A stretch of 64,000 nt of DNA from Mobula hypostoma (lineage: Eukaryota), in contig NC_086097.1 of assembly GCF_963921235.1 (NCBI RefSeq), forward strand, positions 29,638,001-29,702,000. The letters run 5' to 3'. Made by a program: the position numbers and the translations under genes. The notes under the pieces were generated by a model. It had not been told where the DNA came from, did not search any database, and saw nothing but the letters and a program-made list of their open reading frames with translations. Every line of letters starts with the position of its first letter. The first letter of the stretch is position 1. This document shows positions 1 to 64,000 of this stretch, piece after piece.

Positions 1-375
1 CCTCCTTGACAGCCAGAGGTTTTAGATTCCCAACATCGTAGTTACACTGGGCAGGAAAGGAGAGCACTGGGCTTTTCTCTTTGGAGAGAAGGAGGATGAA
101 AGGTGACTTGGTGGATGTGTACAAGCTGATAAGAGGCATAGATTGAGTGGACAGCCAGAGACTTTTTCCGGGGCAGGAATGGCTGTTACAATGGGCATAA
201 TTTTAAGGTGATTGGAGGAAAGTATAGAGTTTTTTTTCACAGAGGGGTGACTATGTGCTGCCAGACGTGGTGGTAGAGGCAGATATTTTAGGGACATTTA
301 AGAGACTCTTGTATAGGGAAATGGATGATAGAAAAATGGTGGGCAGCTATATGTGAGAGGGAAGGGTTTGATTGA
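1..375 (+). mobile_element. CR1-type LINE 3' fragment (decayed)
   Basis: Matches the CR1 ORF2 C-terminal/3' UTR pattern that recurs through the window (gggcttttctctttggag...aggatgaaaggtgacttg...tttaaggtgattggagg). Boundaries approximate. Confidence 0.75.
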
Positions 376-1155
376 TCTTTGAGTAGGGGAGAACATACAA
401 CATCCTGACAGAGCGGTGGAATCGAACCTGGGTCAGTGGTGCTGTAATAGTGTTACGTTGACCGCTACAGTACTTGTATTGCCTCCTAAACCCTTCTCCC
501 TCCCCACCATCAGATTTCTGAACAGTCCACAAACCCATGACATTATCTCACCATTCCCCTTTACATTGCACTATTTATTTGTGTTATTTACAATAACTTT
601 TACAGCTTTACACTACTGCTACTGCAAAACAGCAAATTTCATGTTGTATTTGTCAGTGCAATAAACTTGATTCTGGTTCTCATTCTGAAAAGGCCCACAG
701 TACTCCAGCCTGTCCACACAGTGACACTCCAGCCACTAGCTACGCCTTAATACAATCCTTTCCCACCTGTAACCCCCCCACCCCCCACAGCTTTATGATC
801 TTCTTATAAATCATTGAAATGAATACCTGAAATCCTGATTTATGATAAAACCATAAGTCCATAAGTCATAGGAGAAGAACTAGGCTATTTGGTCAAGTCT
901 GCTCCACCATTCGAGCATGGCTGATTTATTTTCCCTGTTCACCCTGAAGAGCTGCAATAGATAGATTAATAATGCTTTCCCTTTCATGACTTCACTTCTG
1001 TTAAAACATCCTTGTGTTATTCCTTCTTTTCTGATAGAAGTTTATAAGATTATGAGAGGCAAGAATACAGTAACCAGATAGTATCTTTCTCTGCAACACA
1101 CATCAAAGTTGCTGGTGAACGCAGCAGGCCAGGCAGCATCTATAGGAAGAGGCGC

Positions 1156-1191
1156 AGTCGACGTTTCAGGCCGAGACCCTTCGTCAGGACT
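1156..1191 (-). ncRNA. Minimal type I hammerhead ribozyme motif (PLE terminal repeat), core intact
   Basis: Minus strand reads AGUC-CUGACGA-AGG(GUCUCGG)CCU-GAAAC-GUC-GACU: stem I AGUC/GACU, CUGANGA and GAAA core, palindromic ACGU stem III, GUC cleavage triplet. Confidence 0.8.
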
Positions 1192-1485
1192 AACTGAAGG
1201 AAGAGTGAGTAAGGGATTTGAAAGCTGGAGGGGGAGGGGGAGATGCAAAATGATAGGAGAAGACAGGAGGGGGAGGGATGGAGCCGAGAGCTGGACAGGT
1301 GATAGGCAAAAGGGGATACGAGAGGATCATGGGACAGGAGGCCTAGGGAGAAAGACGGGGGGGGGGGTGACCCAGAGGATGGGCAAGAGGTATATTCAGA
1401 GGGACAGAGGGAGAAAAAGGAGAGTGAGAGAAAGAATGTGTGCATAAAAATGAGTAACAGCTGGGGTACGAGGGGGAGGTGGGGC

Positions 1486-1935
1486 CTAGCGGAAGTTAGA
1501 GAAGTCAATGTTCATGCCATCAGGTTGGAGGCTACCCAGACGGAATATAAGGTGTTGTTCCTCCAACCTGAGTGTGGCTTCATCTTTACAGTAGAGGAGG
1601 CCGTGGATAGACATGTCAGAATGGGAATGGGATGTGGAATTAAAATGTGTGGCCACTGGGAGATCCTGTTTTCTCTGGCGGACAGAGCGTAGATGTTCAA
1701 CAAAGCGGTCTCCCAGTCTGCGTCGGGTCTCACCAATATATAAAAGGCCACATCGGGAGCACCGGACGCAGTATATCATCCCAGTCGACTCACAGGTGAA
1801 GTGATGCCTCACCTGGAAGGACTGTTTGGGGCCCTGAATGGTGGTAAGGGAGGAAGTGTAAGGGCATGTGTAGCACTTGTTCCGCTTACACGGATAAGTG
1901 CCAGGAGGGAGATCAGTGGGGAGGGATGGGGGGGA
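1486..1935 (-). pseudogene. Uninterrupted GIY-YIG endonuclease domain of a 5'-truncated Penelope-like element
   Basis: About 150 codons without a stop, ending at the native stop. No RT domain or plausible start codon upstream. Confidence 0.85.
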
Positions 1936-3166
1936 CTCTGCTGTCCGAAGCAAATCCAGAAGTTCGACCCTTCACCTTGAAGAAAATACCACCATCTAAT
2001 AAGATAAAAATTCAGGTTTACAGCCCTCCAAGGAAGAGTGGGAAGGTTCCTTTAGATCCCTCATGAAGATCCTGCCCTTAGCCGGTGAAATCCATGCCAT
2101 TGGCTGGATTCCCAAGGACAATGCGGGATGCAGTCTGGATGTATGTTTCCCAGTGTGAAGGAGCTCAGATTTCCATTTACATGGTGTAGAGGATGTTACC
2201 TGGATTGGAGCGGTCAACAAAACCAAAGTCCCCACCCACCTGGATGTTGTCTCTTCCCTCCCTTCTTCTACCAGCTAGACGACACAAACGTTTGAATGCA
2301 CTTGCCACCAGGCTCAAGGCCAGCTTCTACCCCACTGTTTAAGACTGTTGACAGTCCCCCAGTATGATAATAGGCAATAGGTATAGGAATATGCCATTCA
2401 GCCCTTCGAGCCAGCACCGCACTTTTAACCTCAAAATCTTCCTCATTATGACCTTACATCGTATGCACTGCAATTTCTAGAACAGTACAGACACTTTGGC
2501 CCATGATTTTGTGTTGACCTTTTAATCTACTCTAAGAACAAGCTGACCCTTCCCTCCTATATAAACCCCATTTTTCTATCGTGCATGTGCCTTAGAGTCT
2601 CTTCAATGACACATTGGATCTGCCTCTACCTCCACCCTTAGCAGCATGTTCCACGCAATCACCACTCTCTGTGTGAAATCTTACCTCTGACCTCCCCCCT
2701 ATCTTTTCCTCCAACCATTTTAGCCATTTTAGCCTCTCATATTAGTTACTTCCGCCCTGGGTCATAAAAATCTCTGGTTGTTCACTCGATCTGTGGCGCT
2801 TATCATCCGATACACCTCTCATCCCCCTTCACTCCAAAGAGAAAAGCCTCAGCTCACTCAACCTATCCTGACAAGACATGCCCTCTAACCTCCATTTCCT
2901 GAGGACAGTGCTGGGTGCAGTCTGTTTGTATGGTTCCCAGTGTGAAGAAGCACAGACTTCCACTTATATAGTGTAGAGGATGTTACTTTGATTGGATCAG
3001 CCAACAAAATCAAAGATGACCCACTCTGTACATCCTCTCTTTGACCACCCCCGCACCAACGTGACAAAAGCCAGAGAGCATGTGTCATCAGTCTCAAGGA
3101 CGGAAGGACAGAATCTAGGAGGAGCAGATGGGAAAGTGGGGAGAATAAAATGAGATTAGTGTTAAT

Positions 3167-4012
3167 TGTTCAAGGGTTCATTTATTATCAAAGCATACAT
3201 CCATATACAACTCTGAAATTCGCCTTCTCCAGATAGCCATGAAACAAAGAGAGAAACATCAAACCTACACCCCCCCGTACAAAAAAGAACAGCATCCCAA
3301 TCATAACCCCCCCCAAAGCCCCCTCCCCTGCACAAAATGGAACAGGAACATCAACCCCCAAAAAAATGACCCCCTCCCCTACACAAAAAAGTAACAGAAG
3401 ACAATATAACATCAACCCACAAACACCCCCCCCGCATAACAAAATGGAAAAGAAACGGGTGATAAAAGATACAGAATATAAAAACCGTAAGTCTGAAAAA
3501 GTCCACAATCCATAAACGCAATAGTCCAATCCATAAATGCAGAACCATGATACTGTCCTACGATGTCACTGACATTCATTGAAAGAGAGGTTCACCACAC
3601 GAGGCAGGGGCGACTACCCACCTGCCACAGTGAGTCACACAACGATCAGCCACTGTCAGACACCTTCTCCAGCAACAATCAGAAGAATGGCAGCCGCCGC
3701 TCGCCTTCTGCATTCGCCTCGATATCTCAATCTGCTTCAGCGATTAATGGACACTTTAACTGGCGAAATGGAGTTGAACATCAGCCTGCACCCTCTGTCG
3801 AAGTTTCTTTGCATCGAGGCCGTCCGGGTCTGTGCTCGCTTCCCGGAGTCTTCTCAGAGACAGCAAAGCGCTGGATCACTGAAACGTTCTCCAATCTGTA
3901 AATCACAGGCTCGAACGGTCCCAGAAACACATCTAAGGTGTAAAACAGACGTATAAGAAGTAGAAAAGCTATTTTCATGTGCTGTCTGGAAGATGTCGAT
4001 GGAGCCATCTTG
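3167..4012 (-). mobile_element. Unclassified non-autonomous LINE-like repeat
   Basis: Minus-strand 5' end AAGATGGCTCC; 3' end AATAAA plus a short gaac-type tail; internal aacatcaacccccc sub-repeats; no protein motifs. Confidence 0.4.
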
Positions 4013-4589
4013 ACAGGAAGTCATTATGAGCAGGATGGGCTGAAGGGCCTGTTACCCTGTTGTATGACTGTTAGCTCTGACACCTTTTACCCCACAGTAA
4101 CTGTGTCCACTACCGTCTATAGCCTCTTGCATTCCTTTACACTGGAATTTCTATACCCGGTCAGTACGCAACCAGTCAGCATACCTTCCAGAGCACTCCT
4201 GTAGAAGTTTGCTGGAGTATTTGGAGACATGTCAAATCTCTGTTAGCTTTTAAGAAAATAAAAGCAGTGGCGCATCTTCCTTGTGATTGCGTCCATGTGC
4301 TGGGACCAGGAAGGATCGCCTGAGATGTTAACGCCCAGGAATTTGACCTATTGCGTACACCATTATTCACATGGCTTCAGTTTGGGCTTCTGGTCAGTGC
4401 TTGCACCAGAAGGTTATTCAAGGTCAATGGCAGGAGATATGAGTGCCTTCTGACTTCCTACTCACTGATGTGGAACAGATAGGTAAATTAGTTTATCATT
4501 TTCACATGTACCAAGGTACTTGATAATTTCATCACATTAGTACGTTGAGATAGCACAAGGGATTTGTTGAGTTTGTCATAGAGTCATAG

Positions 4590-5160
4590 GGTCGTTGAAC
4601 ACTACAGCATAGGAGCAGGCCCTTCAACTCATCTAGTCATGCTGAACTGTTATATTCTGCCTGGTCCCATCAACCTGAACCTGGACCAGAGCCCCCCATA
4701 CCCTTCCCATTCATGTAATTATCCAAACCTCTTAAATATTGCAATCAAACGCACATCCATCACTTGTGGAGGCAGCTTGCACTACACTCCCACCACCCTC
4801 TGAGTGAAGATGTTCCTCCTCAAGTTCCCCTTAAATACCTCAACTTTCACCCTACGACTTAGACTTCTACCTCATCCAACCTCAGTGGAAAAAACGTGCT
4901 TGCACTTACTCTGTCAATGGTATTCATAATTTTGTATACCTCTATCAAATCTCCCCTCATTCTCCTACGCTTGAGGGACAAATCTCCCCTCTTTCTTCTA
5001 CATTCCAGGGAATAAAGTCCTAACCTGTTCAACTCAGGCCCTCAAATCCCAGCAACGTCCCTGTAAATTTTCTCTGTACTCTTTCAATCTTATTGATATC
5101 CTTCCTGTAGGTAGATGACCAGAACTGCACATAATACTCCAAATTTGGCCTTACTACCAT
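4590..5160 (-). mobile_element. CR1 LINE 3' fragment
   Basis: Translation VVRPNLEYYVQFWSSTYRKDINKIERVQRKFT is the typical CR1 ORF2 C-terminus. Confidence 0.85.
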
Positions 5161-5494
5161 AAGTTTAATTAGTTTGGCCAAAGGGCCTGTTCCTATTCTT
5201 TCTAGACAGTATGCCTTGGCTGCATCTGTAAATAAAATCTGCCGGACCTGGCCACGATGCTGATGGTTCTCCATGTGGGTGTGTAAAGAATGTGTTATCA
5301 GTTGGTACACTTTGAGCAATGAGAGTGTAGACTGATAAACAGGAGGCACAGAGCTCATACTCTTGGGGGTTTCTGCAGATATTCACCAGAGCCCTCAAAC
5401 TGGCCCCACCATTCAACATGGCCATGGCTGATCTGTGCTGCCCTCAACACCTGCCTTACAGTTCCCCATAACCCTCAGTTCCTCCACTTTTCAT

Positions 5495-5752
5495 ATATTT
5501 ATTTATTTAGTGATACAAAGCAGGACTGTCTGTCCCTTTCAGCCTCTTGATCCACGCTGCCCAGCAACCCCCCAATTTAATCCCAGCCTAACCATGGGAC
5601 AACTTACAACCACCAATTAACCCACCAACCCGGATGTCTTTGCACTGTGGGAGGAAACCCACACAGTCACGGGGAGAAACCACAAATCCTCGCAGGCCAC
5701 AGCGGGAACTGAACCTGCACTGTAAAGTGTTGTGCTAACCACCATGGTGCTG
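5495..5752 (-). mobile_element. tRNA-derived SINE (V-SINE/HE1-like)
   Basis: Head ggttagcacaacactttacag...ggttcagttccc, central gtgggtttcctcc...caaagac motif, (aaat)n tail; related copies at 9220, 13620 and 41510. Confidence 0.65.
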
Positions 5753-5879
5753 TGGTTATCTGTCTCCAAGTTAAACATTTTCAATGGCTGGGGCTTTACC
5801 ACTCTCAGGAACAGTGAATTCCAGAGGTTCATCACCCTCTAAGAGAAGAAATGTCTTCCCATCTTAATTTTAAATTAGA

Positions 5880-6310
5880 TTTACCAGGATGCTGCCTGGA
5901 TTAGAGAGTTAGTCTTATGAGGATAGATTGAGTGAGCTAGGGCTTTTCTCTTTGGAGCGAAGGAGGATGAGAGGTGACTTGATAGAGACGTACAAGATGA
6001 TAAGAAGCATAGATCGAGACTTGTTCCCAGGGCGGAAATGACTAACAACAGGGGGCATGCTTCTAAGGTGATTGGAGGGAAGTACAGGGGGGATGTCAGA
6101 AGTAGGTTTTTACCCAGAGTGGAGGCTACAGGGGTGGTGGGAAAGGCAGATACATCAAGGACATTTAAAAGACACTTAGAGAGACACACGGATGAAAGTA
6201 AAATGGAGGGCTATGTAGGAGTTAGATTGATCTTGGAGTAGGTTAAAAGGTCAGTACAACATCATGGGCCGAATGGCCTGCATTGTGCTGTACTGTTTTC
6301 TGTTCTATTC
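5880..6310 (+). mobile_element. CR1 LINE 3' fragment
   Basis: tttaccaggatgctgcctggattagag...gggccgaatggcctg...tgttctattct 3' end. Confidence 0.8.
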
Positions 6311-6585
6311 TTGCTCAGTTATTATACTGTATCTTGGGAACTTTCCAAAGACATCAGTACATTCCCTGATAAGATCCTCAATGGGATAACTGCCTTAAGG
6401 CAATGTTGCTTTGCACGCAACCCTTATTGCCATACAATATGAGGCCATTTGGCCTGCTGAGTCCATACTAACTCTCAGAGTAATGCCATTCCCCCAATAA
6501 TGTTTTTTTCTCTCCTGTACTTTCCACCTTCCTATCAACCCGCCACATTGATCTGAGTGGTAATTTAGCGCAGTCAATTAACCTG

Positions 6586-7323
6586 TGTAACTCCCTGGGT
6601 AAGATTTTTACTGCAATGCTGTAGGTATTTCATTTTAGAAATTCTGTAAGAGCAGTCTGTTCTGCTTTTGGCATGTTTGGGTTTGAGCTAAAGACAAGGG
6701 ACTGTGTTGTTCAACTTAGGAATGTTGTGTCAGCCAATCAGGATGGTGGAATTGGCGGAAGCTTCTAGAGAACGCTGGGTGGAGAGGTTTTTGTGATGGA
6801 CACTGGTGAGGGTCGAGGTTTTTTTTGGCAGGAGTTGGGAGAAGACGGGGGGAAGATGGCTGAAGGTGCTTTGTGCATATGAATGACTTCAAAGAGGAAG
6901 GACCAATACTCCTGTGGGGCAGCCCATTTGTTTAACTTCAAAATGAGCTCCAACTTCTGTACACATTTGGACTGGATTAACTGTAATGCACCCTTTTTTA
7001 CTTTTTCCCTTCTTTTTCCTTCTAACTGTTCAATGAAGCTGAAATTTGTAATTATACTTTATTTATAATTGTATGCAGTGTACAATCTGTCATTTCTTGT
7101 TGACAGGTAATTGCAAGTGGGCAGCACTTAGACAGTATTCGCTCAGATTGGGGTGCAGGTGGTCGAACCATCTTGGCTCTCCTGGACTGGTGGGACCCAA
7201 GTCATATTGACCCTAGACATACAGAGTGCGAGAAAGGTGGTTTTCTCACCGCTGAGTCCATTGGCTTGTTAGTGAGGGGTTAACCAGCCGTGTTTCTAGA
7301 ACATCCGGTAAAAAGGGGTTTCA
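6586..7323. mobile_element. Probable solo LTR (738 bp) inserted in a SINE
   Basis: TG...CA termini (tgtaactccc / ggggtttca), flanking 4-mers cctg/ccta. Removing it rejoins a SINE motif (aattaaccta-caaacctgaacacctctgggatgtgg). Confidence 0.6.
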
Positions 7324-7764
7324 CCTACAAACCTGAACACCTCTGGGATGTGGAGGGAATGGGAGCACTCAGAGGGTAAACTACCTGGTCACAGGGAGAA
7401 CCTGCAGACTCCACTCAGAGAGGACTAGAAGTTGAGTTTGAACGCAGGTCTCTGGAGATGTGAGGTAGTAGATCCATCAGCAGCACAACGGCGTCACCAG
7501 GCTTCCAAAGTTCAAAGTAAGATTTATTATCAAGTACTGTATACAGGCATGTACCAGTCACTACCCTGAGATTAATTTTCATACAAGTATTTACAGGAAA
7601 ATAAAGAAATACAACAGAGTTTATGAAAAACTAACAAACCATTGTTTGCATACATCATAGATCCATAGAACTTCTTTTGCCCTCTTCTGTGGCAGTCCTC
7701 CTATAACTGCTAGATTCCAGATCCTGCTCATAGAGTCACTGAGTAAACTAGTATGGATCATCAC

Positions 7765-10316
7765 TCATTTCAAACAGGTGTTAGACGACAGCAAGTGCGA
7801 GGGTATGAACCAGCCACTGACTCTGGAGGAACTGACTGGCTCCATCCATTCCTTTGACTCAAATAAAACTCCCAGAAACAATGCCTTACTGACTGAGTTG
7901 TACTCAGCTCTGTTGGACTGGATGGGCCCAGACCTGCTGGAGGTGTACGATGTGATGCTTCGAGCTGGCATGAGGAAGGCCATCATTACTCTCACCTACA
8001 AGCAGATGGTGGAAAGAGATGACATTAAGAATTGGAGACCCATTTCACTCTTGAATGTGTCCAAGGCCATAGCAATCCGTGTCAAGTCTGCTCTAGGATA
8101 GGTGATCCACCCAGACCAAACCTGTGCTGTATCTGGCAGGAAGATATTTGACAGCCACATGCTGCTGAGGGACACCATCATCTACATGCAGAACATGGGG
8201 TGGATGCCTGCCTGGTCAGCTTGGACCAGGAGAAAACCTTCGCTAGGATATCACACCCATACGTGATGGATGTACTCTCCAAAGTGGGATTTTGTGAGGG
8301 AATTGGGAATTGGATCCAGCTGCTCAACATGTACATCTGTAGTAGAGTCCAAGTCAATGGTTGGAAAACAGGTAACTTTCCCATCAAGTCTGGAGTCAGG
8401 CAGTGTTGCCCATTCTCCCTTGACTTGTTTGTGTGTTGTATAGAACCCTTTGCCGAAGCCATCAGGAAGAACAAGAGCATAAGAGGGGTGAGGCTGCTGA
8501 ACAGTGGAGTAACCCAAGTGAAACCTCCCTGTACATAGGGAGGTCACTGTCTTCTGCTCAGATACGAGTTCAGTTTGCAGATCGATCAGCATCTGCGACC
8601 AGTTTGAATTGACATCAGGGGCCAGGGTTAACCGCACAAAGAGCGAGGCTATGCTTTTTGGCAGCTGACCCGACTGATCCAGAGTCCCCTTCACCACCAA
8701 GTCTGATTACGTGAACGTGCTGGAGGGGCCAAGACATGCAACAAGAATTGGAGGAGTGGACTGGGAAAGTAAAGCAGAAATTGGGACTGGGGGGAGGGTA
8801 CTCCCTGTAAATAACTGGGAAGAACCTGGTCATCAGATGTGAGGTGCTTTCAGCGCTACCGTACTTGGTGCAGGTGTGGCCCATCCTCCACTCCTCCAGT
8901 TTGGGAATCATCCGATTCTTCAGGTTTATCTGGGGATCCAAGATGGAGCAGGTAAGACAGGTCACCATGCACAAGTCCCTTCACAGCAGGGGATATAAAC
9001 ATAGCCAGTGTTGCCTTCATCCTGATGACCGCCTTTGTGTGTGGCTGCATCAGGCTGTGCGTGGAGCCTAAACACGTGCCGAGGTTCTATCTGTCCCCAG
9101 TGTTGGAAAGATTGTGTCTGGCCCCATTGCCGCGCATCGTCCCAGTCAGCTGGACGGTTCTGCACCACCTGCCTTTCGTGTAAAAGCTCGTCTGCACCAA
9201 CGCCTTTGACCACAAGCTGCTGCAGCAGTGTGGTGGTTAGCACAATGATATTACAGCTCACGGTGTCAGAGTTCGAACTTTGATTCCGATGTCTTCTGTA
9301 AGGGGTTCATCCATCTTCCCGGTCGAATGTGCGTGTGTCTCCTCTGGGTGCTCCAGTTCCTTCCTACAGTCCAAAGATGTACCAGTTAGTCAGCACATTG
9401 GTCATTGTAAATTGTCCTGTGACTAGGCCAGGGTTGAATTGGTGGGTGCTGGCTGTGCGGGTTGAAAGTCCAGAAGGGCCTATTCCATCATGTAAAAATA
9501 AATTCTATAAGTCGATCCGACATTGGTCAGCACGGAACATCCTGCAGACACTGCAGCAGAAGGACTCGATGGACACATTGGGGTGGTTTCCTGAGCAGAC
9601 TGTCCAGACCATCTGGCAGAATGCCTCATCGCCAGGCCTCACTAACAGGCACCAAGACCTTGCCTGGCTGGCGGTGAGAGGGGCCCTCCCAGTCAGATCC
9701 TTCCCGCATGCCAGGAGCTTCACTCCCACAGCTCGCTGCCCGCAGGATGACTGTCGAGGGGAAGAGACAGTCGCTCATCTCTTTGCAGACTGCGGGTTTG
9801 TGAGGAGTGTGCGGAGAAAGACGTCACGGTTCATGCTGACCAGAATCTGATCTACGGCTTCACCAGGGACAAGCATTCCGTGTTGTCAGCAGATCATCAG
9901 CTCGGTGAAAGACGCTCTTTGGTCTGCCCGAAACATGTTGGTCTGCCAGCACATCGCGATGTCCGTGGATGAACGCTGCCGACTGGCACATCCCAGGCTG
10001 CAGGAGTTCGTGCTGAGGGATGCACGGAAGCTTGGTGCAGCCCCTGCAGGGGCTCGGTGGGAGTAGGACCACAGTGTAGGGGTCTTCCTCTACCGGAGAG
10101 GGAGGCGCCGGGTTGAGGGAGGAGGTCCCACAATTATTTTTGTAGCAGTATGCCAACCCACAGTGACACATGAGGCCAGCGGTGCCATTGGTGTGTATGA
10201 ATGTAGTAGAACAGTATGGAAAGCACTGGCTACGAATGTAAAGATTGAAAAGACATTGAATGGTTTATTCTTGTAAAGATTTTGTAATGAATAAAGTTCA
10301 TTTAGTTTAAAAAAAA
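7765..10316 (+). mobile_element. Tx1-clade non-LTR retrotransposon, 5'-truncated, decayed ORF2 (RT and C-terminal zinc finger)
   Basis: Frameshifted RT pieces (NWRPISLLN, SLDQEKTF, SGVRQCCPFS..LFVCCIEPF), C-terminal CPQDDCRGEETVAHLFADC, AATAAA at 10290 and A-tail 10309-10316. Confidence 0.9.
9220..9508 (+). mobile_element. SINE nested in the Tx1 element
   Basis: gtggttagcacaatg...gagttcgaac head (A/B-box-like) and A-rich tail interrupt the Tx1 ORF2 homology. Confidence 0.65.
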
Positions 10317-10321
10317 GTTTG

Positions 10322-10740
10322 GTGGTTCTGGGCCTGTACTCACCGGAGTTCAGAAGAATGGTTGGGGATTTCTTTGAAACCTATTGAATATTGAAATACC
10401 TAGACAGAGTGGATGTGGAGAGAATGGTATCTATAGTTGGGGAGTCTAGGACCAGAGGGCACGGTCTCAGAATAGAAGGATGTCTCTTTAGAACAGAGAC
10501 AAAAAGGATTTTCTTTAGCCAGGGATGGTGAATCTGTGGAATTCATTGCTGCAGACAGCTGCAGAGTGCAAGTCATTGGGCATATTTGAAGAGGAGGTTG
10601 AAAGGTTCTTGATTAGTAAGGGCACCAAAGGTTACAGGGAAAAGGCAGGAGAATGGGGAAGTGATGAATAATACATTTGCCATGATAAAATGGCAAAGCA
10701 GACTCAGTTCTAATTCTGCTTCTCTTGTGTTATGATCTTA
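10322..10740 (+). mobile_element. CR1 LINE 3' fragment
   Basis: gggagtctaggaccagagggcac...aatctgtggaattcattg...taattctgct 3' end. Confidence 0.75.
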
Positions 10741-10818
10741 TACTACAGATAACCAGCCCTTCAGCCCAACTTGTTCGTGCTGACCAAGTTGTGTATCTGA
10801 TTTAATATCATTTGCCTG

Positions 10819-10919
10819 TGGAACTGTAACATTGTAACTGTGACTAGAACATTGTAACTGGAACTGTAACATTGTAACTGGAACTGTTACATTGTAACGG
10901 GAACTGAAACATTGTAACA
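10819..10919. repeat. Short ~20-bp tandem repeat (ggaactgtaacattgtaact), about 5 degenerate copies
   Basis: Directly visible periodicity. Confidence 0.8.
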
Positions 10920-10989
10920 GTGGCGACCTCCAGCACTTCCTCTGGCAGCTCATTCTCTGTATGCTCACCACTCTGGGTGAAAAATTTGC

Positions 10990-11740
10990 CTGCAAAGAGG
11001 AGGCGTACACAAAGGAGATTGATCTGCTGCTTGAGTGGAGTTGCATCAACAGCCTTGCATGCAACATCGATAAGATCAAGGAATTGCTAGTGGAGTTCAG
11101 CAAGGGAAGTTGGGAGAATACTCAACAGTCCTCATTGAGGGATCAGTGATGGAAAGAGTGAGCAGTTTCATCTTTCTGGGTGTCACTGTCTCAGAGGATC
11201 AATCATGGGCTCAACATATTGATGCAATCATAGAGAGGGCATGCCAGTGGCTATATTTCATTAGGAGTTTGAGGAGGTTTGCTATGTCACCAAAGATCCT
11301 TGTAAATTTTTACAGATGTGTAGTGGAAAGAATTTCATTCTGGCTAGTTGTGTGACAGGCTGGTATGGTACCCCAATGCACGAGAGGCTGCAGAGGGCTG
11401 TAGAGTCAGCCAGTCCGTCAGGGGCACAACCCTCCCCACCCTCAGGAAGGCGATATCCATCACAAGGAACACTCGCCACTGGGGACATGTCTTCCTCTCA
11501 TTACTACATTGGGGAGGAGGTCCAGGAGCTTGAAGACTCACACTCAATGATTCAGGAACAGCTCCTCCACAGTCCGTGAACCCACAGTGGAAGGATAAAG
11601 GGATTCTTTTTCCTTCTGTTTAGCTCAACTTCATTTACATTTGCAGCACTTTGTATCTTTTCTCTGGGCTGCTGCAACTAAACCATAAATTTCCTATCTT
11701 GTGGCGGAGTGATAACGAACCTAATTATAGTTCTGATTCT
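10990..11740 (+). mobile_element. Rex1/Babar-type LINE 3' fragment (decayed)
   Basis: Translations NIDKIKELLVEF and ERVSSFIFLGVTVSEDQSWAQHIDAIIERACQWLYFIRSLRRF match the Rex1/Babar RT C-terminus. Confidence 0.75.
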
Positions 11741-11782
11741 GGTTTGAATAGATCACCAATAACCAAAGCACAAGAATGTCAA

Positions 11783-12658
11783 GAGAGAATCTGCAGACGC
11801 TGGAAATTGAAGCAACACACACAAAACACTGGAGGAACTCAGCAGGCCATGCAGCATCTACGGAAAAGAGTGCAGTCGACATTTTGGGCTGAGACCCTTC
11901 ATCAGGACTGAAGAAAGAAAGATGAGGAGTCAGAGTAAGAAGCTGAGGGAGGAGGGGAGGAAGAAACACAAGGTGAAAGGTCAAACCGGGAGTGGGGAGG
12001 AGGGGTGAAGTAAAGAGCTGGGAAGTTGATAGGTGAAAGAGATACAGGGCTGGAGAAGGGGGAATCTGATAGGGCAGGACAGATGGCCACAGAAGAGAGA
12101 AGAGGAGGAGGAGCACCAGAGGGAGGTGATGGACAGGTAAGGAGATAAGGTGAGAGAGGGAAATGGGAATGGGGAATGGTGAAGTGGGGGGCAAGTCTGT
12201 TGGGGTCATCTACTATATCCAGTGCTCCTAGTGTAGCCTCCTGTCTATCAGTAAGACTTGACGTAGGTTGGGAGACCATTTCACCGAGCACCTACACTCC
12301 GTCAACCAAAAAACTGGGATCTCCCACTGGCCACCCATTTTAATTCCACTTCCCATTCCCATTCTGGCGTGTCAGTCCATGGCCACCTCTACTATCGTGA
12401 TGAGGCCACACTCAGGTTGGAGGAGCAACACTTTATGTTCCATCTGGGGAGCCTCCAACCCGATGGCATGAACACCGATTACTCGAACTCCCGGTAATGC
12501 CCCCCAGCCTGCCCACCTCCTTCAGCTTCCCCCGTCCCCACTCCTCATTATTTTTCCCCAGTCCTGATGAACGGTCTGAGACTGAAACATCGTCTATACT
12601 CTTTTCCATGGGTGCTGCCTGGCCTGCTGAGTTCCTCCAGCATTTTGTGTGTGTTGCT
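11783..12658. mobile_element. Fold-back Penelope-like element with inverted terminal repeats, GIY-YIG remnant and 12-bp TSD
   Basis: Inverted terminal repeats at both ends, each with a degenerate hammerhead (11873-11910 minus, 12559-12595 plus); GIY-YIG remnant ~12200-12495; flanks caagaatgtcaa / caagaacatcaa. Confidence 0.8.
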
Positions 12659-14289
12659 CAAGAACATCAAAGTATTAAAAACATACACTATATATATATG
12701 AATCATCTGCAACCCTGTGGCTAGGATCTAATCTTTAACTCATCCCCAGTATCTGTTACTCTATATATAATCTCCCCATTCCAGGAATAGCTTTCAATTT
12801 GTGATTCATTCTTAAATTACTGTTATTCTCAAGTAAAATCCTCCAATCCAGATTTCATTAAACTAACCTCTGCTTTCATATTATCCGCCATTAATATAAG
12901 AATGAGAGAGAAAGAGAGAAGATTGTTTTATTCTAACGTACATATATCAGATAAATGTTAATTTTTTAATCAACACATGATTTATTTCAGATTCAGAATC
13001 AAATTTATTTATCATATATACATCAAACCATACAATGAAATGTGCCCTTTACAACCAGCACAATTTAGGGATGTGCTGGGGGCAGCCCACAAGTGTTGCC
13101 ACATGTTCCAGTGCCAACACAGCATGCCCACAGTTCTCGGCAGGACACATCAAGCAGCAAAACAACAAGAGCAAAGCAAACCCATTTCCACCCTCCTACC
13201 CACAACACACCTAGACAAGCCTCCATTCGCCAGGACTGGCCTCCGGCTCCAATCTCCAGGCATTCGCCTTCGACTTCCGGACTACCGATCGACCTCCCAG
13301 ATCCCACTTTCAGTACGGACTCCAGATTAGCTGGTAACGGGACCCTGATTTCCAGGCTCGGTCTGGTTGCCCCACCGACTGGCCTTTGTGCATCCTGCTT
13401 GCATGGACTTCTGGTCGCCGGCCTTCGAGCACGGAGCAGAGGCCTGGACTGTGCATGCCCTTCATCACCCATCCCCATCGCTGGACTTCAAACAGGGAGC
13501 GTGGAGTGGAAGACTGACCTCGAGTTCCTCACATATTGCTTTGTGAATGCTCTTCTCCAGCCGAGGGACATCACCCTTACACACCAGACAACTGGCTGGG
13601 TTTATTTTAGTTAATCCTCAGTGGCACAGCAGGTGGAACTGTGGCCTCGTGGCTCTGGTGTCTCCAGTTCGAACCTGACCCCCGGCGCCGTGTGCGGAGT
13701 TTGCAAATTCTCCCTGGGTGCTCGAGTTTTCTCTCATAGCCCGAAGATGTGTGGGTCAGTGGGCTGCTGAGTATTATCTCCGAATGTGTAGGGGAGTGGT
13801 GGAAGAATCGGGGAGAATTGATGAGAAGGTAGGGAGAATTAAAAGGGAACTGGTAGTCAGTCTCGTGCACTGAGATACAGAGAAAACCTTTTGTTTGTGT
13901 GCTATCCATAGATAAATACATCAACATTATAAATAGTGAAAGTGTGTACAAATGGTTAATAGTTTATGGCTGGTACAAGGGGGCATAATTTTAAAGTGAT
14001 TGGAGTTAGGTGCAGTGGGCTTGTCAGAGACAGGGTTTTTTACACAGAGAGTGGAGGGTGTGGAACGCTCTGCCAGAGGTGCTGGTAGAGGCAGGTGCAT
14101 TAGGAGCATTGAGGAGACTCTTAGACAGACACATGGATGATAGAAAAACAGAGTACTATGTGGGAGGGCAGGCTTAATTGATCTTAGAGTGAGTTAAAAA
14201 GTTGGCCATTGTGGGTCAAGGGGCCAGTACCATGCTGTACTGTTCTATGTTGTAAAGTACAAGGGCCACAATAAGTTAGCTTGGGAAAG

Positions 14290-14745
14290 TTAATCTTTAG
14301 CATTTGAGGGGTCCATTCAAGAGGTTTATAACAGTGGAGTAGAACTTGTCCTTCAGCCTGGTGGTGTGTGCTTTCAAGCTTTTGTATCTTCTGCCTGATG
14401 GGAGGGGGGAGAAGAGAGAATGCTGTGATGGAAGGGGTCCTTGATTACACTGGCTGCTTTCCTGAGGCAGTGGGAAGCGAAGACAGAGCTTGTGCAGGGG
14501 AGGCTTTTTATTCCTGTGGTGTGCTGAGCTGTGTTCAGAACTCTCTGCAGTTTCCTGTAGTCTTGGGCAGAGCACTTGATGTACTGAACTGTGATGCATT
14601 GAGATAAGATGCTTTTGGTGACACACCTGCAAAATATTGGCCCATGCTAAATTTCCTTCACCTCCTGAGAAAGTAGAGGCATCGGTGAGCTTTCTTGGCC
14701 TTTGCACCATCATAGCTGGACCAGGAAAAATCACTGATGTTACTA
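14290..14745 (-). mobile_element. Rex1/Babar-type LINE 3' fragment
   Basis: HSLFSPLPSGRRYKSLKAHTTRLKDKFYSTVINLLN C-terminal motif. Confidence 0.7.
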
Positions 14746-15357
14746 ATCCCCAAGGGTTTGTGTAAATGGATGAGTAATAATCCACACAGACTTGTTGGGC
14801 CGAATGGCCTGTTTCAGTGTTGTATCTCTCTACAATTACAGCACAACATTGAAAAGTCATTTGGACAGGTATATGGATAGGAATGGTTTAGAGGGATACG
14901 GGCCAAGTGTAGGCAAATGGGGATAGGTTCGGATAGACATGTTGGTCAGCAGGGATGTGTCGGGCCGAAGGGCCTACTTCTGCACTCTATAACTCTATGA
15001 AAGGAACAACATCAGCCAAGTTGGCCTCAGAAAGCCTGTGACCTTTCTTCCCAAGCTGAGTAGATTTGAATGCTTTGAGGGACCAAGTTTTCCAGTCCGA
15101 CTGGTGTCATGAAAGTATGAGTTCTCCATGGGAAGGTGAAGTTTTTCCAAGCTCTGCTAAGCAGAACTGGAGACAAGTATCAGACCTCCTAGCTGTGGTG
15201 TATTTGTGTATTGTTATGTGCATAAGTCATGTGCCCATAATAGGCGGTGACATCATCACGTGCCGAAACACCGGTCTTGTTCTTCCGTTCAGAGTACACA
15301 CCCTCGTGTGCTGCACCTGCTCGGAGCAGAACCTACCCAGACTCATCACCAGACAAC

Positions 15358-16200
15358 CATGACACCACAAATGGGGCTCAGTGGACAGTGATGAAGGCTA
15401 TCAAAAGCTTGCCGTGGGATCTGGACCAAATGGAAACATGGGGTGAAAGATGGCAGATGCAATTTAATGCAGACAAGTAGGAGGCGTTGCACTTTAAGAG
15501 GACAAACCAGGTTTTAGGACTTACGCAATGAATGGTTGGTCACTGGGGATTGTGGTAGAGCAGAGGGAGGTATCACAGATAGATAGGATCATCAAGAGAG
15601 TTTTTGGCAAGTTGGCCTTCAGACTATTGAGTACAGGAGTTAGAATGTTATTTCGAAGTTGTATAAAATGTTGATGAAGCCAATTTTTGTGCAGAATATT
15701 TTGTGCAATTCTGGTCACCTATCTACAGGAAAGACGTCAGTAGAATTGAAAGAAAACAAAAAAATACAAGGGTGTTGCAGGGACTTGACCTGAGTTATAG
15801 GGAAAGGTTTCAAAGGTTAGGACTTTACTCTTTGGAGTGTAGGAGAAGGAGGGGAGGTTTGATAGTGGTATGAGGTTAAAACGCAAGCAGGCTTTTTTCA
15901 CTGATGTTGCATGAGACTACGACTAGAGGTTATGGGTTAAAGGTGAAAGGTGGAATGTTTAATGGGATCCTAAGGTTCCCATTCACTCAGAGAGTGGTGA
16001 GAGTGTGGGAGAAGCTGCCAGTGGAAGCAGTGGATGCGGACTTGATCGCAACATTTAAGAGAGTTTGGATCGGTGTGTGGATGCTACGATAATGGAGGGC
16101 TATGTTCCATAACTAGATAGAATAACAGTTTGGCACAGACTAGATGGGCCAAAGGGCCTGTTTCTGTGCTGTAGTGTTCTATAACTCTGTGACTCTAAGT
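15358..16200 (+). mobile_element. CR1 LINE 3' fragment
   Basis: WDLDQMETWGERWQMQFNADK and FTQRVVRVWEKLP motifs. Confidence 0.8.
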
Positions 16201-17944
16201 GTAGTTGGTAGTTTCCTTCCTCGGGAGGATTTTGTTGAACCTGCTGGCATTTTGTTTTGTGCTAAAACATTAACGTCACAGTTAGTTTTTCTGGCACCAG
16301 CTGCCATTTGTTCTCTATTCCAAAATAAAGTTCTAAACTTCCATCTCAACTGTCAGCACGGTTAGAAGCCAAGATCCAAATTCAGAGATGAGTGGGAGAG
16401 TTTCCCAAAAAGTGTGAGCTGAGGGTCAGGTTCAGGAAAGAGATGGAAAATGCAGAGGAAATACAAAATCCACATGATTCAGTTGGAAGGGGATGGATTC
16501 AAAGTCAAGTGGAGCTTATTGTCATTACACAAGTCCACGTATGCTTAGGTACAGTGTAAGAGTTAGCTGTACAACAGCATCACAGGTACATAGTATCATA
16601 GTAACATTCATTTCAGAAAACACAGGTTTAAGCTGAGAGCGGAAAGATTTAATCAGAATCAGGTTTACTATCACCGATATATGTCATGGAATTTGTTATG
16701 TAAGAAAATTCATCTCAACGTAGTAACAATAATATATGCATACTTAGATAATAAATTTACTTTGAACTTTGAATTTTGGAATGAACAGATGCAATAGTGT
16801 GTGTGGGTCCCTGGGGCTTTGAGCTTCAGTGCAAACTTTTCTTCAGTGTTTAGGAGCAGATCCCTGCCCCGTCCATATCTGCCTGTCACCTCCTATCCAT
16901 TCAGTTCTGTGCTTGGAAGGAAATTCAGACTGTAGCCGATGAGGCACCCCGCAAACACTTCATCATTGCTGTGCACTGTTCAGCATTCCCGAAGGAAATT
17001 ATAACAAGTTGGTGCATGACATTAATTCCTGGCATGCCTTCTCCAACTGGGTGAGAACAGAATATTACAGCACAGGAACAGCCCTTGATATTGGCTTAAT
17101 TTAATTAGGCTGACAACAATGCTAAATTAAACTAAATCGCTTCTGCCTGCACATGAATCTGAATCACATTCAATATCACTGACGTATGTCAGGAAATATG
17201 TTGTTTAGTACTGTGTAATACATAAAAAAATATTCTGTATATAGTGCAAAAGAGAGCAGAAAGAGTGAGGTAGAGTTTATGAGTTGGTTCGTTGTCCTTT
17301 CAGAAACCTGATGGCAGACGGGAAAAGCTGTTCCTAAAATGTTGGATGTCTGCCGTCTCCTTCGCGATGGTGGCAATAAGAAGTGGGCACGCGATCCATA
17401 TCCCTCCATTTTCACTGTCTGTCTAAAAACTTCTTAAATGTCACCATTACATCTGTTTCCACCACCAAGCCCGGCAGCCCATTCCACAGACTCACTACAC
17501 TCTAGGTAAATCCTTCACTCGACAGGCCGAATGGCCTAATTCTGCTCCTATGTCTTATGGGCTTGATAGTACGGATAACTTGCCCCACATATCTCCTTTA
17601 AACCTTTCTCCCTCACCTTAAATGCATGTCACGTAGTACTTGACATTTTTACCCTGGGAAAAAAGGTTCTGACTTTCTACCCTCTCAAATAATGAAAGAC
17701 AGACTGTGTTGTGCCCTGATACATCATAGACTCACCCCTCACTACCATCGGTAGTATCTACAGGAGGTGATGCCTCAGGAATGCAACAGCTCCACACAGT
17801 CAGGGCTGTGCTATCCTCTCGCACTTGCCATCACGCAGGAGGTACAGAAGCCTGAAGACCCATACCATCAGGTTCAGGAACAGTTACTTCCTTCAATCAT
17901 TTGGTTCTTGAACCACAGCTCAGCAACACTAGAGCCACTTTGGC

Positions 17945-20900
17945 TCTACACTTTCCACACTTTCACAACCCTCTGAGTGGAGAAGCTTCCCCTCATGTTC
18001 CCTTTAAACTTTTCACCTTTCACCTTTAACCCATGACCTCCACTTGTAGTCCCACCTGACCTCAATGGAAAAAGACTGCTTGCATTTACCCTATCTATAC
18101 CCCTCATAATTTTGTATAGCTCGATCAAATCTCCTCTCAATCTTCTATATTCCAAGGAAAAAAGTCTTGACCTATTCAATCTTACTCTGGAACTCATGTC
18201 TTCCAGTCCCAGCAACATCCTTGTAAATTTTCTCTGTACCCTTTCAACCTTATTTTCATCTTTCCTGTATGTAGGTGACCAAAACTGCACACAATACTCC
18301 AAATTAGGCCTCACCAATGTCTCACACAACTTCAACATAACATCCCATCTCCTCTACTCAATACATCAGAAAAACTGAAGATGTTAGAAATCCAAGCAAC
18401 ACACACAAAATGCTGGAGGAACTCAGCAGGCCAGGCAGCATCTATGGAAAAGAGTTGATATTTCAGGCCGAGATCCCCAATAGAGTCCTGATGAAGGGGC
18501 TTGGCCAGGAAACATTGACTATTTACTCTTTTCCATAGATGCTTCCTGGCCTGCTGAGTTCACCCAGTATTTTGTGTGTGTTTCCTGTACTCAATACTTT
18601 GATTTGTGAAGGCCAATAAAGACTTTACCCTAACACCCAACAACCAATGATACTACTTTCAATGAATTATGGACCTGTATTCCCAGATCCCTTTGTTCTA
18701 CCAGACTCCTCAGTGCCCTATCATTCACTGTGTAATATCTATCCTGGTTGGTCAAAATCTCACACTTGTCTGCGCTAAATTCCATCTGTCATTTTTCAGC
18801 CCACTTTTCCAGTTGATCTAGATCCCACTGCAAACCATGATAGTCCTCTTTGCCGTCCAGTACACCCCCAATCTTGGTGTTTTCCGCAAATTTGCTGATC
18901 CAGTTAATTACATTATCATCCAGATTGTTGATACAATGACAAACAACAACGGACTCAGAACCGATCCCTGTGGCACTCCACTAGTCACAGACCTCCAGTC
19001 AGAGAGGCAACCATCGACTACCACTTTTCAGATTCGCCCAGAAAGCCAATGTCTAATCCAGTTATAACCTCATCTTGAATCCTGAGAGACTGAGCCTTCT
19101 TGACAATCCTCCCAGGCGAGACTTTGTCAAAGGCCTTGCTAAAGTCCATGTAGACAACAGCCACTGCCTTGCCTTCATCAACTTTCCTACTGGTTTCTTT
19201 GAAAAACTCTATAAGATTGGTTAGACATGACTTACCACACACAAAATCATGCTGACTATCCTTAATCAGTCTATGTCTATCCAAATACTCATATATCTGC
19301 TCCCTCAGAATACCTTCCAATACATTTCCCACAACTGATGTCAGGAACACAAGCCTATAATTTCCTGGTTTATTTTTACAGCCTTTCTTGAACAACAGAA
19401 CACCATTAGCTATCCTCCTGTAGTACCTCACCTGTGCTAAGGATGATTTAAATATCTCTGATAAGACTTTCTCTGCTTGCCCGCCACAGGGTCCAAGAGG
19501 TCAGGCCCTGGGGATTTATCCACCCGAATTTGCCTCATGACAGCAAACACCACCTCCTCTGTAATCTGTATATGGTCCATGAAGTTGATGCCACTTTGCC
19601 TCACCTCTGCAGACCCTTGAGCAAATACAGATGCAAAAAATGCATTTCAGATCTCTCCCTTTTGTTTTGGCTCCACACATGGATGACCATTCTGGTCCTC
19701 CAGAGGACCAATTTTGTCCCTTGCAATCCTTTTGCTCGTAATGTATCCGTGGAATCCCTTAGGATTCTCCTTCACCTTGTCTGCCAAGGCAACCTCGTGC
19801 TTTCTTTTAGCCCTCCTGATCTCTTTAAGTGCTCTCTTGCTTTTCTTGTACTCCATCAGCACCTCATTTGTTGCAATGCACCACCTTTGTTTTCTTAACC
19901 AGGGCCTCAATGTCTCTTGAAAGCCAAGGTTCCCTAAAACTGTTATCTTTACCTTTATTCCGACAGGCACATTACAAGCTTTGTATTCTCAAAATTTCGC
20001 TTTTGAAGGCCTCCCACTGATGAAGTACCCCTTTGCCTGTAAACAGCCTGTACCAATCCACACTGGCCAGATCATTTCTGATAACACCATAATTGGCTTT
20101 TCTTCAATTCAGAATCTCAACCCGCGGACCAGACCTACTGTGTCTGTTTGCCTATTTACTTTGAAACTAATAGCATTGTGATAACTAGATGCAAAGTGTT
20201 CCCCTACACAAACTTCTGTCACCTGCCCTGTCTCATTCCCTGGCAGCAGATCAAATATTGGACACTCTCTTGTTGGGACTTCCACGTACTAATTAAGAAA
20301 ACTTTCCAGAACACATTTGATGAACTCTATCCCATCTAGTCCTTTTACAATATGGGAGTTTGAGTCAATATGAGGAAAGGTAAAATCATTTGCTGTAACA
20401 ACAATATGTTTCTTGCAACAGTCTCTGATCTCTCTAAATCCCTAGGACTGTTGTGTGGTCTGTAACATAGCTCCATTAATGTGGCCATACCTTTCTGATC
20501 ACTCAGTCCCACCCATAACACCTCACAAGATGAGCTCTCCAGTCTGTCCTTACTGAGCCCTGCTGTGACAGGTTTCCTGACTAGTAATGCCACCTACCCC
20601 CTTTAATGCTCCTGCACTGTTGCGTTTAAAACAATGGAACCCTGGAACATTGAGCTGCCAGTCCTGCCCCTCCTACAACTAAGTCTCACTACTATATCAT
20701 AATTCCTGGTGTTGATACATGCCTGAGCTCATCTGCCTTTTCTACGATACGTCCTGCATTGAAATACAGGCAGCACAGGATATTAGTCGCACTGTGTTCA
20801 ACCTTTTTTGATTCCTGACTTTGACGTCTTAACAACACCTGTCTCATAACCTCTCCACTATCTGTTCTGGTACTCTGGTTCCCATCCCCCTGAAAGTCTA

Positions 20901-21305
20901 GTACAACCCCCTACACTCTCACCCCCATGCACCACCAGCAAACCTTCCCGCTGGGATATTAGACCTCCTCCAGTTCAGGTGTAGACCATCGCTTCTGTAC
21001 AGGTAACCACCTTCCCTGGAAGAAAGCCCAATGATCCAAAAATCCTATGCCCTCCCTCCTACACTAACTCTTTAGCAATGTGTTAAGTTGTAGGAACTGC
21101 CTATTTCTGGCCTCACTAGCATGCAACACAGGTAGCAACCCTGAGATCACAACCCTGGAGATCCTGCCCTTTAACTTAGCACCTAACACCCAAAACTCAC
21201 TTTGCAGAGCCTTGTCACTCTTCCTACCCATGTCATTGGTAACTACACGTGTCACCTAATTTTCTGGTGTGCTCAGGTGTAACTACCTCTCTATATGTCC
21301 TATCT
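17945..21305 (-). mobile_element. Long decayed CR1 LINE (ORF1 SGNH-esterase, endonuclease and RT remnants)
   Basis: PGNYRLVFLTSVVG, SCLTNLIEFF, YMDFSKAFDKV, RPNLEYCVQFWSP; ORF1 remnant TNDMGRK...VVISGLLP at 21064-21255. Confidence 0.9.
18365..18582. mobile_element. 218-bp fold-back PLE-derived mini-element with 15-bp TSD, nested in CR1
   Basis: About 58-bp inverted arms around a degenerate hammerhead (gagtcctgatgaagggg...ggaaacattgact); flanks tcctctactcaatac / tcctgtactcaatac. Confidence 0.8.
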
Positions 21306-21314
21306 GTAGATCGA

Positions 21315-21895
21315 CACAGGAGCAGAATTAGGCCATTCAGCCACAGAGTCTGATCAGCCTTTCAATCATGGCTGATTTATTTTCCCTCTCAACCCCATTC
21401 TTCTGCCTTCTCCCATAACCTTTGATTCCATTACTAATCAAGAAATCCATTAGCCTCCACTTTAAATATACCCAATCACTTGGTCTCTACAGCTGCGTGT
21501 AGCAATGAGATCCACAGATTTACCACCGTCTGTCTAAAGAAATTCCTCCGTATCTCTGTTTTAAAGGGACCTCCCTCTATTCTGAGGCTGTGCCCTCTGG
21601 TCCTAGGCTCTCCCACTATTGGAAACATCCTCGGCACATCCAATCTGGCAGGTTTGTGGGGTTTACTGAGACCCCCCCTCATTCTTCTAAACATCAGGGG
21701 TACAGACTCAGAGCACTCCTCATTCTTTAACCCTTTCATTCCTGGGATCACTCTCAATAGACAATAGACAATAGGTGCAGAAGTAGACCATTTGGCCCTT
21801 CGAGCCTGCACCGCCATTCTGAGATCATGGTTGATCATCTACTATCAATACCCGGTTCCTGCCTTGTCCCCATAACCCTTGATTCCCTTATCGAC
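21315..21895 (-). mobile_element. Two adjacent CR1 3'-end fragments
   Basis: RGHSLRIEGGPFKTEIRRNFFRQTVVNLW motif; the second copy ends in a short (caataga)n tail as read on the plus strand. Confidence 0.7.
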
Positions 21896-22299
21896 AGCCT
21901 CCTCTGAATCCTCTCCAATGCAAGCACATTTTTTCCTACATAGGTCCCTACACATACCTGACTCCAGAGCCCTGAAATAGAGATTACTTTCTGTCTGTGG
22001 AAGAGATGACCAGATGGTCAGGCAGGATCTGAGCAGGGAAGTGGACAATCGATGTTTTAGCTTGAGACATTTCAGCTGGACTGAACAGAGCCAGCATAAA
22101 AAGGTGAATGTTTCTGTAAAGAATATCAGACACCTGGGAGCAAATCACAGACTAAAGTCTAATGCAACACACACACAGAATTCTGGAGGATCTCAGCAGG
22201 TCAGGCAGCCTCTATGGAGGGGAATAAACAGTCGGGTTTAGACCATTCCAGAGGACTATTTGTTCCCTTCTTTAGATGCTGCATGACATGCTGTGTTCA

Positions 22300-25200
22300 T
22301 GGAGTCATAGAAAAGTACAGCACAGTAACTGGCCCTTCAGCCCATCTAGTCTGTGCTGAAACCATTTATCTGCCTACTCCCATTGACCTGCAACAGGACC
22401 ATAGCCCTCCAAACCCCTACCATCCATGTACCTATCCAAACTTGGCTTAAATGTTGAAATTGAGCTCCCATACACCACTTGTTCTGGCACCTTGTTCCAC
22501 GCTCTCATGACCATCTCAGAGATGAAGTTACCCCTCATAATTTTGTATACCTGTATCAAATCTCCTCTGAATCTTCTAAGTTGCAAGGAATAATGCCCTA
22601 ACCTATTCAATATTTCCTTATAATTCATGTCCTCCAGATCCGGCAACATCCTTGTAAATTTTCTCTGCACTCTTTTAACTTTATTTACCTTTTTCCTCTA
22701 GGTGAGTGACCAAATCTGCACACAATACTCCAAATTAGGCCTCACCAACATCGTGTACAATTTCAACATAACATCCCATCTCCTGTACTGAATACTTTAA
22801 TTTATGAAGGCCAATGTGCCAAAAGCTTTCTTTACAACCCCATTTACCTGTGACTCCACTTTCCCACTACTGATGTCAGACTCACTGGCCTATAATTATG
22901 TGGTTTTTGTTTATAAGCTTTGATAAACCGTGGAACAACGTTGGCTATTCTCCGATCCTCTGGTACTTCTCCTGTTGCTAAGGATGATATAAATATCTCT
23001 GATCGGGCTCCGGCAATTTCTGCACTTGCCTCCTTTAGGGTCAGAGGGAACGCCTTGTCATGCCCTGGGGATTTATCCACCCATTTTTGCCTCTGGACAG
23101 CAAACAGCTCATTCCTTTGTAATCTGTCCAGGGACCATGAAGTTAATACTGCTTTGCCTCACTTCTATAGACTCTGTGTTCACATCCTGAACAAATACAG
23201 ACGCAAAAAAAAAAAAATTTAAGATCTTCCCCATCTCTTTTAGTTCCACACATGGAATACCATTCTGATCTTCCAGAGAACCAATTTTGTCCCTTGCAAT
23301 CATTTTGCTCTTAACATATCTGAAGAATCCCTTAGGAGTCTCCTGCACCTTGTCTATTAGGGCAAATTCATGGCTTCTGTTAGCCATGATTTCTTCTTAA
23401 GTGTTCTCTTGCATTTCATATACTCCACAAGCATCTCATTTGTTCCTACCTGCCTATACCTGCTAGGCACCTCCTTGTTTTTTCTGAACTAGAGCCTCAA
23501 TATCTCTTGAAAACCAAGGTTCCTTAAACCTGTTATCCTTACCTTTTATTCTGACAGGCACATACAAGCTTTGCACTCTCAAAATTGCAGTTTTGAAGGC
23601 CCCCACTTACCAAGTACACCCTTGCCAGAAAACAGCCTGTCCCAATCCTCACTTACCAGATCATTTCTGATACTATCAGAATTGGACTTCCTCCAAATTA
23701 GAATCTTTTTGCAGACCAGACATATCATTTTGCATATTTACCTTGAAACTATTGGCATTGTGGTCACTGGATGCAAAGTGTCCCCCTAAGCAAACTTCTG
23801 TCACCTGTCCTGTCTCATTCCCTAATAGCAGATCAAGTATCACATAATGTCTTGTTGGGACCTCTACGTATTGATTAAGGAAACTTTCCTGAACACATTT
23901 GACAAACTCTATCCCATCTAGTCCTTTTACAGTGTGTGTGTCCCAGTCAGTATGTGGAAAGTTTAAATCACCTACTATCACAATTGCTTTGTCAAGCACC
24001 TCTACATCATTGGTCACAAGTGGCACTTTCCAGTGGGCAAACATTTTAATTCCGATTCCCATTCCCTTTCCGATGTGGCCTCCTCTTGTGCCAAGGTGAG
24101 GTCACCCTTTGCCTGACCTGCTGAGTTCCTCCAGCATTTTGTGTGTGTTACTACAACAACTTTATGTTTCTTGCAACAGTCTGTGATCTCCCCTCAAATT
24201 TGTTCCTCTAAATCCCTCAGAGTTTTGGGTGGCCTGTAATATAGCCCCATTAATGAGGACATATCTTTTTTATTGCCCGGTTTGGCCCATAGTACCACAG
24301 CAGACAAGTTCTCCAGCCTGTCCTGATGGAGCGCGCTGTGATATTTTCCTTGACTATTTTCGCCACCCCTCCTCCTTTAGTCCCTCCCACTGTCACTGCT
24401 AAAACAACAGAATCCCGGAATATTGAGCTGCCAGTCCTGTCCCTCTTGCAACCAAATCTCACTAATGGCTACAATGTCATAATTCCAGTTGTTGATCCAT
24501 GCCCTGAGCTCATCTGCCTTTCCTATAATACATTGAAATATACGCAGCTCAGGACATTAGTCGCGCTATGCTCAACAGTTTGATTCCTAACTTTGTCTGA
24601 CCAGCATCGGACTCCACAACCTCTCCATGAACTGTTCTGACACTCTGGTTCCCATCCTCTGCAACTCTATACGGCATTAGCAAACCTTCCCACTAGGATA
24701 TTAGTCCCCCTCCAGTTTAGGTGCAAACTGTTAGGTCCCACCTTCCCTGGAAGAGAGCCCAATGATCCATAAATCTTATGCCCTCCCCCCTACACCAACA
24801 CCTTCGCCACATGTTAAACTGTGTAATCTTCCTATTTCTGGCCTCACTCGCTCATGGCAGCAATCCTGAGATCACAACTGTGAAGGTCCTGCCCTTTGTC
24901 CTGTCCAAGGCTGGAAGAAGCTGCAGAAGATCGTGAACACAGCCCAGCACATCACACAAACCAATCTTCCATCCTTGGACTCACTTTACACCGCATGCTG
25001 TCAGAGCAGCGCTGCCAGGATAATCAAGGACACGACCCACCCAGCCAACACACTTTTCATCCCTCTTCCCTCTGGGAGAAGGCTCAGGAGCTTGAAGACT
25101 CATACGGCCAGATTTGGGAACAGCTTCTTTCCAACTGTGATAAGACTGCTGAATGGATCCTGACCCGGATCTGGGCCGTACCCTCCAAATATCCAGACCT

Positions 25201-26075
25201 GCCTCTCGGTTTTTTTGCACTACCTTACTTTCCATTTTTATATTTTCTATTTATGATTTATAATTTAAATTTTTAATATTTACTATTGATTTGTAATCCA
25301 GGGAGCGGGAAGTGCAGAATCAAATATCGCTGTGATGATTGTACGCTTTAGTATCAATTGTTTGGTGACAATAAAGTATAAAGTATAAAGTATAACTTAG
25401 AACCTAACTCCCTGAACTCACGTTGCAGAACCTTGTCACTCTTCCTACCCATGTCATTGGTATCTACATGGTCCACAACCTCTGGCTGTTCACCCTCCCA
25501 CTTAAGAATGCTAAGGACTCGATCTGAGATGTCCCAGATCTTGGCACCCAGGAGGGAACATACCATCCAGGAATCTCATTCTTGCCATAGAACCTCTTGT
25601 CCGTTCTTCTAACTAAAGAATCCCTGATCATTACAGCTTGCCTTTCCCCCACCCTTCCCCCCCAGTCATGGAGCCGGCCTCAGTGCCAGAGTCCCGACCA
25701 TTGTGACTTTCCTCTGCTAGGTCATTCCCCCAACAATACCTAAAGTGAAATAATTGTTGTTGAGGGGGGTGGTCACAGGAATACTTTGCATAGGCTTGTC
25801 AACCCCTTTCACCTTCCTTTTTGTCACACAGTCTCCTGCGTCCTGCACCTTGGGCGCAACTACCTCTCTATATGTCCTACCTACAACGCCCTCAGCCTCC
25901 TGAATGATCTGGTGTTCATCCAGTTCCAGCTCCAACTCCTTAATGTAGATTGTTAGAAGCTGCAGCTGGATGCACCTCTCACAGTTGTAGTCGTCAGGGA
26001 CACTGGGGATCTCCCCGTCTTCCCACATCCACAAGAGGAGCATTCCACCATCTTGCCTGGCATCTCTACTGTCCT
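22300..26075 (-). mobile_element. Near-full-span decayed CR1 LINE with internal deletions and nested insertions
   Basis: ORF1 N-terminus (PDDYNCERCIQLQLL...ELELELD), SGNH esterase (DTNDMGRK), endonuclease (GDLNFPHTDW, SDHN), RT (NYRPVSLTSVVGK) and 3' end. Confidence 0.9.
24897..25392 (+). mobile_element. Relatively young Rex1/Babar LINE 3' fragment nested in CR1
   Basis: Open frame ...IIKDTTHPANTLFIPLPSGRRLRSLKTHTARFGNSFFPTVIRLLNGS*, (aagtat)n tail; splits the CR1 motif gtcctgccctt|taacttag. Confidence 0.85.
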
Positions 26076-26476
26076 AACGGAGCAAATCAAGTCAAATTTA
26101 TTGTCATTTAACTAGTTGCACGTATATAACATATATAATCATATAATGTATATAGAAACGAGACATTTCTCTGAACCAGCATGTAAATCACAATAGTACA
26201 CATAATACACACAACACACAATAAATGCAAAGGGAGAGAAAAACTCTGTCTACAGTTTTTCTTTTGCCTTCTCAGACTGAAGCATCCCTTCGCTGGTCTC
26301 GAAGAGCTAAAGCCTCAAAATGTCCCATTCTAACTCTGTCTGCTCCAGTGATGGGCGCTCTGCCTGCCCCGCCTTGCTTGAATTTGTTCTGCTAACCAAT
26401 CTCGAGCACTGTTTGGCCGCTGCTAAAAGCTCCAAAAGGCTGCCATGGCTCGCTTCCTTTTCCACTCGATCAGCAA

Positions 26477-26704
26477 GAAGAAGAAGAAGAAGAGGAAGAA
26501 AGCCCTTATCTCCGAGTGGAGTCATTGGGGCACAGTCATGACGGCATTTTTTTAGCAGGCTTTTTTATTTTTACAAGGCTGAGTTGCTCATTCAACGCTC
26601 AACCCAGCACGGATGGAAAGCGTGCAAGGGAGCCGGCTGGATTCGAACTCGGAAGCCTTCGCTCTGAAGTCCGGCGCTGATGCCACTACGTCACCAGCCG
26701 GCTA
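26477..26704 (-). mobile_element. tRNA-derived SINE with (CTT)n tail and 13-bp TSD
   Basis: A-box TGACGTAGTGG, B-box GAGTTCGAATCC; flanks actcgatcagcaa (26464) / acttgatcagcaa (26705). Confidence 0.8.
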
Positions 26705-28334
26705 ACTTGATCAGCAAACCAGAGTGAATTACGTCTTCTCAAGCTTCTGATCTCTCTGATTGCCCACTGCTCAAAGCTCCTCCAGCATTTTGTATGCATT
26801 GCTCAAGCTTTCCAGCATCTGCAGAGTCTCTGGTGTCTCTGAGATTAATTGGGTGTTTGTTACGCTTAAGTAAGAATGATGGAGATCTGGGAATGATTTT
26901 TGAGTTGGATTATAGTAAATATGTGAGGTAATTTCTACATAGGATAACAGCTACTCCAGCTGGAATCAAATCAAAGGCTTGGGACTGTGAGCAGGGTTTT
27001 GCTAAGTTCCATGTTGCCAACAAGCAACATTTACATTCCTGGGAAAGAACTTCAATTGAAAAAGAAAATATATTAAATTATGTTTTTTTTTGCTTCTGCA
27101 AAAACTCAGGAAGATCCACAGCCAGAAGGGTGAATGTTTCAGTGTGGGAAAGACACCACTCGTTTGCACTCAGCGTGATCATCATTGAACCAATGGTCAG
27201 AACCCCCAGCACTACAGTTTTGCAACACTATGATCACCTTTCACTAAAATCTACTCTTTACTTGTTCTTACCATGTCCTTCCTTGCAAAAATTCTGGATA
27301 ATTTACGTTCGCTTTTGTCTCTCTTGTGAATGTTTCTTACAAAACAGAGCCCCTTCGCTCTGCCCATTGCAAAAGGTACAATTTCCTGGTGGCTGCTCAT
27401 TTGATTCGACTTCCCAGCCCCATTCCGACATGTCGTTCCATGGCTTCCTCTACTCTTACCATACGGCCAAACTGAGGCTGGAGGAGCCAAACCACATATC
27501 TGTCTGGTTAGCCTCCAAACTGATGGCTTGGCATCCATTATTAAAGGCCCTCACCTTCCTGTAACTCCCATCAAGGAGGAGATACAGGAGCCCCTCACTC
27601 AGTGATTCAGTAACAACTTCTTCCCCTCTGCTATCAGATATCTAAACCCATGATCACTACCCCACTATTCCCTTTTTGTGCTAGTTATATATTTAGTTAA
27701 TTATTATAATTTTGTCTTTGCACTGTACTGCTGCCACAAAGCAATAAAATTCACATCATATTAAACCGTGATAATAAATATGATTCTGATTCTGTTTGCG
27801 GTTCTGATTTGGACTGAGCCCCACTCCTGAGCTGCATGTTTGCTTGATAATTCACCGTCACTTGTCCGGAGGAAGAACAGCGTTTTCTTTCAGAAAAGCA
27901 TCAGTCCTGTGGCTGTCATTGGACTGGCTTCTCTTCCCTGATCAACATACCGATCCTGGCCCTCAAAGGGTTAAGGCAAGACACTGAGGCGGGTTTAATA
28001 TGTAACAGGAACAAAGTACAAACAGATCTCTTGTTATTGCGTTATTGCTAGAGGCTGACACTGAGTTCAGAAAAGCAGACAAAGTTTTATTCAGTTGCCC
28101 AGTGGAACTTTGACTCACAGGAGGATTCCCTTCAACACCACCTCCACCAACGCCCACCTTCCCACTCTCCATCCACAAGTCATTCCTTACGACCTAAACC
28201 TCATTCAACCCCAAGATCTTTTCAGTGGTGATGATGTGGGTGGATTTTGTCAGAATCTGAAGCAGGACCGGTTTATTATCTCTGACGTTTGTCGTAACAT
28301 TTGTTGTTATGTGGCAGCAGTGCAGTGCAATACA

Positions 28335-28678
28335 TAGAAACATAGAAAACCTACAGCACAATACAGGCCCTTCGGCCCACAAAGCTGTGCCGAACATGTC
28401 TTTACCTTAGAAATTACCTAGGCTTTACCCATAACCCTCTATTTTTCTGAGCTCCATGTATCCATCCAGGAGTCCCTTAAAAGACCCTATCGTTTACGCC
28501 TCCACCACCGTCACCGGCAGCCCATTCCACGCACTCACCACTCTCTGCATAAAAAACTCACCCCTGCCATCTCCTCTGTACCTACTTCCAAGCACCTTAA
28601 AACTGTGCCCTCTCGTGTTAGCCATTTCAGCCCTGGGAAAAAGCATCTGACTATCCACATGATCAACGCCTCTCGTCA
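28335..28678 (-). mobile_element. CR1 LINE 3' end
   Basis: NTRGHSFKVLGSRYRGDGRGEFFMQRVVSAWNGLP motif; (tttctatg)n tail. Confidence 0.85.
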
Positions 28679-30523
28679 TTAAAAATTATTATGTTACAAT
28701 AAGAAATATAAAAAAATAAGTAAGTAAGTAGAGCAAAAGTGAGGAAAATAGGGAAGAAGTGTTTATGGATGGTTCATAAATCTTACAGTGGAGGGGAAAA
28801 AAATTGTTCCTAAAATGTTGAGTGTGGGTCTTGAGGCCCCTATACCCCCTTGTCCCTCATAGTAGCAATGAGAAGAGACCATGTCCTGGGTGATGGGGGT
28901 CCTTACTGAAGGATGCCACCTCGGTGAGGTGTCACCGTTTACTGGTGGGATTGTGAGGTGACCCCTGCGGGCAGCTCAATCACTGAGCAGGCCTGGAGGC
29001 TCTGCTCTGCGAGGCGGCACTGCCCTCACTGTGTGGGTGAGTTGGGAAACAGTGCCCAGCTGCTGGTTTCCACACTACACTCCCCGAGGGAATGGGCACA
29101 GAGGCCGAATTCAACATGTGCTGCCACCATTTTACGTCTAACTGGGTCACAAAGTAATATAGCGCAGAAACAAGCCCTCTGACCCAACTGGTATTGGTAG
29201 TGCATAATGGTAGTCTTTCTGGATATATCCTGCCAATTTGATGAGTAGGACATAGAGCAGTAGAGCACAGGAACTTTGGTGCGTAATATATACGTCAGGC
29301 TAATATGCGTCCTGCCTGCAGGTGATTCATACAGGTATTGGTACTGGTTTATTATTGTACTGTGAAAAGCTTCTCTTGCGTACAGTTCATACAGATCAGA
29401 TCATTACACAGTGCACTGAGCTAGAGTTAGAAGCAAAAACAATGCAGAATGAAATCTATCAAAAATGTGCAGTGCAGGCAAACGGTTAAGAGCAAGGTCA
29501 TAAAGAGGTGGATTATGAGGTCCATCTTATCGTATAAGAGGTCTGTTCAGGAGTCTAACAACAGTGGGATAGAAGCTGTCCTTGAACCTGGTGAAACGTG
29601 CTTTTAGTAGTGAATCTGTGGAATTGCCCAGGGCAGCAGAAAGGGCTACCTCATTAGATAGATGTAAGTTAAAGTATATTTATTATTAAAATACTTCTGT
29701 GTTACTACATATTACCTTGAGATACATTTTCTTGAAGGCATTTACAGGATACAATTGCATAGATTTTTGCATAGCAGGGAAGGTGGGTGGAGATGAGTCC
29801 ATGGTCAGATCAGCCATGATCTTATTGAATGGTGGAGCAGGCCTAACGGGTCAGAAGGCCGACTGCTGCTGCTATTTCTTACGTTCTTGAGTTGCTTGCC
29901 ATCGAAATGGGAGGGGTCTTTGATTGGGCTGGCAGTTTTACTGAGGCAGAGAGAAGTGCAGACGGAGTCCATGGAGGGGAGGCTGGTTTCTGTGATGGGC
30001 TGAGCCCTGTCTACAACTCTCTACGGTTTCTTGCGGTCACGGGCAGAGCTGTTGTGTAGTCATCCTGAACGGAGTAACTGTTTTGACACCTGGTGGCACG
30101 GGGCTTCATGCATCTGTACCTCCCGCACGATGGTAGCTGTGTGAAGATGGCAGTGGGGATCTTTGATAGTGGATGTGGCCTTCCCGAGACATCACTGAGC
30201 CAACTTTCCATGTATTGGCTTTGCTTTATTCACATTCAACACCACATTATTACAAATGTCATGTGATTCCCAAACCCGCCAACCAGATAGTATTTAATAA
30301 TTTATGATTTTTTTTCCATGAGAAAAAGGACCTTGATCCAGTAATTAGTGATTACATGTTGTTCAGTTAATGCAAGAGCTTGCAACAAAAGAAGCTTTCT
30401 TTAGAACGTTTAATCCATCAGCTCTAAATAACCTGATGTTAAATAATTGAAAACTCACCTCAATCGGATTACTGGTTTGAAAGAGCCTTGCATTCAGTGT
30501 GGCTCACGGGCATAGGTGGTAAG

Positions 30524-32615
30524 TGTTATGTTTTGTAACTATAAAACATCAAGTCAAGTCAAGTCACTTTTTATTGTCATTTCGACCATAACTGCTGGTA
30601 CAGTACACAGTAAAAACGAGACAACATTTTTCAGGACCACGGTGCTACATGAAACAATACAAAAACTACACTGAACTACGTAAAACAACACAAAAACTAC
30701 ACTAGACTACAGACCTACGCAGGACTGCATAAAGTGCACAAAACAGTGCAGGCATTACAATAAATAATAAACAAGACAATAGGCACAGTAGAGGGCGGTA
30801 GGTTGGTGTCAGTCCAGGCTCTGAGTATTGAAGAGTCTGAAAACTAATTGAAAGAAAACAAGGGAGCCCAAAAGATGCGTGTATTAGTTCTGTTTTTTAC
30901 TTTAAGTGAGGCACGTGCATACGATGTGGTGCTGTGATGATGTATGCCATTCACATACTTTTACATCTAATCCGTAATGACTTTTTTAAACAAACAAAAA
31001 TGCTTAATCGAACAATATATTTCCAATATTACTTGAATATTACTGAAATATTAAATTCCTTGAACTCAATATAGAATGCATCTCAGTTTATATACATATA
31101 CAGTATACACAGTATACCATATAATACAACTACCATATAGACATTCACAGCATAGTAAATTTTAAATTGTTCCATCCAGGCGTAAAGATTTAATCGGTGT
31201 GGAGGATTTCTTACCCTTGTGGGGTAATGTTTTTCCTGATGGCGGGAGGGTGGTGTCACTGCTGGACAGGAGAAACGTGGCTGTGAAACAATCTCGGGCT
31301 CTGGGCTTTCCTCCGTGATGCTTGCAGGAGTTGGCTTTGGACTGCAGGAAGTGGTTCTGACAGCTCTGAGCAGCTTTCTTCTGTATGAATTGACTCTGCT
31401 CTCCTCAATTGAGTGATGTGTCATCTCCAGATGATATCAGTCACAACCCCCACAGTGTAGGAGAGTATTCGAGTCCTGTCCTTAACCTTTTCAGGTCCAC
31501 TTTTTATCACCTCTGCGGTTTCAACTCATTTTGTGGAATGACTGAAATGGCTGAACCAGCGTCCATCCATTTTAATTGATTTGTCATTCATCTTTGGTGT
31601 TAGCCACATTGCTTGTCTGTTATTTTTCACATTCTAACTCTCAAGGCTACCCAATCCAGTGTCACTCTCATCATTATCAGAGTTTTCATCAACAGCATGC
31701 AGATTTTTTGAAGCTGCAACTTGACTTTTTTTTTTCTTACTCTCTTCCCTGTGCAGTCCATTTATTTTTGTCTAGCTGACATGTTTTTTTTTGTACGTGT
31801 CCTACATTGTTGTCTTTCTGCAAGTTTTACCTTTAAATCTGCATTGGCCTGGTGTATGTGAGTCTCTGCCACAATGGTAATACAATTTGTTTGGTCAGGC
31901 ATGCATCTGTTTAGATGTTGCAATTTTGTTCACGCTCGAATTCATTCCTGACTGCCACTCAATTGCATCTCTGGTTGCAGTTTCCATTGATACAGCTATT
32001 TCTACTGCTCTTTTAAATATTAGCTGTGCTTTAGTTAGGAGTCACTTTTGAATGATTTCTTGTAAGACTCCATGAACTAAATGATCTTCAAAATATTGCT
32101 CGATTTGCTTGGTATACAATATCAGTTATCTTTTACGCATTTGAACACATCAATCTTTCTCATGTAGCCAGTCATTTCTGCTCTTTAAAAAAAATTATGA
32201 TTATTATCACCACCTAATCACTGTTTGTGAACCCGTGAATTTGTCCGTTTACTGTCTTTTAAAAAAATTCAGCTGTCTTCTCCTCCTGGGAAGAAAGCAT
32301 GTTGCGCTTTTTAAATCTAAACGTCTTGCTGTGCTTCATTAAGTAGGTTGTCGTCCTCAATGCCACTGTTATCTTTTGTAAATTCAAAGCATACAGCTAA
32401 TGGAAGAAAATCAAGGGAGGCTGAGAGATATGTGTCTTAGTTTTGTTTGTACTTTAAGTGAGGCATGTACATATGACCTGGTGGTGTGGTGATGTATGCC
32501 ATTCACATATTTTTACACATAGCTGTAACGTATTATTTAAATAAACAAAAATGCCTAGTCAATCAATATATTTCCAATGTTATTCAAATATTACTGAAAT
32601 ATTAAATACACAACA
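30524..32615 (-). mobile_element. Internally deleted Gypsy-like LTR retrotransposon with two ~250-bp LTRs
   Basis: Direct repeats at 30524-31056 (interrupted) and 32367-32615, outer termini tgtta...caaca, flanks gtaag/gtaaa, PBS-like TGGC next to the right LTR on the minus strand, gag N-terminal remnant and pol C-terminal YPTRVRNPPHRLNL. Confidence 0.8.
30550..30840 (-). mobile_element. LINE 3' end with (CTTGA)n tail nested in the left LTR
   Basis: caagtcaagtcaagtcactttttatt tail; the segment is absent from the right LTR. Confidence 0.7.
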
Positions 32616-32881
32616 GTAAATACAAGAGATTCTGCAGATGTTGGAAGTTTTGAGCAACACACAAGAAATGCTGGGACACACAAAACGAGTTTAATGTTGT
32701 CAGCAGTCTTGCTAACCACACCCTCTACATTCTCACTCACGGCTTTTCAAAGTTCAAAAGAAATTTATTAACAAAGGGCATACTGTATGTCACCATATAC
32801 TACCTTGAGATTCATCTCCATTGAACAAAGAATTTCAATGGAATCAATGAAAAACTACACCCAAAAAATGCTAACATATAA

Positions 32882-33362
32882 CACTGGACAACAAATTCTG
32901 TTGAAAGTTGCTTCCTCTGAATTTTTTTTTGTTTTAAATCAACTGCTTGAAGCTGAACACAAATATCATTTCAGACTACTTGCATCACATAGGAATTTGG
33001 AGAAACAAGAAATTTAACTTTAATTGAATATAATGCATTTAATTGCATAATGACACTTTGCAATAGATCAACTAAGCTAAGTTAGTTTGTTGATGATTTT
33101 CATTTGTACTCGGTGTCTGAGGCTTCTCACTTAAGTGTCCAACAATAATCAGCCAGCATTGATGGATTCCAGTTGCCCTGATATCATTTCTCCATTGACT
33201 GTAATGTCCCAGTGAAATCTTTCACCGTGCTCATTACTGACAGAGGCAAGATTTGCTGGGAAGAAGTCTAAATGGGAATGCAGAAAATGAACCTTTAGTG
33301 ACATATTGAACTTCTTGCCTTTGTATGCTTGAAGCACGTTGTCAGCCAGCTGCACATACTTC
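32882..33362 (-). mobile_element. Chapaev-like (CMC superfamily) DNA transposon 3' fragment
   Basis: Translation NMSLKVHFLHSHLDFFPANLASVSNEHGERFH resembles the Chapaev3-type transposase C-terminus (family assignment from recall); terminus begins CACTG. Confidence 0.65.
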
Positions 33363-33399
33363 AGGAAGCAAAATCTTTGTTGTTCAGTGTAACCAATGT

Positions 33400-33995
33400 G
33401 TAAAAGAAGAGAAATTGTGCAAACAAATGATAAATAAATAATTGATAGATAGATAAATAATATTGAGAATAAGTTGTAGAGTCCTTGAGAGTGAATTTAT
33501 AAGTTTTGGAATCAGTTCAATGTTGAGGTGAGTGAAGCTAGTTATGCTGGTTCAGGAGCCTGATGGTTGAAGAGTAACAACTGTTCCTGAACCTGTTGGT
33601 GTGGGAACAAAGCTCTACTGCCTATGCCTGATGGCGGCAGTGAAAAGAGAGGACGGCCAGGGTGGTGGGGTGCTTGGTAATGGATGTTGCTTTACTGTGA
33701 CAGCGCTCCATGTAGATCAGCTCAATTTTGGGGTAAGCTTTGCCTGTGATGGACCGGACTGCACCCTCCACTTTCTGTAGGCTTTTCTGTTCATAGGCAT
33801 TGGTGTTTCCATACTGGGCCATGACGCAACCAGTTGGGATACCCTCCACTGCGCTTCTATAGAAGTTTGTCAAACATTACAAATATGCACAAACTTCTTA
33901 GAAAGTAGGGGTGCTATTATACCCTTTGTGATGACATTTAAAAAGTCCCAGGACATATCCTCTGAACACCAAGGAACTTGAGGTTACTGATCCTC
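33400..33995 (-). mobile_element. Rex1/Babar-type LINE fragment
   Basis: TNFYRSAVEGIPTGCVMAQYGN...LQKV motif. Confidence 0.65.
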
Positions 33996-35809
33996 TCCAG
34001 CTCTGATCTCCTGTTGATAGGTTCTTGATTGATCAGGGCGTTAAAGGCTATGGGGAGAAGGCAGGACAATGGGGTTAAAAGGGATAATGAATCAGCCACG
34101 ATGGAATGGCAGAGCAGACTTGATGGGCTGAATGGCCTAATTCTGCTCCTATGCCTTAAGGTGTAATGGTCTAACAACAGTGGAGTGGACAGCAAACTTA
34201 CATATGGCATTGGAGCTGTATTTAGCCACACAGTCATAAGTATTAATTGAGTAGAGCAGGGCACTAAGCCCACAGCTTCGTGTGTACCTGTGCTGATGCT
34301 GAATGTGGAAGAGGTGTTTTGCTTGTGTTCCTATCTCTCGTCCTCTTCTTTCTGGTGTAATTCATATACTAATTGTAGCTGCACAAAAACTACAGAAGAG
34401 TCCACGAACCCAGGGACACTGACTCACTTTTACCCCTTTGTGCACTAATTACTTAATATTCACTACTATCTACTGTGTTGCACTGCTGCCACAGAGCAAC
34501 ACATTTCGCGACCGACTCTATGGCAGTGATACTCAATTCAAGTTTAGTTGTCATTTAACCATACAGGAGCACTCATGAATACAGCCAAACCAGACAGCGT
34601 CACTATGGAGTCAAAGTGCTTACATAAATTGCCAACAGTCACACACAAGAACACATTTACGGAATAAAAGAGTCCCGAAGCTGCCCTGCCCCCCCCAGCC
34701 CGCACACATACAATTCAACAAACCCACTACGATGCAGAATGTGCATGTATGTAGTCCAGACCCCCCCAGCCCACCGATATCATCTGCTGAGCAGCCCCTG
34801 ATGCCCATTAGGTGACATCCCGGCTTTGAGGCCCTGTCCTGGCATATACAGGCACACATATCGAATGTTAGTGAAAACACAACCAAACAAATACAATATA
34901 TATATAGTTGAGAACCCTAAGTCCAATTGAAATCTTCAGTCGACCACAACTGCACTGCACTGACCTTGGTAGAGTGTGACGGCTCGGACACCTCTCGTCT
35001 GGCAGATGAAAAGCAAACGACTCCACAAGCTTGAGGCCCGAGTCCATTGAGTGCCGACAAACAAATCTGCAGTCGGCCACCACAGAGCTTGCTCTCTGCT
35101 GGGCAAAACCCCGGGAGGGCAGTGATTCTGACTCTGCCTCTGACATTTTCTACCCTGGCAAAAAGATCCCCTCTCTCAAAATTTTATAAACTCCTATCAG
35201 GGCTCTGCCCACCCACAGAAAACAACCAAAGCTTGTCCCACCTCGCCTCATAGCTCAGACTCTCTAATCGAGGCAGCATCGCGGTGAACCTCCTCTGTAC
35301 CCTTTTCAATTTTGTCCCCTTTTACATTGCAACTCATCCCATCGACTGCAATTTTGCCCTATCACCAGCCTCTCCCTACTAACAGTCTCATCACACACTG
35401 CCTTTGTTTGTAAACCAACCTACCCCATACTTAGCCCTGTCACTCCAGTTCCCATCTGTTGCAAGGGGCGGCTGGAGGACAGGGGCAGACCCAAGCAGAG
35501 CCAAAGGGCCTGTTGCCCTCTCTATGACTCTGTCAGCTCTTAGCAACGGGGCTGCTTCCACAGTCTCTGTGGTTATCTGGCAGTTACTACAATGCATAGT
35601 TAATGAGTTTATTTCCAGGGAAAAACAAAACCACAGGAATCCACTTGGAATATAATGCCACTGGTGTTATACTGTTTACTTTTTAACTTGAGTTGTAAAT
35701 TCACCTTATTATCTGTTAATTTATTTATGGTAATATTACTTTGTATGTTGTGTCTGAGGTGTAGGTACTGCATTGTGCACCTTGGTCCGGAGGAATGTTG
35801 TTTAATGTG

Positions 35810-36665
35810 ATTCCATTGTGGCTGATTTATTATCCCTCCCAGCCCCACCCTACTGCATTCTCCCTGTAACCTTTGACATTCTTACTAATCAAGAAATTGT
35901 CAACTTCCACTTTAAATATACTTAATGACTTGCCCTCCACAGTCTTCTGTGCTATGCATTTCAAAGATTCACCAACCTTGACTAAAGAAATGTCTTCCTA
36001 TCTTCAGGCTGTGCTCTCTGGCCCTAGACTTACCCACGCTAGGAAACATCCTCTCCACATCCACTCTATCTAGGCCTTCCAGTATTCAATAGGTTTCAAT
36101 GAGATCACCCCTCATCGTTCTAAACTCCAGAGAGAGCAGGCCCAGAGCCTGAAATGCTCTTCATACGTTAACCCTTTCATTCCCAAAATAATTCTCGCGA
36201 AGCTCTTCTCGGTCCACTCAAATGCCAGCCCAAAACTGTTCACAGTACTCCAAGAGTGGTCTGACCAATGCCTCGTAAAGCCTCAGCGTTACATCCTTGT
36301 TTTTATATTCTAGTCTTGTTGAAATGAACGCTAACATTGTATTTACCTTCCTTACCACTGACTCAACCTGCAAGTTAACCTTTGGGGAATCCTGCACGAG
36401 GACTCCCAAGTCCCTCTGACTCTGATTTCAGAATTTTCTCCCTATTTAGAAAATAGCCTACATCTTCATTGCTTCTACCAAAGTGACAGCTTCCTTACAC
36501 TACATTCCATCTGCCATTTCTTTGCCCATTCTTCTAATCTGTTTAAATCCTTCTGCAGACTCCATGCTTCCTCAACACTACCTTCCCCTCAGTCTATCCT
36601 ATTCCGTCATCCAAATTACTGACATATAATATAACATAAAAGGAAATGGTCCGAACACTGATCCT
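35810..36665 (-). mobile_element. CR1 LINE fragment
   Basis: GVLVQDSPKVNLQVESVVRK...LYEALVRPLLEYCEQFW motif. Confidence 0.8.
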
Positions 36666-36944
36666 CTCTCCCTCTCTCATATTCTGTCTCCCTTAGTCTC
36701 CCTCCTGGTTCTATCCTTTCTGCTTGTTGGCCACGAGCTTGCGATTCTGTTTCGGGGAAAGCTGTCCTCCTCCCACATGGGTCTGGATGAGGTCACACCG
36801 CCACTCATGAAGTCATTGTGACATTGCTTGGTGTTGTCAAGGTATCGATTGTTGCCAATTTGTCTACAGTCTTGGCGGCTTCCTGATCTACCAGACACAT
36901 TCTTGCTCCCTGTTAGTCTCTCCTGGGAGGTCAGCTAACACATC

Positions 36945-37584
36945 GTTACCGAGGACTCCGTGATCTACGGGCTGTTCCCGGGGACGCACACAGAGACAAA
37001 CATGCGGTGCTGCTGGCAGATCATCAATTCGGTGAAAGACGCGCTTTGGTCTGCCCGAAACTTGGTGGTCTGCCAGCACATGGAGATGCCCGTGACTGAA
37101 TACTGCTGACTGGCTCACTCTCGCCTGCAGGAGTACGTGCTGAGGGATGCACTCAAGCTTGGTGCGGCCACCGTGAAGGCCCGGTGGGGAAGGACCACAG
37201 TTTAAGGTTCATCACCCGTGGGGGTCGGAGGGGTCGGGTGGCAGGAGAATAACCCTCATCAGTGGTGTGGACAGATAATCAACATGGTGCCCTAGGAGTG
37301 GGTGGAATTGTTAATTTGGAAGAGGAATTAGAGCCAATACCTGCCTTTATTGTTGATAATTTTATTGTTAATAACTCTTAACTCTTGACCAAGGGTTGAG
37401 AGTAAATGAATGATTTATTGTAAACATCTTTCATTTGTATATGAACAGAGAGTCAACGCATAATTTTATTGTAAATAACTTTATTTATTGAATAAGGACT
37501 CAGAGTCAATGAATGTGTTTTCTTGTATGTATATAAATTTATTTTGTAATAATTCTGAATAAAGTATTTTTGGAGAAAAAAAAA
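36945..37584 (+). mobile_element. Tx1-clade element 3' end (5'-truncated)
   Basis: Clearly homologous to 9850-10090 (tcggtgaaagacgc.ctttggtctgcccgaaac...ctgcaggagt.cgtgctgagggatgcac); AATAAA at 37558, A-tail 37576-37584. Confidence 0.85.
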
Positions 37585-38549
37585 TCTCTGTGAGCATTTT
37601 GTTTACCCCTCAATCTACCCTGAATCTGTGTTCTTGCCCTTTCATCGTCGAGGTAAATGTATCAGCCTCTCTTGTATATTTATTGCAGTGTCTGAAATTT
37701 ATTCAACCAATGTGCTACATTCCATTAAAACTGGCCGATTACAGCCTGCAGAAGCCCAGGTCTCCTGAGAGTGAAACACATGGAAGTCTGGACCAGCGGA
37801 TGCAGTGAGATCCAGCGACTTGGCACTCGGAGTGGGGAAGATCCGAGTAACCAGGGTGAGAGTAATGTCTGGCAGCTTGCACTGCAGTCGCTGGACAGCA
37901 GCCCAGCACTGGCTGAGTCCGCTGAGAGCTGTATTGCCTAATGGAGTTCCAGAGACAGTCCCGGATCATCATCATCATCTGTGCTCTGATACCGAACTCG
38001 AGTCCCACTCAGAAGCAGAGGGTGAGGACGGCTCTGACACTGCTCCCTGCGGGCTGAGAAAACACATCGTCAAGCCTTATTCGGGAGACTGTTTTCAATT
38101 AACTCCCTCTGCAATCAGTAATCAAACTTTCCCATCAACGAGGAAGGGGGCAGCTTCCAAGACAGATCCTCCGGCTCTGGCTTTCTTTCAATCCACCTTA
38201 GTACATTGTAAATTCTGGAAAAGAGGCTTCCAAAAGTCATGGCAGCAACAGCCGACAAAGAACCTAAAGCTTTCTCACTCTTCAAGCTTAGAAGAGATGT
38301 CTTACTGTGAATAATTTTATTGTAAGTAATTTCTTATTAATGTATCACTATACTAAATAATTTCAATATAAAGCATAGGTGAAGTAATTGTCCTTTTGTT
38401 GAATGGATGAACTGATGGTGGTGTCGTTTTGTCATTGTCATGTTTACGGAGATACCATAAAAAGCTTTTGTTTTGCTCGCCATCCGGACTGATCATTCCA
38501 TACATAAATGCAATGAGGCAGCAAGAAGAAAGCAAATGCAGAGAAAGTG

Positions 38550-38915
38550 CATTTGATGGGCCGAATAGCCTAAATCTGCTCCTGTGTCTTCTGGTCTTAT
38601 ATAAGAAAGGGGTTGAGAGGGGTAATAAATCAGCCATTATGTATTGGTAGAACAGAGTTGATGGGCCGAATGGCCCAATTCTGCTCTTGTGCCTTATGGT
38701 CTTATAGGAGATTGGGGTTGAGAAAGATAATAAATCAGCCATGATGGAATGGTAGAGTTTATTCGATGGGCTGAATGAAATCATTCTGCATCTCTGTATT
38801 ATTGTTTTAGAGGAGAATGGGATTGAGAGGAGTAATAAATCAGTCATGATGGGAATAATGGAATAGACCCAATGGGCCTAATTCTGCTCTTATGTCTTAT
38901 ATATTGTGGTTTTAT
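38550..38915 (+). repeat. About 4 tandem degenerate ~100-bp copies of a CR1 3' terminus
   Basis: Repeated ggggttgaga..ataataaatcagccat...gatgggccgaatggcc.aattctgctc units. Confidence 0.75.
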
Positions 38916-38971
38916 GGATAAATGATCATAAAATGAACTGCAAATAAAACCAGCGAATGAGCTGAGAGCTG

Positions 38972-38985
38972 GCGCCCTCTGGTGG
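38972..38985 (-). promoter_or_regulatory. Consensus CTCF core motif
   Basis: Minus strand CCACCAGAGGGCGC matches CCASYAGRKGGCRS at every position, in apparently non-repeat sequence. Binding is not demonstrated. Confidence 0.5.
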
Positions 38986-39324
38986 TGAGAGACACTAACC
39001 ATTTTACAGGTTGTTTCTGAAGCACTGTGAGCAATCTGAATTAGAATTCTCAATTTTCTCTGAAGCATTGAAGGCTGAAGGAGATCCAGTATTGTGCTCT
39101 GTCCAGTTGAGACCTCTATGTATTGATAAAGGAAACTTTCCCACTCCAGAGCAGTGTGGATAACTTCTCTCAACTCAACACTGAACTAATTCCAGAATCT
39201 ACAGACTCACTTTCAAGGACTCTACAACTCATGTTCTCAGCATTATTTATTTATTTGTTTGTTTGTTTGTTTATTTATTTATTTCTATTTGCACAGTTTG
39301 TCTTCTTTTGCACATTGGTTGCTT

Positions 39325-40005
39325 TCCAGGCAAAATGCTGGAGGAACTCAGCAGGCCAGGCAGCATGTCCGGAAAAGAGTAAACAGTCGACGTTTTGGCC
39401 CGAGACCCTTCTTCAGGACTGAAAAGGAAGCAGAGATATCAGAACAAGAAGCTGGTGGGGAGAGGGGAGGAAGACGTACAAGTTGACAGGTAATAGGTGA
39501 AATCAGAGAGGGGAGGGGGTGAAGTAAAGAGCTGGGAAGTCGATTGGTGAAAGAGATAAAGGGCTGGAGAAGGTTGAATCTGATAGGAGAGGACAGAAGG
39601 CCATGGAAGGAAGAAAAGAGAGAGGGAGGTGTTGGTCAGGTAAGAAGAGAAGGTGAGAGAGGGAAATGGGAATGGGGAATAGTGAAGTGGGGTGGGGCAA
39701 TTACCAGAAGTTCGAGAAATCGATGTTTATGCCATCAGGTTGGAGGCTGCCCAGATGGAATAGAAGGTGTTGCTCCTCCCCCAGGCTGAGTGTGGCCTTA
39801 TTGTGGCAGTATAAGAGGCCATGGACTAACATGTCAGAATGGGAATGGGAAGTAGAATTGAAATGGGAGGCCACTGGGAAATCCTGCTTGTGGATGGAGC
39901 AAAGGTCTTTGACGAAGTGGTCTCCCAGCTTTCGTTGGGTCTCACCGATATCCAGGAGAGGCCACATTGGGAGCACCAGATTCAGTAGATGACCCCAACA
40001 GACTT
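39325..40005 (-). mobile_element. Penelope-like element 3' fragment
   Basis: IGETQRKLGDHF...HFNSTSHSHSDM...GSLQPDGINIDFSNF; terminal repeat with a mutated hammerhead at 39384-39421. Confidence 0.85.
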
Positions 40006-40695
40006 ATAGTCTTATGGTCTAATAGGAATTTGAGGGGCAAACATTTTCACCCAGAGGGTGGTCCATATATGGAATAAGTTTCCAGGGGATGTGTGTGAGG
40101 CAGGTACAGTGACCTTATGAAGGGGTGATGGAGACAGGGAGTCTCACAATATTTAACAAAAACATATCAAGCAGTGAGGTACAGAAGACTACAGTCCAAA
40201 AAGACCACAGGACATAGGAGAAGAATTTGGCCATTTGGGTCATTCATTCTGCTTCACCATTCAACTATGGCCAATTTATTATCCCTCTCAACCCATTCTC
40301 CCTATAACCTTAGATACCTTTACTAAGAACCTCCATGTTAAATATACGCAATAACTTGGCCTCCACAGCATCAATGGCAATGAATTTCTCAGATTCCTCA
40401 CCCTCTGGCTACAGGAATTCCTCTTCATGTCCGTTCTAAAGGAGCTTCCTTCTAAGTCCTTCTGCAGACTCCATGCCTCCTTCTTCACTACCTGCCCCTC
40501 CACCAATTTTTTTGTATAATCTGCAAACTTGGCCATAAAGCCATCAATTCCATCATCCAAATCATTGACATATAATATGAATAGAAATGGTCTCAATAAT
40601 TCCTGTGGAACACTATTAGTCACCGGCAGCCAGCCAGAAAAGGCTCCCTTTACTTCCACATTTTGCCTCCTTCCAGTCAACCAATTTTCTATCCA

Positions 40696-40806
40696 AGAAA
40701 CACACACAAAATGCTGAAGGAATTCAGCAGGCCAGGCAGCATCCATGGAAAAGAGTAAACAGTCGACGTTTCAGGCCGAGGCCCTTCTTCAGGATGGCTT
40801 CATCAG
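40696..40806 (-). mobile_element. 111-bp PLE terminal-repeat insertion with hammerhead motif and 13-bp TSD
   Basis: Core CUGAAGA...GAAACGUC intact at 40760-40795; flanks aattttctatcca / aattttctattca. Confidence 0.75.
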
Positions 40807-41509
40807 AATTTTCTATTCATGCCAGTATCTTTCCAGTAATACCATGGGCTCTTATCTTGCTAAGCAGCCTCATATGTGACACCTTGTCAAAGGCCTGAAA
40901 ATCCAACTAAACAACATCCATTGACTCTCCTTTGTCTAGTCTGTTTGGTATTTCCTCAAAGAATTCCAATGGATTCGTCAGGCAAAATCTCATAAGGAAA
41001 TCATGCTTACTTTGCCCTACTTTATCGTGAGCCTCCAAGTACTCTGAAATCTCATCCTTAATAACAGACCTAACACTGAAGCCAGGTTAACTGGCCTATA
41101 ATTTCCTTTCTTCTGCCTCTCCCCCTTCTTAAAAAGTGGAGAGACATTTGCAATTTTCCAGTGCCCTGGAACCATTCTCGAATCTAGTGATTCTTGAAAG
41201 ATCATTACTAAAGCCTCCACAAATCCTTTAGCTGTCTCTTTCAGAACCCTGGAGTGTAGACCATCTGGTCCAGGTGACTTGTGTACCTTCAGATTTTTCA
41301 GCTTCCCAAGCACCTTCTCATTAGTATTAGCAATGACACTCACTTCTGCCCCCTGACACTCTCCAATTTCTGACACATTGCTGGTGTCTTCCACAGTGAA
41401 GACTGATGCAAATGACCTATTAAGTTCTTCTGGTATTTATATGTCCCCCATTAATACCCTCCAGTGGGTCCAATATCCACTCTTGCCTCTCTTTTACCTT
41501 TTATGTATT

Positions 41510-41777
41510 CATTTATTTATTGATACACAGTGTGGAATAGGCCCTTTCAGACCTTCGAGCTATGCTGCTCAGCAATCCCCCAATTTAATCCTGGCCTAAT
41601 TACGGGACAATTTGCAATGAGCAGTTAATGTACCAACTGGTATGTTGTTGGAATGTGGGAAGAAGCCCATGTAGTCACAGGGAGAAAGTACAACCTCCTT
41701 ACAGGCAGTGGCAGGAATTGAGTCCGGGTCACTGGTACTGTAAAGCGTTGTACTAACCACTACACTATAGTGCCACT
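41510..41777 (-). mobile_element. V-SINE/HE1-like SINE nested in CR1
   Basis: Homologous to 5495-5752; (aaat)n tail. Confidence 0.7.
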
Positions 41778-42400
41778 GTTTATATATATGAAAAAGTTTT
41801 TGGTATCCTTTTATATTATTTGCTAGCTTACCTTCATTATTAATCTTTTCTTTCCTTATGGCTGTTTAGTTGTTTTTCTAAAACTTCCCAATCCTCTAAC
41901 TTCCCACCAATTTTTGCAATATTATACATCCTCTCTTTTCCTTTATGCTGTCTTTGACTTCCTTGTCAGCCACAGTTGCCTCACCCTCCTTTTAGAATAC
42001 TTCTTCATCTTGGGACTTATCTATCCTGTGCCTTCCAAATCGCTCCCAAAAACTCTATCCATTGTTTCTCTGCCATCATCCTTGCTAGTGTCCCCTTTCA
42101 ATCAACTTTGGTCAACTCCTCCCATGCCTCTGTAATTCCCTCTACTCCACTGTAATACTAATACTTCTGACTTTATCTTCTCCCTCTCAAATTGCAGGGT
42201 GAATTCTGTCATATTATGATCACTGTCTCCTAAGGGTTTCTTTACTTAAGCCCCCTAATCAAATTTGGTTCATTACATAACACCCAATTCAGAATTGCCT
42301 TTCTCCTATTTGAATACAGGCTGCTCTAGAAAGCCATCTTGTAGGCATTCTATAAATTCTCTCTCTTGGGATTCAGCACCATCCTGATTTTTCCAATCTA

Positions 42401-42530
42401 CCTGCACATTGAAGTTCCCCGTAACTATCACAGCATTACTCTGATTACATGCCATTTCTATCTCCCTGCACATTGAAGTTCCCCGTGACTATCACAGCAT
42501 TATTCTGATTACATGCCATTTCTATCTCCC
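42401..42530. repeat. 64-bp tandem duplication within CR1
   Basis: cctgcacattgaagttccccgt...gccatttctatctcc occurs twice with an offset of 64. Confidence 0.85.
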
Positions 42531-43747
42531 ATTGTAAATCTATCTCACATCCTGGCTACTACTTCAAGGCCTGTATACAACTCCCATCAGGTCTTTTTAC
42601 CCTTGCCGTTTCTTAACTCTAGCTATAAGGAGTCTACATTTTCCAATCTTTCTAAGGATTTGATTTCATATTTTACCAACTGAGCCACTCCACCCCCTCT
42701 GCCTACCTGCCTGCCCTCTCATTACAATGTGTATCCTTGGATGTTAAGCTCCCAACTATAATCTTCTTTCAGCAACAACTTGATTAATGTATGCCCACAG
42801 TGTCATACCTGCCAATCTCTAACTGAGCTACAAGATCATCTACCTTATTACATATTCTGCGTGCATTCGGATATAATTCCTTTGGTCCTGTATACATCAC
42901 CCTTTTTGATTTTGCCTCCGTGTTACCCTTCAACTCATCCCACCGACTGCAACTTTGCCCTGCCATCTGCCCGTCCTTCCTCACAGTCTCACTACAACAC
43001 TGCACCGACTTACAGCATATACCAACCGCTCCATCCTTAGTCCTATCACTCCGGTTGTCATCCCCCTGCCAAATTAGTTTAAGCCCTCTCCAGCAGCTCT
43101 AGAAAACCTACCCACAACAATATTGGTCTCCCTTGGGTTTAGGTGTAACCTGTCCTTTCTCTACATGTCAGAACTTCCCCAGAGAGATCCCAATGATCCA
43201 GAAATCAGACACACTGCCTCCTGCACCAATCCTAAGCCACTATCCTCATCTATACTCTCATCTTATTCTTGCCTTGACTAGAATGTTGCACTGGGAGTAT
43301 TCCAGATATTGCTACATTGGAGGTCCTGCTCTTCTGCATCTTCTCTAACTCCCTATACTCACTGGGCAGGACCTCTTCCTCCTTTCTACTTAGGTCACGG
43401 GTGCCAATGTGCACCATGACCTCAGGCTCCTCACCCTCCCACTTGAGAGTCTTCTGCAGCCGTGGAGCCATCCTGGATGCCAGAACCTGGGAGGCAACAT
43501 ACTCTTCTGGCTTCTCTTTCAGTGCTACAGAATTTCCTGTCCGTCCCACCAGCTACCGACTCTCCTATCACTATCGCTCTGCCTGACTTCACCCCTCCCT
43601 GCTCAGCCTTAGAGCCGGCCACAGTGCCACTGGCCTGGCCGACGCAGTGCCCTGATGGGTCATTCTCCCCCAGCAGTATCCAAAGGGGTGTAGTTGTTGC
43701 TGAGGGGAACGACACAGGTGAACCCCGCACTGCCTGCTGACCCACCT

Positions 43748-44398
43748 GAAACACAAAATAATCTGCAGATGCTGTAAGAGATCAAAGCAACACTTTCAGT
43801 ATGCTGGATGAACTCAGCAGGTCAGACAGCATCAGTCAGAAACGATGAGCCGACATTTTGGGCCGGAACCCTTCGTCAGGACTGAAGAGTGAAAGATGGG
43901 GAAGGATTTGAAGAATGCTTGTAGCTTCAGTTGAAAGACAAAGGGGTGGGGGAAGGGAAGCATTGACATCATAGCCCTGAAAACAATAGGTAGTAGAAGG
44001 AGGAGGCGGAACCATGAGGGAGCTGGGGGAGGGGGTAGAGTGAAATAGGGATAGAGGAAGGGAGGGGGAGGGAATTACCGGAAGTTGGAGAATTCTATGT
44101 TCATACCAAGGGGCTGGAGACTACCTAGACGGTATATGAGACGTTGCTCCTCCAACCTGAGTTTAGCCTCATCATGGCAGTAGAGTTTTTCAGGGCTATG
44201 ACGTCAATGCTTCCCCTCCCCCACCTCTTTGTCTTCCAAATTACTGGTCTTTCAACTGAAGCTACAAGCATTCTTCAAATCCTTCCCCATTTTACATTCT
44301 TCAGTCCTGACGAAGGGTTCTGGCCCGAAACATCGACTCATCATTTCTAAGTGATGCTGCCCGACCCGCTGAGTTCATCCAGCGTACTGAAAGTGTTA
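43748..44398. mobile_element. Fold-back PLE element with ~200-bp inverted arms and 14-bp TSD
   Basis: Arms ~43785-43985 and ~44185-44398, each with a hammerhead motif; GIY-YIG C-terminal remnant between them; flanks ctgctgacccacct / ctgctgactcacct. Confidence 0.85.
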
Positions 44399-47287
44399 CT
44401 GCTGACTCACCTAGCTTGTCCTGGTGTTCACTCATCTACTATCTAAAGCCTGCACTCTGGGTGTGACCACCTCAGTAAAAATTTCGTCTACAAGGTTTTC
44501 AGCTTCCCTGTATACATCCAGATCCAGCTCCAGTTTCTTGACCTTGTCAGTCAGGAGGTGAAGTTGGGTGCACTTCCTGCAGACGTACAGTAGTTATCAA
44601 GGAGACTGTTAGGAACCCTGAAATCCCACATCTCACGGGGAGAGCATTCAACTACCTAAACTATCACCCAGCCTACAACTTATTATGCTTCTAACTTCTC
44701 AAGCTTAAGTTGCAGCCTGTGCCTGTCCTCACCCTGTTGAACCAAAGCTGCCCACTCTAAAGCTGCCCACTCCAGTGGAGGTGGCTCCGTTTACACCTTG
44801 GTTCTTTATATTGGCCCCTGCCGAGTGCCTAGCATCGTAGCCCACCAAAAAGCTCTGAATGACCCTGACTTTTATTTAAACCTCACACTGCCTCACCAAC
44901 GAGCAAGTTCTCATGGCGACTACAAAATTTTCCGAAAACATGCTCTCCACGTGCACTCTATCTTGGCCTTTCAATATCTAATAGGTTTCAATGGGACCCC
45001 CCCTTACTCTTTAAAACTCTAGCAAATATGGCCCCAGTGCCATCAAACACTCATCCGCCCTGCAATGATTCGTGTGAACCTCCTCTGGACCCTCTCCAAT
45101 GACAGCACATTTGTTCTTTGGTAATTGGTCCAAATTGCTCTCAATACTCCCAGTGCACTCTGATCAATGCCTTACAAAGCCTTCGAATGGAGTTAGTATG
45201 GATGCATACTTCATGTCTAGCATGGACAGGTGGGCAGGAGGGCCAGTTCCTGTGTTCATGGAAGCAGTGACGATACAGCAGAAGCTATTTTTTGAAAGGT
45301 GAAATCGTACGTGAACATTTTCTTTGCTACAAACTGTGGAGTGATAAAGTTTCACGGCCCCACCCCCCACTGTAGAGAGCTCCCAGCCCACCTTTTCACC
45401 CTTCACCTTCCCCAGCAACCCACAGCTAATAAATGTGGGTTCAATTACCGTCAGGAGCACAGTGGTAACCTTCGTCATTGACTCCTGGAAACACATGGCT
45501 GATCTGCTGTTCGTCAAATTGCCTTTGTTTGGATTAGAAGCAGTTTCTCCCTTTGGGGAATCAGTTTCTCAGCGTTCCCAGTCTACCTTCCAAACGGCTG
45601 AGTTTTTCAGTGCAGAGAACAGGGAATAAGATAATACAAGATCAGCTCTATTTGTCACATGTACATCGAAACATACAGTGAAATGCGTTGCTTGCATCTA
45701 TGACCAACAGTCTGAGGATGTGTTGGGAGCAGCCTGAAAGTGTTGCCGTGTTTCCAGTGCCAATCTGGCATGGCCGCAGCTATCTAACCCTAGCCTGGAC
45801 ACCTTTAGAATGTAGGAGGAAACTGACTCGGAGGAAGCTCACGTGGGCAATCTTCGACTGCTCTTGCCCTGGGAATGGCCAGGCCCAGGAGTAAGTTGAC
45901 CAGGAGATCCCCCAATCTCCTCACCGGGTGAATATAGATCCAGACCGTGGGGCTGGAGGACAGTCAGATCGTGAGGAGCAGTCCCTTCAGATACTGAGGG
46001 TGGGGGTGCTGCAACCTCTCAGACTCTGCATATACAGTACGCGGTCCATCGCCTCCCCCTGGCCACTGAGATTCAGTCCTTCCATATACTACCCTGAGAT
46101 TCTTTTCAGAGAATTATTGAAAACTCTATATAAGTGCAAAGGAAGACAAATTGTGCAAATAAACAACATAATATTACTAAGAAAATGAGTTTAGATTACT
46201 AGAAAGTGAGTCCATGGGTTGTGGAGTCAGTTCAGAGTTGTGGTGAGGGGCGTTATGCTGGTTCAGGAGCCTGATGGTCATAGGGTGATAACTGTTCCTG
46301 AACTTGGAAGGGCCTTAACTGAGTGGATGTGGAGAGGACGATGGGAGAGTCTAAGACCAGAGGACACAGCCTCAGAATAGAAGGGTGCCCTCCTAGAATG
46401 GAATTTATCCAGTGGTAAATCTGTGGAATTCTTGCCTCAGGCAGCTATGGAGGTCAAGTCTTTATGTATGTTTAAGGCAGAGGTTGATAGATTCTTGATT
46501 GGTCAGGGCATGGAGGAATACAGGGAGAAGGAAGGAGAGTAGGGCTGAGAGGAAAATTGGATCAGCCATGATGAAATGGCAGAGCAGACTTGATGGGCCA
46601 AATGGCCCAATTCTGCTCCTATATCTGAAGGTTTCTTGCCCGATGATGGTAATGAGAAGAGGGAACGGCCTGGATGGTGGGTCTCGTTGATGATAGACGT
46701 TGCTTTCTTGTGGTAGTGCTTCCTGTAGACGTGCTCAGTGGTGGAGAGGGCTCTGCCTGTGATGGGTGATGCTGGCCCAACAATGGACTGTATTCCATGA
46801 GCTTGCTCCTGATTGGTTAGGCAGGGTTTCCATAGCGATGGCAACTCTTTCTGACCTCAGTTAGCCAATGAGAAACAAGAGTCTGTGGGGTGGATTGTGA
46901 CGAACGACCTCACTTGCTTTCGGTGTCCCCGTGCACGGACTGTGAGCCTGGAGAAGCTCACGGATCTGTTGGCCGGCAGCTTTGGCCCACCACAAGTCAG
47001 TCAAGTAAAAAGAAGAAAGATCAGAGCAGGGAGAGGAGAGAGAATGCACGGCCACGGTGATTCTGTGTGTGTGAGTACACGGTGGGGTGACATTCAGGGG
47101 ACAGGGTTTTCCACACTCTGTGGTTGATGAACTACTTTGTGATTTTCATCCACTCCCCTCACTGCCACAATGTCTTTTGTTTTTATTTACTTGATATATT
47201 ATTTTCACAAGTACCAATATACGGTGAAAACTTGTCTTGCACACTGTTCATACAGATCAGATCTTTACACAGTTCATTGAGCCGGAA

Positions 47288-48503
47288 CAGGGGTCCCCAA
47301 TCTTTTTTGCTCTGCAGACCGGTTTAATATTGACAATATTCTTGCAGACCGGCCAACCGGGTGAGGGGTAGGGTTGCCAACGGACAAGAGTAGCAGTCAA
47401 ATGCATTATGTTTACCCAGAAAAGACTTCAATGATCATGAAGCCCTGCAGGGGCACCAGTGCGCATACGTGACCTGCGCATACGTGTTACCTGCCCATTT
47501 CTTCCCCTGCAAATCATTTTTGGCGATTCCGTTGGGGGGGGGTGATGTTAATCACAAACGGAATATAGGTGATAAGTAGCTAATATACTCAATTTCGTTT
47601 CTAAAAGGGTTTCTCTAATGAATCTAATATTAAACACACAGCGCATATTTTCCTTGCATGAATATAGTGATAAGTCAATTATCAGGGAAGGACAGGGGAG
47701 CTTGAAGTAAGTGTTGAACGAACTTCCGGTAGAAGTGGTAGAGGCAGGTTCGATATTATCATTTAAAGTAAAATTGGATAGGTATATGGACAGGAAAGGA
47801 ATAGAGGGTTGTGGGCTGAGTGCAGGTCGGTGGGACTAGGTGAGAGTAGCGTTCGGCACAGACTAGAAGGGCAGAGATGGCCTGTTTCCGTGCTGTAATT
47901 GTTATATGGTTATATAAGTCACCAATAAGTCAATAGCATAACATCTGTTTGGATACTAAACACACAGCATATATTTTCCCCGTATGAACATATAAAATCA
48001 TTGCAACACACCAATATCGCTGAATCAGTGGGAGCCCTGGGCTTGTTTTCCTACAACAAGACGGTCCTATCGAGGGGTGATGGGAGACAGCGATACTCGA
48101 AGAGGGTCCCTTATGTCCAGTCTATTCTGCAATTTAGTTTTCGTTGCAATCATTGCAGAAAACTCCGCTTCACAGAGATATGATGTTGGAAATAGAGGCA
48201 ATGTTTTCAGTGCTTTCGTGGCTATCTCAGGATATTTAGCCTTGACTTTGATCCAGAATGCCGGTAGAGATGTTATGTCAAACATACTTCTCAGCCCGCC
48301 ATCATTTGCAAACTCGAGGAGTTGATCTCCTTCCCGTGCTGACGTGGATGACGCGCGGGTAATGACCTCGTGTGCGTTCAAGCTCAACAGTGGGCGTGAC
48401 AGGGAATGAGGAAAGGTGCAGCTGACATTCCTATTGCCAAATCATATCATTTCCTCGCGGCCTGGTAGCACATGCTTTGCGGCCTGGTGGCTGGGGACCG
48501 CTG
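47288..48503 (-). mobile_element. Non-autonomous hAT (Charlie/Buster-like) DNA transposon, 1216 bp
   Basis: TIRs caggggtccccaa / ctggggaccgctg; 8-bp flanks agccggaa / agctagaa; hAT dimerisation-domain remnant FWIKVKAKYPEIATKALKTLPLFPTSYLCEAEFS...RLDI at 48067-48387. Confidence 0.9.
47680..47924 (+). mobile_element. CR1 3'-end fragment inside the hAT element
   Basis: gtggtagaggcagg...ggataggtatatggacagg...ggcctgtttccgtgctgtaa, bracketed by ataagtcaat at 47670 and 47925. Confidence 0.7.
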
Positions 48504-49463
48504 AGCTAGAATAATGTACAACTATAACAATGCAGAACTGATCTGAACTGATTTCAGAACCTATGGACTCATTTTCAAAGACTCTACAACTCATGTTTGC
48601 AGTATTATTTATCTATCTATTTGTTATATATTTATGTACTCATTTGGCTTATCTATTAATTTGTTTATCTCTCTATCTATCCATCTCTCTGTCTGTGTAT
48701 TTATGTATGTAGATATTTATTTATTTATATTTGCTCCGTTCTCTTCCTTGGCACATCGGTCCTTTGTTAGTCTTTGTGAATAGTTTTTTATTTACACTAT
48801 TCTATTATATACATTGTTTGGTTTCCTGTGTATGCCTTGAAGAAAATGAATCTTAAATTAATTTATGGTGACACATACATACTTCAATAAATTTACTTTG
48901 AACTTTGAATGAAGTGTAAAAGCTACAAAAGAAGTACTGCGCGGGTGAGCAGCGAAGTGCAACGCCGAATGAGGTAGATAGTGAGGTCTGGGATGATGGT
49001 GGTGCGCTCGGACGCAGTGGCCTCTCCTGGTCCAACCAAAGGTATCATAGTTCGTTTATAACATCTTTTTTATGATCGCAGGTCACTGCTAGATATTGAC
49101 AACATCGAGTACCACAGGTCTGACCCATCAGCAAGTTACTTGACAATGATGCAGCTGGGCTTATTACATACCGTTGTTGTGCTGAGCAAGAGCACGGCCC
49201 AACAAAAGGGATTGTCTTGGACATTTTTCTTGACATCGCAAGACCCTGTTGGACAGGGCTAACATAGAACATTGCAAGGTTAATTGGCAAGAGAGATGGC
49301 AGGAGAGCCGAGTCATCTTGGGCTGTGACTCGGACCAGGCCCTCATGCTGCGAGGTTGCCTGTTGCGGTGCCCAGGAGAGGGGAAGCCGGAGGCAGTATG
49401 AGGAGAGCAGAGGCTTTTGTGGGGCGGCTGGGATCCGCTCTGGGTTGGGGTTTGGCCCCTTCT

Positions 49464-52400
49464 CTCACTGCCGCCCTCCAGTGTTTCAGTTTGCTCACTG
49501 CCGGCCTCCAGTGTTTCTGTTTGCTCACTGCCGCCCTCCAGTGTTTCAGTTTGCTCACTGCCACCCTCCAGTGTTTCTGTTTGCTCAGCGCCGCCCTCCA
49601 GTGTATCTATTTGCTCACTGCCACTCTCCAGTGTTTCCGTTTGCCCACTGCCACCCTCCAGTGTTTCTGTTTGCTCACTGCCGCCCTGCAGTGTTTCAGT
49701 TTGCTCACTGCTGCCCTCCAGTTTTTCAGTTTGCTCACTGCCGCCCTCCAGTTTTTCAGTTTGCTCACTGCCGCCCTCCAGTGTTTCCGTTTGCTCAGCA
49801 CTGCCCTCCAGTGTTTCCGTTTGCCCACTGCCGCCCTCCAGTGTTTCAGTTTGCTCACTGCCGGCCTCCAGTGTTTCTGTTTGCTCACTGCCGCCCTCCA
49901 GTGTATCTGTTTGCTCACTGCCGCCCTCCAGTGTTTCAGTTTGCTCAGTGTTGCCCTCCAGTGTTTCAGTTTGCTCACTGCCGCCCTCCAGTGTTTCACT
50001 TTGCTCACTGCCGCCCTCCAGTGTTTCAGTTTGCTCAGTGCCACCCTCCAGTGTTTCCGTTTGCTCAGTGCCACCCTCCAGTGTTTCCGTTTGCTCAGTG
50101 CTGCCCTCCAGTGTTTCAGTTTGCTCAGTGTTGCCCTCCAGTGTTTCAGATTGCTCACTGCTGCCCTCCAGTGTTTCTGTTTGCCCACTGCCGCCCTCCA
50201 GTGTTTCAGTTTACCCACTGCCGCCCTCCAGTGATTCAGTTTGCTCACTGCCGCCCTCCAGTGTTTCAGTTTGCCCACTGCCGCCCTCCAGTGTTTCTGT
50301 TTGCCCACTGCCACCCTCCAGTGTTTCAATTTGCTCACTGCCACCCTCCAGTGTTTCGGTTTGCTCACTGCCACCCTCCAGTGTTTCGGTTTGCTCACTG
50401 CCACCCTCCAGTGATTCAGTTTGCCCACTGCCGCCCTCCAGTGTTTCAGTTTGATCACTGCCACCCTCCAGTGTTTCAGTTTGCCCACTGCCGCCCTCCA
50501 GTGTTTCAGTTTGCCCACTGCCGCCCTCCAGTGTTTCAGTTTGCTCACTGCCACCCTCCAGTGTTTCAGTTTGCTCAGTGCTGCCCTCCAGTGTTTCAGT
50601 TTGCTCACTGCCGCCCTCCAGTGTTTCAGTTTGCTCACTGCCACCCTCCAGTGTTTCTGTTTGCTCAGCGCCGCCCTCCAGTGTATCTATTTGCTCACTG
50701 CCACTCTCCAGTGTTTCCGTTTGCCCACTGCCACCCTCCAGTGTTTCTGTTTGCTCACTGCCGCCCTGCAGTGTTTCAGTTTGCTCACTGCTGCCCTCCA
50801 GTTTTTCAGTTTGCTCACTGCCGCCCTCCAGTTTTTCAGTTTGCTCACTGCCGCCCTCCAGTGTTTCTGTTTGCTCAGCACTGCCTTCCAGTGTTTCCGT
50901 TTGCCCACTGCCGCCCTCCAGTGTTTCGGTTTGCTCACTGCCGCCCTCCAGTGTTTCTGTTTGCTCAGTGCCGCCCTCCAGTGTTTCAGTTTGCTCAGTG
51001 CCACCCTCCAGTGTTTCAGTTTGCTCACTGCCGCCCTCCAGTGTTTCAGTTTGCCCACTGCCGCCCTCCAGTGTTTCAGTTTGCTCAGTGCTGCCCTCCA
51101 GTGTTTCTGTTTTCTCAGTGCTGCCCTCCAGTGTTTCTGTTTTCTCAGTGTTGCCCTCCAGTGTTTCAGTTTGCTCAGTGCTGCCCTCCAGTGTTTCAGT
51201 TTGCTCACTGCTGCCCTCTAGTGTTTCGGTTTGCTCACTGCCACCCTCCAGTGTTTCAGTTTGCTCACTGCCGCCCTCCAGTGTTTCTGGTTGCTCACTG
51301 CCGCCCTCCAGTATTTCAGTTTGCTCACTGCCGCCCTCCAGTGTTTCAGTTTGCTCAGTGCCACCCTCCAGTGTTTCAGTTTGCTCACTGCCGCCCTCCA
51401 GTGTTTCTGTTTGCTCACTGCCGCCCTCCAGTGTTTCAGTTTGCTCACTGCCGCCCTCCAGTGTTTCAGTTTGCTCACTGCTGAGCTCCAGTGTTTCAGT
51501 TTGCTCAGTGCCGCCCTCCAGTGTTTCAGTTTGCTCACTTCTGAGCTCCAGTGTTTCTGTTTGCTCACTGCCGCCCTCCAGTGTTTCTGTTTGCTCACTG
51601 CCGCCCCCCAGTGTTTCAGTTTGCTCACTGCCGCCCTCCAGTGTTTCAGTTTGCTCACTGCTGAGCTCCAGTGTTTCAGTTTGCTGTGCCGCCCTCCAGT
51701 GCTTCAGTTTGCTCACTGCCGCCCTCCAGTGTTTCAGTTTGCTCACTTCTGAGCTCCAGTGTTTCTGTTTGCTCACTGCCGCCCTCCAGTGTTTCTGTTT
51801 GCTCACTGCCGCCCTCCAGTGTTTCAGTTTGCTCACTGCCGCCCTCCAGTGTTTCAGTTTGCTCACTGCTGAGCTCCAGTGTTTCAGTTTGCTGTGCCGC
51901 CCTCCAGTGTTTCAGTTTGCTCACTGCCGCCCTCCAGTGTTTCAGTTTGCTCAATGCTGCCCTCCAGTGTTTCAGTTTGCCCACTGCCGCCCTCCAGTGT
52001 TTCAGTTTGCTCAGTGCCGTCCTCCAGTGTTTCAGTTTGCTCACTGCAGAGCTCCAGTGTTTCTGTTTGCTCACTGCTGAGCTCCAGTGTTTCAAATTGC
52101 TCACTGCTGAACTCCAGTGTTTCGGTTTGCTCACTGCCACCCTCCAGTGTTTCAGTTTGCTCACTGCTGAGCTCCAGTGTTTCTGTTTGCTCACTGCCGC
52201 CCTCCAGTGTTTCAGTTTGCTCACTGCCGCCCTCCAGTGTTTCAGTTTGCTCACTTCTGAGCTCCAGTGTTTCTGTTTGCTCACTGCCGCCCTCCAGTGT
52301 TTCTGTTTGCTCACTGCCGCCCTCCAGTGTTTCAGTTTGCTCACTGCCGCCCTCCAGTGTTTCAGTTTGCTCACTGCTGAGCTCCAGTGTTTCAGTTTGC

Positions 52401-54486
52401 TGTGCCGCCCTCCAGTGTTTCAGTTTGCTCACTGCCACCCTCCAGTGTTTCAGTTTGCTCAATGCCGCCCTCCAGTGTTTCAGTTTGCCCACTGCCGCCC
52501 TCCAGTGTTTCAGTTTGCTCAGTGCCGTCCTCCAGTGTTTCAGTTTGCTCACTGCAGAGCTCCAGTGTTTCTGTTTGCTCACTGCTGAGCTCCAGTGTTT
52601 CAGATTGCCCACTGCTGAACTCCAGTGTTTCGGTTTGCTCACTGCCACCCTCCAGTGTTTCAGTTTGCTCACTGCTGAGCTCCAGTGTTTCTGTTTGCTC
52701 ACTGCCGCCCTCCAGTGTTTCAGTTTGCTCAGTGCCGCCCTCCAGTGTTTCAGTTTGCTCAGTGCCGCCCTCCAGTGTTTCAGTTTGCTCACTGCCACCC
52801 TCCAGTGTTTTGGTTTGCTGACTGCCGCCCTCCAGTGTTTCTGTTTGCTCACTGCCGCCCTCCAGTGTTTCAGTTTGCTCACTGCCGCCCTCCAGTGTTT
52901 CAGTTTGCTGACTGCCACCCTCCAGTGTTTCCGTTTGCTCACTGCCGCCCTCCAGTGTTTCAGTTTGCTCACTGCTGCCCTCCAGTGTTTCAGTTTGCTC
53001 ACTGCCGCCCTCCAGTGTTTCAGTTTGCTCACTGCTGAGCTCCAGTGTTTCAGTTTGCTGTGCCGCCCTCCAGTGTTTCAGTTTGCTCACTGCCGCCCTC
53101 CAGTGTTTCAGTTTGCTCAATGCCGCCCTCCAGTGTTTCAGTTTGCCCACTGCCGCCCTCCAGTGTTTCAGTTTGCTCAGTGCCGTCCTCCAGTGTTTCA
53201 GTTTGCTCACTGCAGAGCTCCAGTGTTTCTGTTTGCTCACTGCTGAGCTCCAGTGTTTCAGATTGCTCACTGCTGAATTCCAGTGTTTCGGTTTGCTCAC
53301 TGCCACCCTCCAGTGTTTCAGTTTGCTCACTGCTGAGCTCCAGTGTTTCTGTTTGCTCACTGCCGCCCTCCAGTGTTTCAGTTGGCTCAGTGCCGCCATC
53401 CAGTGTTTCAGTTTGCTCAGTGCCGCCCTCCAGTGTTTCAGTTTGCTCACTGCCACCCTCCAGTGTTTTGGTTTGCTGACTGCCGCCCTCCAGTGTTTCT
53501 GTTTGCTCACTGCCGCCCTCCAGTGTTTCAGTTTGCTCACTGCCGCCCTCCAGTGTTTCAGTTTGCTGACTGCCACCCTCCAGTGTTTCCGTTTGCTCAC
53601 TGCCGCCCTCCAGTGTTTCAGTTTGCTCACTGCTGCCCTCCAGTGTTTCAGTTTGCTCAGTGCCATCCTCCAGTGTTTCAGTTTGCTCACTGCTGAGCTC
53701 CAGTGTTTCAGTTTGCTCACTGCCACCCTCCAGTGTTTCTGTTTGCTCACTGCCGCTCTCCAGTGTTTCAGTTTGCTCACTGCTGAGCGCCAGTGTTTCT
53801 GTTTGCTCACTGCCGCCCTCCAGTGTTTCAGTTTGCTCACTGCAGAGCTCCAGTGTTTCAGTTTGCTCACTGCAGAGCTCCAGTGTTTCTGTTTGCTCAC
53901 TGCTGAGCTCCAGTGTTTCTGTTTGCTCACTGCCACCCTCCAGTGTTTCTGTTTGCTCACTGCTGCCCTCCAGTGTTTTGGTTTGCTCACTGCCGCCCTC
54001 CAGTGTTTCTGTTTGCTCACTGCTGAGCTCCAGTGTTTCAGTTTGCTCACTGCTGAGCTCCAGTGTTTCGGTTTGCTCACTGCCGCCCTCCAGTGTTTCA
54101 GTTTGCTCACTGCTGAGTTCCAGTGTTTCTGTTTGCTCACTGCCGCCCTCCAGTGTATCAGTTTGCTCACTGCCGCCCTCCAGTGTTTCGGTTTGCTCAC
54201 TGCTGCCCTCCAGTGATTCAGTTTGCTCACTGCTGCCCTCCAGTGATTCAGTTTGCTCACTGCCACCCTCCAGTGTTTCAGTTTGCTCACTGCTGCCACC
54301 CAGTGTTTTGGTTTGCTCACTGCCACCCTCCAGTGTTTTGGTTTGCTCACTGCTGCCCTCCAGTGTTTCAGTTTGCTCACTGCCGCCCTCCAGTGTTTCG
54401 GTTTGCTCACTGCCGCCCTCCAGTGTTTCGGTTTGCTCACTGCCGCCCTCCAGTGTTTCAGTTTGCTCGCTGCTGAGCTCCAGTGC
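49464..54486. repeat. 30-bp minisatellite (ttgctcactgccgccctccagtgtttcagt)n, ~165-170 units
   Basis: Directly visible 30-bp periodicity with four 28-bp variant units. Confidence 0.98.
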
Positions 54487-55394
54487 TCCCCCAGTGGAAG
54501 AACAAGCTTGCCCAGGACAACATCCTATGCACCATCAGTCTACAGGCCGTACAATTGTGGAGTTGGGCTTTAGTTGTTTTTGTGACTGTATGTTTGCTGC
54601 TATCGTAACTATATGTGTTACGTACTGTGTGCTGTTGGTAATGTGTTTTGCACCTTGGCCCCAGATGAACAGTGTTTTGGTTACATTAATTTATGGTTGA
54701 AAGATAATTAAATTGAACTTGAAGAGATTATACAGCACAGAAACAGACCTTTTTGCTCAACTGGTATTGGTTTTGGCTTATTATTGTCACGTGTACCAAG
54801 ATACAGTGAAAAGCTTACACAGAGGTCTTTGATTATGCTGGCTACTTTACTGAGTCATTAAGAAGTATAGACAGAGTCCATAGAAGGGGGCTGGTTTCTG
54901 TGATGTTTAGAGCTGAGTCCACAACTCTCTGCACTTCCTCGTCCTCACGTGCAGACCAGTTGCTACACCAATACATGGTGCATCCAGACAATATGCTTTC
55001 TACGGTGCATCAATGAAGATTGATAAGAATCTATGTTAATATGCTGTGTATGTTGAGGTGTTGCTGAGTTCTCTGGTTCATGCCATCAACGTGGGATGGC
55101 CAGACAGGCAACTGGTGATGTTAACTGCTGTGAACTTGAAGCTCTCAACCTCAGCACCATTGATGTGGCCAGGAGCAGTGGCCCACTCTTGGGTCAGTGA
55201 CCAGTTCTTTTGTTTTGGTGAGAAAATGTGACTAACCACCACCATGCAGTGTGACTGAGAATCAGATCATTGGTTTTGAAAGCAGCATTGGGGAGCAATT
55301 GTTACTAGGCAGAAAGCTGCAAAAGACCAACCAGATTCCAAAGAGTATTTGCCTACAGATGTTCTTCAGCACGATGATGTCCAGTGAGTTATAC

Positions 55395-56060
55395 AGCATG
55401 CAAACAGGCCCTTTGGCCCAACTTGTCCATACTATCACAGCATGGAAACAGGCCCTTTGGGTCAATCAGCCCATGATAACCACTGTGCCAGGCCAGTTAG
55501 TCCCAATTTCCTGCATTTGGCCCAAATCCCTCCAAACCCCACCCCTCAATGTACCTGTCCAAGTGCTTGTTGAATTATACCATAGGACTTGCCTCAACCA
55601 CTTCCTCTGGCAGCTTGTTCCATATATCCACCACCCTCAGGTCCCTTTTAAATCTTTCCCCTCTGGCCCTAAATCTATGCCCCCTAGTTTTGGACTCCCA
55701 ATTCCTGGAGAAAAGACTGTTACTGTCCACTTTATCTATGGTTCTCCGAATCTTAAACTCCTCTATGAGGCCACCTCTCATTCTGCTCTGTTCCATGGAA
55801 TAAAGACCGAGCCTGGCCAACCCCTCCCTATTACTCAAAGTGTGGGGGTGAGGGAGCCCTGGCAATCTTTTCTGCACTCTCTCCAGCATTCCTTCCAGCT
55901 GCAACATGTCGTTGCTATAACTGGTGACAAAATGCACATAGTGCAGGCTCACCAACAAATTATAGAACTGCAACATAATGTCCCATCTCCTATACTCAGT
56001 GTATGTCCATCTCCTATAGAAATGTCCCACCTCCTATACTCAGTGCCCGTACCGATGAAG
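55395..56060 (-). mobile_element. CR1 LINE 3' fragment
   Basis: LERVQKRLPGL...RLGLYSMEQSRMRGGLIE...KTRGHRF motif. Confidence 0.75.
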
Positions 56061-56074
56061 GCAATTATACCAGA

Positions 56075-57190
56075 GCAACACATGCAAAATGCTGGAGGAG
56101 CTCAGCAGGTCAGGCATCATCGATGGAAATAAACAGTCAACATTTTGGGCCGAGACCCTTTTCGGGACTGGAAAGAAAGGGGGAAGCCATCAAAATAAAA
56201 AGGTGAGGAGGAGGGGAATGAGGACTATCTAGAAGGTGATAGGTGACGCCAGGTGGGTAGGAAAGGTAAATTGGGCTGGAGAGGAAGGAATCTGTTAGGA
56301 GAGGAGAGTGGAGCATGAAAGAGAGGGAAGGAGGAGGGGCACCAGTGGAGGTAATAGCAAGTGAGGCCCAAATCGAGAATTAAAGAAGAGGGAAGGAGAG
56401 GAAAAAGATTCTTACCAGAAGAAGAAATCGATGTTTATGTCATCAGGTTGGAGGCTGCCTGGATGGAAAATGAGGTGCTGCTCCTCCAGCATTCCTTCCA
56501 GGGGTCTCATCGTGTCATAAGAGGGAGCCATGGACTGGCATGTCAGAGTGGGAATGGGAAAGGGAATCAATATGGTCGGCCATCAGTAAAGTCTGCTTTT
56601 GGTGGATGGAGTGGAGGTGTTCGACAAATCAGCACCCCCCATCCCAATTTTTTGCAGGTCTCACCAATGTAGAGGAGGCCAATCAGGAGCAATGGATACA
56701 ATGGGCACCCCCAAAAGGTTCAAAGGTGAAGTATTGCCTCACCTGGAAGGACTGTTTTGGGCCCTGAATGGAGATGAGGGAGGAGGTGAATGGGCAGGTG
56801 CAGTACTTAGGCCACTTGCAGGGATAATTGCCGGGAGGGACATTAGTGGGGAGGGTTGAATGGACAAAGGAATCATGGAGGGAGTGATCCCTGTGGAAAG
56901 CAGAGTGTTGGGGGGGGTGGAGGGAGGCAAGTATGTGTTTGGTGGTAGGATCCTTTGGAGATGGTGGAAGTTGCAGAGAATGGCGTGGTAGGTTAGGGTT
57001 CATGGGGTGGTAGGTTAGGGTTCATGGGGTGGTAGGTTAGGACAAGAGGAACTCTATCCCCGTTAAGGTGGTGGGAAGATGGGGTGAGGGCGGCTGGCCA
57101 GGAAATGGAGGAGATGCGGGTGAGGGCAGTATCAATGGTAGAGGAAATGAAACCCCATTCTTTGAAGAAGGAGAACATCAGTCCAAAGAG
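56075..57190 (-). mobile_element. Decayed Penelope-like element fragment
   Basis: DRVPLVLTYHP, PGNYPCKWPKYCTCPFTSS...QGPKQSFQVRQYFT; degenerate hammerhead near 56133-56170. Confidence 0.8.
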
Positions 57191-57579
57191 AAAAGCCCCA
57201 GACAGGACAGATGGGAAGGCTAGAGTGAGTAAATTTGCTGGGCCAGAAGGTATGACTTGTAGGGCACTCAAGGAGATGGGGTGGTGAGAGTGCCAGGACC
57301 TGCCATAATATTCCAATGTAGGAAGATGAGCTTGAGGACTGGAAAGCGAAAAATATGATACCTTTGATGAAGGAAAGGTGTGTGGACATGGCTAGTAACT
57401 GCAGCTGCCCAAGTGACATGCGGTGTGGGAAATCTTTATGAAATAATCAGATTAAATATTCATAAGCAATAGGGCAGCTCCAAGTTAATGATGGAGAGAT
57501 GGCATAAATCTGTAAAAGGCAGATTGTGTTTGTCTTGTCAGGAGTTATTTGAAGACCTAAACTAGGAGGCTCATGAGGT

Positions 57580-60485
57580 GACACTGGGAGTGTGTTATGG
57601 GACAGTGTGGAGGGAGCTTCACTCTGTGTCTGACCCCGGAAGTGTGTGATAGGAAGGTGTAGAGGGAGTTTCACTCTGTGTCTGACCCTGAGAGTGTGTG
57701 ATGGGACAATGTGGAGGGAGCTTCACTCTGTGTCTGACCCCAGGAGTATGCGATGGGACAGTGTGGAGGGAGCTTCACTCTGTGTCTGACCCCAAGAGTG
57801 TGTGATGGGACAGTGTGGAGGGAGCTTCACTCTGAGTCTGACCCCGGGAGTGTGTGATGGGACAGTGTGGAGGGAGCTTCACTCTGTGTCTGACCCCGGG
57901 AGTGTGTGATGGGACAATGTGGAGGGAGCTTCACTCTGTGTCTGACCCCGGGAGTGTGTGATGGGACAGTGTGGAGGGAGCTTCACTCTGTGTCTGACCC
58001 CAAGAGTGTGTGATGGGACAGTGTGGAGGGAGCTTCACTCTGAGTCTGACCCCGGGAGTGTGTGATGGGACAGTGTGGAGGGAGCTTCACTCTGTGTCTG
58101 ACCCCGGGAGTGTGTGATGGGATAATGTGGAGGGAGCTTCACTCTGTGTCTGACCCCGGGAGTGTGTGATGGGACAGTGTGGAGGGAGCTTCACTCTGAG
58201 TCTGACCCCGGGAGTGTGTGATGGGACAGTGTGGAGGGAGCTTCACTCTGTGTCTGACCCCGGGAGTGTGTGATGGGATAATGTGGAGGGAGCTTCACTC
58301 TGTGTCTGACCCCGGGAGTGTGTGATGGGACAGTGTGGAGGGAGCTTCACTCTGTATCTGATCCCAGGAGTGTGTGATAGGAAGGTGTAAAGGGAGTTTC
58401 ACTCTGTGTCTGACACTGAGAGTGTGTTATGGGACAGTGTGGAGGGTGCTTCACTCTGTGTCTGACCCCAGGAGTGTGTGATGGGACAGTGTGGAGGGAG
58501 CTTCACTCTGTGTCTGACCCCAGGAGTGTGTGATGGGACAGTGTGGAGGGAGCTTCACTCTGTGTCTGACCCCGGGAGTGTGTGATGGGACAGTGCGGAG
58601 GGAGCTTCATTCTGTATCTGACCTCAGGAGTGTGTTATGAGACAGTGTGGAGGGAGCTTCACTCTGTGTCTGACCCCAAGAGTGTGTGATGGGACAGTGT
58701 GGAGGGAGCTTCACTCTGTGTCTGACCCCAGGAGTGTGTGATAGGACAGTGTGGAGGGAGCTTCACTCTGTGTCTGACCCCAGGAGTGTGTGATAGGACA
58801 GTGTGGAGGGAGCTTCACTCTGTGTCTGACCCTGAGAGTACAATGGGACAGTGTGGAGGGAGCTTCATTCTGTATCTGACCTCAGGAGTGTGTTATGAGA
58901 CAGTGTGGAGGGAGCTTCACTCTGTGTCTGACCCCGGGAGTGTGTGATGGGACAGTGTGGAGGGAGCTTCACTCTGTGTCTGACCCTGAGAGTGTGTGAT
59001 AGGAAGGTGTAAAGGGAGTTTCACTCTGTGTCTGACCCTGAGAGTGTGTGATGGGACAGTGTGGAGGGAACTTCACTCTGTGTCTGACCCCGGGAGTGTG
59101 TGATGGGACAGTGTGGAGGGTGCTTCACTCTGTGTCTGACCCCGGGAGTGTGTGATGGGACAGTGTGGAGGGAGCTTCACTCTGTGTCTGACCCCGGGAG
59201 TGTGTGATGGGACAGTGTGGAGGGAGCTTCACTCTGTGTCTGACCCCAGGAGTGTGTGATGGGACAGTGTGGAGGGAGCTTCACTCTGTGTCTGACCCCA
59301 GGAGTGTGTGATAGGACAGTGTGGAGGGAGCTTCACTCTGTGTCTGACCCCAGTGTGTGTGACGGAATGGTGTTGAGGTAGTTTCACTCTGTGTCTGATC
59401 CCAGGAGTGTGTGATAGGACAGTGTGGAGGGAGCTTCACTCTGTGTCTGACCCTGAGAGTGTGTGATGGGACAGTGTGGAGGGAGTTTCACTCTGTGTCT
59501 GACCCCGGAGTGTGTGATGGGACAGTGCGGAGGGAGCTTCACTCTGTGTCTGACCCCGGGAGTGTGTGATGGGACAGTGTGGAGGGAGCTTCACTCTGTG
59601 TCTGACCCTGAGAGTGTGTGATGGGACAGTGTGGAGGGAGTTTCACTCTGTGTCTGACCCCGGAGTGTGTGATGGGACAGTGCGGAGGGAGCTTCACTCT
59701 GTGTCTGACCCCGGGAGTGTGTGATGGGACAGTGTGGAGGGAGCTTCACTCTGTGTCTGACCCCAGTGTGTGATAGGAAGGTGTAGAAGGAGTTTCACTC
59801 TGTGTCTGACCCCGGGAGTGTGTGATGGGACAGTGTGGAGGGAGCTTCATTCTGTGACTGACCCTGAGAGTGTGTGATGGGACAGTGTGGAGGGAGCTTC
59901 ACTCTGTGTCTGACCCCGGGAGTGTGTGACGGAATGGTGTTGAGGTAGTTTCATTCTGTGTCTGACCCCAGTGTGTGTGACGGAATGGTGTTGAGGTAGT
60001 TTCATTCTGTGTCTGACCCCAGTGTGTGTGATGGAATGGTGTTGAGGTAGTTTCATTCTGTGTCTGACCTCAGGAGTGTGTGATGGGACAGTGTGGAGGG
60101 AGCTTCATTCTGTGACTGACCCTGAGAGTGTGTGATGGGACAGTGTGGAGGGAGCTTCACTCTGTGTCTGACCCCGGGAGTGTGTGACGGAATGGTGTTG
60201 AGGTAGTTTCATTCTGTGTCTGACCCCAGTGTGTGTGACGGAATGGTGTTGAGGTAGTTTCATTCTGTGTCTGACCCCAGTGTGTGTGATGGAATGGTGT
60301 TGAGGTAGTTTCATTCTGTGTCTGACCTCAGGAGTGTGTGATGGGACAGTGTGGAGGGAGCTTCATTCTGTGACTGACCCCGGGAGTGTGTGATGGGACA
60401 GTGTGGAGGGAGCTTCATTCTGTGACTGACCCTGAGAGTGTGTGATGGGACAGTGTGGAGGGAGCTTCACTCTGTGTCTGACCCC
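57580..60485. repeat. 52/51-bp satellite (gggagtgtgtgatgggacagtgtggagggagcttcactctgtgtctgacccc)n, left arm, ~56 units
   Basis: Directly visible periodicity. Confidence 0.98.
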
Positions 60486-60494
60486 TTTTTTTTT

Positions 60495-60675
60495 GGCTCA
60501 TGTAGACCCCGCCCTGCCACTCCAGGAGCCAAGCAGACTCGTCCCCAGGGATGGTATGGGTTTCCTGCAGGAAACTCACCGTATACCGCCCATCCCTGAG
60601 GACTGAGAGATTGTTATGCCTGCGAAGTGGACCCCTGCTGCCGTTTACATTGAGACTAGCTATGGTAAGCTTCAT
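60495..60675 (-). pseudogene. Truncated ORF2: N-terminus of an APE-type endonuclease
   Basis: MKLTIASLNVNG...SFLQETH are the first two conserved APE motifs; the sequence runs into poly(A) after ...GGVYMS. Confidence 0.9.
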
Positions 60676-60687
60676 GGCGGGAGCACA

Positions 60688-62742
60688 CTAGGTCTCAGCA
60701 GCTACGCCCATTTCGGTGAGAGCGGAGGCGCCTTCCACCACACTGTCCGGAAAGAAAGCAAGGATACCTTTTGCTTTCCGGGCTCGAGCGGTACCAGCAA
60801 CACCCTGTGACCCACCATCCCCCGTAGGAGCGAGGCTGCTTCTCCCTCTGATGTCCCTTACTAGGTCATCCAGGAAAGATTTTAGTTGCCGTCTGTCGTT
60901 CCCCACCACCGCATTCCTCTTTCCCTTTCCCTTTCGTCTGAGGATGACTCGCAGGGACCTCACCAGCCTCGGCATGCTGGGCCAGCGAAGCGAGGCTAGC
61001 TGAGGCCGGTGCTTGGCACCCTCAGAGGTGAGAATGAAATGCTTAATTTCCTCTACAGGTATCAAAGGGGATTTCTCAGGAGGGGTGAGGATGTCCATTG
61101 TTTCACTATCGAAAGAGTCCCCCTCCAACCCGTCACTGCAGACAGAATCCCCATCGGCCTCCCCGCATGTTCCAATAGATGGCTGCGCCTGCGACCCACA
61201 CCGCGCAGCGGGCACCTCGCTCTTACCTGCCCGCTCCACCGTCGCATCAGCCTCATCCACATTTGCGACAGTGGAGAGACAATCCCCAGGGACTCCCTGC
61301 AAGTCATTTATTGCTGGGGTCGATGTGCACAGAATATCGTCCTCCCTAGGGGGCAGGCATAGAGGGGAACCCGGCACCTTTGGTCCAAGGGATTCATAAG
61401 CCGCCTGGTGCTGAGAATGAGAGAGCTTTGCCTCGTCTCCTCTTACACTATTCGGTACACTGGCCTCCAGAGAGGCGCTGACTTGTAGGTCCTGGGTGGA
61501 GGCTTCCAGGGCTGCCTCATTTGTGCAAACAGGCCTATCACAAGCTTTTTGCACAACCACACCATCTACCCCAGGACTGGTGGCTACATCTGAGGACTCA
61601 GGTTTAGAACCAACCCCTACCCGGATTCCCACCCCTTCCTGGGACTCCCCCGCATCTACATCCCCTGCCCTCTTGCGGGAACGTTCCCTTCTCCTCTTCA
61701 CGCTGGAGGAGCACACAGGTGCAGGCTTCACCGATGGGGCGGCGCCTTCTGTTTCCATCGCCCCGTCTGCTTGCGCACCTCCCCGAGCCCCACGCTCCAC
61801 TTCAGACGAAATGGGTGTGAGCTCTGCGGCCTCAAAGGCCCGCTTCTTACTATGTTTGGATTTCCCCTTTGCCTTCTTACTCCGCACAGACTCCACCCCG
61901 TCCCCCACCTGAACTACAGGGAGAGGAGCAGGGACCGACCCAACCGTAGAAGTAGGGACAGGGGTAGGGGTAGGGGCAGGGTGAGGGGCTGGGGCAGGAT
62001 CACGGGCGGGGGCAGGGTCAGATGCAGGTGCAGGCGCACGCGCAGGAGTAGGATCAGGGGCAGAGGTAGCTGCGGCACTGGTGCCCGAAGTGGGCTCCCT
62101 CGGGTTCCGGGCGGCAGGACAGTCCCTCCGAAAGTGCCCCACCTCCCTGCACGCATGGCACCGTGGGCGCTCGGAGCTCCAGTACACCTGATAATCTACT
62201 CCCTCGTGCCGGACAGTAAAGCGGCCCTCAACATCGTCCTCCCTTTCCAGCTGCATGAAAACCTGACGCCGGAAAGAGATTACGGTGCGGAGGGTGCGTC
62301 TCTTAAATTTGTGTCGGATGGCAGTAATCTCCGACCTTACTTGCCCTAAACGGGCCAGTGGGGGAAGCAAGTCCTCATTTGGAATGAAAGGCTTAACATG
62401 CCCAAGCACGATACGTTGCGTGGGGGCCGTCACCAGCTCCATAGGTAAAAAGATGTTGTCCACCGTGACTCCCCTGCTTAGGGCCCGGTGCACTAGCTCT
62501 TCATTCACCAGATAGAACACCGCCTTTCCGAACTCCTTCTCGGTGGCCAGAATACCACCTTTCCCCACAAGGTCCTCCATTGCCTCCGTACACTTTTCTA
62601 GTGTCATTCCAGGGCGCAAAATACATTGCACCCCACGTTCCACCTTCACCGACCGAAACAGGGCGTTGTCCGAGGCCGGGGAGGCAGCCGCCCTTGCGTA
62701 ACTCCCCGAAGGCCCGCGACTCCCTGGAGACCGGTCCGGCAT
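60688..62742 (-). CDS. Tx1-type ORF1 (gag-like nucleic-acid-binding protein, 684 aa) with CCHC zinc knuckle
   Basis: ATG-to-stop ORF; SYARAA N-terminal motif; CHACREVGHFRRDC = CX2CX4HX4C; Pro/Ala-rich linker; ORF2 starts 12 nt after its stop. Confidence 0.9.
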   Translation of the reverse strand: MPDRSPGSRGPSGSYARAAASPASDNALFRSVKVERGVQCILRPGMTLEKCTEAMEDLVGKGGILATEKEFGKAVFYLVNEELVHRALSRGVTVDNIFLPMELVTAPTQRIVLGHVKPFIPNEDLLPPLARLGQVRSEITAIRHKFKRRTLRTVISFRRQVFMQLEREDDVEGRFTVRHEGVDYQVYWSSERPRCHACREVGHFRRDCPAARNPREPTSGTSAAATSAPDPTPARAPAPASDPAPARDPAPAPHPAPTPTPVPTSTVGSVPAPLPVVQVGDGVESVRSKKAKGKSKHSKKRAFEAAELTPISSEVERGARGGAQADGAMETEGAAPSVKPAPVCSSSVKRRRERSRKRAGDVDAGESQEGVGIRVGVGSKPESSDVATSPGVDGVVVQKACDRPVCTNEAALEASTQDLQVSASLEASVPNSVRGDEAKLSHSQHQAAYESLGPKVPGSPLCLPPREDDILCTSTPAINDLQGVPGDCLSTVANVDEADATVERAGKSEVPAARCGSQAQPSIGTCGEADGDSVCSDGLEGDSFDSETMDILTPPEKSPLIPVEEIKHFILTSEGAKHRPQLASLRWPSMPRLVRSLRVILRRKGKGKRNAVVGNDRRQLKSFLDDLVRDIRGRSSLAPTGDGGSQGVAGTARARKAKGILAFFPDSVVEGASALTEMGVAAET

Positions 62743-63269
62743 GCTGGCGCTCTTTCCAGTCCGAGAATCCTACAGCGCTGTCGATTAGAAGTCCTGGAGC
62801 GAAACGAGTAACTGGCCGGGAAAGTTTGCAGTCGACAGTTCCTCGCTGGCTCGGCGCCAGTAAAGGCTCCGTCGGACTTGCAGAGACCCAGGCCGGGAGA
62901 GGCCGAAACGTCCTTCCAGATGCTCCGGCACCGGCACCGGCACCGACACCGGACGAAAAATCAGGAAAACAATGGAGGAGGAACTTTGCCCCGATGTCAA
63001 TGGGGGGAAAACGACGGCGTTTGCCTCCGGTTTTGGAGCGAACCGGCTTACTGGCGAGTTGCCAGCGGCCGCAGCTGGGAGCTACGCAGTAAGCAGCCGC
63101 CAACAAACCCAGTCCAAACCGGCAGCAAAAACTCCACACCGAGCTTCCACGCCAACGCCGTCACTCACTCAGTTGTCCAAGAGACTTTTAGAGCCACCTC
63201 CAAAGTATTCCACGAACTTTATCCAGTAGTTTTCCTTCGATTTCTCCCAGCTCAGTCAGCACAGCTCCT

Positions 63270-64000
63270 CTCTGTGTCTGACCCCGGGAGTGTGTGACGG
63301 AATGGTGTTGAGGTAGTTTCATTCTGTATCTGACCTCAGGAGTGTGTGATGGGACAGTGTGGAGGGAGTTTCACTCTGTGTCTGACCCCGGTGTGTGTGA
63401 CGGAATGGTGTTGAGGTAGTTTCATTCTGTGACTGAACCCAGTGTGTGTGATGGAATGGTGTGGAGGTAGTTTCATTCTGTGACTGAACCCCAGTGTGTG
63501 TGATGGGACAGTGTGGAGGTAGTTTCATTCTGTGACTGAACCCCAGTGTGTGTGATGGGACAGTGTGGAGGGAGCTTCACTCTGTGTCTGACCCCAGTGT
63601 GTGTGATGGAATGGTGTTGAGGTAGTTTCACTCTGTGTCTGACCCCAGTGTGTGTGATGGAATGGTGTTGAGGTAGTTTCACTCTGTGTCTGACCCCAGT
63701 GTGTGTGATGGGACAGTGTGGAGGGAGCTTCACTCTGTGTCTGACCCCAGTGTGTGTGATGGAATGGTGTTGAGGTAGTTTCACTCTGTGTCTGACCCCA
63801 GTGTGTGTGATGGAATGGTGTTCAGGTAGTTTCACTCTGTGTCTGACCCCAGTGTGTGTGACGGAATGGTGTTGAGGTAGTTTCACTCTGTGTCTGACCC
63901 CAGTGTGTGTGATGGGACAGTGTGGAGGTAGTTTCACTCTGTGTCTGACCCCAGTGTGTGTGACGGAATGGTGTTGAGGTAGTTTCACTCTGTGTCTGAC
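63270..64000. repeat. 51/52-bp satellite, right arm (runs off the window)
   Basis: Same unit as the left arm, enriched in the 51-bp ggaatggtgttgaggtagttt variant. Confidence 0.98.

Follow-up and report, generated by a model that had tools for sequence, protein, structure and literature searches.

R1 and R2 of ribosomal DNA, like some other site-specific LINEs, produce transcripts that include flanking target sequence, and their 5' junctions are uniform. R1 and R2 belong to clades other than Tx1 and target the transcribed rRNA gene, R2 with a restriction-like endonuclease. The founder of the Tx1 clade, Tx1L of Xenopus laevis, has a single target site, which lies within the DNA transposon Tx1D (PMC4494074, PMC1950540), and its endonuclease is reported to be itself sequence specific, being site specific alone in vitro (PMC1950540). 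Among other Tx1 families, Kibi, Koshi and crocodilian Tx1 families have (TC)n, (TTC)n, (TTCC)n or (TTTC)n microsatellites as targets (PMC4494074), and the legend of Fig. 3 in Kojima 2015 marks further families with 'Sat, satellites' (PMC4494074). L1 is described as nicking TTTT/AA, with a primer that pairs with the tail (PMC1950540).

The locus described here lies in a 64,000-nt stretch of the genome of the ray Mobula hypostoma (the window), where a LINE copy interrupts an array of a 52-bp satellite. The family of this copy resembles Tx1L in its collinear ORF2 (53% identity over APE and RT, 42% over the C-terminal Cys/His region) and in combining an APE-type endonuclease with one defined site in a multicopy sequence (for Tx1L, PMC4494074, PMC1950540), whereas the target is a DNA transposon in Tx1L and a 52-bp satellite monomer in the ray. 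The hairpin loop of the Tx1L endonuclease, ending in RDGH (PMC1950540), aligns to a ray stretch that is 4 residues shorter, FSR-RSREG---GS. Kibi, Koshi and the crocodilian families are likewise Tx1-clade elements aimed at tandem repeats (PMC4494074), but the ray family, compared with them by published description rather than by sequence, has a 52-bp unit with a single nick position in each. The 'Sat' families share the kind of target, a likeness drawn from the figure legend (PMC4494074). Satellite targeting as such is not new, since satellites already appear among Tx1 targets (PMC4494074, Fig. 3 legend). In a search covering part of the literature, we found no published report of satellite targeting by any Tx1 family of cartilaginous fishes. 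The likeness to R1 and R2 consists of uniform 5' junctions and of target-derived sequence that the RNA of the ray family apparently carries at its 5' end; the differences are the rRNA gene target, the other clades and an ORF2 that resembles R2 in the RT core alone. Human L1 shares the ORF1/ORF2 layout, the ORF2 with APE and RT and the poly(A) tail, but the primer of the ray family ends in CCC(C) and is unable to pair with poly(A).

The family provides a clear case of an APE-type LINE choosing one base in a 52-bp satellite. One genome holds hundreds of near-identical copies, natural off-target events and a deletion copy that was probably mobilised in trans, and how targets are chosen and 5' ends are joined can therefore be read from sequence alone. 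Such elements bear on how transposons reach 'safe' places in large genomes and remodel satellite arrays, and they are possible starting points for site-directed insertion tools.

The window copy and its satellite target

The copy occupies 60486-63269 on the minus strand and consists of a 5'UTR of 527 nt, ORF1, the start of ORF2 and an A9 tail, flanked by two satellite arms:

57579..60485, no strand: left arm of the satellite, the target array (TRF period 52, 56.1 copies, 90% matches)
60470..60485, minus strand: tail-side target copy, on the element's 3' side (plus strand ctctgtgtctgacccc)
60486..60494, minus strand: A9 tail, T9 on the plus strand, read from the sequence
60495..60675, minus strand: ORF2 codons 1-60, the beginning of the APE endonuclease, truncated at element position 2776
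60688..62742, minus strand: intact ORF1 of 684 aa; CCHC zinc knuckle at aa 194-209
62743..63269, minus strand: 5'UTR, 527 nt, beginning AGGAGCTGTGCTGACTGAGC
63270..63285, minus strand: 5'-side target copy, the second of the 16-bp duplication (script comparison)
63270..64000, no strand: right arm of the satellite in 51/52-bp monomers, continuing beyond the window (TRF period 51, 14.3 copies)

A spacer of 12 nt separates ORF1 from the ATG of ORF2. The zinc knuckle was the sole Pfam match on ORF1, and an atlas search suggests, as a lead, that its N-terminal part is CCHC/ZCCHC3-like and RNA-binding. The window copy begins AGGAGCTGTGCTGACTGAGC, as do 28 of the 29 others, the exception being L006, whose first base is T, so the 5' end of the window copy is taken as complete. 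ORF2 continues past the truncation point in all 29 other copies of the 5' sample; the stub left in the window gave a weak Pfam match to Exo_endo_phos (E 0.007), and the first A of its tail may belong to the GAGCCA of ORF2. The initial annotation had placed a Tx1 retrotransposon at 60470..63285. Its attribution to a LINE of Tx1 kinship stands, but the element is not full, with ORF2 ending at codon 60. The junction of GAGCCA with A8 (pattern GGGGTCTACATGAGCCAAAAAAA) has one match in 3.48 Gb, which is the window itself. An ORF1-only non-autonomous subfamily, for which HAL1-like is the name, is ruled out by this single genomic match of the ORF2-less junction. The window copy, 99.3% identical to the full-length copy L033 and carrying private substitutions, is thus a unique 3'-truncated, ORF1-only copy that is still on target.

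The initial annotation had also proposed an exact 16-bp target-site duplication, and a script comparison agreed, with 60470-60485 and 63270-63285 identical at 16/16 positions. As it had described, the left arm ends in ...ctctgtgtctgacccc and the right arm restarts with the same 16-mer, overlapping in monomer phase, and the primer end beside the poly(T) reads ...GACCCC (CCCC in its wording). The 16-mer on both sides alone carries little weight, because 57.5% of monomers (235/409) hold the core 15-mer; the decisive sign of duplication is the 16-nt overlap in phase. The higher-order register across the insertion is ambiguous, the right arm matching best 362 and 620 nt back, which are not multiples of 258, and a local comparison was therefore used, in which the empty site was rebuilt by removing the insert and one 16-mer and was compared with the uninterrupted array. 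Over 103 nt on the left of the junction and 41 nt on its right, the rebuilt site and the array at 60056-60235 showed 0 mismatches; agreement with 59798-59977 was similar.

Family anatomy and kinship

Full-length copies measure 6351-6366 bp (~6.35 kb) and comprise an ORF1 of 684 aa, an ORF2 of 1220 aa, an AATAAA signal and a tail of A8-A20. In L033, the Pfam domains of ORF2 are Exo_endo_phos (aa 6-226, E 2e-19) and RVT_1 (aa 511-761, E 3e-38). This order, an N-terminal APE-type endonuclease followed by a reverse transcriptase, is that of the Tx1 clade; the window copy retains aa 1-60 only. Among 5.8 billion proteins, the best named match of ORF2 was the Xenopus Tx1 149-kDa protein (1288 bits), and Tx1L was the sole match named as a Tx1 or LINE reference. 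BLASTP aligned ORF2 collinearly with that of Xenopus Tx1L, at 53% identity across 961 aa and 42% across the final 250 aa, while human L1 ORF2p reached 273 bits (aa 4-863 aligned, E 3e-80) and R2 proteins aligned in the RT core alone with 76-79 bits. ORF2 thus appears nearer to Tx1L than to L1 proper, by similarity scores rather than by a tree, and on its protein sequence we place the family in the Tx1 clade of non-LTR retrotransposons. A protein search with ORF1 returned 3 matches, all from rays, and the ORF1 of Tx1L was absent among them. The elements of the 5' sample have a median identity of 99.2% to one another, and the family is young, high-copy and apparently recently active.

Target preference and 5' ends across the genome

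Copies in the M. hypostoma assembly were sampled by their 5' end (30 copies) and by their 3' end (40 junctions), both samples being drawn by score, as the top 40 among 289 and among 639 first-look candidates, rather than a census. The 5' junction ...GGGTCAGACACAGAG|AGGAGCTGTGC was present in 30/30 sampled copies, exactly in 26 and with 1-2 mismatches in the 15-mer in 4. On target, at the same base, were 27 of the 30, namely 26 with satellite upstream and one in a head-to-tail tandem. The initial annotation had proposed a tabulation of the junctions of other copies; run on the best-scored copies, it placed the nick at one monomer base in 25 of 40 3' junctions, which read poly(A)|(G)GGGTCAGACACAGAG plus satellite and lie on 13 contigs. 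This count of 25 includes L060 and L061, a segmental duplicate with identical flank counted as two, and L070, which lies in a longer repeat variant and was scored on target. In both samples, all on-target junctions share one base and one orientation. Chance is excluded, because the 3.48 Gb contain 20,293 exact matches to the 23-nt site (reversed control, 0): the binomial p for 25/40 is ~1e-116, or ~1e-90 with the satellite assumed to be 1% of the genome.

The remaining 15 of the 40 best-scored 3' junctions are off target. Two of these insertions (L041 and L076) point to a secondary site, since both lie in a different satellite, with a 48-bp unit, at one common phase, and share CA|G(G/T)GT at the nick. 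The working rule in 'Target Analysis' of Kojima 2015 calls a LINE target specific if one sequence type makes up >20% of its flanks (PMC4494074); in our best-scored samples, 25/40 3' flanks and 27/30 5' flanks were on target, so by this rule the family counts as target specific. A strictly site-specific LINE would have essentially all copies at its target, and the 15/40 3' junctions found elsewhere place this family outside that class. The candidate satellite-targeting family of the initial annotation is therefore upheld as a preference, with 25/40 3' and 27/30 5' junctions on target, but not as an exclusive one: specificity is strong and partial. In contigs of two other organisms, the element was covered at 90-99% and the satellite extended for only 28 and 20 nt at the 5' junction, below the 31-nt bridging rule, so these cases were not counted.

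All three off-target full-length copies (L039, L040 and L041) carry satellite before AGGAGC, 22, 17 and 23 nt respectively, and both cccA and cccG variants occur among these leaders. A 5' head was found in 17/25 on-target versus 1/15 off-target copies of the 3' sample (Fisher p = 2e-4), with 8 of the 17 on-target 'full-length' calls resting on a coordinate match to the 5'-end list rather than on a junction that was read. Where both junctions of on-target copies were available, the two 16-mers differed by 1-3 bases in 5 of 8; in copies this young, such differences are not expected from plain target-site duplication.

Proposed targeting mechanism and probable origin of the truncated copy

We propose that the ORF2 endonuclease would nick one strand of the 52-bp monomer at 5'-CTCTGTGTCTGACCC(Y)^GGGAGTG-3', which corresponds to cactccc^RGGGTCAGACACAGAG in element sense. 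The ...CCC(C) 3' end released by this nick would act as the primer for reverse transcription at the poly(A) tail without pairing to it, and the second strand would be opened 16 nt off, yielding the RGGGTCAGACACAGAG duplication. Source copies would be those within the satellite, with RNAs that appear to start ~17-23 nt or more upstream of the element, in the flanking monomer. Because the RNAs would start there, the far end of the cDNA would be homologous to the target, which may help to keep 5' junctions uniform and full length. As for the window copy, the proteins of a full-length element would have inserted, in trans, a family RNA that was A-tailed and shortened at its 3' end. We hold this account as a whole to be highly probable. 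Within it, we infer that specificity is set by the endonuclease, that transcription starts upstream of the element in the satellite, that homology helps 5' joining, and that the window copy arose in trans. A further reading, tentative and rather doubtful, is that co-transcription as in rDNA elements operates here in a non-coding satellite, giving the RNA an 'address label' of 17-23+ nt that acts with the endonuclease to produce precise full-length insertion; poly(A) and protein would suffice for targeting, since within this reading an ORF1-only RNA was delivered in trans to the same base.

Segmental duplication or unequal crossing-over of the array might instead have multiplied the on-target copies along with it. 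The identical 110-nt 3' flanks of L060 and L061 on contig C33 and the clustering of several copies on C33, C130, C40 and C80 fit such co-amplification. Yet ungapped identity between upstream 200-nt flanks has a median of 0.525 (maximum 0.965), with only 3/435 flank pairs above 0.95, against the median of 99.2% among elements; since flanks differ far more than elements, the insertions are independent. Head-to-tail tandems sharing one 16-mer also occur (L033 with L032; also L048, L071 and L099). Tail lengths vary from copy to copy, the 3' sample alone has on-target copies on 13 contigs, and the off-target copies, with their satellite leaders, show real retrotransposition out of the satellite, so that we regard co-amplification as extremely improbable. 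It is also improbable, if somewhat less so, that the target is chosen by homology between RNA leader and array, or by satellite chromatin, rather than by a sequence-specific endonuclease. The 17-23-nt leaders, the frequent differences between paired 16-mers and the 5'-side 15-mer, canonical in 26/30 copies versus 235/409 background monomers (p = 0.0016), fit such targeting. Insertion begins at the tail, however, where the RNA offers poly(A) only, yet 25/40 junctions show a one-base nick, and the window copy is exactly on target despite having lost its 3'UTR and most of ORF2. The CA|G(G/T)GT core common to two insertions in an unrelated 48-bp satellite and the reported in vitro site specificity of the Tx1L endonuclease alone (PMC1950540) also argue for the endonuclease.

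For the window copy itself, insertion of a 3'-shortened, A-tailed RNA in trans is the most likely origin. Neither AATAAA nor ATTAAA occurs in the 50 nt before its tail, which makes ordinary premature polyadenylation a weaker explanation of the truncation. Internal priming of ...GACCCC on the GGGGTC located 14 nt before the truncation point is ruled out by the A tail and by the 14 nt retained. A serious possibility, though short of probable, is that the copy was once full-length on target and then suffered a deletion of ~3.57 kb that begins with ORF2 codon 61 and reaches the tail, or, in a variant, that during insertion the RT jumped from the tail to a position within the RNA. The missing polyadenylation signal, the usual family length of the remaining A8-9 tail and the unique junction all agree with this reading; a deletion with a random end, however, would have to fall within 1-2 bases of the tail start, roughly 1 chance in several hundred, while an event at the RNA or RT level produces the tail junction automatically. 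An assembly artefact might be suspected at a locus within a satellite, in a genome with hundreds of near-identical family copies, but the clean junctions, the perfect rebuilt empty site and the private substitutions at 99.3% identity to L033 make it very unlikely.

As a separate observation of relevance to annotation, public ray gene models have absorbed ORFs of this Tx1 family.

Structure and origin of the window copy

The LINE copy lies on the minus strand inside a 52-bp satellite. Sequence reading, ORF analysis and TRF identified the following features:

60486–63269, minus strand: whole LINE copy
63269–62743, minus strand: 5′UTR, 527 nt
62742–60688, minus strand: ORF1, 684 aa, uninterrupted, with a CCHC zinc knuckle at aa 194–209 (Pfam zf-CCHC, E = 1.8e-4)
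between 60688 and 60675, minus strand: ORF1–ORF2 spacer, 12 nt
60675–60495, minus strand: ORF2 codons 1–60, weakly matching the start of the Exo_endo_phos profile (E = 0.007)
60494–60486, minus strand: A9 tail
57579–60485: left satellite arm, 52-bp unit, 56 copies (TRF)
63270 to window end: right satellite arm, 51/52-bp array (TRF)
60470–60485: left 16-mer ctctgtgtctgacccc, end of the left arm
63270–63285: right 16-mer ctctgtgtctgacccc, start of the right arm

The two flanking 16-mers are identical to each other, and since this 16-mer is found in most satellite monomers, the evidence lies in the 16-nt overlap in phase rather than in the repeated word. When the insert and one 16-mer are taken out, the rebuilt empty site equals the uninterrupted array at 60056–60235, used as the reference, over a stretch reaching 103 nt to the left and 41 nt to the right of the junction. 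An insertion into the satellite with a 16-bp target site duplication, as proposed in the initial annotation, is thus confirmed.

The target satellite (59800–60485 and 63270–64000) comprises at least two monomer subtypes, one of 52 bp (...gatgggacagtgtggagggagcttca...) and one of 51 bp (...gacggaatggtgttgaggtagtttca...), arranged in blocks whose order repeats locally every 258 bp; the two arms differ in subtype mix. Within ORF1, an imperfect hexamer/18-mer repeat (AGGGGC on the plus strand; 61954–62063) codes for the Pro/Ala/Thr-rich low-complexity middle of the protein.

The window copy has a full 5′ end and is inserted exactly on target, that is, at one fixed base of the monomer, but stops at element position 2776 (counted from the 5′ start, AGGAGC), followed by A8–9. 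A search of the assembly (3.48 Gb, 200 contigs) with its 2784 nt gave 289 first-look candidates; the best 40 were scored, and each showed about 99% identity. The match ended at position 2784 for the window copy versus 2776 for the other 39, and all 29 other copies read continue into ORF2 (GAGCCA then CCTCAGC..., versus GAGCCA then A8 in the window). The truncation junction matched only the window itself in the whole genome, which makes it a single event rather than an ORF1-only subfamily.

No polyadenylation signal precedes the tail in the sequence read. Several routes could have produced this structure. The reading we prefer, tentatively and at slightly less than even confidence, is that a 3′-shortened, A-tailed family RNA was inserted in trans. 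Alternatively, the reverse transcriptase may have jumped from the tail to a site within the RNA, or a later deletion of 3.57 kb may have ended by chance at the tail. An assembly error is very improbable. If insertion in trans is correct, neither the 3′UTR nor ORF2 would be needed in cis for target choice.

Target preference across the genome

Eleven whole copies were fetched, measuring 6351–6366 bp and carrying ORF1 (684 aa), ORF2 (~1220 aa), a 3′UTR of ~100 nt with AATAAA and an A8–A20 tail; both frames are uninterrupted in seven. Full-length ORF2 contains Exo_endo_phos (aa 6–226) and RVT_1 (aa 511–761) domains. Pairwise identity among 30 copies was 98.5–99.9% (median 99.2%), indicating a young family.

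Junctions, whose tabulation the initial annotation had proposed, were read in two samples. At the 5′ end, the upstream junctions of 30 loci from the 2784-nt search all read ...GGGTCAGACACAGAG followed directly by AGGAGCTGTGC, the 15-mer being exact in 26 and carrying 1–2 mismatches in four. Satellite lay upstream in 26 of the 30; one copy (L005) was instead preceded by another copy's tail and the 16-mer, a head-to-tail tandem, and three (L015, L018 and L029) by DNA unrelated to the satellite. At the 3′ end, the last 400 nt gave 639 candidates, of which the best 40, all 100% identical, were scored and their flanks read (40/40). In 25, on a single base and strand, poly(A) was followed by (G)GGGTCAGACACAGAG and then satellite, a count that takes in three direct tandems (L033, L048 and L071) and one copy in a longer repeat variant (L070); the remaining 15 junctions were off target. 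Two copies, L060 and L061, were entered separately, though they are probably one event: these full-length copies lie 11.5 kb apart (G000:C33, 139–151 kb) with identical 110-nt 3′ flanks, so element and flank were duplicated as a block.

The genome contains 20,293 exact occurrences of the 23-mer CCCRGGGTCAGACACAGAGTGAA (reversed control, 0), equivalent to ~1 Mb of monomers, roughly 0.03% of its length. As only ~17 of the 56 monomers in the window's left arm match it exactly, the satellite may by extrapolation make up ~0.1%. Even when this share is set generously high, finding 25 of 40 junctions on a single base and strand has p < 1e-90. Multiplication of on-target copies along with the array does not account for this pattern: the elements share a median identity of 99.2%, whereas the median for their 200-nt upstream flanks was 0.525 (ungapped) and 3 of the 435 flank pairs exceeded 0.95. 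On-target copies in the 3′ sample are spread over 13 contigs. These data support a Tx1 LINE that targets the satellite strongly but not strictly; the proposed specialization therefore holds as a preference and not as an absolute rule.

Nick site, secondary targets and 5′ joining

The tail is followed by GGGG in monomers with cccG and by GGG in those with cccA; from these junction patterns, the nick on the primed strand is placed at 5′-...CTGACCC(Y)^GGGAGTG-3′, which bears out the C-rich primer end read initially. Poly(A) offers this end nothing to pair with. The duplicated segment is RGGGTCAGACACAGAG, and the tandem insertions show that the 16-mer is still used when just one of its flanks is native. 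A different satellite, with a 48-bp unit, contains two copies (L041 and L076) in an identical phase; their site, ...ctca^g(g/t)gtgg, has bases around the nick in common with the 52-bp target, and this satellite may be a secondary target. The two copies are ~2 kb apart in it (gcacggtatcgtacagtcagtgcgatgccattacagctcagggtggaca; G000:C9, ~65.29 Mb). Off-target 3′ flanks start with G in 10 of 15 cases in the 3′ sample, and also in L039 and L041. One on-target 3′ junction (L043, G000:C92:177334–177533) stutters, with the tail followed by gggtc, a second A8 run and the target again, suggesting that priming restarted or slipped.

In each of the three off-target full-length copies, a satellite stretch separates foreign DNA from AGGAGC (22 nt in L039, 17 nt in L040 and 23 nt in L041), with both cccA and cccG variants represented. 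Most simply, these leaders can be read as a kind of 5′ transduction, in which source copies reside in the satellite and their transcription would begin within the monomer upstream. Of the 25 on-target copies in the 3′ sample, 17 had a 5′ head at the expected distance (nine read directly and eight by coordinate match to the scored hits of the 2784-nt search, one of these eight 183 bp short) versus 1 of 15 off target (L040; absent in the 14 others; Fisher p = 2e-4). We infer that leader–target homology aids the completion of insertions that are full length and precisely joined at the 5′ end. The picture is complicated by mismatches at 1–3 positions between the two 16-mers in five of the eight on-target copies for which both junctions are available. 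The 5′-side 15-mer is canonical in 26/30 copies versus 235/409 background monomers (p = 0.0016), the 3′-side figure being 17/24 (L070 left out; p = 0.29). The 5′ 16-mer may thus often derive from the leader or an adjacent monomer rather than from simple duplication.

Relationship to known Tx1 families

Among 5.8 billion proteins, the top named match of ORF2 was the Xenopus laevis 'Transposon TX1 uncharacterized 149 kDa protein' (1288 bits), compared with only 273 bits to human L1 ORF2p structures and 76–79 bits to R2 proteins. By BLASTP, identity to Tx1L is 53% (507 of 961 residues) across the endonuclease and RT and 42% in the final 250 aa, C-terminal Cys/His motif included. Judged by these scores, the initial assignment to Tx1 is right. 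The Tx1L endonuclease hairpin ends in RDGH (PMC1950540), whereas the hairpin of the ray family is four residues shorter in the alignment, which would agree with a target other than that of Tx1L.

PMC4494074 describes many target-specific families in the Tx1 clade: Tx1 inserts into Tx1D, Keno into U2 genes, Kibi and Koshi into (TC)n and (TTC)n, and crocodilian families into Mariner, Harbinger and LTR elements. The legend of its Fig. 3 lists 'Sat, satellites' among known targets. Under its rule of one sequence type in >20% of flanks, the ray family is target specific, and is a fresh example of an already recorded kind rather than a new kind of system. A partial literature search found no description of a Tx1 family with such a target in cartilaginous fishes. 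The family is of value as a clean case whose natural 'experiments' bear on 5′ joining and trans-mobilization.

ORF1 relatives in the protein search were ray proteins only (66–98% identity). Public gene models from rays and a shark (P0003, P0122, P0123 and P0037), with names such as 'von Willebrand factor A domain-containing protein 7-like' and 'lipeb isoform X2', contain long stretches 66–98% identical to ORF1/ORF2; transposon sequence has probably been absorbed into these predictions. In sequencing runs, 0.80–0.86 of the stretch's words were found for organism A and 0.24–0.33 for organisms B and C. Contigs from these runs covered the whole element at 90–99%; those at the 5′ junction extend only 19–28 nt into satellite, below the tool's bridging threshold.

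Elsewhere in the window, an unrelated second satellite (49464–54485; 30-bp unit CTCACTGCCGCCCTCCAGTGTTTCAGTTTG, 167.7 copies, 89% matches) has a strongly skewed base composition, and a 105-bp tandem repeat (38551–38852; 2.9 copies) contains GGGCCGAATGGCCTAATTCTGCTC, a motif that is probably common in cartilaginous-fish interspersed repeats.

Follow-up and report, generated by a model that had tools for sequence, protein, structure and literature searches.

A LINE copy of apparent Tx1 type, 2784 bp long, lies on the minus strand from 63269 to 60486 of the Mobula hypostoma window (the whole stretch of 64,000 nucleotides that was analysed), inside a 52-bp satellite. Its truncation is real: the front half of the copy survives while the copying enzyme is gone, the reverse of usual LINE damage, and the copy cannot move by itself. 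In our view it most likely arose by one isolated accident belonging to a known class, and it resembles accidents already described for human LINE-1. It was probably a one-off insertion whose template ended at nucleotide 181-182 of ORF2, the A-run being either a tail added without a signal or the start of a jump from the true tail. The preliminary description of this locus gave coordinates for the junction only; the full span of the copy is 60486-63269 (Table 1).

Table 1 Features of the truncated LINE copy and its satellite flanks (positions in the window)
Feature	Positions	Strand	Remarks
3' target-site duplication copy, 16 bp	60470..60485		exact match to 63270-63285
5' target-site duplication copy, 16 bp	63270..63285		exact match to 60470-60485
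A9 tail	60486..60494	minus	T9 on plus strand; templated: at most the first A (60494)
ORF2 stub, 181 nt / 60 codons, putative AP-type endonuclease start	60495..60675	minus	ATG at 60675; ends ATGAGCC
Last 16 nt of the stub, opening GGGGTC as the 16-nt duplication does	60495..60510	minus	possible internal target mimic, post hoc
ORF1-ORF2 spacer, 12 nt	60676..60687	minus	
Intact ORF1, 684 aa, CCHC zinc knuckle at residues 194-209	60688..62742	minus	internal stops: 0
5' UTR, 527 nt, carrying the family's 5' end	62743..63269	minus	record 8 of run X1
52-bp satellite, 56 units, element's 3' side	57579..60485		
Same 52-bp satellite, 14 units up to the window end, element's 5' side	63270..64000		

Because the copy carries no reverse transcriptase, its assignment to the Tx1 type of the L1 clade is judged from the remaining parts. 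These suggest Tx1 by an AP-type endonuclease, a CCHC-bearing ORF1 unlike the vertebrate L1 ORF1 domain, and target-specific insertion with a duplication. ORF1 matches zf-CCHC with E=0.00018, above the cut-off, zf-CCHC_2 being its only other family match, and its look-alikes in the Atlas are CCHC and ZCCHC3-type RNA-binding clusters (0.91-0.94), which we take as a lead. ORF1s with CCHC knuckle or RRM-type domains are tied to Tx1 in PMC5203782. Among Mobula protein models, ORF1 is 98% identical to P0004 (M. hypostoma) and 94% identical to P0003 (M. birostris). The ORF2 stub matches PF03372 below the cut-off (E=0.0072), and it shares 93% identity over 28 aa with the sibling protein P0002, whose sequence goes on to form a complete endonuclease (PF03372, E=9.6e-15; best solved match L1 ORF2p, E=1e-16). 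Relatives that are 34-40% identical over the endonuclease carry RVT_1 in four of four cases and zf-RVT, below the cut-off, in three of four. The target-specific Tx1 elements Tx1L, Keno, Kibi, Koshi and the crocodilian Tx1-Mar likewise have a CCHC ORF1 and an AP-type endonuclease (PMC4494074, PMC1950540). They also use a fixed site in a multicopy target, with satellites among the targets (PMC4494074); the ray copy differs in that its target is a 52-bp ray satellite and in having ORF1 only, a form not encountered in the texts consulted on these elements.

At the 3' junction, ORF2 reads through ATGAGCC into nine A's and from there into the target-site duplication, just as the preliminary description had it. 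The 52-bp satellite starts directly after the A's, so that neither a reverse transcriptase nor a 3' UTR is present. The reported lack of AATAAA at the A-run holds as well: the sole AATAAA is at 61312, 817 nt upstream, and none of 13 kinds of poly(A)-type hexamer tested occurs near the cut, the nearest variant lying at 60886. The surroundings of the cut are G-rich; the dinucleotide at the cut is CA, where poly(A) cleavage usually takes place. Folding of the last 206 nt of the RNA gave z = -1.36, with 20 of 200 shuffles as good, which argues against a structured 3' end. None of the contig matches listed bridges the A9 junction, contigs being apt to drop rare forms, and the junction is therefore taken from the assembly.

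Two other Tx1 copies in the window had been set against this one as possessing normal 3' ends. Both do have a signal and a tail (AATAAA at 10290 and 37558; A8 at 10309-10316 and A9 at 37576-37584), but their kinship with the family of the 60486-63269 copy is not established, which makes the comparison a weak one. They are old and 80% identical to each other over 224 nt, and the segment 7754-8550 is just 30-40% like longer relatives. No exact duplication of at least 7 nt was found for either copy in the ranges searched. The first of them, 7754-10316, is an old 5'-truncated Tx1-type copy with ORF2 interrupted at about 9220-9510 by an insert that resembles 41515-41662 (73%) and is probably another repeat.

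Siblings were compared by matching contigs of four of the 23 listed public runs against 60440-63310. Runs X1 and X2 come from one sample, perhaps the window's own, X9 from another organism, and X8 is RNA by guess. Record 1 of X1 matches 60494-61231 and continues 246 nt into ORF2, record 9 of X2 matches 60494-60682 and continues 2465 nt into ORF2, and six X9 contigs diverge at 60494 and read on in ORF2 without an A-run. Past the cut, P0002 reads His-Leu-Ser, in agreement with the X9 continuation. Siblings sharing the 5' junction are >99% alike and continue ORF2 without an A-run. The alignment to a longer sibling that had been proposed thus finds no templated A-run, with at most one of the nine A's accounted for by template.

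These siblings decide against internal priming, one of the routes previously offered. That route requires a templated A-rich stretch pairing with a T-rich primer (PMC4859970). By the geometry of target-primed reverse transcription (TPRT), the primer here would be the plus strand of the 3' duplication copy, which ends CCCC and could not pair with A; together with the siblings' lack of an A-run, this excludes internal priming. Internally primed copies and tailless retropseudogenes are likewise 3'-truncated with a duplication, but in them the sequence stops at a stretch that is A-rich in the template or matches the target, and no tail is added, whereas eight or nine untemplated A's are found here (PMC5322556, PMC4859970). 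Splicing at the cut was rejected because the sibling has no GT there. Primer pairing at the GGGGTC stretch was rejected too, since it would place a tailless junction at 60511, against the 60495 observed.

The 5' end is intact, as had been claimed. Record 8 of X1 (depth 21.8) spans 63061-63297 with one difference and runs through the 5' junction into the satellite, indicating that the 5' end is that of the family and that its main form is flanked in this way too. The copy is young: against four X1 contigs it shows seven differing letters over 2742 nt, plus a gap of 6 nt. Its 5' UTR departs from the predominant type in X1, X2 and X8 by 11 listed differences in 62769-62808 and a further 6 nt at 62925, and at several of these places it agrees with the X9 organism. 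The differing 40-nt stretch suggests that the source of the copy was a minor subtype, and we read the 5' UTR as a minor, older or recombined type.

The 16-mer of the duplication is present in every satellite unit, so that the duplication by itself proves little. The satellite variants are more telling. The unit left of the insertion recurs two more times in the left array, both recurrences lead into a unit identical over its first 40 nt to the one right of the insertion, and only two of 54 unit junctions in that array lead into such a unit. Unit order is thus kept across the element, which makes the flanks the two parts of a single original site, barring the loss of entire higher-order periods. 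These observations support a true 16-bp target-site duplication. The passage of record 8 of X1 into this satellite at the 5' junction agrees with target-specific insertion, X1 perhaps being the window's own sample.

This coherent order also speaks against an assembly error in which a full-length copy was collapsed within the satellite. Such an error might be suspected, given the tandem array around the site and the absence of the A9 junction from the contigs listed. The window is nevertheless free of N, arrays of 56 and 168 units are resolved, and a tail joined to unique ORF2 sequence is not what a collapse should leave behind; we regard such an error as very unlikely. The satellite itself has a higher-order structure in which four to five unit variants at a time recur as a block (57579-60485 and 63270-64000), and a second unit type becomes common near and beyond the insertion. 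At 63263-63269, the first seven bases of the element match five of the seven target bases replaced; the 5' junction thus comes close to restoring the target, which could favour stacked insertions.

In the one-off insertion that we favour, a complete ORF2 protein would have nicked the satellite at the position normally used by the family, with the CCCC end serving as primer. The nine A's would have been copied first, followed by the element RNA from ORF2 nucleotide 181-182 to its 5' end. Two sources of the tail may be considered. An RNA that had been cut or had ended prematurely may have received the A's with no canonical signal and then been mobilised in trans; alternatively, the true tail may have been copied before a jump over about 4 kb, for which no trans mobilisation would be needed. 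The two routes cannot be told apart here. The preliminary description had listed neither the jump from the true tail nor the second-hit deletion discussed below.

Several observations support a one-off insertion: it is single and clean, it carries a duplication, the satellite order is unbroken, and A9 is as short as the tails of the other two Tx1 copies (A8, A9). Untemplated addition of T by the R2 reverse transcriptase was reportedly observed by Luan and Eickbush in 1995. For L1 and SVA, a class of 3'-truncated insertions that arise by premature polyadenylation, canonical or not, has been described (PMC4859970, citing Perepelitsa-Belancio and Deininger 2003), truncated ORF1-bearing RNAs could be mobilised according to the same source, and template jumping has been demonstrated for the R2 reverse transcriptase (PMC11194090). 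Weighing against the one-off reading are the G-rich, hexamer-free context of the cut and a human genome survey with no convincing tailed, truncated 5S or U2 retrocopy (PMC5322556). A prematurely ended, tailed transcript, already suggested in the preliminary description, remains the leading idea, but the poly(A) signal expected near the cut is absent: of the marks of premature polyadenylation, the copy has the untemplated internal tail and lacks the upstream hexamer. As non-canonical sites are allowed (PMC4859970), the missing hexamer lowers the case for premature polyadenylation and does not exclude it.

The closest parallels are thus the 3'-truncated L1 and SVA insertions (Hancks and Kazazian 2016, PMC4859970), in which the 5' part is likewise kept and the 3' part lost, with an A-tail and a duplication. 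The ray copy differs from them in being apparently Tx1-type and site-specific and in lacking a poly(A) hexamer, and also in its tail, which cannot pair with the target because the primer ends CCCC.

The one-off insertion leaves as coincidence an in-register likeness between the target and the end of the stub. An alternative that we think unlikely takes up this likeness: a tail-only second hit would have deleted the 3' half of a resident copy. The resident would have been full-length, a family ORF2 protein would have nicked the regenerated target at the 3' duplication and copied a few A's, and resolution at a target-like ORF2 site, 16 nt behind GGGGTC, would have deleted about 4 kb. Both duplications would then derive from the first insertion. 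The last 16 nt of the stub do begin with the target's first six bases in exact register, GGGGTC occurs twice in 2775 nt of sense strand (chance 0.0014 for two registers), and in five gapped scorings the site comes first or joint first among 2760 sense positions. This likeness was, however, spotted post hoc, and a looser criterion gives p = 0.04. The ungapped match is 8 of 16, equalled at 109 of the 2760 sense positions, 7-11 antisense positions reach as high in the gapped scoring, and GGGGTC is fixed by the protein, since it encodes an endonuclease Gly-Val.

Precedents for such a second hit exist. Tail-only L1 insertions with deletions of 2-13.4 kb make up three of 124 listed human disease insertions (PMC4859970), the Tx1L endonuclease nicks almost exclusively at its own target (PMC1950540), and tandem insertions at one target have been described for the Tx1-mobilised SINEU-3 (PMC4494074). 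In the tail-only cases at COL4A6, AGA and BRCA2 the A-run likewise joins two distant points; they differ in their 35-70-nt tails, which counts against a second hit here, and in having no duplication and deleting host DNA rather than the element's own body (PMC4859970). Moreover, the kept satellite order leaves a second hit little room, namely this unit or an equivalent period, and our low estimate reflects the need for two rare events at so small a target. The fuller proposal, that a site-specific LINE carries a target mimic in ORF2 at which its own enzyme cut a resident copy, leaving a tailed ORF1-only half with both duplications intact, we hold to be improbable. If true, elements could become HAL1-like at the DNA level through damage by their own enzyme, and the second-strand cut would be set by a sequence 16 nt from the first, across kilobases. 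A second hit would also provide a natural record of second-strand cutting, which PMC4859970 describes as still undefined for L1. Otherwise the in-register GGGGTC likeness is one unexplained coincidence.

The deletion could also have been an ordinary later event, joining ORF2 nucleotide 181 to the old tail without element enzymes. A single A is compatible with either side of the junction, and A9 is a normal tail length here. The right break, however, would have to hit about nine bases of a 6-kb element, the microhomology is just 1 nt, and microhomology joining at the shared GGGGTC is rejected because it would have lost the A-run and the last 16 nt, both of which are still present. We rate such a deletion as very improbable.

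A further reading places the copy in a subfamily of non-autonomous elements with ORF1 only, the Tx1 equivalent of HAL1 (half-L1), and takes the junction as their fixed 3' end. Raised in the preliminary description, it is so far unsupported, and we consider it quite unlikely. The anatomy is that of HAL1, with ORF1 only, poly(A) and a duplication (PMC5322556), ORF1 and the 5' UTR are intact, and the 5' UTR is from a minor subtype. On the other hand, the main contig path of X1 and X2 crosses 60494 unbroken into ORF2, and depth is no lower there: 25.3 past the cut compared with 25.0 in ORF1 for X1, and 37.2 compared with 20-27 for X2, contig depth being no copy number. The copy also retains neither a 3' end of its own nor a poly(A) signal, so that its transcripts should run into the satellite and daughters ending at this junction would be unexpected. 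No second copy of the junction was seen among the contig matches listed for the four runs, a weak search given that contigs drop rare forms. A weak search among 5.8 billion proteins found none of the read-through form, with one candidate and none scored. In metagenomes, all nine matches to the junction pattern were unrelated to the window or its proteins, with no viral matches, and none of 150 pattern matches to ORF1 in metagenome contigs was confirmed.

HAL1 itself (Bao and Jurka 2010) likewise has ORF1 only, poly(A) and a duplication and, like the ray copy, depends on a full ORF2; it forms multi-copy families of internal-deletion derivatives, with about 2,100 human copies (PMC5322556, PMC5753468, PMC4494074). 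In the ray, one copy was seen and no 3' UTR is kept. The ray copy therefore works like a 3'-truncated L1 insertion and resembles a HAL1 founder in its anatomy; we do not class it as HAL1, and without a poly(A) signal it would be a poor founder of a family. Titles and abstract openings, mostly of non-subscription papers and outside Repbase, named neither an ORF1-only Tx1 nor a Tx1 targeting a ray satellite.

As a one-off insertion, the copy indicates that a Tx1 family can leave a tailed copy without a 3' UTR, a poly(A) signal or pairing between tail and target. This bears on whether Tx1 RNA recognition is strict or loose, a question framed in PMC3747384. One copy cannot settle that question or that of the second-strand cut.

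Several minor observations concern ORF1 and the wider window. An imperfect 6-bp repeat at 61954-62063 encodes the Pro/Ala-rich linker of ORF1, a linker whose length differs by two codons in P0003 and P0004. A strong splice donor (CAG/GTAAGA) lies on the minus strand at 61221-61229 within ORF1. The first ~506 aa of the NCBI Mobula hypostoma lipeb isoforms X1/X2 (P0006, P0004; not to be confused with the runs) are 98% identical to ORF1, and both models change to lipase sequence near the position of this donor; another family copy thus seems to be spliced into lipeb, at least in the model. Outside the element, 49464-54485 holds a 30-bp tandem array of 168 units that is very T-rich on the plus strand and contains long stop-free frames on both strands.
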